Origin: Halarcobacter sp.
GTDB taxonomy: Bacteria > Campylobacterota > Campylobacteria > Campylobacterales > Arcobacteraceae
Direction of reading: 5' to 3'
Assembly (NCBI GenBank): GCA_963676565.1
Contig: OY781089.1
Location: 2,944,001 to 3,008,000 of the forward strand
DNA: 64,000 nucleotides
The translations under genes and the position numbers were made by a program. The notes under the pieces are model-generated. The model was given only the letters and a program-made list of their open reading frames with translations. It was not told where the DNA came from and did no database searches. How positions within the stretch are numbered: position 1 is the first letter of the stretch; each line of letters opens with the position of its first letter. This document shows, piece by piece, positions 1 to 64,000 of the stretch.

Positions 1-1
1 A

Positions 2-343
2 CTTTTTAAAACTCAATATGGTGAACCTTATAAAAACCATGATACTTTTACTGCCAACGATTGGGGCAAGCTTTTTGACAAAGTAAGAAAAGATAAGGCA
101 AAAAACCATATTCCAAACAATTTAAATATTAGACATAGAAGACTTTATCAGCTAAGACATAGTTTTGCATCAATTAACCTTTCTGGAAACAAATTACCTC
201 TTCTATATGTTAGTAAAATTTTAGGACATAGAGATCCCGAAACAACACTAAGAAAATATTCGAAATGGGTTGATTTAAATAAAGACTCTTCTTTTAATAT
301 GTTAGATAAAGCAACTGAAGCATTTGATTCTTTAATAGCATAA
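2..343 (+). CDS. Tyrosine recombinase/phage integrase, C-terminal fragment (runs off left edge)
   Basis: My frame +2 translation gives ...RRLYQLRHSFASINL...VSKILGHRDPETTLRKYSKW..., matching the integrase (H/Y)xLRH, LGH and catalytic Tyr boxes; stop TAA at 341-343. Not in the ORF track because the start lies outside the window. Confidence 0.9.
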   Translation, partial: LFKTQYGEPYKNHDTFTANDWGKLFDKVRKDKAKNHIPNNLNIRHRRLYQLRHSFASINLSGNKLPLLYVSKILGHRDPETTLRKYSKWVDLNKDSSFNMLDKATEAFDSLIA

Positions 344-536
344 TACTTTACTAAAAAACTGAAACTGTAAAACCTCAATTCATAGTTTTCTATGTACTGG
401 GGTTTTTTCTATAACGATTCTCTTCTTTTCCCATAATAATAACAGTAATTTTATCATTCCCTAAATTATAAAATTTAGAAAAAAGGTAACACTCTTTAAA
501 GTTAAAGCATCTTAATTAATTTTTTGATTTTCTTGT

Positions 537-556
537 TTGTCCGAAAGTTGTCCGAA
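537..556. repeat. Tandem direct repeat TTGTCCGAA x2 (candidate integrase arm-type sites)
   Basis: TTGTCCGAA at 537-545 and 548-556, between the integrase and the tRNA 3' end. Confidence 0.5.
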
Positions 557-570
557 GAAGTTTTTGGAGT

Positions 571-604
571 TTTGATATAAGCCCCATAAATGGGCTATAT
601 CAAA
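571..604 (-). terminator. Hairpin immediately 3' of tRNA-Ser (terminator or att-associated dyad)
   Basis: tttgatataagccc...gggctatatcaaa imperfect inverted repeat abutting the CCA end. Confidence 0.6.
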
Positions 605-695
605 TGGCGGACAAGGAGGGATTCGAACCCTCGGTACCGTTGCCAGTACGCATCCTTAGCAGGGATGTGGTTTCAGCCAACTCACCCACTTGTCC
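605..695 (-). tRNA. tRNA-Ser(GCT)
   Basis: Reverse complement GGACAAG...CATCC CT GCT AA GGATG, long variable arm, GTTCGAATC, CCA end. Confidence 0.96.
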
Positions 696-807
696 TTATG
701 AATTAGGGATGTAATTTTACTTACTAAGTACTTAAAAAATTCTTAATTTTATAACTTTTTTTCATCTTTTTTAAAAGTTATTAAAAAAGGAAAAAAGAAA
801 TGGAAAA

Positions 808-1494
808 TTAAATATTTTCCAATATCTTTTTTACTACCTCTTTAGGATTTTCTGCTTTATAAATTGGTCTTCCAACTACAATAAAATCAACTAAATTCTC
901 TTTTGAAAAAGGGATAGTAGCTACTCTTTTTTGATCACCACTATCTTCACCAAAAGGTCTAATACCTGGACATAAAGTTATAAACTCTGTAGATGTATTA
1001 TTTTTAATATCTAAACTTTCAAAAGCAGAACAAACTACACCATCAACTTTTGATTCAAAAGTATCTATAGCCATTTTAGTTGCTTTAGTTTCTATATCTT
1101 CATTATATACAGCCTTGAACTCTTCATTATCAAAAGATGTTAGAGCTGTAACTGCTAAAACCAATGGTTTATTTGGAATATCTTTAATTCTATCCATTAC
1201 AGTATTCATAGCTGTTTTACCTGAACTTGCATGAACATTAAACATATCGACTAAACCAAATTGAGCAATCTCTTGGGCTGCATCAGCCATGGTATTTGGT
1301 ATATCATAAAGTTTTAAATCTAAAAATATTTTGAAATTAGAATTAATTGCTTTTAAATCTTCTAAAAACTTTTTACCATCTCTAATGTAAGATCTAAATC
1401 CAACTTTTAACCATACATCAAAATCTTTAATTTGTTCTACTAAGGCCAAATTTTCTTTTGCACTTGGTAAATCTAATGATACACAAAGTTTCAT
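808..1494 (-). CDS. pyrF: Orotidine-5'-phosphate decarboxylase
   Basis: [23 protein letters not shown] motifs. Confidence 0.96.
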
Positions 1495-1495
1495 C

Positions 1496-1891
1496 TTAAG
1501 CCTTGTTGATTTTGTCTAAAAGACCATTTATAAATTTAGGCGCTCCATCACTTGCTAGTCTTTTTGAAAGTTCAATTGCTTCATTTATAACTATTGGTTT
1601 ATCTAAATCTTTAAATAAAATCTCATAAATTGCAAGTCTTAAAATTGATTTTTCAACTGAACCAATATCTTTTATTCCACCTTGATTTAGATGTGAAACT
1701 ATCTCCTCATCAATTTTTTCAATGTTATTTACTACACCATTAAATAAATCAAGGGCAAATTCTTTTTGCTTGTTTCTGATTTTTTTGTCTTCTAAAATCT
1801 CATCAACATATTTAACAATACCTTCATTACCTAAATCATACGCATATAAAAGACCAATTACTGATTCTCTAGCTTGTGTTCTTGTAGCCAA
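1496..1891 (-). CDS. nusB: Transcription antitermination factor NusB
   Basis: [24 protein letters not shown]; follows ribH; TTG start. Confidence 0.95.
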
Positions 1892-1892
1892 A

Positions 1893-2363
1893 TTATTTTC
1901 CTATTTCACTATATAAATCTAACATCTCAATAATAGTAACCATAGCCTCTGCACCTTTGTTTCCAACTTTACTTCCAGCTCTTTCAATCGCTTGTTCAAT
2001 TGTATCAGTTGTTAAAACTCCATTTGAAACAGGTTTTCCATATTTTAATGTAACAGTTGCAATACCTTTAGTTGCTTCAGCAGAGATATAATCAAAATGA
2101 GGAGTTGCACCTCTAATTACAGCACCTACACAACAAACTGCATCATATTTTCCAGTTTCAAGAGCTTTTTCTAAAGCAAATGGGATTTCAAATGCACCTG
2201 GAACTAAAATCAAATCTAAATTCTCTTCATTTCCACCATGTCTAACAAAGGCATCTTTTGCACCTTCAACTAATCTATCTGTAATAATGTGATTAAATCT
2301 TCCATTGATAACGGCAACTTTTTCATCACCTTTTAATCTTAATTTTCCTTCAATAATGTTCAT
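1893..2363 (-). CDS. ribH: 6,7-dimethyl-8-ribityllumazine synthase
   Basis: [31 protein letters not shown]. Confidence 0.97.
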
Positions 2364-2392
2364 ACTTACCTCTTTAATTTTAACTAAGGGCG

Positions 2393-3193
2393 CTAATTAT
2401 ACCCTAATACATCTTTGATAGCAAAAATGTCTTCTACAACCTTATATAACTCATCCACTTGAACCATATTTGGTCCATCACTTAAAGCAACACTTGGATC
2501 AAAATGAGTTTCAAAGAAAAATCCATCAACACCAACTGCAGCTGCTGCTTTTGCTAAACTTGGAACAATTGCAGCATTTCCTCCTGTTGTTCCACCTGTA
2601 CTTGGAACTTGTGCAGAGTGAGTTGCATCAAAAATTACTGGAGCATACTCTCTCATTGCAATTAGATTTTTCATATCCACAACTAATGCACCATATCCAA
2701 AGGTATTACCTCTTTCACAAAGCCAAACATTGTTTTCCTTAGAGTTTTCATATGAAACCTCATCACAACCTCTAGTTCTTAATACTTTTTCAACTGGGTG
2801 TTTCATAGAACCAGCTGCTAAAAACTGCCCCTTTTTAATATTAATTTTACAATCTGTCTTAGCAGCAGCTACTAATAAATCTGTTTGTCTACATAAAAAA
2901 GCAGGAATTTGAAGCACATCTAATACTTCAGCAGCAGGTGCAGCTTGGTAAGATTCGTGAATATCAGTTACAAGTCGATATCCAAATTGTTCTTTTACTT
3001 CTTGGAATAATTTTAATCCCTCATCTAATCCAGGTCCTCTAAAAGAGTCTAAACTAGTCCTATTTGCTTTATCAAATGAAGCTTTAAAATAAAAATCTAC
3101 CCTTTTATCTTCACTTAATGGTTTCAATTTTTCTGCAATTCTCATTACAGTATCTCTATCTTCTAAAACACATGGTCCTGTTAATACAATCAC
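2393..3193 (-). CDS. kdsA: KDO-8-phosphate synthase
   Basis: [35 protein letters not shown]. Confidence 0.97.
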
Positions 3194-3208
3194 ACATTAT
3201 CCTTTTTT

Positions 3209-4894
3209 CTAATTCTTATTAAATATTGTTCTTTTCTCTTCACCTGTGTAAACATAATGAAACTCATAAAAGTTTTGAGCAATATATTCTATATCATTTT
3301 TTGCATTTTCATCACAAGCAAAAAGTATCTCATCTTCTTCATGTAATTTTATATCATGTTCTGGTAAAAGTTTATATTCACCGTTTCTATGAATCAATAG
3401 CGGTATTATATTGTTTTTTTGTTCTCTATTATATAAAGAGCAATTAAAAATCTCTAAAAAAATCTCTTTATTTTCTTTAATTGCCTTAAAAATCTCAGGG
3501 GAATTAGTCTTATCTATCTTTTGTTCATGTAAGATTGGATTTTCATCTATTGTCTGTATTAAATCTTTTACAAGTTTAGAAGCCCATACATCATCTTGCT
3601 TACACATCATTCTAATAAATTTATCAGATAGTGGACTTATAAGTGCATTTGTAGTTTTATTAATTAAAATTCTTGAAGGCATAAAAATATGATCAATTTT
3701 AGCACTTTTGAAAATAGATAAATCCTCCATCTCATTTTCTCTTGCTATTGTCATAATCTTTGGATTCAATTTCTTTGCAGTTGCTAAGATTGAAAGATTT
3801 GTTGTATCATTATTTGTAGCAGAAATAATAGCAACAGCATCTTCAATACCCACATTTAGAAGTAGTTCTTTATCATCTGCATTACCAAAAGTTATATGTC
3901 TTTTTAGATCACTATTAAAAGTTCCAACTTTTGCTTTATTCATCTCTATAAACTCAGCTTCAACCTTATCTGAACGTAAAACATTATAAATATGTTGTCC
4001 CATTCTCCCAAATCCACAAACTATATATTTACCCTTAGGGAAAACTGGAAGATTTGCATTTAGATTATCTATTTTATAAATCCATTTTTCAAGTTTTAAT
4101 AAGTTTGGTGCATTTATTGCCATTTCTATTTCACTTGAAATTATAGAAAAAGGGTTTGCTATTATCTCCACATCCAAATCCCTTAAGTTTTCACTGTGGT
4201 TTGTAGTAGTAGATTTAATAGCAAGTCTTACATGTGGATTTAAAAGTTTTGAAGTTAAGGCAATTCTTAAATTCAAAGAGTCATTTTCAAAAATTGAAAC
4301 TAATCCTTTACAATTGTATTTTTTAATACCAGCTTCCTCTAAGGCCTTTGGAGTAAAAGCATCAGCAACTAAAACTGGAACTGTAGGGGTAAAGTTTTCA
4401 AGTCTTAGGGCACTTGCCCTTTCTTCATCCTTTTCAATTACAACTGTTCTAATACCTTGTTCAATTGCTCTATTTATAATTTCACTTGTGATTTGATTAT
4501 AACCTAAAATGATTATGAATTTATCTTTTAATCTTTTTACTTGATGAATAAATCTTGTTCGCTCAATCTCCCTTAAAAAAAGTTTATCTTGAAGTAAGGC
4601 AACCAAAGTACCAATTCCATAAAACCACCCAAGAACAGTTAGATAGATAGAAAAGCTAACCCAAAGTCTTTGGGGATAAGTAAAGGTATATGGAGTTTCA
4701 CCAAAACCAATTGTTGAGGCAGTATATGATACAAAATAAAATGCATCAAAAATACTCATATGATAAATATTTCCTTTATCATCAACTCCATCAATTATTA
4801 ATAAACCAATAATAGCAATGGTATATGTAACAATAATTACAATAAATGGTCTTCTCATCCTTTGAAGGATGATAAATAAAGAACTATTTTTCAA
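3209..4894 (-). CDS. Potassium channel protein with two RCK/TrkA-N domains
   Basis: Two TM helices flanking pore signature TIGFGE; two Rossmann-like segments (IIILGYNQI, IVCGFGRMG). Confidence 0.88.
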   Translation of the reverse strand: MKNSSLFIILQRMRRPFIVIIVTYTIAIIGLLIIDGVDDKGNIYHMSIFDAFYFVSYTASTIGFGETPYTFTYPQRLWVSFSIYLTVLGWFYGIGTLVALLQDKLFLREIERTRFIHQVKRLKDKFIIILGYNQITSEIINRAIEQGIRTVVIEKDEERASALRLENFTPTVPVLVADAFTPKALEEAGIKKYNCKGLVSIFENDSLNLRIALTSKLLNPHVRLAIKSTTTNHSENLRDLDVEIIANPFSIISSEIEMAINAPNLLKLEKWIYKIDNLNANLPVFPKGKYIVCGFGRMGQHIYNVLRSDKVEAEFIEMNKAKVGTFNSDLKRHITFGNADDKELLLNVGIEDAVAIISATNNDTTNLSILATAKKLNPKIMTIARENEMEDLSIFKSAKIDHIFMPSRILINKTTNALISPLSDKFIRMMCKQDDVWASKLVKDLIQTIDENPILHEQKIDKTNSPEIFKAIKENKEIFLEIFNCSLYNREQKNNIIPLLIHRNGEYKLLPEHDIKLHEEDEILFACDENAKNDIEYIAQNFYEFHYVYTGEEKRTIFNKN

Positions 4895-4906
4895 AAAAAG
4901 CCTTTA

Positions 4907-5284
4907 TTATCTTTTTGATTTTAAAGTATCACCAACATACAACATAACTGAAACTATGTTTGCTAATAACGCTCCACCTGATAAAGATATAATTACTGAT
5001 ATAATCTCCGTATTTATTGTATAAGCATATGCCGCAACTGTCCAAACTGTAGCTGCTGCAATCAATTGAATATCTGCAACAAGTGAAGTTGCTAATAAAA
5101 CTGAACCCATTTGTGTTTTATCACCAAGCTTTAATATTGTAGCTATTACATTAATTATAATTGCCGCCATAAGTTCATATTTACTATGGTGTTCTAAAGA
5201 ACTCATATCTCCATAGAAGAAACCAAAATTTATTGTCATTGCTAAAATAATAAAAAAACCTGAGATAACCTTATCAAGATTCAT
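4907..5284 (-). CDS. Small multi-TM membrane protein (DUF6394-like)
   Basis: Four hydrophobic segments; NFGFFxGD and LKLGDKTQ resemble DUF6394 from recall. Confidence 0.6.
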   Translation of the reverse strand: MNLDKVISGFFIILAMTINFGFFYGDMSSLEHHSKYELMAAIIINVIATILKLGDKTQMGSVLLATSLVADIQLIAAATVWTVAAYAYTINTEIISVIISLSGGALLANIVSVMLYVGDTLKSKR

Positions 5285-5311
5285 ATATCTTCCTTTAATT
5301 CTATTTGGGAA

Positions 5312-6196
5312 TTAATCCTTCTTTGAAGAGACTAAAACTCCACTGAAAACTATCAGCATTATACCTAAGATAATCCAAATATCAGGAAAAGCATCACCTA
5401 GCATAAGGCCAATCAAAATTGAAAAAGCGATATTTGCATATGAAATAGTTCCTATAATTCCAGCTTTTGCAACAGAATAAGCCTTTGTCATATAAATTTG
5501 TGCAAAGGTAGCAACTATTCCAAGTAATATAATAAATAACCAATCTTCAGATTTTGGCATAACAAATTTAGCAAAAACAAAATCTAAACTAGGGTTTGTG
5601 TAAAATTCTGAAATTATCATTAAAATAATAGGACCTAATGTTCCAATTCCCATAAACGATAAAACAATAGTTCTGCCATCATAAAACTTTCTAAGCTCTC
5701 TAATTGAAGTGTATGCAAGCCCTGCTCCAACACCACATAAAATACCTAGCCAATCAGTTTTATCTAAAGATGAACCATCAAACTTTGTTATAAACAAAAT
5801 TCCTATAAATCCAATAAATACACCAAGCCAACCTTTAAAACCAATTTTCTCTTTTACAAAAATATAAGCAAAAATTGCAGTAAAAATAGTAGAAGTTCTA
5901 GAAAAAGTCATTGCTTCCCCTAAAGGGATATTTGCAATATTATAAAAAAACATCAAAAGTGCAGTAAATCCAGCTAAACCTCTAAATATCAACAACCAAG
6001 GTTTTCCACCAACTTGCTTTACGGGTTTTCTGTATATTGAAATTAAAATTAAAAAAACTCCAAAAACATTCCTAAAAAATACAACTTCTAAAGAACTCAT
6101 TGAATTACTTAGTTCTTTTGCGAAAGCTCCCATTAGGGCAAATAAAAAAGAGGCAAAAAGCATATACTTTATGCCTAAAGATACATCATTAGTCAT
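5312..6196 (-). CDS. DMT/EamA family transporter
   Basis: About 10 TM segments in two repeats; EVVFFR and KEKI motifs. Confidence 0.88.
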   Translation of the reverse strand: MTNDVSLGIKYMLFASFLFALMGAFAKELSNSMSSLEVVFFRNVFGVFLILISIYRKPVKQVGGKPWLLIFRGLAGFTALLMFFYNIANIPLGEAMTFSRTSTIFTAIFAYIFVKEKIGFKGWLGVFIGFIGILFITKFDGSSLDKTDWLGILCGVGAGLAYTSIRELRKFYDGRTIVLSFMGIGTLGPIILMIISEFYTNPSLDFVFAKFVMPKSEDWLFIILLGIVATFAQIYMTKAYSVAKAGIIGTISYANIAFSILIGLMLGDAFPDIWIILGIMLIVFSGVLVSSKKD

Positions 6197-6342
6197 TAAA
6201 CGTCCTCTAAAAAACGAATTTTAGTCACTTTGCAGTTAAAGGTTTATTATTAATTAACTTAAATTTAAAAATTAATATTTTTAGTTTCATTTGGGTAAAA
6301 TTATTAAAATTTTAAAGATAATAGATGTTTATAGGAAAATAA

Positions 6343-7608
6343 TTGGAATACTTAAAGATTAATGGTGAATCAAAACTAACTGGTGAGGTTGAAATCTCTG
6401 GAGCAAAAAACGCTGCATTACCCCTAATAGCAGCAACAATTTTAGCAAAAAATGAAATTAGCATTTGTAATATGCCTAATGTTGTTGATATTAATACATT
6501 ATTAAAACTTATTGATAAACTTGGTGGAACTTTCAAAAAAGAAGAAACATGTATCAAAATTGATACTTCTAAACTAAGTAAAACAACTGCAACATACGAT
6601 ATTGTAAAAACTATGAGAGCCTCAATTTTAGTTCTAGGACCTATTTTAGCTAGATTTGGTCATTGTGAAGTTTCACTTCCAGGTGGTTGTGCAATTGGCC
6701 AAAGACCAGTAGATTTACACCTAAAAGCACTTGAAGCAATGGGCGCACAAATAAAAATAAATCATGGATATATTGAAGCTACTGCTCCTAATGGTCTGAA
6801 AGGAACAAAAATTGTATTCGATAAAGTTACTGTTGGTGGAACTGAGAATACTGTAATGGCTGCAGCTTTAGCAGATGGTGTTACAACTATTATAAATGCG
6901 GCAAAAGAGCCTGAAGTTCAACAACTTTGTGAAGTTATAAGAGATGCTGGGGTTTTAATAGAAGGAATAGGAACTGATACTTTAATTATTCACGGAACAA
7001 ATAGAAAACTTTTAGAGTTTAAAGATTTTGATGTTATTCCAGATAGAATTGAAGCAGGAACGTACCTTTGTGCAGCAGCAATTACAAATTCGAAACTAAA
7101 AATAAGTAAGGTTAATCCTATTCACCTTGAAGCGATACTTTCAAAACTTGAAGAGATGAACTTTGAACTTATTCAAGATGAAACGTCAATAACTGTATTA
7201 CCAACAGATGAGATTAAACCTGTAAATATTGTAACAAGAGAATATCCAGGTTTCCCAACAGATATGCAAGCTCAATTTATGGCATTGGCAACTCAAGCAA
7301 ATGGTACAAGTACAATTGATGAGAGACTATTTGAAAATAGATTTATGCATGTTAGTGAGTTACTAAGACTTGGTGCAGATATCCATTTAAATGGAAATAT
7401 AGCAACAATTAATGGAAAAGCTAATTCACTTAATGGAACTGATGTTATGGCTACAGATTTAAGAGCTTCATCAGCATTGGTTTTATCAGCTTTAGTAGCA
7501 AAGGGAGAAACATCAATTCACAGAATCTATCACCTAGATAGAGGATATGAAGATTTAGAAGGAAAATTAAATCAAATTGGTGCAAAAGTTGATAGGTTTA
7601 ATGAATAG
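6343..7608 (+). CDS. murA: UDP-GlcNAc 1-carboxyvinyltransferase (housekeeping copy)
   Basis: [52 protein letters not shown]. Confidence 0.97.
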
Positions 7609-7655
7609 TTAGGATAAAAATAAAACAAAATTGAAATAATAAAAAAGGCTGTTAA

Positions 7656-8753
7656 ATGAAGTTAGAAATTTCTCTATTTAGATTTGATTATAAATCAGAT
7701 TATTTACCGTATTACACAAAAAACTTTATCAAAGTTGATAAACAAAAAACACTGTTGGATATTTTAAATACAATAAATCAAGAATACCCTTTTGGATATG
7801 AAAAGAGTACAGATTTTAATGTAGTAGTAAATGGTGTATACTTAACATTAGGTATTTCAATTGATGAATTGGTGGATAATTTTGGGAAAGATTTAACAAT
7901 AGAGCCAATCTCAATTAGAAGAGCACATACAGACCTTTTAATAAATCAAGCTGATTTTGAAGATAGATTAAAAGTTTTAAGTGAATTTATTGATGAAGAA
8001 GATAAAAAAATTTATGAAGATTATAAAATTTATTTTTATGCTTCAAATACAATAAACTATGAGTATGATTATATTGGTGATTCAATTTTATTACTTGCTT
8101 ATGATTTAATTGAAAAAAACCCTTCAAATGAAAAAGAGATTTTAGAGGCTTTAAATGAATATGAGTGTTCAGCTTCATATCATACAAGTTTACAAAATAG
8201 AGTTTATAAAATTGACTCTTCAATTGAAGAAAAAATATCTAAAATCAAAAACAAATTAGGTTTAACAAAACCAGTTAATGAACAAGACTTATTTTTAGAA
8301 AAGAAAAACCCTATAGATTTTGGAACTTTTGATGAAACAAAAGAGATTAAACATGATTTCTCTGATTTTAATTTAGCATACTTCAAAGGTATTGAAACTG
8401 ATGAACAAACAAATAAACTAATAGCTAATTTAAATGCAAAAATTATAAACACTCCATTATCTAATATTGATTTAGCTTTAGATACCTTTCATTTAAATAG
8501 TGATTTTACAATGAAACTAGCATCAAATGTTATGTTAGAAGCATTTGATAATGGAGCTGATTTGATAATTGTTGATGATGAAAATATATTTAATCTATTT
8601 GATTCAAATAGAAGAAGTTTAGAAAATGCTTGTGGAAGAGAGATTCCAATTCCTGTACTTCATAAAAATGAATTACAAAAACTTGCATGCGCAGAACATG
8701 AAAGTGTAAAAGAGAGTTTATCAAAACATATTATTGACCCTGAAATAATTTAA
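7656..8753 (+). CDS. Hypothetical protein, DUF5644-like (SdhB-like N-terminus, HdrB/CCG-like C-terminus)
   Basis: SLFRFD...TLLDIL...LTIEPIS resembles the SdhB/FrdB N-terminus; GADLIIV...IPVLH resembles a CCG domain; cysteine motifs are missing. Confidence 0.55.
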   Translation: MKLEISLFRFDYKSDYLPYYTKNFIKVDKQKTLLDILNTINQEYPFGYEKSTDFNVVVNGVYLTLGISIDELVDNFGKDLTIEPISIRRAHTDLLINQADFEDRLKVLSEFIDEEDKKIYEDYKIYFYASNTINYEYDYIGDSILLLAYDLIEKNPSNEKEILEALNEYECSASYHTSLQNRVYKIDSSIEEKISKIKNKLGLTKPVNEQDLFLEKKNPIDFGTFDETKEIKHDFSDFNLAYFKGIETDEQTNKLIANLNAKIINTPLSNIDLALDTFHLNSDFTMKLASNVMLEAFDNGADLIIVDDENIFNLFDSNRRSLENACGREIPIPVLHKNELQKLACAEHESVKESLSKHIIDPEII

Positions 8754-8761
8754 GGATACAA

Positions 8762-9382
8762 ATGTTTCTTGATTTCAAGTTTGTATTTTTTGGTTCTTTA
8801 ATAACCTTAAGCTTAATACCTTTGTATATCTATAGAAAAGAGATATACAAAAGGTTTTCAAAAAAAGGGAATCTAAAAGTATTTATAAAAGATTTAAATG
8901 CCTATTTGACATATAACTATCCAAAAATAAACTTTAATTTTGATATTGTTGAAAAACTTGATGAAAAAGACTTACTAAAAACAAAACAAATTTTGATTAT
9001 CGAAGATTTAACCAGACAATTTGTATACTTTGAATATGAACTTAGTACGCAAAAAAGTGTATCTAAAGAGAAACTTTGGAGTTCATACGATCAAAATTCT
9101 ACTTTACATAAAGATAATAAATTTCCTGTAGATTGGCCTCAAAGAAAAGAAGCTGCATGGAATAGAGAAGAAGGTAAATGTAATAGATGTGGTACTAAAA
9201 CTAAGCTTGTAGATGCAAATGCTCTACTTGCTAAACAGATGAAAAATGGTGGTGGCTTTAATCTTGAAAATGTTGTAATCTTATGTAATGATTGTGCGAG
9301 AATTATAAAATCTCAAAATTTAGAAAAAACAAAAAAAGATTTAAACTTTTTAGATAAACTTATGAAAAAAGTTTCATACTAG
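8762..9382 (+). CDS. Membrane-anchored HNH-fold protein (degenerate active site)
   Basis: N-terminal TM; CNRC...GGGFNLENVVILCNDC Zn-finger/HNH layout. Confidence 0.7.
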   Translation: MFLDFKFVFFGSLITLSLIPLYIYRKEIYKRFSKKGNLKVFIKDLNAYLTYNYPKINFNFDIVEKLDEKDLLKTKQILIIEDLTRQFVYFEYELSTQKSVSKEKLWSSYDQNSTLHKDNKFPVDWPQRKEAAWNREEGKCNRCGTKTKLVDANALLAKQMKNGGGFNLENVVILCNDCARIIKSQNLEKTKKDLNFLDKLMKKVSY

Positions 9383-10866
9383 TTTATATTAAAATATTTT
9401 TTCATTCTTAACTTATGTTTCTCTTCATTTGTTAATTGATTTTTTGAAACCTGTGAAGAGTTTTTCAACCCTTTTTTTGATTTATCTTTAGCATTTAAAA
9501 TCAATAAAACTTTTTCTAAAAACTCATCCTCTAAACTTTTTAATTTTGATAATTCTTCCCTTATATAAGTCAAATCTTTGTTTAATGGAACAACATAAGG
9601 TGTTATTATTACAACTAGACTTTTATTTTGCACATCATTTAGCCTATTTTTAAATAACTCACCAATTAATGGAATATCTCCTGCAATTGGTATTTTTTCA
9701 ACAGATTTTTGATTTTTATTTTCTATTAAACCTCCTAGAATGACACTTTCACCGTTGTTTACAACAGCTGTTGTTCTTAACTCTTTTTTAGAAGTATTAG
9801 GGTTTGAGTTTGTATAATTCTCATTTTTTATACCTTCTAAAATAGTATCTATTTGAATTAAAACTTTATTTTCTTTAGAAACTCTTGGTTTTACTTTTAA
9901 AGTCAAACCTACATCTTCCCTTTCAAAATTTGTTTTTGTAGTTCCACCATCAGTTGTTGTACTTCCCGTTTGAATAGAGATAGTTTCCCCTACATATATT
10001 GAACTTTGCTTATTGTTTATACATAAAATTGAAGGTTGAGATATAATATCCAAGGCATATGTTTTATTTAAAAGATTTAAACTAGCCCCTAAAGCAATAG
10101 ATGAACTTACATTTGGAATTTGTATATTTAAACTACTTGTATCAATTGCAATTGCTTCCCCTAGATTTAAATTTGAAGCAAAGGTATATAAACCTCCACT
10201 AAAAGCTTTTCCTCCAAAAATGCCAAATCTTAACCCCACATCTTGTAAAAGATTGTTGTTTAGCTCTATTATATTTGCCTTAATATAAACTTGCTTTTTC
10301 TCAACATCTAATTTACTAATAAGTGTCTTTAAATTTTTGACCTCATCATAATTTCCATCAATAATAATTGAATTGAACTCTTCATCTATTGCTATTGTAG
10401 TTTTTTCTTCCCTTTTAGCAATTACCTCTTTTAATATTTTTTCAAGATTTTTAGCTTCTATATTTGAGAGAAAAACAACTTCTGTATTAATATCTTTTTT
10501 TATACTTTTTGTTATATTTTTACTAATAATTTTATTTTGTTTTTGGACTACTTTTCTTCTAATTGGTGTTAAAACTTTAAAATCACTTTTTACAACCCTT
10601 AAAATATTGTCACTTTCAATTAATTTATAACCATTTGATTCTAAACTAAATTTTAATATTGACAAAAGTTTACTCTTTTCAATTGGTTCATTTGAGATAA
10701 AATCTACTTCACCCTCAATTGAATCAGTAACAAGAATACTTTTATTGATACTTTTTGATGTTACATCAATAAGTTCTTTTAGTTTTAAACCTTTAAAGTT
10801 TATATTTATTAGTTCACTAGAGAATAAATTTGTAAGTAATAATAAAAGAAGAAAAAATAGTTTCAT
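9379..10866 (-). CDS. gspD: Secretin, GspD/PulD-like
   Basis: Signal peptide, N0 and N domains, QVYIKANIIE, EREDVGLTLKVKPRV, ILGGLI, KIPIAGDIPLIGELF. Confidence 0.85.
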   Translation of the reverse strand: MKLFFLLLLLLTNLFSSELININFKGLKLKELIDVTSKSINKSILVTDSIEGEVDFISNEPIEKSKLLSILKFSLESNGYKLIESDNILRVVKSDFKVLTPIRRKVVQKQNKIISKNITKSIKKDINTEVVFLSNIEAKNLEKILKEVIAKREEKTTIAIDEEFNSIIIDGNYDEVKNLKTLISKLDVEKKQVYIKANIIELNNNLLQDVGLRFGIFGGKAFSGGLYTFASNLNLGEAIAIDTSSLNIQIPNVSSSIALGASLNLLNKTYALDIISQPSILCINNKQSSIYVGETISIQTGSTTTDGGTTKTNFEREDVGLTLKVKPRVSKENKVLIQIDTILEGIKNENYTNSNPNTSKKELRTTAVVNNGESVILGGLIENKNQKSVEKIPIAGDIPLIGELFKNRLNDVQNKSLVVIITPYVVPLNKDLTYIREELSKLKSLEDEFLEKVLLILNAKDKSKKGLKNSSQVSKNQLTNEEKHKLRMKKYFNIN

Positions 10867-10916
10867 AAAGTTTCCAAAATAATTTTAACAATTATAATAA
10901 AAGCTTACTTATAATT

Positions 10917-11498
10917 TTATTTATTATTTAAGATTTCAACTTCCCTTGGTAGTTGAGCTTCTAAACTCGTTTTTTGTTCTAAGCTAAGAGATAAAGTAAG
11001 AATCACACTATTTGTAAACTCTTTATTGGAAATTTGTATATCAAATTGATTTAGAATATATTCAACTTTCGAAAGTATTGAGTAATCTAATTGAATAATC
11101 ATATTTTCAAGTTTTTTATAGGTATGAAGTTCTGAGTTTTCAATCACTAAGTTTACTGCATCACTATAAGCTCTTACAAGTCCACCAGTTCCTAATTTGA
11201 TTCCACCAAAATATCTAACAATTATAACTGCACTATCAATTATTTCATGTCCTGCTAAAACATTTAATGATGGTTTTCCACTAGTTCCCTTAGGCTCACC
11301 ATCATCACTACAATTTTCAACTATTTGGTCAAACTCATTTAAATATCTATAGGCATACACATGATGTCTAGCTTTTGGATGCTCTTTTTTTAATCTTTGC
11401 ATAACTTCATCAAAATTATCATATGGCATAATATAAGCTATAAATTTTGATTTTTTTTCCTCGTAGCATTGCGTGAACTCATTTTTTACAAAAAACAA
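10917..11498 (-). CDS. yigZ: YigZ/IMPACT family protein
   Basis: KKSKF, HHVYAYR, SDDGEPKGTSGKP, RYFGGIKLGTGGLVRAY. Confidence 0.95.
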   Translation of the reverse strand: MFFVKNEFTQCYEEKKSKFIAYIMPYDNFDEVMQRLKKEHPKARHHVYAYRYLNEFDQIVENCSDDGEPKGTSGKPSLNVLAGHEIIDSAVIIVRYFGGIKLGTGGLVRAYSDAVNLVIENSELHTYKKLENMIIQLDYSILSKVEYILNQFDIQISNKEFTNSVILTLSLSLEQKTSLEAQLPREVEILNNK

Positions 11499-11597
11499 AC
11501 TTCAAATTATCCTTATTTTTTAGATTTTTCTTTATATTATACTTAATTTATTTAAACCTAACCAAAAAATAACTTAGTTTTAATTATAATTTCATCC

Positions 11598-12305
11598 ATG
11601 AGACTAGACCTATATCTTACAAAAAACTTTGATATTCAAAGCAGAAATAAAGCAAGCGAAATAATAAAAACCAATAAAATAAAAATCGATGGCAAAATTA
11701 TTACGAAACCCTCTTTTAATGTTGAAGACTCAATGAATGTTGAAATTTTAGAAGATGATTTTTATGTAAGTAGAGCTGCATATAAACTAAAATATTTTTT
11801 AGAAGAAATTAATATTGATTTAGAAAATAAAAATTCTTTAGATATAGGAAGTAGTACTGGAGGCTTTACACAAATATTGCTTGAGAATAATGTATCAGGT
11901 GTAACTTGTGTTGATGTTGGTTCTAATCAATTACATGAAAGAATAAAAGAGGATAAAAGAATTAAATTCTTTGAAAATCAGGATATTAGAACCTTTCAAA
12001 GTAATGAAATTTTTGAAATTGTAACTTGTGATGTTTCTTTTATCTCAATTTTAAATATTATCAACGATATAAATAGATTGTCAAGCAACAAAATAATAAT
12101 ACTTTTTAAACCACAGTTTGAAGTTGGAACAAATGTAAAAAGGGATAAAAAAGGTGTTGTAAAAGATAAAAAAGCTATATTACAAGCAAGAGATAAATTC
12201 TTAGAAGAAACAAAAAAATTAAATTGGAACTTGGAAAAAAGTTCAATGAGTAAACTTGAAGGAAAAGATGGAAATGAAGAAGAGCTCTTCTATTTTAATA
12301 AATAA
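11598..12305 (+). CDS. tlyA: TlyA family rRNA 2'-O-methyltransferase
   Basis: S4 domain MRLD, YVSRAAYKL, DIGSSTGGFT, DVSFIS, KPQFE. Confidence 0.95.
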   Translation: MRLDLYLTKNFDIQSRNKASEIIKTNKIKIDGKIITKPSFNVEDSMNVEILEDDFYVSRAAYKLKYFLEEINIDLENKNSLDIGSSTGGFTQILLENNVSGVTCVDVGSNQLHERIKEDKRIKFFENQDIRTFQSNEIFEIVTCDVSFISILNIINDINRLSSNKIIILFKPQFEVGTNVKRDKKGVVKDKKAILQARDKFLEETKKLNWNLEKSSMSKLEGKDGNEEELFYFNK

Positions 12306-13113
12306 AAGTTCAATTACAGCAATTGCAATTGGTGGATTTGATGGGATGCACCTAGCACACCAAGAACTTTTCAAACACTTAGGAGAAAATGGAGGAATTG
12401 TTTCGATTGAATCTGATTATGCAAATTTAACTCCAAAAACTTTTAGACAAGAGTATTCTGTCTATCCAATCTATTATTATGTATTAGCAAATATCAAACA
12501 CCTATCAGGGGAAGAGTTTATAAGATTAATAAAAGAGGAATTCCCAAAGTTAGAAAAGATAGTTGTAGGTTTTGATTTTTGTTTTGGGAAAAATAGAAAA
12601 AACTGCACAGAAGAATTGAAAAAACTTTTTAATGGAGAGGTTATTGTTGTCCAAGAGTTTACATTAAATGGAATCCCCGTACACTCAAGGCATATTAGAG
12701 AATTTTTAAATGATGGCTTAATAAAAAAAGCAAATAAATTTTTAGGAAAAGAGTATAAAATCTTTGGTAAACAGATAAAAGGACAAGGTTTAGGTTCTAA
12801 AAGTTTTGTTCCAACTATTAACTTAAATGTTGATGAGTTTTTACTTCCTAAAGAGGGTGTTTATATAACAAAAACAATCCTAAATGAAGAAGAATATGAT
12901 TCAATTACTTTTTTAGGACATAGGAAAACAACTGATGATTCCTTTGCAGTTGAAACTCATATTTTAAATAAAGAGATAAAAAACAAATTTTCAACAGTTC
13001 AAATAAAATTTGTAGATAGAATTAGAGACAATAAAAAATTTGACTCTTTTGAAGATTTAAAAAATCAAATTGAGCTGGACATATCTTGTGCAAAATCATT
13101 TTTTGATAAATAA
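12274..13113 (+). CDS. ribF: Bifunctional riboflavin kinase/FAD synthetase
   Basis: IGGFDGMHLAHQ, VGFDFCFG, GLGSKSFVPTIN, VETHIL; exact start uncertain (12256, 12268 or 12274), overlaps tlyA. Confidence 0.93.
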   Translation: MKKSSSILINKSSITAIAIGGFDGMHLAHQELFKHLGENGGIVSIESDYANLTPKTFRQEYSVYPIYYYVLANIKHLSGEEFIRLIKEEFPKLEKIVVGFDFCFGKNRKNCTEELKKLFNGEVIVVQEFTLNGIPVHSRHIREFLNDGLIKKANKFLGKEYKIFGKQIKGQGLGSKSFVPTINLNVDEFLLPKEGVYITKTILNEEEYDSITFLGHRKTTDDSFAVETHILNKEIKNKFSTVQIKFVDRIRDNKKFDSFEDLKNQIELDISCAKSFFDK

Positions 13114-13147
13114 AAAAGATAGTATAATACTTTATACTATCTTTTTT
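13112..13147. terminator. Bidirectional rho-independent terminator
   Basis: aaaaaagatagtataa...ttatactatctttttt between convergent genes. Confidence 0.8.
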
Positions 13148-13156
13148 CACTAAAAT

Positions 13157-14179
13157 TTATTTATTTCTTACACACCTAACATAATTACTGACATTTTTAA
13201 AATCAGCATATCCATCACCATTATCAAAAAAAATACTCCATGCAAGTTCACTATTCATAGAATTTGTTGTATCACTCCAATACCAATTAGAACCAACATT
13301 CTTTAAATATTCTTTTTGTAATGAAAGATTTTTTAATTCATCTTTTGTAGGCATTCGCCAATCTTTGAAATCTCCAAGAATAAGTTCTTTGCAATAAGTT
13401 GCTGCAGTATCACCTTTTGTATCAGAATATTTTTTATTTTTGTAGTTTTCTTTTGTTAACCAAGGTTTTATATTTTTTAAAACCATATTATCATCTTGCC
13501 AAATAAGGTTTTGTTTTTTGTCTATATAAAGTTTTTCTTTTCTTTCTTTTTCAATTTTCTTTTTTCTTAATTTCTCTTTTCTTAACTCTTCTTTTCTTAA
13601 TTTCTCTTTTCTTAACTTTTCTTCTTCAATTTTTTTTATAGCTATTCTTCTTTTTTCTGCTTCTATATCAAATTCTAAAGTTATATTCATTTTTGTATCT
13701 TGATTTAATTCAACATCCAAACTTTTATTTAAGTATTTATCAGCTTTTATATTAATTTTATAATTACCCTCTACTAATCTTTTATTAGGTTCATATGTTT
13801 CATTATTAATCATTATTGTTGAAGTGGAAGGATTAACGCTCAAAGTTAAAAAATATGTTTTTTTAGTTTCAATATCATCAAAACTTATCCAAACATCATT
13901 TTTAAGATTATTACTTTCATTTTTCTCCAATCGTAGAAAATTCTCTTTAATATCTACAACATTATACTCTTCACCTCTTTTTAAAACTTGTAATACTTTT
14001 TTATCTACTTTATAGGTATCATATGTTTCTGCATCATTTTTAATATATATTTTTTGTGTAATATTTTTCTGATTTAACATAGTTTGTAATGCCTTTTGAG
14101 AAGGTAAACAACCGCTCATAAAAGACATAATAAAAATACCTAAAAATAATTGAATTATTTTTTTTATTTTTTTTATCAT
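13157..14179 (-). CDS. Putative lipoprotein: SH3-like, PEGA-like, charged coil and DUF1566 (Lcl C-terminal) domains
   Basis: Lipobox-like MSGC; LIWQ...AATYCKEL...DWRMPTKDEL...YWS...AWSIFF...VRCVR. Confidence 0.8.
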   Translation of the reverse strand: MIKKIKKIIQLFLGIFIMSFMSGCLPSQKALQTMLNQKNITQKIYIKNDAETYDTYKVDKKVLQVLKRGEEYNVVDIKENFLRLEKNESNNLKNDVWISFDDIETKKTYFLTLSVNPSTSTIMINNETYEPNKRLVEGNYKINIKADKYLNKSLDVELNQDTKMNITLEFDIEAEKRRIAIKKIEEEKLRKEKLRKEELRKEKLRKKKIEKERKEKLYIDKKQNLIWQDDNMVLKNIKPWLTKENYKNKKYSDTKGDTAATYCKELILGDFKDWRMPTKDELKNLSLQKEYLKNVGSNWYWSDTTNSMNSELAWSIFFDNGDGYADFKNVSNYVRCVRNK

Positions 14180-14321
14180 TTGCTCCCATTTAATATTTTT
14201 AATGTTAATTATAACGAATTTTCATTAATCACAAATTATATAAGCTCACCTTGATAAGCAGATTTGGAGCAATTTTTCTGTACAATTATATCTTTAAATA
14301 TTATCTATATAAGGAATCTAT

Positions 14322-16853
14322 TTGAGATATATTATATTTAGTGTTATTATGGTGAGTTTATTTCAAATGTTTTTTTGGATTTCTCATAATGATTTAGTTT
14401 CATTAATTGAGGCACCATACAAAAAAGTAGAGTCACTTTCATATACTCCATATTATGGATATGAAAGGAAAGCCTTATCATCTAAACAAATACAAAATGA
14501 TTTAAATCTATTATTTCCAATTACTAAAAAAATTAGAACATACTCTTCAGAAGATGCAAAAATCATTTTAGAAGCTTCATCAAAACAAATATTACCTATA
14601 GATTTAGGTATTTGGTTAAGTAGCAATTATGAAGAGAACTACTTAGAGATTCAAAAAGCTTTAAAGTTATTAAAAGCATATCCAAATAGTATAGAAAATA
14701 TTATTGTAGGGAATGAGGTTCTTCTAAGAAAAGATTTAAATAAAATTGAATTATTTGCATATATTAACTTTTTAAAAGCCTTTACAGATAAACCTATTTC
14801 AACTGCTGAAACATGGGATATATGGGAAAAGTTTCCAAATCTAACTAAGCATGTTGATTTTATAACAATTCATATTTTACCTTATTGGGAAAAAGCATCA
14901 ATTGAAAATTTTGATGACTTTATACTAAAAAAATATTCAATTATAAAAAATTTATTCCCAAATAAAAAAATATATATTGGAGAGATTGGATGGCCAAGTA
15001 ATGGATATAATAATAACAAAGCAATACCAAGCTTAGAAAATCAAGCAAAAGCTATTAGAGGTTTTGTAAACCTTGCTAAAAAAAACAACTGGTCTTATAA
15101 TATTATTGAAGCTTTTGATCAGCCATGGAAAGGTTACGAAGAAGGGAATATCGGCCAATACTGGGGAATTTTTGATGCAAATAGAAAACTAAAATTCAAT
15201 TTAGCTGGAGCTATTGAGACAAACCAATATTGGCTTTATCAAATGATAGGAGCTATATTTATTGGGGCTTTACTTACATTCTTTGGATTAAGACATAAAA
15301 AACTAAATCTAAATCACACTTTAGCTTATGCAATAGTAGCTCAAGGTATGGGCTTTGGTATTGTAATGGCTTTAATATATCCATTTATCAATTATATGAA
15401 TTTTGGTATGTGGATTATGTGGGGGATGGGAACATTTTTAATGATTCCTCTTGTTATTATAACTTTAGCAAAAGCAAATGAACTATTTAAATCCTCACTT
15501 GGAACACCTCCATCAAGGTTAGTTCCCATTGATTTAAAATCTAAAAATATCCCTTTTGTTTCTATTCATGTCCCAGCATATAAAGAAGAACCTCATGTTT
15601 TAGAAAAAACTTTAAGAGCTTTATCAAATCTAAATTATCCTAATTATGAAGTTTTAGTAATTATAAATAACACACCTGAAGAGTATTATTACAAACCTAT
15701 AGAAGCTTTATGTAAAGAGTTAGGTGAAAAATTTGTATTTATGAATATAGTTTGTTCTGGATTTAAAGCTGGTGCATTAAATAAAGCTTTGGAGCAAACA
15801 AATAAAGAAGCTGAAATAATTGCAGTTATTGATGCTGATTATGTAGTTGAATCACCTTGGCTAATAGATTTAGTCCCATTATTTGATGACTTAAAGGTGG
15901 CAATTGTACAAGCACCACAAGATCATAGAGATGGAGAAGAATCGATTCTAAAAACTGCTATGAATGCAGAATATGCAGGGTTCTTTGATATTGGAATGGT
16001 TGATAGAAATGAAGAAAATGCAATAGTGGTACATGGAACAATGGTTATGGTAAGATTAAGTGCAATGCTTGAAGTTGGGGGTTGGGGAACAGATACTATT
16101 GTTGAAGATAGTGAACTTGGTCTTAGATTATTTGAAGCTGGCTATATAGCTCATTATACAAACAAAAGATATGGTTATGGATTATTACCTGATACCTTTG
16201 AAGCTTTTAAAACACAAAGACATAGATGGGCCTACGGAGCTATTCAGATTTTGAAAAAACATTGGAGAGAATTAAAACCAAGTGCTACTAGACTTACCCC
16301 TACCCAAAAGAAAAAGTTTATTGCAGGATGGTTTTTTTGGCTAAGTGATGCTATGGGTCCTATTATGGTTGTGATGAATCTTATTTGGGTTCCTGTTATT
16401 GTTTTTGTAGGGGTTACAATCCCTACAATTCCACTAACAATCCCAATTATTACAATGTTTTTAGTAAATCTTTTCCATACATTTATTTTATATAAAATTA
16501 AAGTAAAAGCAAGTTTAAAAGAGACTTTTCTAAGCGCCATAGCTTCTATGAGTTTGCAACTTATTATTTTTAAAGCTGTTTGGGATGGATTTGTAAAAGA
16601 TGGATTACCATTTAAAAGAACTAAAAAAGGTGGAAAAGCTAAAAAAAGTAAAAGTCCTATAATATTTGAAATAATTTTGTGTTTCTTATTGTTGACATCT
16701 TTTTTTACATTAATTTTTATAAATAAAACAGATATTATTGAGATTTATGTATTTGCAGCAACTATATTTATTCAAAGTATTCCATATATATCTGCTATTA
16801 TTATGAGAACCTTAGAATTATATTCTATTAATTATCAAAAATCATTAGAGTAA
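14322..16853 (+). CDS. NdvB-like GH17-GT2 fusion (putative periplasmic/cyclic beta-glucan synthase)
   Basis: GH17-like IRTY, IVGNEVLLR, HILPYWE, GEIGWPS, EAFDQPWK; GT2 FKAGALN, DADY, TIVED, QRHRW. Confidence 0.85.
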   Translation: MRYIIFSVIMVSLFQMFFWISHNDLVSLIEAPYKKVESLSYTPYYGYERKALSSKQIQNDLNLLFPITKKIRTYSSEDAKIILEASSKQILPIDLGIWLSSNYEENYLEIQKALKLLKAYPNSIENIIVGNEVLLRKDLNKIELFAYINFLKAFTDKPISTAETWDIWEKFPNLTKHVDFITIHILPYWEKASIENFDDFILKKYSIIKNLFPNKKIYIGEIGWPSNGYNNNKAIPSLENQAKAIRGFVNLAKKNNWSYNIIEAFDQPWKGYEEGNIGQYWGIFDANRKLKFNLAGAIETNQYWLYQMIGAIFIGALLTFFGLRHKKLNLNHTLAYAIVAQGMGFGIVMALIYPFINYMNFGMWIMWGMGTFLMIPLVIITLAKANELFKSSLGTPPSRLVPIDLKSKNIPFVSIHVPAYKEEPHVLEKTLRALSNLNYPNYEVLVIINNTPEEYYYKPIEALCKELGEKFVFMNIVCSGFKAGALNKALEQTNKEAEIIAVIDADYVVESPWLIDLVPLFDDLKVAIVQAPQDHRDGEESILKTAMNAEYAGFFDIGMVDRNEENAIVVHGTMVMVRLSAMLEVGGWGTDTIVEDSELGLRLFEAGYIAHYTNKRYGYGLLPDTFEAFKTQRHRWAYGAIQILKKHWRELKPSATRLTPTQKKKFIAGWFFWLSDAMGPIMVVMNLIWVPVIVFVGVTIPTIPLTIPIITMFLVNLFHTFILYKIKVKASLKETFLSAIASMSLQLIIFKAVWDGFVKDGLPFKRTKKGGKAKKSKSPIIFEIILCFLLLTSFFTLIFINKTDIIEIYVFAATIFIQSIPYISAIIMRTLELYSINYQKSLE

Positions 16854-16895
16854 GAATAAATAGTTATTAATATTCATTTAGCTAAAATATCTCCT

Positions 16896-17609
16896 ATGAC
16901 AGATAAAGTATTTGATAAATCAATAACAAAACAGTTCGAGTTTGATGAAGAGGTTGCATCGGTCTTTGATGATATGTTAACCCGTTCTGTACCATTTTAT
17001 AAAGAGATGCAAAGATTAACAATAAGCTTTGCACTTAACTATTTAGAAGATGAAGATAAAGTGTATGATTTAGGTTGTTCTACAGCTTCAACTCTAATAG
17101 AGCTTAGTAAACATTCATCTAAAAAACTTCAATTAATAGGGATAGATAACTCAGAAGCTATGCTTGAAAGAGCTTCAAATAAATCTAAAGCTTTTGGGGT
17201 AGATATAAACTTCATAAATGAAGACTTGCACAATACAAGTTTTGATGATGCTAAACTAATCATTTCAAACTACACCCTACAATTTATTAGACCTCTTCAA
17301 AGAGAAAAATTAGTAAAAAAAATCTATAATAGTTTACAAAATAATGGTATTTTTATTTTTAGTGAAAAAGTAATCTCATCAGATAAAGTATTATCAAAAC
17401 AATATATTGATGAGTATTATGAATTTAAGAAAACTCAAGGTTATAGTGAATATGAAATATCACAAAAAAGAGAAGCCTTAGAGAATGTTCTTATACCTTA
17501 TACTGAAGAAGAAAATAAAAAAATGATATTGGATGCTGGATTTACCCATTGTGAAACACTTTTTAAGTGGGTTAATTTTGCAACATTTATCGCTATAAAA
17601 AAATCATAA
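16896..17609 (+). CDS. cmoA: Carboxy-SAM synthase
   Basis: [42 protein letters not shown]. Confidence 0.95.
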
Positions 17610-17664
17610 AGCTTCTTTTAATAGGAATTTATTTTCTATTAAAGAAATAAAAAGGAATATTAAT

Positions 17665-18171
17665 ATGTTAGAAATTGGACAGCAAGCTCCAGACTTTTGT
17701 GCAAAAAACCAAGATGATATTGAAATTTGTTCTAGAGATTTAAAAGGTAAATGGATTGTATTATACTTTTATCCAAAAGATTTAACTCCAGGTTGTACTA
17801 CACAAGCTTGTGATTTCACTGAAGCTGAGCCACAATTTGATGACTTAGATGCAATCATTTTAGGAGTAAGTCCTGATGATACTGCTAAACATAGAAAATT
17901 TATAGAGAAAAAAGAACTTTCTATTACACTTTTATCAGATGAATCAAAAAAGATGTGTGAAGATTATGGTGTATGGCAATTAAAAAAATTCATGGGTAAA
18001 GAGTATATGGGTGTAGTAAGAACTACATTTATTATAAATCCGGATGGAAATATCGCTGCTATTTGGGATAAAGTTAATGTTAGAAAGAAAAAAACTGTAA
18101 AAGGTGAGAAGATAGAAATTCTTCATGTTAATGAAGTAAAAGAGAAACTTCAAGAACTACAATCAAAATAA
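17665..18171 (+). CDS. bcp: Thioredoxin-dependent thiol peroxidase BCP
   Basis: VLYFYPKDLTPGCTTQAC. Confidence 0.95.
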   Translation: MLEIGQQAPDFCAKNQDDIEICSRDLKGKWIVLYFYPKDLTPGCTTQACDFTEAEPQFDDLDAIILGVSPDDTAKHRKFIEKKELSITLLSDESKKMCEDYGVWQLKKFMGKEYMGVVRTTFIINPDGNIAAIWDKVNVRKKKTVKGEKIEILHVNEVKEKLQELQSK

Positions 18172-18179
18172 GGAATAAT

Positions 18180-19262
18180 ATGAAGTATTTAACAAAAGGC
18201 TTAATAACAATTTTTGCTTCAACTTTTATAGTTCAAGGTTTAAATGCAAAAACTACAATGTGTTACAAAAATGAATGGAAATCTCCTTCAACTATTGAAA
18301 CTGTAAAACTAGATGGTGGTGAATGTAATGGTAACTTCTCATACAAAGAGATGATGAAAAAAGGCTGGAACTTAAAAGATATTACAATTACTAAAGGGAA
18401 AGAGGGATTAAATTATACTTATTTACTTAGTGATGAAGAAGAAATAAAAGTTGACAACTCAAATTTTATGGAGAATAAAGTTGCAAAACTAGACTATCGA
18501 GCTATGGCAACAAGATTAAAAAATGTTACAGACGATAGTGCAACAATTGCTATTGGTAACTTAAGAGTTGGTCAAAGTGCTGTAATCCAACACAATTATG
18601 AAAATGGAAAATCTTTACTTGTAGCAAATGGTTTTGTTACTTCATCAAATGAAAATAGCTCAACATTAAAATTAACTCCTTTTTTAGATATAAAACAAAA
18701 TGCTCTACCAACTTCAAATAGAAAAGCTGTTGAAGGTGATATTGCTATTATTAACTATTTATATGATACATCTTTAATTATTGCACCTTCGCAAGATGCC
18801 TTTACAGCAACAAGAAACAAATACAGAGATAATAACTTCTTACACTCTGATTTATTTGCAGCAAAATTAAAAGATGAAGGTGAACCAATCCCTTCTAAAA
18901 AAATAATTCAAGATTATGCAATATCACAAAATATTGGGACAATATTTTTTGTTATTAAAAATAAAGTTTATATTGTAGATTCAAAAACATTTGCAATATT
19001 AGATAGTGATACAATCTCTTATAACTTTGTAGAAAATGAACAAATGCCATTTTATACAAGAATTGAAAAGATTGAAAAGAACATTATAAAAAAAGTTACA
19101 GAGTATACTGAATGGTTCTCATTTTTAGATAGATTTATTGGAAATGATAAAAGAACAGAAGATGAAGTTTTATTAGAAGATTATGTTAAGTCAGGGGAAC
19201 TTGAAGTAAAAGCTGAAATTTATAATGATTATTATGAAAAATTATTAGGTATTAAAAAATGA
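18180..19262 (+). CDS. Secreted protein with plasminogen-binding (PgbA) N-terminal-like domain
   Basis: Signal peptide; LRVGQSAVI, QNALP, NYLY, LIIAP, FLHSDLFA resemble Campylobacterota PgbA-N proteins. Confidence 0.7.
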   Translation: MKYLTKGLITIFASTFIVQGLNAKTTMCYKNEWKSPSTIETVKLDGGECNGNFSYKEMMKKGWNLKDITITKGKEGLNYTYLLSDEEEIKVDNSNFMENKVAKLDYRAMATRLKNVTDDSATIAIGNLRVGQSAVIQHNYENGKSLLVANGFVTSSNENSSTLKLTPFLDIKQNALPTSNRKAVEGDIAIINYLYDTSLIIAPSQDAFTATRNKYRDNNFLHSDLFAAKLKDEGEPIPSKKIIQDYAISQNIGTIFFVIKNKVYIVDSKTFAILDSDTISYNFVENEQMPFYTRIEKIEKNIIKKVTEYTEWFSFLDRFIGNDKRTEDEVLLEDYVKSGELEVKAEIYNDYYEKLLGIKK

Positions 19263-20650
19263 TAGATGAAGCGCATATTGACTACTTTAAATCAGTAGTT
19301 GGTGAAGAAAATGTAAAAGCTGATAAGGCACATTTGATTGCATATTGTTATGATGCAACAAGGGAAAGATTTGAACCAGATGCAGTAGTATTTCCAAGGG
19401 ATGAAGAAGATATCTCTAAAATATTAAAATATTGCAATGAACACAAAGTTGTAATTGTACCAAGGGGAGCAGGTTCTGGTTTTACAGGTGGTTCACTTCC
19501 ATCAAATGGAGGAATTATCTTAAGCCTTGAGCGACATATGAATAAGCTTTTAGAAATAGATATGGAAAATATGGTTGGGGTAGTTCAACCAGGACTTATT
19601 AATATGGATTTCCAAAAAGCAGTTGAAAAAGTTGGTTTATTTTATCCGCCAGACCCTGCAAGTGAAGACTACTCTACTTTAGGGGGAAATGTTTCTGAAA
19701 ATGCAGGTGGAATGAGAGCAGCAAAATATGGGATTACAAAAGATTATGTAGTTGCACTAAGAGCTGTACTACCAAATGGAGATATTATAGTTGCAGGTAA
19801 AAAAACTATCAAAGATGTAGCTGGATATAATACAGCTGGTATCTTAATAGCAAGTGAAGGAACATTAGCAGTTATTACTGAAATTACTTTAAAACTAATT
19901 CCAAAACCAAAATTTAGCCAAACATATATGGGTATTTTCCCAGATGTAAATAAAGCAATGAATGCAGTATTTAAATCACTTGCAAGTGGTGCTAATCCTG
20001 TTGCAATGGAGTTTTTAGATTCACTTGTAATAAAAGCTTTAAAACAAAAGTTTCCACAAGTGGAATTACCAAGTGATGCAGGTGGAATATTAGTTGGGGA
20101 TGTTGATGGAAGTAGTGAAGCTGAAATCAAAGCTCAACTTGAAACATTGAAAGAATCATTTGCAAATAATGGTTCTATTGACTTTATTGAAGCAAGAGAT
20201 GAAAACCATGGAAAACAACTATGGTTTGCAAGAAGAAATGCAAGTCCTGCAACGGCTATTTATGGAACAAAAAAATTAAATGAAGATATTTCTGTTCCAA
20301 GAAGTAAACTTCCAGAAGCATTAGATGGTATTTATGCAATTGGTGAAAAGTATGGATTTAATGTTCCTTGTTTTGGTCATGCAGGGGATGGAAATATTCA
20401 CGTTAATGTAATGGTTAAAGATAAGACAAATGAAAAAGAAATGGAAGATGGACACAAAGCTATTGAAGAGATTTTCCAACTTGTTGTTGATATGGGTGGA
20501 ACTTTAAGTGGTGAGCATGGAATTGGTTTATCAAAAGCTCCATTTATGAATATTGCCTTTACAGATGCTGAACTAAATTTATTTAGTAATATCAAAAAAG
20601 CTTTTGATCCAAACAACATTTTAAATCCATTTAAAATGGGATTAAAATAA
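19259..20650 (+). CDS. glcD: FAD-linked oxidase, glycolate oxidase GlcD-like
   Basis: PRGAGSG, YPPDPAS, NAGGMRAAKYG, GHAGDGNIH, SGEHGIG. Confidence 0.88.
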   Translation: MIDEAHIDYFKSVVGEENVKADKAHLIAYCYDATRERFEPDAVVFPRDEEDISKILKYCNEHKVVIVPRGAGSGFTGGSLPSNGGIILSLERHMNKLLEIDMENMVGVVQPGLINMDFQKAVEKVGLFYPPDPASEDYSTLGGNVSENAGGMRAAKYGITKDYVVALRAVLPNGDIIVAGKKTIKDVAGYNTAGILIASEGTLAVITEITLKLIPKPKFSQTYMGIFPDVNKAMNAVFKSLASGANPVAMEFLDSLVIKALKQKFPQVELPSDAGGILVGDVDGSSEAEIKAQLETLKESFANNGSIDFIEARDENHGKQLWFARRNASPATAIYGTKKLNEDISVPRSKLPEALDGIYAIGEKYGFNVPCFGHAGDGNIHVNVMVKDKTNEKEMEDGHKAIEEIFQLVVDMGGTLSGEHGIGLSKAPFMNIAFTDAELNLFSNIKKAFDPNNILNPFKMGLK

Positions 20651-20660
20651 AGAATATGAA

Positions 20661-21455
20661 ATGGAAGAGCCAGAGATTGTAAAACATCCAGTTAAGACAA
20701 TATTAAGGGCATTAGACTCATTTTTTAATGATGACACAACTTATTATGCCGCAAGTCTTAGCTTCTTTACAATCTTCTCTTTACTACCTATAATTGCCCT
20801 ATTAATTGCAATTATCTCAAGCTTAGAAGTAACTCAACAATATCTTGATATATTTGTAAACTATATCTTTGATTTATTAAACCCTACTCACTCAAAAGAT
20901 TTTATTGATACATTAAAAAACTATATATCAAATTCTGGAAAACTAGGTTTGTTAGGTATTTTATATATGCTTTTTGTATTTATTATGTTTTTTAAAGACT
21001 ATGAGTATATTGTTAATAAGATACATAGAGCAAAGAGAAAACCATTATTACAATCATTTTTCTTTTATCTATTTTTTCTAATAACACTTCCTATGATGTT
21101 AGCAGTTTTAAATATTGCACTATCTTTTTATGACAATACAATTTTTAATTGGTTAGTAACATTTTCTTTTGCTTGGTTAATTTTCTTTGGTTTGTTTAAA
21201 CTAAGTGTTAATAAGCCAATAAGTACAAAAGCAGCTGCTATATCATCACTATTTACTTTAATAGTACTTTCTATTACAAAAAACCTATTTATCTACTATG
21301 TGGTCTATAATAAAACATATACAACTATCTATGGCTCACTAGCTATTTTACTTTTTTCATTTTTTTGGATTTATATCTCTTGGATAATTTACCTTTATGG
21401 AATTAAAATGTGTCACAGAATAAATATTCAAGAAAAAAGACAAGATAACAAATAA
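20661..21455 (+). CDS. YihY/BrkB family inner membrane protein
   Basis: AASLSFFTIFSLLP, YTTIYGSLA, WIYISW. Confidence 0.9.
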   Translation: MEEPEIVKHPVKTILRALDSFFNDDTTYYAASLSFFTIFSLLPIIALLIAIISSLEVTQQYLDIFVNYIFDLLNPTHSKDFIDTLKNYISNSGKLGLLGILYMLFVFIMFFKDYEYIVNKIHRAKRKPLLQSFFFYLFFLITLPMMLAVLNIALSFYDNTIFNWLVTFSFAWLIFFGLFKLSVNKPISTKAAAISSLFTLIVLSITKNLFIYYVVYNKTYTTIYGSLAILLFSFFWIYISWIIYLYGIKMCHRINIQEKRQDNK

Positions 21456-21509
21456 AAAATTAGACACACATATCAAATAAGAGTATACTTCTTCTTAAAG
21501 GAGTTCATT

Positions 21510-22061
21510 ATGAAATTAATTAAATTATTTACACTAATTACATTATTTATATCTATAGTATATGCAGATAGCGTTGTTCAAAAAAGAACAGAGATAAATA
21601 AAGAAAATAATAAAATACTAAATATGCTTTATAAAACTTATCCTAAATCAAAATCACAAATCCAAAATGCGTATGGGTATGCAACATTTAGTAATATTGG
21701 AGTAAATCTAATTTTCTTCTCTGCTGAAGGTGGCAGTGGCGTAGCTGTTAATAATAAAACAAAAAAAAGAATATATATGAAAATGGGCTCAGCAGGGGTT
21801 GGTATAGGTCTTGGAGTTAAAGACTTTCGTGCAATTTTTATCTTTGATAATAAAAAAGTTTTCAATACCTTTATCAATAATGGATGGGAAGCAAATGCAC
21901 AAGCAGATGCAGCAGCAAAATCTGATAAAAAAGGTGGCTCTATAGAAGGAGCAATAACAGTTCAACCTGGTATGAAGCTATATAAACTTACAAAAAATGG
22001 TTTAGCACTGCAAACAACAATTCAAGGTACTAAGTATTGGAAAGATGGTGATTTAAATTAG
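21510..22061 (+). CDS. Ysc84/SYLF-like lipid-binding secreted protein
   Basis: Signal peptide; GGSGVA, GVGIGLG, ADAAA, QGTKYW. Confidence 0.8.
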   Translation: MKLIKLFTLITLFISIVYADSVVQKRTEINKENNKILNMLYKTYPKSKSQIQNAYGYATFSNIGVNLIFFSAEGGSGVAVNNKTKKRIYMKMGSAGVGIGLGVKDFRAIFIFDNKKVFNTFINNGWEANAQADAAAKSDKKGGSIEGAITVQPGMKLYKLTKNGLALQTTIQGTKYWKDGDLN

Positions 22062-22079
22062 TAAGTCTATTTTATTAGC

Positions 22080-22155
22080 TGGTGCCCACAGCAAGATTTG
22101 AACTTGCAACCTCCTCCTTACCATGGAGTTGCTCTACCGTTGGAGCTATGCAGGC
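22080..22155 (-). tRNA. tRNA-Thr(GGT)
   Basis: GCCTGCA TA GCTC...GAGC A ACTCC AT GGT AA GGAGG...TTCAAAT...TGTGGGC ACCA. Confidence 0.9.
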
Positions 22156-22257
22156 ACATTCTAAAATGAGAATGAAATTTTATCTTTCAAGCCCTTTGTT
22201 TATCCTTAATTTAAATTAAATGATATAATATGTTTTATTTTTTATTTTAGGCTACTT

Positions 22258-23034
22258 ATGACACATTCAAATTTAGATAATTTTCACCTAGTTGATATTC
22301 AAAACCCTATTCATCCATCTATATTTTATGATGATCAAGAGTATGATCTTTTTATTTTAAGATTACCCCAAATAAAAAATGATAGTTTTGATTTACACAG
22401 TTATGCTTTTATAATTACTCAAGAGAGCTATTACTACTATGATAAAAATAAAGATGGATTTAATGACTTAAAAGACTTTAAGCATTTTTATCAGTTTTTA
22501 AATAAGTTAATAAATAACACAATGAAATTAACCACAAGTTTTTCTACAAATATTTCTGAATTAGAAGAACATGTTTATCAAGAAAAGACACATAAAAACT
22601 TTAACGCAACATGGTTTTCCCATAAAAATGATTTAATAAAAATAAATAGAGTGCTTCTTAAAGCAACTGAAGCTATTGAAGATATCATGTTTAAATATAA
22701 GAATGAAGATGACTATCTCGAAAGAAACTTTGCAGATATTCAAGAACATATTCAAAGAGCAAATAGAAATATAGAGCATTGTTTAGAGAAGCTAGATACC
22801 TTATTTAGTTTTTATCAAACACAAATTAATGAGCAATCTAATAAAATTGTCTATATACTAACTTTACTTTCAGGAATTTTTTTACCATTAAATTTTATAG
22901 TTGGATTCTTTGGTATGAATACAACCTCTCTACCCTTTACAAAAGAAAATGGTGGTACTTTAACCGTTGTGATTATATTAATAATAACAGGATTACTAAC
23001 AACATTAATAACCTTGTTGATGAGAAGAAGGTAG
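22258..23034 (+). CDS. CorA family divalent cation transporter
   Basis: IFLPLNFIVGFFGMN signature with two C-terminal TM helices. Confidence 0.88.
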   Translation: MTHSNLDNFHLVDIQNPIHPSIFYDDQEYDLFILRLPQIKNDSFDLHSYAFIITQESYYYYDKNKDGFNDLKDFKHFYQFLNKLINNTMKLTTSFSTNISELEEHVYQEKTHKNFNATWFSHKNDLIKINRVLLKATEAIEDIMFKYKNEDDYLERNFADIQEHIQRANRNIEHCLEKLDTLFSFYQTQINEQSNKIVYILTLLSGIFLPLNFIVGFFGMNTTSLPFTKENGGTLTVVIILIITGLLTTLITLLMRRR

Positions 23035-23117
23035 CAAATAGTAAAAACTAATTACGAGAATATAAAAAAGATAAGAAGTAAAAATAAAAAAGATAAAGAT
23101 TATGAGGGGGAAAAGGC

Positions 23118-23172
23118 TAAAAAAAAAGCTTCACCCAGATCAACTAAAAAAAGTTAACTAGAATGAAGCTTC
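23118..23172 (-). terminator. rRNA operon terminator
   Basis: aagcttca...tgaagctt hairpin followed on the minus strand by a long U tract, downstream of 5S. Confidence 0.65.
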
Positions 23173-23227
23173 AGAATTTGTCCCTGAAAAAGATGATAAT
23201 CTTTTTTAGTACAAATATATACTCAAG

Positions 23228-23344
23228 AGCTGGCAGCGGCCTACGTTTCCACAAGGGGACCCTGCAGTATTATCAGCGCAGAAGTGCTTGACTTCCAGGT
23301 TCGGAATGGAGCTGGGTATTTCCACTTCGCTAAAACCACCAGCA
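23228..23344 (-). rRNA. rrf: 5S rRNA
   Basis: Conserved 5S motifs (CCGAACC, GATAATACTG) and terminal helix; ends approximate. Confidence 0.93.
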
Positions 23345-23530
23345 ATATGAGTAAAGAAAGTAATTAGTAATTGGTTACTAGTAATTAGTAACGTTACTCT
23401 CTTTACTCACATTAGGTTCTATGAGTTTTAAAAGTTAAATGTTAAAAGTCTTTGCGTTATTGCTAACGTCTTACACAATTTGTATTAAATGCTATACATT
23501 TAATAAGATAGTAAACCAAGAAATATATAA

Positions 23531-26406
<2,876 letters not shown>

Positions 26407-26782
26407 AATAAAAGTATCTCTACTTCTACCTTATTTGAGAAATTAACTAATTAAAGTTAATTGCTTTTTTGAATAATTATTCCTTGGCTACTATCTTATT
26501 AAACATATTGCTATATTAAATAAAACAGTTGTGTCTATCATTAATTAGATATTTAATTAAAAATATCTGATTTAGATATGAAATTTTTTATTTTTTAAAT
26601 CATCTTCATACGAAAGATTAATTTAAACGAAAAAAATTAAAGACTTTAACATTAAATTTTTAAATAACATAATCATTTTTCAATGATTGTTTAGATCATA
26701 AGATCTAATATAAATTCAAATTCATTTGAACTTATATTAAATCTATTTATTTGATTTTTACTTTTATAGTTTATTTAATAGA

Positions 26783-26858
26783 TGGTGGAGATAAGCGGGA
26801 TCGAACCGCTGACCTCCTGCGTGCAAGGCAGGCGCTCTCCCAGCTGAGCTATATCCCC
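26783..26858 (-). tRNA. tRNA-Ala(TGC)
   Basis: GGGGATA...TTGCAC...TTCGATC...CCA in the rRNA spacer. Confidence 0.97.
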
Positions 26859-26892
26859 ACATATAATCTTATTATCAAAGATTATTTAATAA

Positions 26893-26969
26893 TGGTGGGC
26901 CTACCAGGACTTGAACCTGGGACCTCACGATTATCAGTCGAGCGCTCTAGCCAGCTGAGCTATAGGCCC
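26893..26969 (-). tRNA. tRNA-Ile(GAT)
   Basis: GGGCCTA...CTGATAA...TTCAAGT...CCA in the rRNA spacer. Confidence 0.97.
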
Positions 26970-27138
26970 ATTTGTCACCTATTTTTTAAATAATCTTTAT
27001 AAACCGAACACAATAAACTATCTATTTTTTTTCTCATCTTATTTGCTACATTTGTACGCTTAAAAAATCTACGATTTTCCAAGGTAACTGTCGTGTTGTA
27101 GCTTCTGAGCTAAGAAACGAATCTTAGCTCTTTCTCTG

Positions 27139-28656
<1,518 letters not shown>

Positions 28657-28819
28657 AAAAAGTTTAATCTTGACTTTATTTTAGTAACTCTAAAGTTACA
28701 AAATAAATCTCAATTTGTAAAGCTAAGCTTTATGTTAAATAGACAAGGATATGTTATTACCATATTCTTGTTTCGTGTTTATTTCTCTACATCTTCATGT
28801 AGTAAATAGTTTTATCATA

Positions 28820-28869
28820 TTCGGTTTATAAAGATTATTATCTTAACAAACCTTTTATTGTTAAAGAAC
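28820..28869 (-). promoter_or_regulatory. rRNA leader: boxA-like site and 16S processing-stem arm
   Basis: GTTCTTTAACA (boxA-like) at about 28859-28869; 28820-28837 is the exact reverse complement of 26991-27008. Confidence 0.75.
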
Positions 28870-28927
28870 GTTTGAATCGATACTCTCAACCTTGTTTCGT
28901 TAAGTGTGTCACTCAAATTGGACGGGA

Positions 28928-28956
28928 ATTATAATAGAATTTTTACCCCTTGTCAA
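28928..28956 (-). promoter_or_regulatory. rRNA sigma70 promoter
   Basis: TTGACA (28956-28951), 17-nt spacer, TATAAT (28933-28928). Confidence 0.88.
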
Positions 28957-29008
28957 GGGTTTTTTATTAATATTCGCTTAAATTTTGAAATTCTTTGAAA
29001 TTTAGTTT

Positions 29009-31417
29009 TTATTGATATATAAACACTTTACTTTCTGATAGTTTGGCAGATGAAAGTGCATAAAAAGATTTATCTAATATAGTACTTGCTTTCCCTCTTG
29101 AAATACCGATAGTTGGCACAAGGTCATACTCAGTTCCATCATAAGTTATTTTAAGTTCTTCTAAATATGTGATGATTTCTTTATAGTCTTTATTTTCATC
29201 TACTATAAATCCAATTTTTGGACCAAATAATCTAAATGGTTTTAACTCTTCAGAAATCTTGTCTGTAATTGCCTTAAAAAACTCATTTGAAGTTTTAACA
29301 TTATGTGATTTTGAAAACTCTACCAATGCATTTAGATAAACTTCAAAAAATAAAATCTCTTCTTGATCTTTTTCTCTTAATATATTTTTCAATTTATTAA
29401 TATTTGGTATTTTTGTAACAACATCAGTATATGATGGTATATTGTTTAAATAGTTTTTTAAAATATTTTGTACAACTAATCGGATAAACTCTTTTTTACT
29501 CTCTAATAGTTTTATTACAGCATTTTTATAAAAACTTGAATAATATAGTTTCATTTTATAATCATTGATCAAATCAAGTTCTATAAAATCAAAACCAACT
29601 TCTACTTTTTTATCCTCTTCTTCTGTATTTACAATTTCAGCTTTTACTAAACCATGAAATATATTATTTATAACTAAAGACTCAATCTCTTTATTTAACC
29701 ATTTTTCATTTGGCTCATTCATATCTAAAATACTTTTTGTAAGTGTTTCAATAGATAATAAAGAGTTGTTTTCTATCTCTAGATCTTTTTGTTTCATAAA
29801 AGAGTGAATTAAATTTTGTCCTATTTGGATAAATTGAACATTTGAAAAATTAACTTGTGATCTAAAGTTAAACTCATAAAAATAGTTTTTACCATAATTA
29901 AATAGTATTTGTTTATTGATTGAATGAAACTCTTTTTCTAAATAAGAATTATTATCTAATCTTTTATATATAAAATAAAACTCTTTTGATTTATCTTGAG
30001 AACCTATTAACTTTTCGTATGAAAAATATAAAGAAAGACTAAGATAAATTTTTGAGTAAATACCTGTAAGGTGAGAAACTAAATTGTTTTTTTCAACATA
30101 AGTAATAATTTGTTCAATATATTGATTTTTTGATGTTTCAATTTTAAGAGAAATATACTTTTGTAAAATTCTATCTATAATTTTTAATTTATAATATTCA
30201 AAATAATCATTGTCATATTTATTCTTTTCAAGTAAAGAACTAAACAAGTTATCAAGTTTTTCTTTTGAAATATTATCACTGTATAAAACTATATTATGAA
30301 TGATTATCATATCAACATTTGATATCTCTTCTTGACTAATAAAATAATCAATTAAATCTTGGTTTTCATTTAAAGAACTATTTTTAGTACTTGAGTGAAT
30401 AAGTTTATACTTAAGTAAAAGTTTATCCCTAAAATCATTTAGATTATCACTTTGAATAACTTCATTTTCATTTACATGTTTGTTATATAAAATAAAAAGC
30501 TCTTCTAATTCTTTTGAATCAGCTAACTTAATGTTCTCAATATGAAGCTTTGATTTTAATTTATAAATTAGTGTTAATACTAATGTAACTATCTTCTCAA
30601 GGAAAGTTATGTAGTAATTTTTATCTTGATTTAAAAGATTATAACCATCAAAAATTTTTCCTAGCATAAATACATATTTTTGAATAACTATATTTTTATT
30701 GTTTGAATCAATTGAAAGATAAGTTAAATTTGTAAAATATAAAAGTATTTTCCCTAAAATTGCATTTAAAGAATCAATTCTATTTTTATCTAATGTTATT
30801 TTGCTTTTTGTATTAGTTATAGAAGAAGTAATTAACTCTAAAATGACATTTATATTTTTTCTTCTTTGAATATCAATTGAATTGATGATACAAACTTCAT
30901 TTAATAATTCTAATAATGATAAATAAAAACTAAATGAAAGTTCAAAACTCTTTTCATCATTTTTTAAAAACTCTTCACAAACTTGAATTTCATAATCAGA
31001 AAGTAGTTCTTGAAGTTTTTGTGATGAGAATCCATTTGTTTCATCTATAAGATTGTAATTTTTTCCATTTGACAAAAGGTTTAATAAAATATATATCTCT
31101 TTAAATATATTAACAGAACTTTTTGTGATGATATCTTTCATTCTAGTTTCAATATCTTTTAATAAATAAATTCTATAGTTGTAACTGTTTTTTATAAAGT
31201 CTTTTAAATCGTCAGGTAATTCTTTATTCTCTAAATAAATTTTTGAAATAAAATTTGTAATAATAAAATATTGAGATTCAATGGTATTAACTAAACTACC
31301 CTCTTCTTCTAGATTATATATTTTTAATAAATTTTGAACTTCAAAATTGTCATTATCAATTGGTAAAAGATTATTGGTGTCTAGATTCTCTAAAAGTTCA
31401 TTTTCTACACTAAACAT
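29009..31417 (-). CDS. Large cytoplasmic protein with C-terminal degenerate GGDEF-like domain
   Basis: YTDVVTKIPN...FRLFGPKIGFI...TIGIS...ALSSAK follows GGDEF topology; 8 bp downstream of the MFP gene. Confidence 0.6.
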   Translation of the reverse strand: MFSVENELLENLDTNNLLPIDNDNFEVQNLLKIYNLEEEGSLVNTIESQYFIITNFISKIYLENKELPDDLKDFIKNSYNYRIYLLKDIETRMKDIITKSSVNIFKEIYILLNLLSNGKNYNLIDETNGFSSQKLQELLSDYEIQVCEEFLKNDEKSFELSFSFYLSLLELLNEVCIINSIDIQRRKNINVILELITSSITNTKSKITLDKNRIDSLNAILGKILLYFTNLTYLSIDSNNKNIVIQKYVFMLGKIFDGYNLLNQDKNYYITFLEKIVTLVLTLIYKLKSKLHIENIKLADSKELEELFILYNKHVNENEVIQSDNLNDFRDKLLLKYKLIHSSTKNSSLNENQDLIDYFISQEEISNVDMIIIHNIVLYSDNISKEKLDNLFSSLLEKNKYDNDYFEYYKLKIIDRILQKYISLKIETSKNQYIEQIITYVEKNNLVSHLTGIYSKIYLSLSLYFSYEKLIGSQDKSKEFYFIYKRLDNNSYLEKEFHSINKQILFNYGKNYFYEFNFRSQVNFSNVQFIQIGQNLIHSFMKQKDLEIENNSLLSIETLTKSILDMNEPNEKWLNKEIESLVINNIFHGLVKAEIVNTEEEDKKVEVGFDFIELDLINDYKMKLYYSSFYKNAVIKLLESKKEFIRLVVQNILKNYLNNIPSYTDVVTKIPNINKLKNILREKDQEEILFFEVYLNALVEFSKSHNVKTSNEFFKAITDKISEELKPFRLFGPKIGFIVDENKDYKEIITYLEELKITYDGTEYDLVPTIGISRGKASTILDKSFYALSSAKLSESKVFIYQ

Positions 31418-31425
31418 AATAATCC

Positions 31426-32769
31426 TTATCTTTCATGCAATGCATTTTGTTTTGTTTTTAAAATAGGTTTTAAAATAAAATCTAAGATTGTTTTCTTTCC
31501 AGTTTTAATATCAACAGAAGCAATCATACCTGGAATAATTGGAAGTTTTTCACCATTTTTTTCTAAATAATTCTTTTCTGTACGAATTACAACTTTATAA
31601 TAACTTTTTTCATCCCTTGACTCTTTATCTTTTATACTATCAGCAGATATTTCAACAATCTTACCATCTAAACCGCCATAAATAGAAAAATCATAAGCTG
31701 TAATCTTTACTATTGCTTGTTGTTTTGGATTAATAAAAGCAATATCTTTGGGATCGATCTTTGCTTCTACAAGTAATATTTCACTATCAGGGACAATCTC
31801 AATTAAATCCATACCAGATTTTATAACTCCACCAATTGTATTCATATTTATTTGCTTAATTATCCCATTTACAGGTGAAATTAAAATAGTTTTTGAAAGT
31901 TTATCTTCTTCTGAGATAAGTTTTGATTCATATTTTTTTATTTCTGTATTTATTTTTTGAAGTTCATTAAAAACTTCAGCTTTAAAAGTTTTTAGTTTTT
32001 CCTCTTTTTTATTTTGAGCTTCTTCAATTGCAAGTTCTAATCTAGGAATAGAAAGCCTTGCAGCATTTAAATCACCTCTTAATTGAGAATACTCTTTTTT
32101 AATTTTAAGTAAATCAACATTTGATCTTGCACGTTTGTCAACAAGTTTCGCAATAGTATCTCTTTCTTGTGCTACAAGTTTTAAACTTCTACTTAATTGG
32201 TATGTTTTATTTTTAGTTTCTACTAATTCTTGTTTTTTTTGTCTATATTGAAAATCTAAAGTTTCAATAGTACTTAATAATTCATCAATTCGTTTTCTAA
32301 AAAGTTGTTGATCGGCTTTTGCAAATGCTGGAGCTTCTTTTATAATTTCTTCTGAGAATTCTAGTGTAGGTAAAGGTTTATCTAAATCAATTTTTGATTC
32401 AGCTTCAAGTCTTGTTTTAGTAATTAATAAATGAGTATAAGTTTTTTTGTTCTCTTCAAGAGATGCTTGAAATCTTGTAGTGTCAATTTTCATTAAAGGT
32501 TGCCCTTTTTTTACAATTTCACCTTCACCAATTAAAATATCTGAAATAATACCACCATCTAAACTCTGAATTGTTTGTATTTTTTCAGAAGGTATGACCT
32601 TACCTTCTCCTCTAGCTAACTCATCAATAGGTGAGACATATGCCCAGTAAATAGCAAATGTAAAAAAAGCCAAAATAAGTAAAAACAAAACTAAGGCCAT
32701 CGAACTTATTTTTGAATTTTCTTGTGCATAAAGACTATTTACAAATCTTATATCTTCTTCATTTTTCAT
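31426..32769 (-). CDS. HlyD family T1SS membrane fusion protein (LapC-like)
   Basis: One TM, GKVIPS, IQSLDGG, SPVNG, AYDFSIYGGLDG, PGM. Confidence 0.95.
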   Translation of the reverse strand: MKNEEDIRFVNSLYAQENSKISSMALVLFLLILAFFTFAIYWAYVSPIDELARGEGKVIPSEKIQTIQSLDGGIISDILIGEGEIVKKGQPLMKIDTTRFQASLEENKKTYTHLLITKTRLEAESKIDLDKPLPTLEFSEEIIKEAPAFAKADQQLFRKRIDELLSTIETLDFQYRQKKQELVETKNKTYQLSRSLKLVAQERDTIAKLVDKRARSNVDLLKIKKEYSQLRGDLNAARLSIPRLELAIEEAQNKKEEKLKTFKAEVFNELQKINTEIKKYESKLISEEDKLSKTILISPVNGIIKQINMNTIGGVIKSGMDLIEIVPDSEILLVEAKIDPKDIAFINPKQQAIVKITAYDFSIYGGLDGKIVEISADSIKDKESRDEKSYYKVVIRTEKNYLEKNGEKLPIIPGMIASVDIKTGKKTILDFILKPILKTKQNALHER

Positions 32770-34946
32770 TTTTTCTGACTCACTATTTTTTTACTTACTT
32801 TTTGAGAGTTTGCAAAAGAACTTATAATCTTAGCCTTTGGACCATCAGCTATAATCTTACCATCATCAATTACAATAAGTCTATCAACTATTGAAAGGAT
32901 TGATGGCCTATGGGTAATTACAATAACAGTTTTATCTTTTACAATATTTGCAACTTTATTTTTAAATTGTTCTTCACTTAAATCATCCATAGAGTTTGTT
33001 GGTTCATCAAAAATCATAATATTTGGATTAGATACAAGTGCTCTTGCAAGTGTTACAGATTGTCGTTCACCGCCACTTAAACCATCACCTCTTTCACCTA
33101 CTTGTAAATCATATCCAGCTTGATGTTTTCCTAAAAAGTCATGAACACCAGCAATTTTTGAGGCTCTTAATATCTCTTCATCAGTTGCGAACTGATCACC
33201 AATAGTAATATTATCTTTAATAGTTCCCATAAATAAAAATGGCTCTTGAGGAACATAACCTATTGCACGTCTGAGGTCAACTGGGTCAATTTGTCGTAAT
33301 TCTGTATTGTCTATTAAAACTGAGCCATCTGTTGGTTCATGTAGATTCATTAAAAGTTTTGCAATAGTTGATTTTCCAGAACCTATTTTTCCTATAATTC
33401 CAACTTTTTCACCTTTTTTAATGGTAAAATTTACATCTTTTAATACTTTGAAATTTTGGTCATTGTATGAAAAATTTACGTTTTTAAATACAATATCACC
33501 ATCAAGATTTTCTCTACTTAAATAGTGTTGATTTGCATTTCTTTCAACTGGCATATTCATAATTTCATCTATATTATTTAAACTAATCATTGTTCTGTCA
33601 AGTCTAATTATCATACCAACTATCTGTGAAACAGGAGCTATTACACGACCATTTAAAATCATAGCTGCAATAATTGCACCCATTGTAACTTCACCTTCAT
33701 TTGCTAGTAAAACACCTGCTGCAACAATTCCAATAGATGAAAACTGAGAAATAAAACCAACAAAATAAGTAACTATTTGTGAAAGGTAATGGGATTTATT
33801 TCCATAATATGAAGTTTGTGAAATTGATTTTTCCCAATGAGTTCTCATTCTATTTTGAGCTCTTACACTTTTGATTATTTCTAATCCTGTAACAGCTTCA
33901 GTTAAAACTGTTTGTTTTATTTGATCCTCTTTTGCAGATTTTAAAATAGTATCTTTTATTGGTCTTTGCATTATCCATGAAAACATTATAGCAATAAATA
34001 CTGTTGCTAAAGATACATATCCTAAAGGACCTCCAATAAAAAATATTATTGCTATAAAAAGTGCCACGAAAGGTAAATCTACAAAAGCAGTAATTGTAGC
34101 AGTTGTAAAAAATTCTCTTACACTTTCAAAGGATTGTAATCTACTTACAAACATCCCCGTTGAAGAGGGTTTTGCATTTAATTTGATATTTAATAATTGG
34201 TCAAATATCTTACTTGACATTCTAATATCTGCACGTTTTCCAGCTTGTTCTATAAAATGTGCTCTTAAAAGTTTTAAAATAAAATCAAATATTAAAACAA
34301 TTGCAATACCTGATACAAGTACCCACAGTGTATCAACTGCTTTATTTGGTAAAACTCTATCATATACATTCATAGTAAAAAGAGGTACGGCTATAACAAA
34401 AAGATTGATTAAAATGGCAGCTAAAATCACAAGATAGTATATCTTAAGATTTTTTTTCATTGTTCCCCAAAACCATCTTTTAGCTTCATAGACTTTTACA
34501 TCTTTATCAACTCTATTTTCAAAGTTATATGCAGGTTTTATAATTAAAAGGTTTCCACTATATTCTTTTTTGAAATCATCTAATGAAATTGTAATTTCAC
34601 CAAGACTTAAATCAGGAATTATAACTGTAATTTGATTTTTTAGTATATTTACATTTAATACTACACAGGCTTTATTTGTATTAAAAAGTGCCACAGCAGG
34701 AAGTGACATATTTTCTATTTTTTCAACTTTCCTTTTTACAGGTTTTGCAACAAGCCCTACTCTTTTTGCTGATTTTATAAACATTGCAGGGGTCATAATA
34801 GAACCATGTATTGCAAGTCCAGAGATTAAAGATTCAGCTGAAGCTGCTCTTTTATGAAATTTTGAGAGGAAAAGCAGAGACTCTAAAAGAGTATCCACTT
34901 CTCTATTTTCAACGACATTTTCAAAGTCGTTATTTAAATCATCCAA
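32766..34946 (-). CDS. T1SS ABC transporter with C39-like domain (LapB/LssB-like)
   Basis: MNVYDRV, Walker A GKIGSGKST, LSGGERQ, DEPT. Confidence 0.95.
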   Translation of the reverse strand: MDDLNNDFENVVENREVDTLLESLLFLSKFHKRAASAESLISGLAIHGSIMTPAMFIKSAKRVGLVAKPVKRKVEKIENMSLPAVALFNTNKACVVLNVNILKNQITVIIPDLSLGEITISLDDFKKEYSGNLLIIKPAYNFENRVDKDVKVYEAKRWFWGTMKKNLKIYYLVILAAILINLFVIAVPLFTMNVYDRVLPNKAVDTLWVLVSGIAIVLIFDFILKLLRAHFIEQAGKRADIRMSSKIFDQLLNIKLNAKPSSTGMFVSRLQSFESVREFFTTATITAFVDLPFVALFIAIIFFIGGPLGYVSLATVFIAIMFSWIMQRPIKDTILKSAKEDQIKQTVLTEAVTGLEIIKSVRAQNRMRTHWEKSISQTSYYGNKSHYLSQIVTYFVGFISQFSSIGIVAAGVLLANEGEVTMGAIIAAMILNGRVIAPVSQIVGMIIRLDRTMISLNNIDEIMNMPVERNANQHYLSRENLDGDIVFKNVNFSYNDQNFKVLKDVNFTIKKGEKVGIIGKIGSGKSTIAKLLMNLHEPTDGSVLIDNTELRQIDPVDLRRAIGYVPQEPFLFMGTIKDNITIGDQFATDEEILRASKIAGVHDFLGKHQAGYDLQVGERGDGLSGGERQSVTLARALVSNPNIMIFDEPTNSMDDLSEEQFKNKVANIVKDKTVIVITHRPSILSIVDRLIVIDDGKIIADGPKAKIISSFANSQKVSKKIVSQKK

Positions 34947-34975
34947 TAAGTATTCCTAAGTTAAAGTATTTAAAA

Positions 34976-36622
34976 CTATTTAACTTTTATTATATAAGAA
35001 TCTGCATAAAGTTTCCTTGCCATAGCTCTAACTTCTTTAGCAGTTTTCATATCTTCTAGATTATAAATTACTCCACTTTGTAAACCTCTTGCTGGTTCTA
35101 CTTTGATTTTATAATCAGGACCAATAGCTTCTTGCATTTTATCAATTGCTTTTTGAGTATCTGTAATATCTTTATGAGCAACAAAATAAACTGCGTAAGT
35201 TCCTACAATCATCTCTTCAGTTTGAACAGGTTTAACTGTATCTTCCGCTAATAAAGCTTGAACCTCTTCTGAAGCAACTTCTTCTTTTACTGGTTCAACT
35301 TTTGCTGGTACTTTTGTTTCAGTACAAGTATCATTGTTGCTACTTAATACTGATTCTTTGATTGTTCCTAAATTTTTAAAGATATTAAAATATGCAGCAT
35401 CAAGATCATATTGAATATCAATTAATTCTTCTTTTGCTGATATTAAGTCTCTTTCAATATTTAATACATCAATAAAAGTTCTTGTACCACCTTCAAACTG
35501 ATCTTTGTAATATCCTAAGATTTCTTGATTGTCAGTGATATATTTTGATAATTCTTCTTCTCTTTTTTTAGCATACATATATGCATTATAAGCTGCAGTT
35601 GCTTCATCTATAACTTCAGAAGTTACCGTATCAAGTGTTGTTTGAGCCTCTGCTAAAAATGCTTTTTCTCTAGCACTTTGTGCTTTATCACTTCCACCAT
35701 TTAATAAATTATATGTTAGTTCTATTCTTGCACTATAAACATTTGTTTGTTCATCTGTTGTAATTAAGCTTTTATCATAAATTCCTTGTGCTTTGAATTT
35801 TAAAGTTGGGAAAAATGAAGCATCACTTTGATTTAAGATAGCTCTTTGTTCTTTGATATTTTCAACTTGCTCTAAAATCTTTGGACTAGATAATAAAACT
35901 TGATCTATATAATCTTTTAAAGTAGATGGTATAGCAGATACATCAAGGTTTGGTCTGCATGACTTTCCATCATCTTCCATTCCAACATTCTTTTTAAATG
36001 AACTTGTTGCTCTTAAAAGGTTGTTAGTATCTTGGTAAAGTTTATTATTTGCATAGTGAATTTTTGCATTTACTTGTGATTCATGTAAAGCAATACCACT
36101 AATTTCAGCTGTTTCTTTTGCTGTTTGAAAGTATTCATTATAAACACTTAAACTCTCATTTGCTACTGCTACTCTATTTTTGTATTTTACAAGATTTAAA
36201 TATGAATCTAAAGAGTCATAAATAATATCATCTACAATTGAGTCATTTAAATATTTATTTGAGCTATATCTAAACTGAGCTTCATCAATTTGACCACTTG
36301 TTAGTCCACCATCATAAATAAGTTGTTCAAAATCTAGTTGAGCATTATAACCTCTATCCGTATTACTTGTATTATTTCCAGCATCAGGATTTGTCTTAGT
36401 GTTTTTTACACCAACGTATGCTGTTAAATCAAGCTTTGGTAAGTATCCACCTTCAGCTTCATCAATATAAAGTCTATAAGCTTCATTGTTTTTTGCTGTA
36501 GACATGATTTTTGGATTATTTGAAATTGTATGTTCAACTACCTCTTTGATAGTCTGACCTTGCATTAACGATGCACCTAATAATAGAATAGCTGGAAAGC
36601 TCAGCTTAATGTTTTTCCCCAT
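34976..36622 (-). CDS. TolC family outer membrane protein (LapE-like) with C-terminal extension
   Basis: Signal peptide after ATG 36622 (AAGGA RBS); YLPKLDL, FFPTL, GTRTFIDVL OEP motifs. Confidence 0.92.
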   Translation of the reverse strand: MGKNIKLSFPAILLLGASLMQGQTIKEVVEHTISNNPKIMSTAKNNEAYRLYIDEAEGGYLPKLDLTAYVGVKNTKTNPDAGNNTSNTDRGYNAQLDFEQLIYDGGLTSGQIDEAQFRYSSNKYLNDSIVDDIIYDSLDSYLNLVKYKNRVAVANESLSVYNEYFQTAKETAEISGIALHESQVNAKIHYANNKLYQDTNNLLRATSSFKKNVGMEDDGKSCRPNLDVSAIPSTLKDYIDQVLLSSPKILEQVENIKEQRAILNQSDASFFPTLKFKAQGIYDKSLITTDEQTNVYSARIELTYNLLNGGSDKAQSAREKAFLAEAQTTLDTVTSEVIDEATAAYNAYMYAKKREEELSKYITDNQEILGYYKDQFEGGTRTFIDVLNIERDLISAKEELIDIQYDLDAAYFNIFKNLGTIKESVLSSNNDTCTETKVPAKVEPVKEEVASEEVQALLAEDTVKPVQTEEMIVGTYAVYFVAHKDITDTQKAIDKMQEAIGPDYKIKVEPARGLQSGVIYNLEDMKTAKEVRAMARKLYADSYIIKVK

Positions 36623-36687
36623 GATGTGTTCCTTAAGAGTCAAAAAATAATTTTTATTTTAACAAATTGTGTGATTTATTATCTCAT

Positions 36688-36720
36688 AATTTAGCATATG
36701 AAGCTTTAAGAAAACTTTAA
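36688..36720 (-). promoter_or_regulatory. Putative T1SS operon promoter TTAAAG-N5-TTAAAG-N10-TAAATT
   Basis: Direct hexamer repeat with 11-bp period plus extended -10 (TGcTAAATT). Confidence 0.5.
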
Positions 36721-36778
36721 CTAAAATAATTTAGTTTCTAATTTGTAATAAAAGTAACACTTAAGGTTAAAAAGATTA

Positions 36779-37468
36779 ATGGCATATTCACTCAAAGAGA
36801 TTTTAAAAAGCTTGAAAGTTCTTTTTATCTCAAAAAAAGAATTGATAAGTGAAAAAGAAAATAATATATTGAATATTTTTTTTGACAAAGTAATAATTAC
36901 TCATACAAGTGGTATTGGTATAAGAAAATTTTGTGAAATGCACCCAGATGTGGTTATTACAGACTTTGACTTAGCAAATGGTTGTGGCATTGAATTATGT
37001 AAAAAAATTAGAAAACATAATCCTACTATCCCAATAATAATATTAACAGAAAACAAAAATGAAAAATACCTTCTCGAAGCAATAAGAATTCAAGTTATTG
37101 ATTTTGTAGTAAGACCAACAAAAGCTGAAGATTTAATATATTCTTTAAATTTAACTGCAAAATATTTATTAAATCATGGAAATGTTACAATAAAACTCTC
37201 AAATGGCAACATTTATGACTATCAAGAAAAAACTATTTTAAAAGATAACAAAATTTTGTGTAAACTTACAAAAAATGAATTTAGACTTTTAGAGCTTCTA
37301 ATTTCAAACAAAGGACAAACCATAAATAAAGAAGAAATTGAAAGTTATCTTTGGGCAGATGAACAAATAACGGACTCAGCTTTTAAATCACTTTTTTCAA
37401 GACTTAGACAAAAAATCGGGAAAGAGAATATCAAAAATAGTTTTGGAATTGGGTATCAGTTAGTTTAA
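36779..37468 (+). CDS. OmpR-family response regulator (atypical receiver, no kinase in window)
   Basis: Receiver domain PDVVITD plus winged helix LTKNEFRLL...RLRQKIG...GIGY. Confidence 0.9.
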   Translation: MAYSLKEILKSLKVLFISKKELISEKENNILNIFFDKVIITHTSGIGIRKFCEMHPDVVITDFDLANGCGIELCKKIRKHNPTIPIIILTENKNEKYLLEAIRIQVIDFVVRPTKAEDLIYSLNLTAKYLLNHGNVTIKLSNGNIYDYQEKTILKDNKILCKLTKNEFRLLELLISNKGQTINKEEIESYLWADEQITDSAFKSLFSRLRQKIGKENIKNSFGIGYQLV

Positions 37469-37499
37469 AAAAAAGCCGAGAAATCATTCTCGGCTTTTT
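37467..37499. terminator. Bidirectional rho-independent terminator
   Basis: aaaaagccgagaa-atca-ttctcggcttttt between convergent genes. Confidence 0.9.
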
Positions 37500-37505
37500 A
37501 AGAAT

Positions 37506-40500
37506 TTAGATATTTGTATCTTCTACATTAAGTGAATCAATTAAAAGTTTAACACTTGAATCTGTAACACCTTCATAAATATCTAAGCCTGTATCTACAT
37601 CAGTATTACCAGTAGCAGTCCATTCATTAGTTAAATCTAATTTAACTGTATCTCCACTATCTGTTTCTATTTTTAATGTATTATCACTATCAGTCATAGC
37701 TAATACATCACCAACACTAATATTTGATAGAATATGATCGCCACTTGATAAATCTATTTCATCAATAGAATTACCAGAAGATAAAAGTTGACCTTCAGTG
37801 ATTGCATTTTGAAGAAGCGCAGACATATCTGTGATACCATCATCAACATCATCTTGGATAAATAATACTTCATCACCTGATAAGTTAGGAACAATTTCAG
37901 TATCATCTTCCAATGAAGTAATTTTAACATCTTTAAATACTCCATTAAAATCTTCATTTGTTGTGCTTCCTACAGTATAATTACTATCATTTACAGCAAC
38001 CATTGCTGATGGACTATCTCCCATCGAATCATCAAGTCCTACAGATTGACCATCAATAAATATTGTTGCACCATTTATTGGATCATAATTTACTTCAATT
38101 GAATGCCACTCATCTATTGTTAATGAATCAATTGTTACTGCTTTGTATACCCCTCCATTTACAAGTGGAATATAAAGTTGTAAATATGTTCCTGGATTAT
38201 GAGGTGAATTATGATCTGCATCACCAAATTCAATTAAAAATGAATTACTACCATTATCATTTTGTCTGAAGAAAGTTTCTGAATTACTATCTAATTTAAC
38301 ATCTGCCTCAAACTTAAACCCTGAACTAAAATTAAGACCAGTCATGTCGATATTGTCAACATCTGATGAAACAGTTGCAACTTCAAATTCAGGAAGATCA
38401 TCAGTTCCTGTAATATTAATAGTTAATGTAGATACTTGTGTAACTCCATTTTCATCAGTTATAGTATATGAGAAAGTTTCACTAACTTGTTCTCCTTCTG
38501 ATAATTCATTTACTATATCTCTATCATTATAAAGATTATAGATATATTCACCACTTTTTGCATCTACCATGATATTTCCATATACTCCAGAAATATGGAA
38601 TCCCTCATAAAGTTGTCCATTAATTGTATGAGTTGCAACTGTACTTGATATAACTTGTGGAGAAGTCATCTCTAAACCTATAATCTGAATAGCATCATCA
38701 TTGTCTATATCTACATCTTTATCATTTGTAAGAATATTTCCGCTGATTTGTGATTTTGTTGTGATACCAGAGGCTGCTTCATTTACACTATTTGTATCAG
38801 CAACTACAATTGGCTCATCATCATGAATACTTACAATCAATGCTGAACTTGCTGCATCTCCATCTGCATCTGTAATTGTATATCCAAATCCTAGTTTAAT
38901 CAGAGTTTCTGATCTACCATTATGATCTAATGGCTCTTTTTGTGTAAATATGTAATCTCCATTCTCATTATATGTAAATGTGAATACAACTGTTCCATCT
39001 GCTTTAGCTCCTGTAATAACATTTCCTACTTGAGTCGCTGTTACTGCATCTCCTCCTGATGTTAAGTTATTATAGTCTGCAGTATTTGAAATATGCATCT
39101 CTGTTACTATAGCTTCATCTGCACCTTCATTGATTCTTCCTAATGTTCCTGTCACAACTGCTTCATCAAAAATCCCATCATTATTTGCATCGGCTTCTGT
39201 TGTACTTGCACTTGACATTCCATCTATTGTTGGTACATCATCAATGATATTTATACTAAAATAGTCTACATCTGTATCTCCATCACCATCTGTTACTGTA
39301 TAGCTATATCTTAATAACAATTCTTCATCTTGTCCTGTAAGACTTGATTGAGGATGATCTATTGGACCTTCTAATGTGAATTCATAGTTACCATCTGGTT
39401 GCACAACTAATGTATAAACTGGAGTAGTATTTGCTAATGCTGTAATTGTAATTACTCCATTTACATCTACCATTTGTGTTGCAATAACTGGCTCACCATT
39501 TGACGTTAAAGCTATTGGTGGATTTCCTTGTCCATCATAAACCATAACTTGTGAACCTTCTCCCCAGAAGTTTACATCTGTCAAAGTAGCTCCATCTTCT
39601 CCTCCATCAAAGATTAATTGTCCATTTACACTTGCTGGAACTAAAGAGTCTATATCTACTTCTGAAATATCTTTTCTTCCTCCATAATCTGCAACTGGCG
39701 TATCATCTGCAATTTTTACTCCAAAGTTACTTGTTGACGTATCTCCATCTGCATCTGTTACTGTGAATTTTAATTTCAACAACAAGTCATCTTCTTGTGT
39801 ACTTCCTATTGGATGATCTATTGCCTCTTTTTGTACAAAGGTAAAGCTTCCATCTGATTGAGCTTCTAATCTAAATACTTCTGTATCATCTGATAGTTTC
39901 CCTACCATTGTCATTCCATTATCTTCATATGTTACTACTACTGCTTCTCCACCTGAAGTTAATGTAAATGCTGTCCCATTTGGTCCATCATATATTTTTA
40001 CTGTTCCGTCATTAGCATTTTGCCAATGGTGGAATACTGATGTTACTTCTGCTCCATCTGCTCCACCATCAAAGTTTAATTGTCCATTTACTACTGTATT
40101 TAAACTCGTCTCATCTGCTAATACTGGTGCTGTCCATGATGATAATGGTACATCATCTTTAATTAATAAATCAATCTCATTCTCTAGTGTATCTCCATCT
40201 GCATCTATTGCTTTAAATGCTAGGGTAAATGCTGAAGTATTCGCTTGTCCATGTTGTGGATGTAATGCATCTGCATGTAACAAGTTTGCATTTTGAGTAT
40301 ATGTATATGCCCCTGTCTCTGCATTATCCATTGTTACTTGTGCTACTTGTACTTGCACTCCACCTTGATCTTGGAATATTAATAGTGTCCCATTTGCATC
40401 TACATCAAATGTAATTCCATTTACTGTATTTACATCGAAAGTACTATTTACTGCATCCCATTCAAATGTTCCTCCATCTGCTCCTAGGCTTACTGCCATA

Positions 40501-43500
40501 CTCAATGCTTTTCCTGTCATATTCCATTGTTGATCTGTACCTTGTGCTCCGCCTGCTGAGTCATCTGCACTTATGATTCTCATATTATTTGTCATTTGTG
40601 AATCATTATATATCATCTCTGGTACATCATCAATGATTCTTACAGATAATGAACTTTCTAATGTATCTCCATCTTTATCTGTTGCTTCAAATATGAAGTT
40701 TATTGATTGACCTTCGTCTCTTCCTCCAGGATTTCCATCTGGTGCTGTATGATCTAATGAACCAATTAAATTCACATCATACGTTTTTCCATCTGAGTTT
40801 AATATTACTTCAAATACTGTCTCAGTTCCTGCTTTTGCAATAACTTTTCCTGGTATACTAAAGTCATAAGTAATTGGTACTCCACCTGAAGTTAGCTGAT
40901 CATGCATATATCCTTCTACTACTCCTGTAAAGGCTACACTTGCAAATCCATCTGCTCCATAATCTACTCTTAAACTTGCTGTTGTTGTATCTCCTACAGT
41001 TGACTCTTCTACTACTGCATTTTGTGCAATCCCATTTTGTGATAAACTTATTGGAGAATCATCCTCTACTCTTATTGTAGAGTATCCTGTTGCTGTGTCT
41101 CCATCTCCATCTGTAACAGTATATTGTAATACTAAATTTACTATCTCATCTTGATAGCTTCCTGAAGTTGAACCTTCTACATGATCTATTGGTGCATATT
41201 GTGTATAGGTATAATCTCCTGTCACTTCATCTACTACTATTGTAAATACTGTTACACCATTTGCTTTACCTGTGATATCTAGTCCTGCTCTTTCTAGTAC
41301 TATATCTTCACCTTGCGATTGTAAAAAATATCTTTCATTATTACTTACATATTTAGTCTGGATTTTATCCCCTACTTCATTTGCAAATCTTAATTCTGTT
41401 ACTGTTGCTCCATCTGCTCCACCATCGAAGTTTAACGATGTTCCTACTGTACTTAATGTTACAAAGCCATTTGCATCTGTAGTCTCTGTTACTACATATC
41501 CTGTTTGTCCATTATTTTGTGTATATCCACTCCATCCTGCTGTTGGTACATCATCTACAACTTGTAAAGTTACATTTCCACTTCTTACATCTCCATCAGA
41601 ATCTTCCGAATCATAGTCAAAACTTAAATATTTAGTTTCGCCATTATGTTGATTCATTAGATGATCTATTGGTTTAAATAATGTCATTGTGTAACTATTA
41701 GTATTAGTATATGAACCAACCGTTTGAGGTGTAGTATTATCTATTTCTAAAGTAAATACAACTTCATCTGTAGTTTGTGTTTTTGCTGTAATGGTTAAAC
41801 CATCTGCACTAACATCATAAACAACAGCTTCTCCACCAGAAGTTAGTCCATTTGGTACTGTTTGAGTTGTATTAAAAGTTATAGTTCCTGGTGTATCATC
41901 ACCAAACTCTATTCTAAATGCTTTTGTATCAGTTTCACTATCATCATTAGCATCATCAATTCCAACTTCATATACTTTAGCTTTATTATCTTTACTTGTA
42001 TCAACTAAAGGATTTCCTTGAGTATTAGCGATGAAATCTTGTACTGAATCAACTGTTACTGATGAAGTAGCACTATCAACACTTACAGTACCTTTTATTC
42101 CACCATAACTACTTGTGATGTCAACAGCCGTTGAGCCATTAACTAAATTGTATCCATTTTGATCCCATGCATGATATGTAATATCAGCACTTCCATAATA
42201 ATCTTCATTTGGTACAAATCTAACAAGAGATGAATCATAAAGCATCGTAGCATTAGTATCACTTGTACTATTATCAAAGTTAGTCCAAGAAGTTCCACCA
42301 TCAATTGAATACTGCCAAGTTCCATTTGTATTATCGATACCTGTTACTGCAATACCCTCTACTGCATCATCATCAAAATCACTAACAGAATTACCTAATA
42401 ATGCTGAAACTAATGTACCTGTATTATCAACATCTAAAACATCTTCATTGATTTCAGTTAAGTTAGCAACTAAATTACTATCAATAACTGGTTTATCATT
42501 TGTACCTAAAATATTTATAGTTGCAACAGCTTCATTACTTACTGCTCCATTATTGTCAATAATTGTGAATTTAAATGTATCTGTATCAGTATCTCCTGCA
42601 TCTAGGTGATCAAATACTGTTTCACCATTTGTTTTAAACATATTTAAGTTGTATTCAACTTTTCCATCTGCATTGATTCTTACAGCAACTCCACTATTAC
42701 TTTCAATCCAAGCTGTTGCATTTACACCATCATATGTTACTGTATCTCCTGCATCATTTGAGATTGAATTAACTCTTAAAGTATCATTTACATCTACATC
42801 ATATCCTGCAATAGAAGATAAATCATCTACTCCAAAATCACTTGTTGGATCAATAACAATTTGTTGACCTGCATTTTCCCAAACTTGTCCATTGTTTGCT
42901 GGTCCATCATGGATAAAAGATTTTGCAACTGGTTTATCATTTGTACCTGTAATTGTTATTGTTACTGTTTTAACTTCACTATGAGATGGTTCATTATTTG
43001 CATCTCCTGTAGTTCCAAAACCTTCCCAATCAGAAGCTTTATAATTAAATGATAAAGTTACTGTTTCACCATCTGCTAGAGTATTAAATTTTTCACTGAA
43101 TACTTTATATACTCTGCTTGTAGTCCATCCATTTCCATTCTCACCTTTTAAAGATACATCAATATCACTAGCAACTAAACCTATAGGGTTTGATAAAACT
43201 TCAACATCTCCAACTATTTTGTAATGAGGATTAGTATTATTAATATCTTCATCAGCTACTTTTGATAGTTTACCTTTAAATAATACATCTTCATTTCCAT
43301 TTTTATCTTTTAAATTTTCTTCAAAAATAATAGTTGATGGAGTATCCCCTAAAGTGATATTATCAACTACTGGTTGGTCATTTGTTCCTACTACTTCAAC
43401 TGTAACTGTTTTTGGAGATGAAAGATTTGTTTCACCATTTGCATCATTTGTTCCATCATTTGCTACAACATCAAAAGTAACTAACACTTTTTCTCCGGCA

Positions 43501-46500
43501 CTTAGATGATTGAATTCTGAATTATAAATAATGAAATCTCCAACATTAGCATTTACTTGAGGATAATTATCAAGGAAATCCTGTGTAACTTCAAGAATAC
43601 CTGAATTCTCCGGATTTGATATTGGATTATTTGGTCCTGATGCACTATTTTGATCAAATGTGTATTGGAAATTATTTGAATAAATTCCACCATCAAATAA
43701 GATTGAAGCACTAGCTAATTGTAAAGTATGTGTATCATTTACATCATCATCTGATATCACACTATTTGCAAATAAATCTTCTTGTGATAATACATAATAA
43801 TATTCTTCCCAAATAAAGTCAGTAATTAAATCATTTAACTCATAAATTCCATCAATTTTCGAAATAGATTGAATCACTGGTTGGTCATTTGTTCCTTGAA
43901 TATTTAATGTAACTGTATTTGCTTCTGATACATTTGTCTCTCCATTTGCATCATTTGTTCCATCATTTGCTACATAGTCAAAGCTTACACTTACACTATC
44001 ATCTACACTTAAGTGATCAAACAATGGGCTTGTTACTTCATATGATCCATCTTGATTTACTGTTACATTTAACAAACTCTCTGCTTCTAATGCACCTGCA
44101 TCATCTATTGACAATGTTAATCCTGTTACTGGATCTAATTGTGCTGTTACTCCTACTGTACCAAATGTTGAATTCACTATTGCCAATGCTGTTGCGATAT
44201 CTGGTGCTGCCATAAATGCTGCTATTGTACTTTGTACATCTATTGCTGGTATTGCATCTATTCCATTTGTCAATGCCGTTGTTACTTCTGGTATTGCTAC
44301 AATTTCAGCTAATACACTTTTTATATATGCTAAATCTTGATTCGCTATTGCTGTTAGCAATGTTGCATTTGTAGTATTTATACTTAATGATATTGTACTT
44401 CCATCTGCTCTTGCGAATGTATGTGTATCATTTACATCATCATCACTTACATAATTCCCTAATGCATATTGACTATCTGTACCAATTGTCAATGTTTGAT
44501 TATCTGGGTTACTTGCTAATTCTGATTCTAATACATCTATTGTTACTTCATCTACTACTGGCTGGTCATTTGTTCCTTGAATATTTAATGTAACTGTATT
44601 TGCTTCTGATACATTTGTCTCTCCATTTGCATCATTTGTTCCATCATTTGCTACATAGTCAAAGCTTACACTTACACTATCATCTACACTTAAGTGATCA
44701 AACAATGGGCTTGTTACTTCATATGATCCATCTTGATTTACTGTTACATTTAACAAACTCTCTGCTTCTAATGCACCTGCATCATCTATTGACAATGTTA
44801 ATCCTGTTACTGGATCTAATTGTGCTGTTACTCCTACTGTACCAAATGTTGAATTCACTATTGCCAATGCTGTTGCGATATCTGGTGCTGCCATAAATGC
44901 TGCTATTGTACTTTGTACATCTATTGCTGGTATTGCATCTATTCCATTTGTCAATGCCGTTGTTACTTCTGGTATTGCTACAATTTCAGCTAATACACTT
45001 TTTATATATGCTAAATCTTGATTCGCTATTGCTGTTAGCAATGTTGCATTTGTAGTATTTATACTTAATGATATTGTACTTCCATCTGCTCTTGCGAATG
45101 TATGTGTATCATTTACATCATCATCACTTACATAATTCCCTAATGCATATTGACTATCTGTACCAATTGTCAATGTTTGATTATCTGGGTTACTTGCTAA
45201 TTCTGATTCTAATACATCTATTGTTACTTCATCTACTACTGGCTGGTCATTTGTTCCTTGAATATTTAATGTAACTGTATTTGCTTCTGATACATTTGTC
45301 TCTCCATTTGCATCATTTGTTCCATCATTTGCTACATAGTCAAAGCTTACACTTACACTATCATCTACACTTAAGTGATCAAACAATGGGCTTGTTACTT
45401 CATATGATCCATCTTGATTTACTGTTACATTTAACAAACTCTCTGCTTCTAATGCACCTGCATCATCTATTGACAATGTTAATCCTGTTACTGGATCTAA
45501 TTGTGCTGTTACTCCTACTGTACCAAATGTTGAATTCACTATTGCCAATGCTGTTGCGATATCTGGTGCTGCCATAAATGCTGCTATTGTACTTTGTACA
45601 TCTATTGCTGGTATTGCATCTATTCCATTTGTCAATGCCGTTGTTACTTCTGGTATTGCTACAATTTCAGCTAATACACTTTTTATATATGCTAAATCTT
45701 GATTCGCTATTGCTGTTAGCAATGTTGCATTTGTAGTATTTATACTTAATGATATTGTACTTCCATCTGCTCTTGCGAATGTATGTGTATCATTTACATC
45801 ATCATCACTTACATAATTCCCTAATGCATATTGACTATCTGTACCAATTGTCAATGTTTGATTATCTGGGTTACTTGCTAATTCTGATTCTAATACATCT
45901 ATTGTTACTTCATCTACTACTGGTTGATCATTTGTTCCTGTGATTGTAAATGTGATAGTTTTATGTTCAGATTCAGAAGTCTCATTAATCCCATCTGTTC
46001 CATCTTTTCCTTGATTATCTACTGCGTAATATTCTACATTTACTGTTACTGTTTCACCTACTGCTAATTCTGTAAAATCTCCACCTATGCTATATGTTCC
46101 ATCTGGATTTATAGTAATATCTAAATCATCCAATGTGATTATTTCATTGTTATCTGAATCTAATGGACTATCTACAACTGTGATTCCATTTTCTGCAATA
46201 TAAAATTGATGTGTATCATTTACATCATCATCTGTTACTTCTAATGTTCCTGTGAAAATATTATTCCCATCTTCATCTAACAGTACTCCATTTTGGTTTG
46301 TATCTGCTGAGTCTGTATCTAATGTTTCATATAGTACAGAACTGTTATCAATAACATTAATCTGATTTCCATTTGCATTTAGAATTACTAAATTAGAAAC
46401 AGTCATCCCTACATCATTTATAAACATAGTTTCATTATTTGTAGGTACTGAGTCAAAATTCGCATCGCCTGAATCATACGCATGAGAAATTAAATTTCCA

Positions 46501-49500
46501 TCAACATAAAGATTAACAGTCCCATTTTCAAATACCATTTGGATATCATAATCTATCCCTGCAGAAAAGCTAAAGTCCGAATAAAAATGTTCATAACTAT
46601 CTCCCATTTGGAATAGTAAAGACTGATTATAAACAGGATGATTACTAATTGCAATATATGGTGCTGCTATGTACCCTGAATTTGGAGGAAAACCTTCACC
46701 TTGATATATTATTGGTGTATTTTGTGTTACTGCTGAGTCAAGGTTTAAAGTAAATGAAATTGTAAAACCATTTGGTGTTCCTTCAAATGGAATATGACCA
46801 ATATCTGAACCAGCTGATTGTAAATCATCTAAATTATTTAAGTTAATATTCTCTACTACTGGTTGGTCATTTGTTCCTGTGATTGTAAATGTGATAGTTT
46901 TATGTTCAGATTCAGAAGTTTCATTAATCCCATCGGTTCCGTCTTTTCCTTGATTATCTAATGCATAGTATTCTACTTCTACTGTTACAGTTTCACCTAC
47001 TGCTAATTCTGTAAAATCTCCACCTATGCTATATGTTCCATCTGGATTTATAGTAATATCTAAATCATCCAAGGTGATTATTTCATTGTTATCTGAATCT
47101 ACTGGACTATCTATTACTGTTATTCCATTTTCTGCTACATGGAAGGTATGTGTATCATTTACATCATCATCACTTACTGTTAATTTCCCAGTGAAAATAT
47201 TGTTCCCATCTTCATCTAACAGTACTCCGTTTTGGTTTGTATCTGCTGAGTCATCATCGTTTGTTTCGTAAACTATATCATTTGCCAACTCATCTTCTAC
47301 AGTATTATTTATATATATTTTTGCAGCTTCAATAAAATCTTGGAAACTAGAATCATCATATAACCAATTTGGATCAAAATAAGCCATCAATGGCATTGTA
47401 GAATAAATAACTGTTCCTGAACCATATTCATAAGAGAAAGCTACAACTTCATTACCATTTCCAGAAGTTAATAAAATTTTAGCTCCATCAGGTAAAGAAC
47501 TACTTTCAAAAGCCCCATGAATTGATGAACTTCCACCATCTAATGAAGAATCATCTAAATTTCCCAATGTACCATTCGACAATTCAACACCATCAGGACC
47601 AATATTAACATCAGCATTACTGTAAGACGAACTTACTAAAGTCTGTGTCAAACCAGGAAGAATAGAATTTGCTTCATATGGACTTCCGTCATTTATAATT
47701 AAAGTCATCCCATTATAAACTGAACTATGTATTGAAGCCAAATTATTTGTAAACTCAGAATTAGAACTATATTTATCAATATATAAAATATTTAGACTTT
47801 CAATATCTTGCGCTGTTAAATCATCTAAATCTTTTGATGAAAATCCACCTAATGATAATATCTCCTCTTGAATAACAGTTCCTGAACCTTCTGCCATATC
47901 ATAATAACCAACTAATCCCGACGAAACAAATTGATTAGGAATATCTGAAATTCCACTATTACTACCATTTAAATCCAAATTTTCTACTACTGGTTGGTCA
48001 TTTGTTCCTGTGATTGTAAATGTGATAGTTTTATGTTCAGATTCTTCTGGTTCATTGTTTACATCACCTAACCCTGCTCCACTATCATCTACTGCATAGT
48101 ATTCTATAGTTACAGTTGCAGTTTCTCCTACAGCTAATGAAGTAAAATCGCCACCTAAAGAATATGTACCATCAGTATTAATTGTTAAATCTAAATCAAT
48201 ATCATCTATTGATAATGTTGAATCATCAGCTAAATTTCCAAGTTCAAGATTTACTAACATTGGTTCTTGATCTGTTCCAATATTGTAGTTTCCTTCTTCT
48301 AAACTTGCCATAAAGAACTCATGAGTGTCATTATCGTCATCATCAGTTACTGTTAAAGTCCCTTCAAAAAGATTGTTAACTTCATCATCTCTTAATATTT
48401 CATTTCCATTTGTATCCTGAGAATCTACATCGATTGTTTCATAGACAACTTTTTTTCCTGAACCTAATGAATATGTAAAGTCATCCATTGCCCAATGTGA
48501 ACCACTTCCATTATCTTCTTGAACATCTGTTCCTGTTGGAGTATTATAAACTATTAATTGGTCTATATTATCCCAATTTAATTCGATTAATGTTGGTCCA
48601 TTATAATTTATTTCAATAGAATCAGAAGTATAAATAAGTTGACCGTTTAAATAACCTTCAAAAACTACATCTTGAGTTGTATACCAAGAAGATGTCATGT
48701 ATGTAGATTCAAAGGTAACAACTTCAGTAAAAGAAAAAGAAATTGGTGAAACTCCATTAGCATTATAAGCCACATTATCTCCACTAACTATACCGTTAAA
48801 ATATCCACTTGACGTAAGGTTGCTTCCATCTAGAACATATAAATTACTATCGTAAATAATTGAATCATCATCATTTTGATTTAATTCATCTTCAAAATCT
48901 TGAACTACTTGATCTTCACCTGAACCATTCAAATTCACATCAGTTACAACTGGAATATCATTTGTACCTTCAACTGTTAGAGTTACTGTTGCAATATTAC
49001 TTGTTGCACCTTCGATATCAGTAGCAAAATAATCAAAACTTACAGTTGCATATTCTCTTAAACCTAAGTCATTAAAATCACCACTAATTTCAAATGTTCC
49101 ATCTGGATTTAAAACTACTAATATATCATCATCTAGAACTGTAATCACACCATTTTCAGTTCCATCTTCATTGTAACTTGTAACAACAAGAGAACCTTCT
49201 ATTGGAGTAAATGTATGAAGTCCAATATCTTCTTCATCTTCATCAAATACAGTTAAAGTACCAGTTATGATATTTTTATCCCCAGCTCCTTCTTCTCCTA
49301 ATACTTCAATATCTTCTAAAGAAACATCAAATACTACTGGAGCAAAGTTTCCTATAATTGCGGCTGTAGGATCAAAAGTTCCTGCACCAGGAAGTCCATT
49401 TAATCTACCTGCTGTATCATCACTATTTGTACCATCTAAATCACCAGCACCTGCTGGATTGGCTGTTTGGTCTGAACCTGTTGGTGCTCCACCAGCTGCT

Positions 49501-49838
49501 GCTGCTTCAAGGTCATCTATTGTAGTCATTGTTGCTAATTGAGTAGGTCCTTCAAATACTTCAAATACTGGATTATCAGTTTGGTTTGTAAGTAATATTT
49601 GAGCTAGGCCTTTAAGAATAAAAAAGATCTCATTACCATTTGCATCAGTAAATGACACTCTTACATCATCATTATTTTCTAAAATTTCTAGTTTTGTTTG
49701 ATCATAGCTTGCACCATTTTCAACAAAAACTTTTAAAGAACTAATTCCATCTAAAATCAATTCACCATTTTCAGTTTTTTGTAAACTAGCTAAATCAACC
49801 GTAATTCCACCATTTTGGACATTTATACCTTCATACAT
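37506..49838 (-). CDS. Giant T1SS-secreted adhesin (LapA/BapA-like, about 4110 aa)
   Basis: Acidic VCBS-like repeats (GTNDxP), T1SS-143/DUF5801-like repeats, LamG-like domains, N-terminal LEAAAAGG motif, BapA-type C-terminus; start placed at ATG 49838 behind an AAGGGAG RBS; adjacent T1SS genes. Confidence 0.9.
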   Translation of the reverse strand: MYEGINVQNGGITVDLASLQKTENGELILDGISSLKVFVENGASYDQTKLEILENNDDVRVSFTDANGNEIFFILKGLAQILLTNQTDNPVFEVFEGPTQLATMTTIDDLEAAAAGGAPTGSDQTANPAGAGDLDGTNSDDTAGRLNGLPGAGTFDPTAAIIGNFAPVVFDVSLEDIEVLGEEGAGDKNIITGTLTVFDEDEEDIGLHTFTPIEGSLVVTSYNEDGTENGVITVLDDDILVVLNPDGTFEISGDFNDLGLREYATVSFDYFATDIEGATSNIATVTLTVEGTNDIPVVTDVNLNGSGEDQVVQDFEDELNQNDDDSIIYDSNLYVLDGSNLTSSGYFNGIVSGDNVAYNANGVSPISFSFTEVVTFESTYMTSSWYTTQDVVFEGYLNGQLIYTSDSIEINYNGPTLIELNWDNIDQLIVYNTPTGTDVQEDNGSGSHWAMDDFTYSLGSGKKVVYETIDVDSQDTNGNEILRDDEVNNLFEGTLTVTDDDDNDTHEFFMASLEEGNYNIGTDQEPMLVNLELGNLADDSTLSIDDIDLDLTINTDGTYSLGGDFTSLAVGETATVTIEYYAVDDSGAGLGDVNNEPEESEHKTITFTITGTNDQPVVENLDLNGSNSGISDIPNQFVSSGLVGYYDMAEGSGTVIQEEILSLGGFSSKDLDDLTAQDIESLNILYIDKYSSNSEFTNNLASIHSSVYNGMTLIINDGSPYEANSILPGLTQTLVSSSYSNADVNIGPDGVELSNGTLGNLDDSSLDGGSSSIHGAFESSSLPDGAKILLTSGNGNEVVAFSYEYGSGTVIYSTMPLMAYFDPNWLYDDSSFQDFIEAAKIYINNTVEDELANDIVYETNDDDSADTNQNGVLLDEDGNNIFTGKLTVSDDDVNDTHTFHVAENGITVIDSPVDSDNNEIITLDDLDITINPDGTYSIGGDFTELAVGETVTVEVEYYALDNQGKDGTDGINETSESEHKTITFTITGTNDQPVVENINLNNLDDLQSAGSDIGHIPFEGTPNGFTISFTLNLDSAVTQNTPIIYQGEGFPPNSGYIAAPYIAISNHPVYNQSLLFQMGDSYEHFYSDFSFSAGIDYDIQMVFENGTVNLYVDGNLISHAYDSGDANFDSVPTNNETMFINDVGMTVSNLVILNANGNQINVIDNSSVLYETLDTDSADTNQNGVLLDEDGNNIFTGTLEVTDDDVNDTHQFYIAENGITVVDSPLDSDNNEIITLDDLDITINPDGTYSIGGDFTELAVGETVTVNVEYYAVDNQGKDGTDGINETSESEHKTITFTITGTNDQPVVDEVTIDVLESELASNPDNQTLTIGTDSQYALGNYVSDDDVNDTHTFARADGSTISLSINTTNATLLTAIANQDLAYIKSVLAEIVAIPEVTTALTNGIDAIPAIDVQSTIAAFMAAPDIATALAIVNSTFGTVGVTAQLDPVTGLTLSIDDAGALEAESLLNVTVNQDGSYEVTSPLFDHLSVDDSVSVSFDYVANDGTNDANGETNVSEANTVTLNIQGTNDQPVVDEVTIDVLESELASNPDNQTLTIGTDSQYALGNYVSDDDVNDTHTFARADGSTISLSINTTNATLLTAIANQDLAYIKSVLAEIVAIPEVTTALTNGIDAIPAIDVQSTIAAFMAAPDIATALAIVNSTFGTVGVTAQLDPVTGLTLSIDDAGALEAESLLNVTVNQDGSYEVTSPLFDHLSVDDSVSVSFDYVANDGTNDANGETNVSEANTVTLNIQGTNDQPVVDEVTIDVLESELASNPDNQTLTIGTDSQYALGNYVSDDDVNDTHTFARADGSTISLSINTTNATLLTAIANQDLAYIKSVLAEIVAIPEVTTALTNGIDAIPAIDVQSTIAAFMAAPDIATALAIVNSTFGTVGVTAQLDPVTGLTLSIDDAGALEAESLLNVTVNQDGSYEVTSPLFDHLSVDDSVSVSFDYVANDGTNDANGETNVSEANTVTLNIQGTNDQPVIQSISKIDGIYELNDLITDFIWEEYYYVLSQEDLFANSVISDDDVNDTHTLQLASASILFDGGIYSNNFQYTFDQNSASGPNNPISNPENSGILEVTQDFLDNYPQVNANVGDFIIYNSEFNHLSAGEKVLVTFDVVANDGTNDANGETNLSSPKTVTVEVVGTNDQPVVDNITLGDTPSTIIFEENLKDKNGNEDVLFKGKLSKVADEDINNTNPHYKIVGDVEVLSNPIGLVASDIDVSLKGENGNGWTTSRVYKVFSEKFNTLADGETVTLSFNYKASDWEGFGTTGDANNEPSHSEVKTVTITITGTNDKPVAKSFIHDGPANNGQVWENAGQQIVIDPTSDFGVDDLSSIAGYDVDVNDTLRVNSISNDAGDTVTYDGVNATAWIESNSGVAVRINADGKVEYNLNMFKTNGETVFDHLDAGDTDTDTFKFTIIDNNGAVSNEAVATINILGTNDKPVIDSNLVANLTEINEDVLDVDNTGTLVSALLGNSVSDFDDDAVEGIAVTGIDNTNGTWQYSIDGGTSWTNFDNSTSDTNATMLYDSSLVRFVPNEDYYGSADITYHAWDQNGYNLVNGSTAVDITSSYGGIKGTVSVDSATSSVTVDSVQDFIANTQGNPLVDTSKDNKAKVYEVGIDDANDDSETDTKAFRIEFGDDTPGTITFNTTQTVPNGLTSGGEAVVYDVSADGLTITAKTQTTDEVVFTLEIDNTTPQTVGSYTNTNSYTMTLFKPIDHLMNQHNGETKYLSFDYDSEDSDGDVRSGNVTLQVVDDVPTAGWSGYTQNNGQTGYVVTETTDANGFVTLSTVGTSLNFDGGADGATVTELRFANEVGDKIQTKYVSNNERYFLQSQGEDIVLERAGLDITGKANGVTVFTIVVDEVTGDYTYTQYAPIDHVEGSTSGSYQDEIVNLVLQYTVTDGDGDTATGYSTIRVEDDSPISLSQNGIAQNAVVEESTVGDTTTASLRVDYGADGFASVAFTGVVEGYMHDQLTSGGVPITYDFSIPGKVIAKAGTETVFEVILNSDGKTYDVNLIGSLDHTAPDGNPGGRDEGQSINFIFEATDKDGDTLESSLSVRIIDDVPEMIYNDSQMTNNMRIISADDSAGGAQGTDQQWNMTGKALSMAVSLGADGGTFEWDAVNSTFDVNTVNGITFDVDANGTLLIFQDQGGVQVQVAQVTMDNAETGAYTYTQNANLLHADALHPQHGQANTSAFTLAFKAIDADGDTLENEIDLLIKDDVPLSSWTAPVLADETSLNTVVNGQLNFDGGADGAEVTSVFHHWQNANDGTVKIYDGPNGTAFTLTSGGEAVVVTYEDNGMTMVGKLSDDTEVFRLEAQSDGSFTFVQKEAIDHPIGSTQEDDLLLKLKFTVTDADGDTSTSNFGVKIADDTPVADYGGRKDISEVDIDSLVPASVNGQLIFDGGEDGATLTDVNFWGEGSQVMVYDGQGNPPIALTSNGEPVIATQMVDVNGVITITALANTTPVYTLVVQPDGNYEFTLEGPIDHPQSSLTGQDEELLLRYSYTVTDGDGDTDVDYFSINIIDDVPTIDGMSSASTTEADANNDGIFDEAVVTGTLGRINEGADEAIVTEMHISNTADYNNLTSGGDAVTATQVGNVITGAKADGTVVFTFTYNENGDYIFTQKEPLDHNGRSETLIKLGFGYTITDADGDAASSALIVSIHDDEPIVVADTNSVNEAASGITTKSQISGNILTNDKDVDIDNDDAIQIIGLEMTSPQVISSTVATHTINGQLYEGFHISGVYGNIMVDAKSGEYIYNLYNDRDIVNELSEGEQVSETFSYTITDENGVTQVSTLTINITGTDDLPEFEVATVSSDVDNIDMTGLNFSSGFKFEADVKLDSNSETFFRQNDNGSNSFLIEFGDADHNSPHNPGTYLQLYIPLVNGGVYKAVTIDSLTIDEWHSIEVNYDPINGATIFIDGQSVGLDDSMGDSPSAMVAVNDSNYTVGSTTNEDFNGVFKDVKITSLEDDTEIVPNLSGDEVLFIQDDVDDGITDMSALLQNAITEGQLLSSGNSIDEIDLSSGDHILSNISVGDVLAMTDSDNTLKIETDSGDTVKLDLTNEWTATGNTDVDTGLDIYEGVTDSSVKLLIDSLNVEDTNI
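43882..45924. repeat. Three essentially identical tandem 681-bp (227-aa) units within the adhesin
   Basis: Units start at 43882, 44563 and 45244; identical shadow ORFs recur at 681-bp spacing. Confidence 0.95.
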
Positions 49839-49873
49839 GATAACTCCCTTTGAATTCAGTTTTATATAATACA

Positions 49874-49906
49874 AGTCTACTAGTAGAAAGTCTCAAATAA
49901 GTCTCA
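49874..49906 (-). promoter_or_regulatory. Putative adhesin promoter TGAGAC-N5-TGAGAC-N10-TAGACT
   Basis: gtctca at 49890-49895 and 49901-49906; -10-like hexamer at 49879-49874. Confidence 0.6.
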
Positions 49907-50038
49907 AAAGTGACTAAAAGTAACAAAGAGATCAAATGTAACTACTTTGCAACTAAATAGTTTAAAACAAAAAATATCAATAACTTATAAGTTTATTTTC
50001 ACTAAAATATCACTTCTAAAATTATTAAAGGAATCTTC

Positions 50039-51073
50039 TTGCAAGAAAAATCAAAAATCTTAGTAACAGGTGGTGCTGGTTATATTGGTTCGCACACACT
50101 TATCTCACTTAGCAATGCAAATTATGGTTTTGTAGTATATGACAATCTTTCAAACTCATCAAAAGAGAGTTTGAAAAGAGTAGAAAAAATTATAAATAAA
50201 TCAATAGATTTTATTGAAGGTGACATAAGAGACAAAGATAAATTACAAGAGGTTTTTGATAAATATAAAATTGATTCAGTTATCCATTTTGCAGGATTAA
50301 AAGCGGTTGGTGAATCTGTAGAAAAACCTTTAAAATATTATGACAACAATGTTTGTGGAACTCAAAAATTGCTTGAAGTGATGCAAAAAAACAATTGTAA
50401 AAAAATAGTTTTTTCATCATCTGCAACTGTTTATGGAGATCCTGCAACTACACCTATAAAAGAAGATTTTCCAGTTGGAGGAACAACAAATCCATATGGA
50501 ACTTCAAAATATATGATTGAAAAAATATTAGAAGACTTATATATAGGTGACAATGAATTTAAAATAGCAATATTAAGATACTTTAACCCCGTTGGAGCGC
50601 ATGAGAGTGGAACCATAGGGGAAGACCCAAATGGTATTCCAAATAACTTGATGCCTTTTATTTCACAAACGGCTGTAGGCAAAAGAGAATTTTTATCTGT
50701 ATTTGGTGGTGATTATAATACCCCTGATGGAACAGGGGTTAGAGACTATATCCATGTTGTTGATTTAGCTGAAGGTCATGTTAAAGCAATAGATTTTTTA
50801 AACTCACAAGATAAAAATACAAAACCACTAATTGTAAATCTTGGAACAGGAAATGGATATTCTGTTTTAGATGTTGTAAAAGCTTTTGAAAAAGCTTCTA
50901 AAAAAGAGATCCCATATAAAATTGTAGATAGACGAGCAGGAGATATTGCTTCATGTTTTGCAGATCCTAGTTTTGCTAAAGAGATTTTAGGATGGGAAGC
51001 TAAAAAAGATATAGAACAAATGTGTGCTGATTCATGGAATTGGCAAAGCCAAAATCCAAACGGATACAACTAA
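50039..51073 (+). CDS. galE: UDP-glucose 4-epimerase
   Basis: [35 protein letters not shown]. Confidence 0.96.
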
Positions 51074-51094
51074 AAAAACAAGGAGAATTGATAT

Positions 51095-51982
51095 ATGAGT
51101 ACACCAAACGGAAAGATTACAAAATGCCTGTTTCCAGCAGCAGGATATGGGACAAGATTTTTGCCAGCAACAAAAGCGATGCCAAAAGAGATGTTGCCAA
51201 TATTGACAAAACCATTAATCCAATATGGTGTAGAAGAAGCGATGGAAGCAGGATGTAATATTATGGCAACAATTACTGGACGAGGTAAAAGAGCTATCAC
51301 AGATCACTTTGATATTTCCTATGAACTTGAACATCAAATAAAAGGAAGTTCTAAAGAAGATCTTCTAAAAGATATTAGAAAGATTATGGAAACTTGTACC
51401 TTCACTTATACTAGACAAAATGAAATGAAAGGTTTAGGTGATGCAATATATAAAGGTAATGTTTTAGTAGGATTTCAAAATCCTTTTGCAGTAATCCTTG
51501 CCGATGACCTTTGTGTAAATCCTGATGGTGATGGTATCTTAAAACAAATGGTAGATTTGTATAATAAATATAAATGTTGTATCGTAGCTTGTATGGAAGT
51601 ACCAAAAGATCAAGTACATAAATATGGTGTAATTGAAGGTAAACCAATGGAAGATGGAGTATATATGGTATCTAATATGGTAGAAAAACCAGATAATGAT
51701 AAAGCACCATCTAATTTAGCTGTAATAGGAAGATATATCTTAACTCCAGAAATCTTTGAAATAATAGAGAATACAAAACCAGGAAAAAATGGAGAATTGC
51801 AAATAACAGATTCTTTATGTGAACAAGCAAAAAAAGGTATGGTATTAGCTTATAAATTCAAAGGAAGAAGATTTGATTGTGGTTCTGTAGAAGGTTTTGT
51901 GGAAGCTACTAATTATTTTTATGAACTTGAAAAGAAAAAAGAACAAGAACAAACTAAACCAAAAAAAGAAACTAAAAAATAA
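51095..51982 (+). CDS. galU: UTP-glucose-1-phosphate uridylyltransferase
   Basis: PAAGYGTRFLPATKAMPKEMLP, VEKP, GELQITD. Confidence 0.96.
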   Translation: MSTPNGKITKCLFPAAGYGTRFLPATKAMPKEMLPILTKPLIQYGVEEAMEAGCNIMATITGRGKRAITDHFDISYELEHQIKGSSKEDLLKDIRKIMETCTFTYTRQNEMKGLGDAIYKGNVLVGFQNPFAVILADDLCVNPDGDGILKQMVDLYNKYKCCIVACMEVPKDQVHKYGVIEGKPMEDGVYMVSNMVEKPDNDKAPSNLAVIGRYILTPEIFEIIENTKPGKNGELQITDSLCEQAKKGMVLAYKFKGRRFDCGSVEGFVEATNYFYELEKKKEQEQTKPKKETKK

Positions 51983-51992
51983 CTCATAAGTA

Positions 51993-52031
51993 AGAAGTAT
52001 TTTGATTTTATTAGTTAATCAAAATACTTCT
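51993..52031. repeat. Perfect 15-bp inverted repeat (terminator or operator) next to a TATAAT box
   Basis: agaagtattttgatt-N9-aatcaaaatacttct; TATAAT at 52034-52039. Confidence 0.75.
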
Positions 52032-52072
52032 AGTATAATCCCAAACTCGAATATATAAATTAGGAACAACAG

Positions 52073-53299
52073 ATGAACATAGCAATAGCAGGGACAGGGT
52101 ATGTAGGACTGTCAAATGGACTACTACTTTCTCAACATAATGATGTAATAGCTTTAGATATTATCCCAGAAAAAGTTGAGATGATAAACAATGGAATTAG
52201 TCCTATTGAAGACAAAGAGATTCAAGAATATTTAACTAAAATACATGGAAATCCTGAGTCATTTGAAGGAAGTTTTAAAGCTACTTTAGACAAAGAAGAA
52301 GCTTATAAAAATGCTGACTATGTAATAATCTCTACACCAACAGATTATGACCCTGAAACAAACTATTTTAATACAAAATCTATTGAGTATGTTATTGCTG
52401 ATGTTTTAGAAATAAATCCTAATACTACTATGGTAATAAAATCAACTATTCCTGTTGGATATACCAAAGGTATAAACGAAAGATTTAATACATCTAACAT
52501 AATCTTCTCACCAGAGTTCTTAAGAGAAGGGAAAGCTTTATTTGACAATTTATATCCATCTAGAATAATAGTTGGAGAACAATCTGAGAGAGCTACTATA
52601 TTTGCAAAGCTTTTAGAGCAAGGAGCTTTAAAAGAGAACATTGATATATTATTTACTAATTCAACAGAAGCAGAAGCAGTTAAACTATTTTCAAATACAT
52701 ATTTAGCTATGAGAGTAGCTTACTTTAATGAGTTAGATTCATATGCAGAAGCACACGATTTAGATAGTAAGCAAATAATAGAAGGTGTTGGATTAGATCC
52801 AAGAATTGGAAGTCATTATAATAATCCTAGTTTTGGATATGGTGGATATTGTTTACCAAAGGATACTAAGCAATTACTTGCAAACTACAAAGATGTACCA
52901 TCAAATATAATAGAAGCAATTGTAAATGCTAACTCAACAAGAAAAGACTTTGTAGCAAACTCTATAATAGAAAAGTTAAATCTTACTTCTGAAAATCCAG
53001 ACAATCTACATACACAAAAAACAGTTGGTATATATAGACTTGTTATGAAAACAGGATCAGACAACTTTAGAAGTTCAGCTATACAAGGAATAATGAAAAG
53101 AATAAAAGCAAAAGGTATTCCTGTAGTAATCTATGAGCCAAATTTAGACGAAGATGATTTTTTTAATTCAAAGGTTATAAAAGACTTTGAAGAATTCAAA
53201 AAATTATCAAATGTGATAGTTGCAAACAGGCTTGATGAAAATCTTTCTTGTGTTAAAGACAAAGTCTACACTAGAGATTTATTTAGTAGTGATGATTAG
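52073..53299 (+). CDS. ugd: UDP-glucose 6-dehydrogenase, copy 1
   Basis: [24 protein letters not shown]. Confidence 0.95.
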
Positions 53300-53308
53300 G
53301 AAGACAAA

Positions 53309-53767
53309 ATGCAAGAACTAAAAAAAGAGATACTAAAATCAATAGTACCAAGAGCAGTATTATTTCCTATGAATGAAAAAGCAAAGGCATCTATTGCAAA
53401 TGAAAAGCTTATCTCTATCACAAGATTCCCTTATAAAATAGGAAGAGAATCAAGAATTAGTAAAAACGAAAGAGGTTTCTTTGTAAAGCTTAGACTTTTT
53501 GATGAAAACACTACACCTAACAATGACATATATCTTATAGACAATGACGAACTTCTACAAATATCAAAAGAGCATTTAGAAATATCAATAGAAAACAATA
53601 GTTTCTTTGTGATAGATAGAGGAAGTATGAATGGTACAACTATCAATAATGAAACTATCGGTGGAAACAGAAAAATCACAAAAAAAGAGATCAAAGATGG
53701 AGATAGAATCAAAATTGGTTCAAAAGAATCATCTTATGAGTTTCAATTTTTAATTTTAGAAATCTAA
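53309..53767 (+). CDS. Stand-alone FHA domain protein
   Basis: IGR, ISKEH, DRGSMNGT, DGDRIKIG. Confidence 0.9.
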   Translation: MQELKKEILKSIVPRAVLFPMNEKAKASIANEKLISITRFPYKIGRESRISKNERGFFVKLRLFDENTTPNNDIYLIDNDELLQISKEHLEISIENNSFFVIDRGSMNGTTINNETIGGNRKITKKEIKDGDRIKIGSKESSYEFQFLILEI

Positions 53768-53811
53768 TAATCCAAATAAATTTGCAAAACTGTATATAAA
53801 TTAATATCAAT

Positions 53812-53844
53812 TGTAACAAAAATGAAACTTTTTTTTGATAAGAT
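53812..53844 (+). promoter_or_regulatory. Putative distal ugd2 promoter TGTAAC-N5-TGAAAC-N10-TAAGAT
   Basis: Imperfect direct repeat with the same geometry as the other promoters. Confidence 0.4.
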
Positions 53845-53919
53845 ATACTCTTATTTTTTATATTAAACTAATGTCTTATTTTATTTATTAATAATTAAAT
53901 TTTAAAATTTATTATTAAA

Positions 53920-53952
53920 TGAGACATTTTTGAGACATTTTTTAGATAAAAT
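53920..53952 (+). promoter_or_regulatory. Putative ugd2 operon promoter TGAGAC-N5-TGAGAC-N10-TAAAAT
   Basis: TGAGACATTTT x2 (53920-53941); -10 at 53947-53952; AAGGA RBS before ATG 53980. Confidence 0.65.
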
Positions 53953-53979
53953 ATCCTCTTATTTTTTACAAGGAATCAG

Positions 53980-55206
53980 ATGAACATAGCAATAGCAGGG
54001 ACAGGATATGTAGGACTGTCAAATGGACTACTACTTTCTCAACATAATGATGTAATAGCTTTAGATATTATCCCAGAAAAAGTTGAGATGATAAACAATG
54101 GAATTAGTCCTATTGAAGATAAAGAGATTCAAGAGTATTTAACTAAAATACATGAAAACCCTGATTCATTTGAAGGAAGTTTTAAAGCTACTTTAGACAA
54201 AGAAGAAGCTTATAAAAATGCTGACTATGTAATTATCTCTACACCAACAGATTATGACCCTGAAACAAACTATTTTAATACAAAATCTATTGAGTATGTT
54301 ATTGCTGATGTTTTAGAAATAAATCCTAATACTACTATGGTAATAAAATCAACTATTCCTGTTGGATATACAAAAGGCATAAACGAAAGATTTAATACAT
54401 CTAACATAATCTTCTCACCAGAATTTTTAAGAGAAGGAAAAGCTTTATTTGACAATTTATATCCAAGTAGAATAATAGTTGGAGAACAATCTGAGAGAGC
54501 TACTATATTTGCAAAGCTTTTAGAGCAAGGAGCTTTAAAAAAGAACATTGATATATTATTTACTAATTCAACAGAAGCAGAAGCAGTTAAGCTTTTTTCA
54601 AATACATATCTAGCTATGAGAGTAGCTTATTTTAATGAATTAGATTCATATGCAGAAGCACATGATTTAGACAGTAAGCAAATCATTGAAGGGGTTGGAT
54701 TAGATCCAAGAATTGGAAGTCATTATAATAATCCTAGTTTTGGATATGGAGGTTATTGTTTACCTAAAGATACAAAACAATTACTTGCAAACTACAAAGA
54801 TGTACCATCAAATATAATAGAAGCAATTGTAAATGCTAACTCAACTAGAAAAGACTTTGTATCAAACTCTATAATAGAGAAGCTAAATCTTACTTCTGAA
54901 AATCCAGATAATCTACATACACAAAAAACAGTTGGTATATATAGACTTGTAATGAAAACTGGATCAGACAACTTTAGAAGTTCAGCTATACAAGGGATAA
55001 TGAAAAGAATAAAAGCAAAAGGTATTCCTGTAGTAATATATGAACCAAATTTAGACGAAGATGATTTCTTTAATTCAAAGGTTATAAAAGACTTTGAAGA
55101 ATTCAAAAAATTATCAAATGTGATAGTTGCAAACAGGCTTGATGAAAATCTTTCTTGTGTTAAAGACAAGGTTTATACTAGAGATTTATTTAGTAGTGAT
55201 GATTAA
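53980..55206 (+). CDS. ugd: UDP-glucose 6-dehydrogenase, copy 2
   Basis: Same length as copy 1, four amino-acid differences seen. Confidence 0.95.
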
Positions 55207-56082
55207 ATGAAAATATTAGAAATTAATCTAACAAGGAAAGCTAATATAAGAACAAAATCTTATGCCAAATATTATTGTGAAATTAATTCTATTCAAGATA
55301 TAGAATTTATTTTAGAATTTTCAAAAAAAGAAAACCTAGAAATTCAAATTCTTGGAGATGGAACCAATATTTTGTTTAGTAAAGAATACTATCATAATGT
55401 TATATTTATAAAACTCAAAGATTCATTCAATTATTTTAGAATAACAGATAAAACTGTAGAAATAGGTGCTTCACATTCTCTTATGAAAGCTGGTAAACTT
55501 TTATCTAAAAATGGATATGAAAACTTCATATACATGTCTTTGATCCCTGGTTCATTAGGTGGTGCAGTTAGACAAAATGCAGGTACTACAAAAGAAGGAG
55601 AAATCAAAGATTCTTTTATTTCATGTATTGTTTATGACTTAAAAGAAAAAAAAGAAAAAGAATTATTAATTGAAGATATGAAATTTTCTTATAGAAATTC
55701 AATTATTCAACAAGAAAAGAATAGATATTTAGTTTTATCTGCAAAGTTTAAATTAGAGAATAAAACAACTAATTTAATTGAGCTTAAAGAATTCATCAAA
55801 ACTAAACAAAAAGCCAAAATCAATAAAGAACCTAAAGGATATACTTTTGGTTCAACTTTCAAAAGTCATTTACAAGAAAAACCCGCTTGGTGGTATATAG
55901 ATCAAGTGGGATTGAAAAATAGTATTATTGGTGGAGCAAAAATTTCTGAAATTCATGCAAACTGGATTGTTAACTATAATAATGCATCTGCATCAGATAT
56001 AATTGAACTAATTAAAAAAATTAAATCTAAAGTTAAAAAAAACTTCGATATTGAACTTATTGAAGAAGTCGAAATCATATAA
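55207..56082 (+). CDS. murB: MurB-like UDP-enolpyruvyl-sugar reductase (polysaccharide-locus paralogue)
   Basis: LGDGTNILF, IPGSLGGAVRQNAG, FSYRNS, FGSTFK, HANWIVN, EEV. Confidence 0.88.
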   Translation: MKILEINLTRKANIRTKSYAKYYCEINSIQDIEFILEFSKKENLEIQILGDGTNILFSKEYYHNVIFIKLKDSFNYFRITDKTVEIGASHSLMKAGKLLSKNGYENFIYMSLIPGSLGGAVRQNAGTTKEGEIKDSFISCIVYDLKEKKEKELLIEDMKFSYRNSIIQQEKNRYLVLSAKFKLENKTTNLIELKEFIKTKQKAKINKEPKGYTFGSTFKSHLQEKPAWWYIDQVGLKNSIIGGAKISEIHANWIVNYNNASASDIIELIKKIKSKVKKNFDIELIEEVEII

Positions 56083-56093
56083 AAAGGTTAAAA

Positions 56094-57371
56094 ATGAGTT
56101 ATAAAATGTATGTTAATGGTCCTCAAATACCAAATGGAAAAGTAAAAGTAAGTGGAGCTAAAAATTCTGCCACAAGACTTTTGGCAGCTTCAACTTTAAC
56201 TGATGAAATAGTAAGAATTGACAATTTTCCAACACAGCTTGTAGATGCTGAAGCAAAAATTGATTTTTTAAGAAGTATGAACGTGAAAATAAAAAAAGAT
56301 GATGATAATGCTTCATTAGAAATTCTATCAAAAAAATTATCTTTAAATGATTCGGTAAATTATAATTTACCTATTAGAACAACTTATTTATTGGCTGCAG
56401 GGCAAATTGTTAGACATAAATTAGCTCATATTCCTTATCCAGGGGGTTGTAAAATTGGTTCAAGAGGATATGATCTTCATATTATGGTTTGGAAAGATTT
56501 GGGATGTTTAGTAGAAGAGAAAGAAGACTACATAGAAATTAAAGGTTCATTTAAAGGTGGTACAATTAATTTTCCTATTTCTACTGTTGGTGGTACAGAA
56601 ACAGCTATTATGTGTGCTAGTGTTGCAGAAGGAATTACAGAAATAAATAATGCGTATATAACTCCTGAAATAGATGATTTAATCAATTTTATGACAAAAA
56701 TGGGAGCTAAAATACAAAAATTTGGAACTGGAAAATTAAAGATTGAAGGAGTTAGTGGACTACTAAAAGGAACATCTTATAGCGTAATGGCAGATAGAAT
56801 TGAAGCAATAACTTGGGTAATTTTTGCTGCAATTACAAAAGGAAGTATAGTTGTAGAAAATGTACCATTTGATACAATGGAAATTCCATTACTTCATTTA
56901 AAAGATTGTGGTATTGATTTTTATCAAAATGAAAATTCTATTTTTATGACGCCTGAATGCGTGAAAGGTGGCTTTATTCAACCATTTGAAGTTGCTTGTG
57001 GAACTCATCCAGGTGTAATTTCAGACATGCAAGCCTTTTATGTTTTACTTGGAATGATTGCGGAAGGTAAATCTGTGATATTTGACTATAGATATCCTGA
57101 AAGAATAGCTTATGGAAATGAGCTTAACAAGTTTACAGATGATAAGATACAAGTAGAACATGGAAAAATAATTACAAATGGTACCTTTAAAATTAATTCA
57201 GCAAATGTTTTATCAACTGACTTAAGAGGCAGTATGGGTTTAATAATGGCCGCATTTTTAGCAAATGGAACTTCTGAAATAAAAGATATACAAATGGCAA
57301 TGAGAGGTTATAATAAGCTTGAAGAAAAACTTAGAGATCTTGGGTTAAATTTTGTTATAAAAAAAGATTAG
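56094..57371 (+). CDS. murA: MurA-like enolpyruvyl transferase (divergent polysaccharide-locus paralogue)
   Basis: SGAKNSA, PGGCKIGSR, TVGGTE, DRIEA, HPGVISDMQ, TDLRG, RGY. Confidence 0.9.
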   Translation: MSYKMYVNGPQIPNGKVKVSGAKNSATRLLAASTLTDEIVRIDNFPTQLVDAEAKIDFLRSMNVKIKKDDDNASLEILSKKLSLNDSVNYNLPIRTTYLLAAGQIVRHKLAHIPYPGGCKIGSRGYDLHIMVWKDLGCLVEEKEDYIEIKGSFKGGTINFPISTVGGTETAIMCASVAEGITEINNAYITPEIDDLINFMTKMGAKIQKFGTGKLKIEGVSGLLKGTSYSVMADRIEAITWVIFAAITKGSIVVENVPFDTMEIPLLHLKDCGIDFYQNENSIFMTPECVKGGFIQPFEVACGTHPGVISDMQAFYVLLGMIAEGKSVIFDYRYPERIAYGNELNKFTDDKIQVEHGKIITNGTFKINSANVLSTDLRGSMGLIMAAFLANGTSEIKDIQMAMRGYNKLEEKLRDLGLNFVIKKD

Positions 57372-57382
57372 TTAACTAACTC

Positions 57383-58624
57383 ATGCTTAAATTATTTCAA
57401 AATCAATTTATAAAACATTTTTTTAGTACAAGCGTATTAAAACTTTTTTCTATATTTTTATCTTTTCTTCAAGGGATAATAATAGCTAGGTATCTACTTC
57501 CAGAAGGAAGAGGTATTATAGCTATTTATCTAGCAGTAGTAAACATGCTATTACCCCTAAGTGAACTTGGAATAAAACAAGCATCAGCATATTATTTATC
57601 AAAAGTTAAGATTGATATAACAAAAATTGTTAATACACAAACAATTACACTTTTAATATCTAGTGTTCTAACTATAATACTTCTATTTATAATATACTCA
57701 ATTCAACAGTTAGATAACTTTTTTATCTTACTTATGATTTTCATATCTATTCCTCTAAGAATTTATGTATCTTTCACAACTGCGTATGGTTTATCATTTA
57801 GAGAAATAAATAAAATTAATATTATACAATTCTTACTAATATTTATTGACTTCATTTTTGTTGTTATATTTTTTGTTGTTTTAAAAATAGATCTTAAATA
57901 CTATTTTGTATCATATTTTTTAGCCTCTTTAGTAGCTTCGATTTATACATTTGTTTGGTTAAAAGTATCTTATAATATCACTTTTATAATAAATATAAAT
58001 GAATACAAAAAAGAGTCATTTAAAATTTTAAAAAAAGGTATAAGTTATGCTTTACCTCTTTTTGTTATTGGACTTAATTATTCACTTGACCTTCTAATTT
58101 TAGATTACTTTGTAAATAAAGACTTAATTGGAATATATGCAGTTGGAGTCACATTAGCAGTTTTAATTTGGCAACTACCTACTATATTAAGTTTTTTAAT
58201 ATTTTCTTATAGTGTTTCTACAAAAGATGAAAAACAATTTTCTTTAAACCTATGGAATAAAACAAAACAACTAATGATTATATTAATTCCTATCTCATTT
58301 CTATTAACACTTTCATTTAAATATTTAATACCATTTATTTATGGAGAAGCATATAGTGAGAGTTTTAATGTTATTTTATACTTAATGCCAGGTGTTTATT
58401 TTATGATAGGATTTAAATTATTAAATGGTGATTTAGCAGCAAGAGGATATCCCCAAATAGCTTTATATATATTTTCAACAGGAATAATAATCAATATACT
58501 ATTAAATATTTTACTAATACCAATTTATGGTATTAATGGTGCTGCTATAGCAAGTTCAATAAGCTATTTATTTTGTAGCATTTATTTTGTTTATGAGTAT
58601 TATAAAATAACAATAAGGAAATAG
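57383..58624 (+). CDS. wzx: Wzx-type oligosaccharide flippase (MOP family)
   Basis: About 12 TM; ARYLLPEGRG, IGIYAVG, LIPIYGINGAAIASSISY. Confidence 0.88.
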   Translation: MLKLFQNQFIKHFFSTSVLKLFSIFLSFLQGIIIARYLLPEGRGIIAIYLAVVNMLLPLSELGIKQASAYYLSKVKIDITKIVNTQTITLLISSVLTIILLFIIYSIQQLDNFFILLMIFISIPLRIYVSFTTAYGLSFREINKINIIQFLLIFIDFIFVVIFFVVLKIDLKYYFVSYFLASLVASIYTFVWLKVSYNITFIININEYKKESFKILKKGISYALPLFVIGLNYSLDLLILDYFVNKDLIGIYAVGVTLAVLIWQLPTILSFLIFSYSVSTKDEKQFSLNLWNKTKQLMIILIPISFLLTLSFKYLIPFIYGEAYSESFNVILYLMPGVYFMIGFKLLNGDLAARGYPQIALYIFSTGIIINILLNILLIPIYGINGAAIASSISYLFCSIYFVYEYYKITIRK

Positions 58625-58631
58625 GATAATA

Positions 58632-59789
58632 ATGATACAAAGTATTAAAACAGTATATATAATAAATGATTATTTTCAACATGGTGGACATGTAAAGAGT
58701 TTTGTTACACAATTTAAAGAAATTAATCCTAAAAATTTTATAATTATATGTTCAACAAATGGTTATATTTTAGAAAATCGAAATAATCTAGAGATACCAA
58801 AAGATAAAATTATAACAATTAATATGTCTAAATTAAGAAGAATACAATTTAATTACAAATTATATACTATCATTAAAAATAATTTAGAAGAAGGAGATAG
58901 ATTAAATATATATTCAATAGAATGTTATTTCTCTTCATTACTTGCAAAATCTTTTTTTGACAATGTTAGTATTTTAAACTTTGTAATGGCTGGGCCAGAA
59001 CCATTTCCAATGTTAAAATCAACAGACATATATATAGCTGTATCAAAAGAACAAAAAGATTATGTTTTAAAAAATACATATAATAAAAATATTGATGAAA
59101 ATAAAGTTAAGATTATAAAAAATAGAATTAAACCATCAATAACTAACATAAATAGAGAATCAAAAGAAAGATATGTATTAGTTGTATCAAGATTTGATAA
59201 AGGCTTAAAAGCATCATTAGATAGAATTCTTTTTATTATTCAAGGATTAGATAAAAAAATACCTATTAAGATTGCAGGTACAGGAGAAATACTAGAGACC
59301 TATAAAAAGTATTTAAAAGATTTCAAAAATATAGAATTTCTAGGATATCGTGATGATATTAATGATTTAAGAATTAATGCATGTGTTGTTTTAGGTATGG
59401 GAAGATCCATTTTAGAATCACTACTAATTGGTAAACCATCAATATTAATTGGTCACAATGGAGTAGAACTACTCGAAGATATAAATTACGTATCTTTTGC
59501 ATCAGATTATAATTTTTCTGGAAGAAAAATAAAAAATGATTTAGATCTTAATATTACTGTATCTAAAATTGAAGATTACTATGAAACTAATTATACATTA
59601 AAACAAGAAATTATAGACTTTATAACTTCTGAGTATTCTATCGATTATTTTGCAGAAAAATATACTATTTTATGTAAAGAAGTCAAATCTACTAATGTTA
59701 CAGTTTATCAAATACTTGAAGAATATATTTATATTTTTTTAACAAGAGTCAAACGTAAAATAAATAGTTTATTATGGAGAAATAAATGA
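58632..59789 (+). CDS. Divergent GT-B (GT4-like) glycosyltransferase
   Basis: HGGH, IAVS, VVSRFD, IAGTG, FLGYRDD, ILESLLIGKP. Confidence 0.75.
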   Translation: MIQSIKTVYIINDYFQHGGHVKSFVTQFKEINPKNFIIICSTNGYILENRNNLEIPKDKIITINMSKLRRIQFNYKLYTIIKNNLEEGDRLNIYSIECYFSSLLAKSFFDNVSILNFVMAGPEPFPMLKSTDIYIAVSKEQKDYVLKNTYNKNIDENKVKIIKNRIKPSITNINRESKERYVLVVSRFDKGLKASLDRILFIIQGLDKKIPIKIAGTGEILETYKKYLKDFKNIEFLGYRDDINDLRINACVVLGMGRSILESLLIGKPSILIGHNGVELLEDINYVSFASDYNFSGRKIKNDLDLNITVSKIEDYYETNYTLKQEIIDFITSEYSIDYFAEKYTILCKEVKSTNVTVYQILEEYIYIFLTRVKRKINSLLWRNK

Positions 59790-60862
59790 ACATACTAATC
59801 ACTGCACCTTCATTAGATACTAAAAAAAATGTAAGTGGTATAGCTTCTGTAGTAAATAATATATTTGAAACTAGTGACTTAAACTATATTCATTTTGAAG
59901 TAGGGAAACAAGATAAAGAGAAACGAAGTATGAAATGGATACTTAAACAATTCATATTACCATTGAACCTTTTTAAAGTCTTCTTATTAAATAAAATTGA
60001 TATTTTTCATCTAAATGCTCCATTAAATGAAATGGGAGTTTTTAGAGACTTTGTATTGCTATTAGTCGCAAAACTTTTCAGAAAAAAAATATTGCTTCAT
60101 TTTCATGGAGGTAAATTTTTAATAACTCCACCTAAAAATAAATTATTTTATAACTTTTTAAAGTTTTATTTTAAAAGAGCTGATATCATAATTACATTAA
60201 GTAAATATGAACAGGATTTAACTATACAACAATATGGAATAAATTCAAATAAGGTAACTTTTTTAGAAAACTGCGTGGTTCCTTTGGACAATAATAATAA
60301 CAAAACTCAAAAAGATAAAGTAAGAGTAATTTTTTTAGGACGAATCGTTGATTCAAAAGGTATACTGCAAATAATAGACGCAATGAAAATACTTTTTTCA
60401 AAAAGAGAAGATTTTGATTTTTATCTTTACGGTACTGGACCTTTAGAAGATACAATAATTAAAGAACTTTCAAGTTTTAAGCATAATTTTAAATATTGTG
60501 GAATTGTATCTGGAGAAGAAAAAGATAAAGCTCTTCAAGATGCAGATATATTTTTGTTGCCATCACTTTATGGAGAAGGGCTCCCTATAGCATTACTTGA
60601 AGCTATGAATTTCAATACTATACCAATTGTAACGGATGATGGTTCTATGTCTGAAGTTATAGAAAATAATATTTCTGGATTTATAGTGGAAAAGGGTAAT
60701 GTAAATAATCTTTTAAAAAGTATAGAGTTATCTATTGAATTAATTAAAAATAATGATTTTAAAGTAAGGCAAAATGCTAAAATTAAAATAAATAAGAGAT
60801 TTAATTGTTTTAATTATTCGAAGAATCTTAAAAAAATTTATTTGGATTTAATTAATGTTTAA
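59786..60862 (+). CDS. GT4 family glycosyltransferase
   Basis: HFHGG, FLGRIVDSKG, DIFLLPSLYGEGLPIALLEAM. Confidence 0.92.
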   Translation: MNILITAPSLDTKKNVSGIASVVNNIFETSDLNYIHFEVGKQDKEKRSMKWILKQFILPLNLFKVFLLNKIDIFHLNAPLNEMGVFRDFVLLLVAKLFRKKILLHFHGGKFLITPPKNKLFYNFLKFYFKRADIIITLSKYEQDLTIQQYGINSNKVTFLENCVVPLDNNNNKTQKDKVRVIFLGRIVDSKGILQIIDAMKILFSKREDFDFYLYGTGPLEDTIIKELSSFKHNFKYCGIVSGEEKDKALQDADIFLLPSLYGEGLPIALLEAMNFNTIPIVTDDGSMSEVIENNISGFIVEKGNVNNLLKSIELSIELIKNNDFKVRQNAKIKINKRFNCFNYSKNLKKIYLDLINV

Positions 60863-62048
60863 TATTTTAAAACATTTTATCTTTTTTACACTTTTTTTTA
60901 TACTTTTTTTTATTGAGACAAAGTACATAGGTGGAGTTAGAATTGCTATTTTATGGAAAGTAGTCTTACTAGGTATAATAATAGTTTATATCGTACTTAA
61001 CAGTAAAGAAAAAATTAAATCCTTTATAGTATTTGGCTATTTATATAGTTTTAAAAATATTATTAGCTACTCTTCTCTTGACTATATTATTTCTACTGTA
61101 GCGGAAGTCTTAAAAAGTTTATATATTCCATTATTTGCACATTTTTTTATACTTTTAAATAAATTAAAGAATTTTGATGTTTATAAATTTTTGCTAGTTT
61201 TAAGTATATATATTATTATTAGTTGTGTTCCATTTTTAGTTGGCATTATAGAATCACCGAACGAAGGTTATGATATGTCTAGATTTGGTCTAAAAGGGTT
61301 TGGTTTTGTTGGAATCTTTGAAAATGCCCATTATGCATCAAATACATTAGCTTTTTGTATTACAATTTTAATTTATCAAATTCAAACTGTTAAACTAAGT
61401 TCAATATTAAAAGTATTTTATATATTGCTTATAATCGTAGCATTAATAGCACTAGTAAAAACATATGCACGTCTTGGATACGCTATGTTATTTGTTTCAG
61501 CATGTTATTTATTATTAGCTAACAAAAGTTTTAAGTTTTATTTAAAGTTAATCATACCAGTTTCAATATTAATTGTAAGTTTCATAGTAGTGTATAATCA
61601 ATCAAAACTATTACAAATGAGAATTAGTGGTGAAAACAAATATTCTAAAGCAAGTTTAGGATCAGGTAGAGGTGACTTTGCGATTCATGCATTGGATAAT
61701 TGGTATAGTGAAGACTTAGATACTTTTTTTGTAGGAATGGGGAAAGAATATGCTATGGATCAGATGGAAAAAGATGTAGGTCTTAGAATATATGCACATA
61801 ATGGATTTATAGATGTACTTCAAATTAATGGCGTTATTGGCGCAGCAATTTTTTTACTTTTTTTTATATATTTAATTAAGTATATAAAGATAAATAAGCA
61901 TCATCCATATTATCAACTATCTTTTTCTATATTTCTTGGTTATGTTATTTCAATGCTTGTTCAAGGAGAAAGATTTTTTTTATCAGATTTAATACTAGCA
62001 GCAAGTATTGCTTTACTAAGTATTGAAACAAAAAAGAAAGTGAAGTAA
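60855..62048 (+). CDS. Wzy polymerase / O-antigen ligase family membrane protein
   Basis: About 10 TM; GIFENAH, TYAR, SGR, AHNGFIDVL motifs. Confidence 0.8.
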   Translation: MFNILKHFIFFTLFFILFFIETKYIGGVRIAILWKVVLLGIIIVYIVLNSKEKIKSFIVFGYLYSFKNIISYSSLDYIISTVAEVLKSLYIPLFAHFFILLNKLKNFDVYKFLLVLSIYIIISCVPFLVGIIESPNEGYDMSRFGLKGFGFVGIFENAHYASNTLAFCITILIYQIQTVKLSSILKVFYILLIIVALIALVKTYARLGYAMLFVSACYLLLANKSFKFYLKLIIPVSILIVSFIVVYNQSKLLQMRISGENKYSKASLGSGRGDFAIHALDNWYSEDLDTFFVGMGKEYAMDQMEKDVGLRIYAHNGFIDVLQINGVIGAAIFLLFFIYLIKYIKINKHHPYYQLSFSIFLGYVISMLVQGERFFLSDLILAASIALLSIETKKKVK

Positions 62049-62049
62049 A

Positions 62050-62811
62050 ATGAAAAAATTAAAAGTAATAAAGTCACAAATCTCTATTGGTTCTTACGAT
62101 AACTTTATAAGCAACATAAATACATTATCAAAAGATAAAACCTCATCATATATTTGTATATCAAATGTACATATGACTATAGAAGCTTATCTTGATAAAA
62201 ATTTTGAAGATATCGTAAACAATGCAGATATAGCTACTCCAGATGGTATGCCTTTAGCAAAGGCTATCAAGTTTATTTATGGAATAAATCAAGATAGAGT
62301 TGCAGGTATGGACTTAATAGAAGATTTATTTAAAGAGTGTGAAAAGAAAGATAAAAAAATCTTTGTTTATGGTGGTGCACAACCTACTTTAGAGAAGATG
62401 GAAGAAAAAGTAAATAAAGAATATCCAAACCTTAAGATAAAATCTTATTCTCCACCTTTTAGAGCATTAAGTCAAGATGAAAAAGAAGCAGATATTTCTA
62501 TGATAAATGACTTCAATCCAGACTTTGTATTTGTAGCTTTAGGATGCCCTAAACAAGAGAAATGGATGAGTGAACATAAAAATAAAATCAACTCATGTAT
62601 GATAGGACTTGGTGGAGCTATTGAAGTTTATGCAGGGGTTAAAGATAGAGCACCAAAGTGGATGCAAGACTATTCATTAGAGTGGCTATATAGATTGATT
62701 CAAGATCCAAAAAGACTCTGGAAAAGATACTTTTTGACGAATAGCTTATTTATATTTTTGTTTATTAAACAATACTTAACATACAAGTTTTCAAGAAAGG
62801 ATATAAAATGA
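62050..62811 (+). CDS. WecG/TagA/CpsF (GT26) glycosyltransferase
   Basis: PDGMPL, RVAGMDL, SPPFR, VALGCPKQEKW, RAPKWMQ, LEWLYRL. Confidence 0.93.
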   Translation: MKKLKVIKSQISIGSYDNFISNINTLSKDKTSSYICISNVHMTIEAYLDKNFEDIVNNADIATPDGMPLAKAIKFIYGINQDRVAGMDLIEDLFKECEKKDKKIFVYGGAQPTLEKMEEKVNKEYPNLKIKSYSPPFRALSQDEKEADISMINDFNPDFVFVALGCPKQEKWMSEHKNKINSCMIGLGGAIEVYAGVKDRAPKWMQDYSLEWLYRLIQDPKRLWKRYFLTNSLFIFLFIKQYLTYKFSRKDIK

Positions 62812-64000
62812 TAGAAAATAATACATCTGAATATCACAAAAAAAGACATCCAAAACTTAGAGAATTTATATCAGAAGTTATAATCTTCATAACTGATATA
62901 TTTGTAATATTTTTTACTCTTTTTTTCAGTTTTATAGTATGTAGATATTTTCAAGGAGAAGATATAGTTTTAAATGATATATTTATATCATGTCTAAAAA
63001 TGTATCCAACATATATCATCATAACATTTTTGTTTTTTTATGAAAGAATATATCTAAATAGATTTGACTTTTGGCACGAGACAAGGAAGATTATCAAGTC
63101 GTTGTTATTGTCCTTTTTTGCAGTTATCACACTAGGAGTAATAATAAATCAGTCACAAAACTATCCAGTAGAGATAATAGCATGTTCTTTTGTTTTTATG
63201 ATGGTTTTTATGCCACTTTCTAAGTTTTTTTTAAAACCATTTTTGTTTAATATAGGTTTTTGGAAAAAAGGGGTTAAGCTTTTAAGTAGTGATGCTCTTT
63301 TCAAAGATGAAATTTTTGGAAACAGATACTTAGGATATATCAAATCAAAAAGAAAAGAAGCTGATATTGTATTTATTGATTCGCATAAAAAAGATCCTGA
63401 AAGACTAAAAATAATATTAGAACAAGAGATTCAATCAAAAGAAAAAGTTATGTTTGTACCAATATTCAATAACTATCAATTTACTAACTCTGATATATAT
63501 GAGCTTACAAATACAAGAACAAATTTAGTAGTTTTAGAAAACAAACTAAAAAGTAAATACAGAATGTTTATAAATAGATCATACAATCTAGTTCTTGCAA
63601 TACTTTTAGCACCATTTCTTATGCCTATAGTTGGAATCATAGCCTTAGCCATAAACCAAGACTCAAAGGGACCAATACTATTCAAACAAAAAAGGCTAGG
63701 AAGAAATGGTAGTATTTTTATGTGCTATAAATTTAGAACCATGTATGAGCAAGAGGAGCAAGAAAGACTTCTAAAAGACTATCTAGAAGAAAACCCACAT
63801 GAGATTGAAAACTATGAGATATATTGTAAATATGAAAATGACCCAAGAGTTACAAAGGTTGGGAACTTTTTAAGAAAAACATCTTTAGATGAACTTGCGC
63901 AGATTTTTAATGTCTTTAAAGGAGAGATGAGCTTTGTAGGACCAAGGCCATATTTAGTTACAGAAAAAGAAAAGATGGGTGAAGCAAATGTTAATACAAT
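62808..64000 (+). CDS. WbaP/WcaJ-type undecaprenyl-phosphate sugar-1-P transferase (runs off right edge)
   Basis: My translation from ATG 62808: N-terminal TMs, then DSKGPILFKQKRLG, YKFRTM, DPRVTKVGNFLRKTSLDEL, GEMSFVGPRP. Confidence 0.92.
   Translation, partial: MIENNTSEYHKKRHPKLREFISEVIIFITDIFVIFFTLFFSFIVCRYFQGEDIVLNDIFISCLKMYPTYIIITFLFFYERIYLNRFDFWHETRKIIKSLLLSFFAVITLGVIINQSQNYPVEIIACSFVFMMVFMPLSKFFLKPFLFNIGFWKKGVKLLSSDALFKDEIFGNRYLGYIKSKRKEADIVFIDSHKKDPERLKIILEQEIQSKEKVMFVPIFNNYQFTNSDIYELTNTRTNLVVLENKLKSKYRMFINRSYNLVLAILLAPFLMPIVGIIALAINQDSKGPILFKQKRLGRNGSIFMCYKFRTMYEQEEQERLLKDYLEENPHEIENYEIYCKYENDPRVTKVGNFLRKTSLDELAQIFNVFKGEMSFVGPRPYLVTEKEKMGEANVNT

Follow-up and report, generated by a model that had tools for sequence, protein, structure and literature searches.

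A supernumerary MurA/MurB-like gene pair in a capsule or exopolysaccharide locus of a Halarcobacter sp. and its predicted role in making a lactyl-ether sugar

Why should a polysaccharide locus carry a MurB-like gene and a MurA-like gene, murB2 and murA2, and what would this pair make? For the window, which is the whole stretch of 64,000 nucleotides analyzed here, the first-pass annotation had proposed that the pair makes a UDP-lactyl sugar for a surface glycan. All open reading frames (ORFs) on which this proposal rested were present at their coordinates (Table 1), the tight packing of the genes was confirmed, and the gene given as the canonical murA indeed scored 569.1 bits with TIGR01072. 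According to the excerpts of three reports, lactyl-ether sugars are documented in surface glycans, namely E. coli O antigens and marine exopolysaccharides (PMC7685785, PMC5983295, PMC5852497). In the reading that we prefer, to which we assign a probability of roughly 0.6, murA2 and murB2 are a cassette for two enzymes that was acquired horizontally, lies in a capsule or exopolysaccharide locus dependent on Wzx/Wzy and Wza/Wzc, and makes a predicted UDP-O-(1-carboxyethyl) sugar.

Table 1. Genes of the polysaccharide locus and the housekeeping murA gene in the window.
Feature	Position	Strand	Evidence
galE (UDP-glucose 4-epimerase), conserved left flank	50039..51073	+	TIGR01179 456 bits; 96% identity in relative G014
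galU (UTP-glucose-1-phosphate uridylyltransferase), conserved left flank	51095..51982	+	TIGR01099 383.8 bits; 94-95% identity in G010 and G014
ugd1 (UDP-glucose 6-dehydrogenase family)	52073..53299	+	PF03721, PF00984, PF03720; NF011631 637.7 bits (below 757 cut-off); TIGR03026 327.7 bits
Small FHA-domain protein between ugd1 and ugd2	53309..53767	+	PF00498 8.7e-13
ugd2, near-identical copy of ugd1; conserved flank, not variable cassette	53980..55206	+	404 of 408 residues as in ugd1
murB2, type II MurB-like FAD-dependent enolpyruvyl reductase, 291 aa	55207..56082	+	PF01565 and PF02873; TIGR00179
murA2 (425 aa), MurA-like enolpyruvyl transferase from a separate accessory clade	56094..57371	+	PF00275; NF006873
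wzx-type flippase	57383..58624	+	PF01943 1.4e-12; PF13440
Probable glycosyltransferase, weak GT1-type match	58632..59789	+	PF13692 5.3e-5, below cut-off
GT4 glycosyltransferase	59786..60862	+	PF00534 1e-29
Wzy-type polymerase (Wzy_C)	60855..62048	+	PF04932 9.7e-11
GT26 (WecG/TagA/CpsF family) glycosyltransferase	62050..62811	+	PF03808 1.1e-60
WbaP-type initiating phosphoglycosyl transferase; runs past window end, full length 456 aa	62808..64000	+	PF02397; TIGR03022 253 bits
Housekeeping murA, for comparison only, outside the locus	6343..7608	+	TIGR01072 569.1 bits; clusters with murA genes of the same genus

The locus contained a full Wzx/Wzy capsule or exopolysaccharide gene set with Wza-Wzc export. 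In addition to the PF02397, PF01943, PF04932, PF00534 and PF03808 genes, those for Wza (PF02563), the tyrosine kinase Wzc (PF02706, PF13807 and AAA_31) and a CpsB phosphatase were found 11–15 kb beyond position 62000; the complete ORF of the WbaP-type gene is L085:809-2179. A 212-bp AT-rich gap precedes ugd2, which is the first gene after it, and the DNA identity between ugd1 and ugd2 is limited to the ORF. The gap between ugd2 and murB2 is 0 bp, where the junction reads GATTAAATG, and the gaps between murB2 and murA2 and between murA2 and wzx are both 11 bp, with AAAGG ahead of the murA2 ATG. The reading frames of murB2 and murA2 are both intact. The precursor genes of the locus cover Glc, Gal, GlcA and GDP-sugars, and no amino-sugar enzymes were found among the locus genes by profile annotation.

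Gene content, phylogeny, synteny and residue conservation are reported here as observed; we infer the chemistry, the acceptor and the incorporation into the polymer, including the lactyl-ether product. MurA2 would move the enolpyruvyl group of PEP onto a hydroxyl of a UDP-sugar, and MurB2, using NADPH via FAD, would reduce the resulting vinyl ether to a UDP-O-(1-carboxyethyl) sugar, i.e., a lactyl-ether sugar. A glycosyltransferase of the locus would then add this sugar to the repeat unit, which would be assembled on undecaprenyl phosphate, begun by the WbaP-type transferase, flipped by Wzx, polymerized by Wzy and exported by Wza/Wzc.

Similar to housekeeping MurA (EC 2.5.1.7, TIGR01072) and MurB (EC 1.3.1.98, TIGR00179), for which enolpyruvyl transfer is followed by reduction, as would be expected of the pair too, MurA2 and MurB2 belong to the domain families PF00275 and PF01565 plus PF02873, respectively. 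The PF00275 match of MurA2 (4.3e-57) spans residues 13–413 of 425, which corresponds to a full-length EPSP-synthase-type two-domain fold, and phmmer matched MurA2 to 32 distinct PDB MurA chain sequences, the best at 1.2e-65. MurB2 matched PF01565 (FAD_binding_4) at 2.5e-10 (40.6 bits) and PF02873 (MurB_C) at 2e-25 (89.3 bits), and aligned across 258–275 residues with the MurB structures 4PYT, 3TX1 and 1HSK. As the E-values range from 1e-25 to 1e-104 on complete ORFs, the family matches of murB2 and murA2 are not due to chance. Different from housekeeping MurA, MurA2 scored 329.5 bits with TIGR01072, under the equivalog cut-off of 392.7, but passed the broader subfamily model NF006873 (349 bits, cut-off 297). 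MurB2 passed TIGR00179 (181.1 bits, cut-off 144.5) and failed the more specific NF010480 (205.6 bits, cut-off 259).

murB2 is not the sole MurB_C gene of the genome, as the first-pass annotation had considered it might be. A second one of 259 aa, at C1:396713-396982, adjoins topA-like and other genes. Since this separate murB and the housekeeping murA (569 bits) are retained, the murB2-murA2 pair is supernumerary. In all five carrier genomes tested, a second MurB_C gene was likewise present along with a housekeeping murA that scored above the TIGR01072 cut-off; their accessory MurA copies scored 299–350 bits, below that cut-off.

The 49 MurA2-type rows were separated from 25 housekeeping rows by a branch of length 3.25 with an SH-aLRT support of 100. 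When the tree was rooted with AroA, the housekeeping clade was placed within the MurA2-type rows; as the outgroup branch length is 10, we do not rely on this root and claim no more than the split. The identities within the MurA2-type clade ranged from 51 to 80% across five phyla, and MurA2 was 51–59% identical to the proteins of 37 loci from Pseudomonadota, Bacteroidota, Verrucomicrobiota and Actinomycetota. The identities between MurA2 and housekeeping MurA were 29–36% (about 33%). A local duplication of the housekeeping murA as the origin of murA2 was rejected, given the distinct clade and the identity of about 33%.

All the MurA2 motifs quoted in the first-pass annotation (SGAKN, PGGCKIGSR, PGVISDMQ, IRTT, YPERI and DLRGS) were in the translation. 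In E. coli MurA, we take K22, C115, R120, D305, R331, R371 and R397 to be catalytic and PEP-site residues. Residues K23, C119, R124, D311, R337, R378 and R404 of MurA2, whose numbering was checked via an alignment to 3KQJ, were kept at 90% or more in both clades. In E. coli numbering, the catalytic and PEP-site residues common to both clades were K22, N23, R91, C115, R120, D123, H125, D305, R331, D369, L370, R371 and R397. When MurA2 was compared with the 11 ligand contacts of E. coli MurA in 1UAE, as listed in Table 1 of PMC13750019, eight were identical, S162 was replaced by T, and K160I and V327R were changed. MurA2 is thus without the full set of UDP-GlcNAc contacts; E329P and F328Y were also invariant in the 49 MurA2-type rows.

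More generally, about 20 pocket positions of MurA2, including K160I, V327R and E329P, carried clade-invariant substitutions in the alignment. The residues E329, F328, P303-T304, A92-S93-I94 and L26-P27, invariant in housekeeping MurA, gave way to others shared by all 49 MurA2-type sequences or nearly all of them. The clade-invariant changes around the same pocket involved T27 and R28; T96, T97 and Y98; Y115; I309 and S310; R333, Y334 and P335; and G379 and M381 of MurA2. As judged from these substitutions in the sequence, the acceptor pocket of MurA2 appears to be remodelled. Because the remodelling is clade-invariant, the acceptor sugar or the attacked hydroxyl probably differs from the GlcNAc 3-OH used in peptidoglycan synthesis. 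Two of the new arginines invariant in the clade, R28 and R333, could serve to hold the carboxylate of a sugar. MurA2 retained the UDP-contact motifs R-x-x-D-L-H and (S/T)-V-G, and the nucleotide handle of the product is very probably UDP.

These residues also bear on the possibility that the pair runs the exact housekeeping reaction, from UDP-GlcNAc to UDP-MurNAc with its O-3 lactyl ether, so that MurNAc itself is part of the capsule or exopolysaccharide. The passing scores with NF006873 and TIGR00179 are in line with it, as are the retention of all catalytic residues and of 9 of the 11 UDP-GlcNAc contacts, identical or conservatively replaced. A dedicated locus gene is unnecessary for UDP-GlcNAc, and lactyl groups occur on GlcNAc in E. 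coli O69 and O150, according to an excerpt of PMC7685785. However, MurA2 and all five accessory copies tested fall below the TIGR01072 cut-off, the pocket residues invariant in housekeeping MurA are exchanged for others invariant in the MurA2 clade, and the S. aureus counterpart of E329 is reported to hydrogen-bond UDP-GlcNAc in a model (PMC13750019). The precursors covered by the locus, with no amino-sugar enzyme among its genes, also argue against MurNAc, which we regard as an unlikely product.

The partner enzyme was more variable than MurA2. In E. coli MurB, the catalytic residues are R159, S229 and E325. The YR.S, GS.FK and C-terminal Glu motifs of MurB2 were in register with solved MurB structures, and FSYRNS, GSTFK and the C-terminal EEVEII matched the corresponding motifs of 4PYT and 3TX1. 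In the tree, MurB2 fell in its own clade (support 99), which otherwise comprised nine database proteins, one of them named for Candidatus Marinimicrobia, and one protein from a metagenome contig. The MurB partners of MurA2-type genes were split over at least three separate clades, and MurB2 was only 22–37% identical to those of the other loci, so the pairing found here is not the common one. The gene order, with murB first, is also the reverse of that in other MurA2-type loci. In 33 of the 37 loci of other phyla, the MurA2-type gene was followed on its strand by a MurB-like gene, directly adjacent in 27 and after one intervening gene in 6. No MurB-like gene was found in the DNA available for the other four (L006, L013, L026 and L031). 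L006 has only 1.8 kb downstream; L013, L026 and L031 have full flanks. Thus, the reduction step is not always encoded alongside the MurA2-type gene.

The three loci with full flanks and the polyphyly of the MurB partners would also fit a different chemistry, in which the enolpyruvyl ether stays unreduced or cyclizes into a pyruvate ketal, MurB2 has another substrate, or the enolpyruvyl group goes to something other than a nucleotide sugar. MurA-like enzymes do accept other substrates, as the excerpt on NikO shows for UMP (PMC6801904). Such a chemistry is nevertheless improbable, given that MurA2-type genes keep a MurB-like gene in 33 of 37 loci and that the UDP-contact motifs of MurA2 and the aligned catalytic motifs of MurB2 are retained.

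No gene of the MurA2 type turned up in 60 relatives or, at E<=1e-75, in 400 other sampled genomes of the same order. The two closest species shared common flanks with a different central cassette. The left flank common to both was galE-galU-ugd-ugd; the right flank NTP_transf_5-gmd-fcl-nudix-manC was matched in one of them and NTP_transf_5 alone in the other. The second ugd copy was also present in G010 and G014, and as the two closest species have ugd2 without the murB2-murA2 pair, its close linkage to ugd2 is hardly informative as to the substrate. The pair was acquired horizontally, within the part of the locus that varies with serotype. The interpretation given in the first-pass annotation is supported, in that MurA2 stands apart from the housekeeping clade and the genome has another murB, but the mur genes of this genome are not the source of the pair, given the absence from relatives and the variable cassette. 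The neighborhood survey that the annotation had called for showed that synteny of the murA-murB-wzx type recurs in other phyla. In 9 of the 10 loci annotated with Pfam (101 ORFs), the pair was among Wzx, Wzy, GT2/GT4, Wza/Wzc or sulfotransferase genes; in the remaining one, L041, it was beside nitrite-reductase genes. The pair is patchily distributed and, different from housekeeping mur genes, lies in polysaccharide loci and not among genes for the cell wall.

Firmicutes are known to have second murA genes that act in cell-wall synthesis (the Gram-positive MurA1/MurA2 pairs) and MurA2 keeps the catalytic Cys, but that the pair is a spare, redundant or stress-induced supply of peptidoglycan precursors, placed in the locus by accident, is highly improbable in view of the absence of the MurA2 type from the 60 relatives and 400 order genomes, its position inside a recombining cassette, the recurrence of the clade in polysaccharide loci of other phyla and its phylogenetic separation from housekeeping MurA.

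An accessory MurA-MurB pair for a lactyl sugar is credible, if unproven, and has precedents. In E. coli O124, Shigella dysenteriae 3 and S. boydii 17, the excerpt of PMC7685785 holds the 'pyruvyltransferase' gene wfeP and a second gene responsible for UDP-GlcLA, and a wfeP frameshift turns O124 into O164, which is without the lactyl group. Similar to what is proposed for murB2-murA2, these genes lie within a Wzx/Wzy cluster and are held to make a UDP-lactyl sugar, WfeP being likened here by its described role; at the nucleotide level, murB2-murA2 had no blastn match among 5,426 E. coli genomes. In pgl operons of non-thermophilic Campylobacter, which belongs to the same order, the portion of the preprint consulted links a pyruvyl-transferase gene to an N-glycan sugar of 234 Da, for which glucolactilic acid is proposed (bioRxiv 10.64898/2026.05.23.727390). 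There, too, a MurA-type transferase in a glycan locus would give a lactyl hexose, with the sugar identity a proposal; given the 0 of 400 sampled order genomes at E<=1e-75, that enzyme is either not of the MurA2 clade or was unsampled. NikO, the enolpyruvyl-UMP synthase of nikkomycin synthesis, is described in the same excerpt of PMC6801904 as MurA-like with the active-site Cys retained. Similar to MurA2, it was recruited outside the cell wall; different from MurA2, with its polysaccharide context and MurB-like partner, it acts on UMP in an antibiotic pathway without a MurB partner.

That a MurA/MurB-like pair makes a lactyl sugar is an obvious extrapolation from muramic acid and has been suggested before, so the gain from this study is incremental. 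Our literature search found no biochemically characterized enzyme pair for lactyl-ether sugars, which recur, though rarely, as units of O antigens, of capsules and of marine exopolysaccharides in commercial use. Tentatively, the MurA2-type clade may represent a new enolpyruvyl-transferase specificity, for a UDP-hexose, a UDP-uronic acid or a hydroxyl other than GlcNAc O-3, and with swappable MurB-like reductases it may form a horizontally mobile route to lactyl-ether sugars of the glucolactilic or nosturonic acid type in marine exopolysaccharides and O antigens. Being conserved and recognizable by sequence, an accessory clade of MurA would be a genomic marker for lactyl-ether sugars and would supply a defined enzyme pair for assay. 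Moreover, as genome annotation now calls such genes ordinary murA and murB, the clade would correct their cell-wall label, which matters for counts of essential genes or fosfomycin targets.

The gene map of the first-pass annotation was reproduced by our ORF map, in which the accessory pair murB2-murA2 lay between ugd2 and wzx. The coupling was as tight as described there: the stop codon of ugd2 abutted the ATG of murB2, and 11 bp separated murB2 from murA2 as well as murA2 from wzx. An AT-rich gap of 212 bp was found upstream of ugd2. Analysis of 18 kb of extra DNA overlapping and following the window end completed the gene order. The gene set is that of a Wzx/Wzy-dependent locus for a capsule or an exopolysaccharide exported by Wza-Wzc, and it includes precursor genes for UDP-Glc, UDP-Gal, UDP-GlcA and GDP-Man or GDP-6-deoxyhexose. 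The GC content fell from ~31% in the flanks to 22–29% in the central part of the locus.

Positions of the genes and loci discussed (window coordinates unless a prefix is given; C1, whole-genome contig coordinates)
Feature	Position	Strand	Basis
Canonical (housekeeping) murA	6343-7608		TIGR01072, 569.1 bits
ORF of 4122 aa	37506-49874	-	DUF5801 (three stretches)
galE, galU, ugd1, small FHA-domain gene, ugd2, in that order	from 50039 on	+	family profiles
Tandem ugd1/ugd2 with the FHA-domain gene (152 aa) in between	52073-55206
murB2, MurB-like, 291 aa	55207-56082	+	family profiles
murA2, MurA-like, 425 aa	56094-57371	+	family profiles
wzx, weak GT1-like, GT4, Wzy_C, GT26, in that order	after murA2	+	family profiles
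WbaP-type phosphoglycosyl transferase, 456 aa in full	after GT26, past window end	+	family profiles
NTP_transf_5, gmd, fcl-like epimerase/reductase, NUDIX, manC, manB, in that order	after WbaP-type transferase
Wza (Poly_export), Wzc-type tyrosine kinase, CpsB-type phosphatase, in that order	after manB
ORF of at least 830 aa	L085:15461-17953 (C1:3021460-3023952)	-	bMG6 (weak)
Separate murB, 259 aa	C1:396713-396982		MurB_C
MurB-MurA-like pair of a metagenome contig	L083:565-2704
Pair of gamma proteobacterium HdN1	L041:7959-10236
Pair of Ningiella ruwaisensis	L011:10383-12762

Two large ORFs were also observed around the locus. The ORF of 4122 aa, which immediately precedes the polysaccharide locus and is transcribed divergently from it, had DUF5801 as its sole Pfam match and probably encodes a large, repeat-rich surface protein. 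In the stretch fetched at and after the window end (L085), the strand opposite to the second large ORF carried five ORFs of 109 aa, one per 441 bp, indicating tandem repeats of ~147 residues in the encoded protein.

Every motif quoted in the first-pass annotation was present in the translations, and the canonical murA reported for the window was recovered with a high score on the MurA model TIGR01072. MurA2 reached 329.5 bits on the same model, below its cut-off of 392.7, and passed the broader subfamily model NF006873. MurB2 passed the MurB model TIGR00179 (181.1 versus a cut-off of 144.5) and failed NF010480 (205.6 versus 259). It aligned to the type II MurB structures 4PYT (9.3e-35), 3TX1 and 1HSK, with YR.S, GS.FK and the C-terminal Glu in register, residues of these motifs that we presume to have catalytic roles.

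The active sites were compared in an alignment of 49 MurA2-type and 25 housekeeping sequences, with the E. coli numbering verified against an alignment to 3KQJ. Both groups kept K22, N23, R91, C115, R120, D123, H125, D305, R331, D369, L370, R371 and R397. Among the 11 ligand-contact residues tabulated for E. coli 1UAE in PMC13750019, MurA2 kept 8; the others were S162T, K160 replaced by Ile and V327 by Arg. Moreover, a set of replacements was invariant in the MurA2 clade at positions that vary little or not at all in housekeeping MurA: L26-P27 to T-R, A92-S93-I94 to T-T-Y, P121 to G, S-L before PGGC to P-Y, P303-T304 to I-S, F328-E329 to Y-P, A to G379, S to M381, and H-L before R397 to M-A. 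A docking study lists several of the replaced positions among the pocket residues of 1UAE (PMC10816260). From the alignment, catalysis and the UDP handle appear to be preserved and the sugar-holding part of the pocket to be remodelled. Since the same remodelling is found across five phyla, it argues for one conserved acceptor or regiochemistry that would differ from that of housekeeping MurA. We favor, at a probability of about 0.6, a horizontally acquired cassette that makes a UDP-O-(1-carboxyethyl) sugar for the repeat unit of the capsule or exopolysaccharide. Genuine UDP-MurNAc as the product is considered unlikely.

The pair is supernumerary in the genome, which is a single contig of 3.34 Mb. 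Its three genes of the EPSP fold were murA, murA2 and aroA, and its two MurB_C matches were murB2 and a separate murB, so murB2 is not the only murB of the genome. Similarly, all five carrier genomes tested possessed a housekeeping murA (411–601 bits) and a second MurB_C gene beside the accessory copies (299–350 bits). A role of the pair as a backup for cell-wall synthesis is given an even smaller share of probability than UDP-MurNAc, as is a different chemistry.

Database relatives of MurA2 were 55–80% identical to it and were all labelled plain MurA; those named came from marine Gammaproteobacteria (Alteromonas, Marinobacter, Halomonas/Vreelandella, Rheinheimera and Vibrio lentus) and others. 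A scan of species-representative genomes identified 37 MurA2-type loci in Pseudomonadota, Bacteroidota, Verrucomicrobiota and Actinomycetota, with identities of 51–59%. The MurA2 type was not found in any of 60 relatives, of which 24 belonged to the same genus, 12 to the family and 24 to the order; each had a single match of 29–36% identity, its housekeeping gene. No MurA2 match at E<=1e-75 was found in 400 other genomes of the order, and a carrier, G061, shared the gene with only 1 of 200 other genomes of its family (E<=1e-100). The first-pass annotation had proposed a phylogeny of the accessory pair against the housekeeping clades as a check. In a maximum likelihood MurA tree of 75 rows (49 MurA2-type rows, 20 housekeeping rows from relatives, the copy in the window among them, 5 housekeeping rows from carriers, and AroA of this genome; the five duplicates L068–L072 were omitted), one branch with an SH-aLRT support of 100 and a length of 3.25 split the MurA2 type from housekeeping MurA. 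The AroA outgroup branch had a length of 10, too long to root the tree, and the split is thus claimed without direction. With MurA2 apart from housekeeping MurA and a second murB in the genome, the lactyl-ether reading survived the tests that were run. Local duplication of the housekeeping genes was rejected on the identity of 33% and the separate clade, and the pair is most likely a horizontally acquired cassette.

In 33 of the 37 MurA2-type loci, a MurB-like ORF was found downstream on the same strand, adjacent in 27 and after one gene in 6; where annotated, the intervening gene was Wzx. Four MurB queries (E<=1e-3) detected no MurB-like gene in the remaining loci (L006, L013, L026 and L031), of which L006 extended only 1.8 kb downstream. 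The other three had no MurB-like gene in their 8-kb flanks, and in L026 wzx followed directly; these three may use the housekeeping MurB or another reductase, or may leave the enolpyruvyl ether unreduced. Ten of the 37 loci, picked for taxonomic spread and comprising 101 ORFs, were annotated with Pfam; in 9 of the 10 the pair was placed among genes for Wzx, Wzy, GT2/GT4/GT26, Wza/Wzc, sulfotransferases or LPS-core-type functions. The exception was the locus of gamma proteobacterium HdN1, with nitrite-reductase (NirB/NirD-like) and hydrolase neighbors; a Ugd-family gene was located 3.5 kb away on the other strand. In N. ruwaisensis, an asparagine-synthase-like gene and a sulfotransferase gene came after the pair; an amidotransferase beside a lactyl-sugar pathway could amidate the new carboxyl group or add an amino acid to it.

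The partner reductases fell into three groups in a MurB tree of 54 rows. The first (18 rows, ~320–340 aa, support 100) included those of Proteobacteria, Actinomycetota, Verrucomicrobiota and one Bacteroidota locus, and the second (support 100) 15 Bacteroidota partners of ~285 aa and one database protein. The third (11 rows, support 99) comprised MurB2 of the window, nine database proteins, of which eight were without any name and one was named for Candidatus Marinimicrobia, and one protein from the metagenome contig L083, the one usable contig of a metagenome scan with MurB2 (L084, an 18-residue match, was disregarded). The L083 MurB was 54% identical to MurB2 and was followed by a different MurA-like gene, whose product was 35% identical to MurA2 and scored 395.5 bits on TIGR01072, slightly above the cut-off. 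This pair, located between an SDR epimerase/dehydratase gene and an EpsC/WcaB-like acetyltransferase gene, represents another kind of accessory MurB-MurA pair, independent of the one in the window. Accessory pairs in glycan loci have thus arisen by more than one assembly event. The window, where murB comes before murA, does not show the usual combination.

Comparison with the genomes of the two closest species (G010 and G014) showed that the genes bounding the pair were conserved. On the left, galU-ugd-ugd was common to both and galE was also found in G014; on the right, NTP_transf_5-gmd-fcl-nudix-manC was shared with G010, and G014 matched only NTP_transf_5 in the stretch fetched. The interval from ugd2 to NTP_transf_5 lacked, in both genomes, any homolog of murB2, murA2, wzx, wzy or the transferase at 50% coverage; the sole matches there were a GT26 of 39% identity in G010 and a GT4 of 26% identity in G014. 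Conserved bounding genes with a differing center place the pair in a variable cassette of the serotype type. Ugd1 and Ugd2 were identical at 404 of 408 residues, and their DNA at ~96%, from a few bases before the ATG to the stop codon. As G010 and G014 also carried two ugd copies, at distances of 2.6 kb and 4.9 kb, respectively, the duplication is older than the Halarcobacter sp. of the window. The coupling to ugd2 is therefore a junction and not a functional clue. Adjacency to ugd2 as a pointer to a UDP-GlcA acceptor was rejected, because ugd2 belongs to the conserved flank that is also found in the pair-less G010 and G014; a Ugd-family gene was within 8 kb in only 5 of the 37 MurA2-type loci.

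Lactyl groups have been described in E. coli O antigens on Rha (O58), Glc (O124 and O146) and GlcNAc (O69 and O150), and the same source attributes the difference between O124 and O164 to a frameshifted wfeP, which it terms a pyruvyltransferase gene and holds responsible for UDP-GlcLA synthesis (PMC7685785). A 2026 preprint associates a pyruvyl-transferase gene of the pgl operon, which it compares with MurA, with a 234-Da sugar found in some Campylobacter N-glycans, for which glucolactilic acid is the proposed identity (bioRxiv 10.64898/2026.05.23.727390). Lactate groups are also described for the marine exopolysaccharides of Alteromonas ('deepsane') and of Vibrio alginolyticus, the latter with 3-O-lactyl-GlcA (nosturonic acid) (PMC5852497, PMC5983295). 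The literature searched, which most subscription journals lie outside, yielded no characterized MurA/MurB-like pair from a polysaccharide locus, and murB2-murA2 had no match in an E. coli genome collection by blastn ('distant').

The pair is best filed as an uncharacterized, phylogenetically distinct and mobile MurA subfamily with interchangeable MurB-like reductases, whose members are now annotated as ordinary cell-wall enzymes. The idea of a lactyl sugar was a natural one with precedents, and the MurA2 family is now delimited well enough that the biosynthesis of lactyl-ether sugars can be tested directly.
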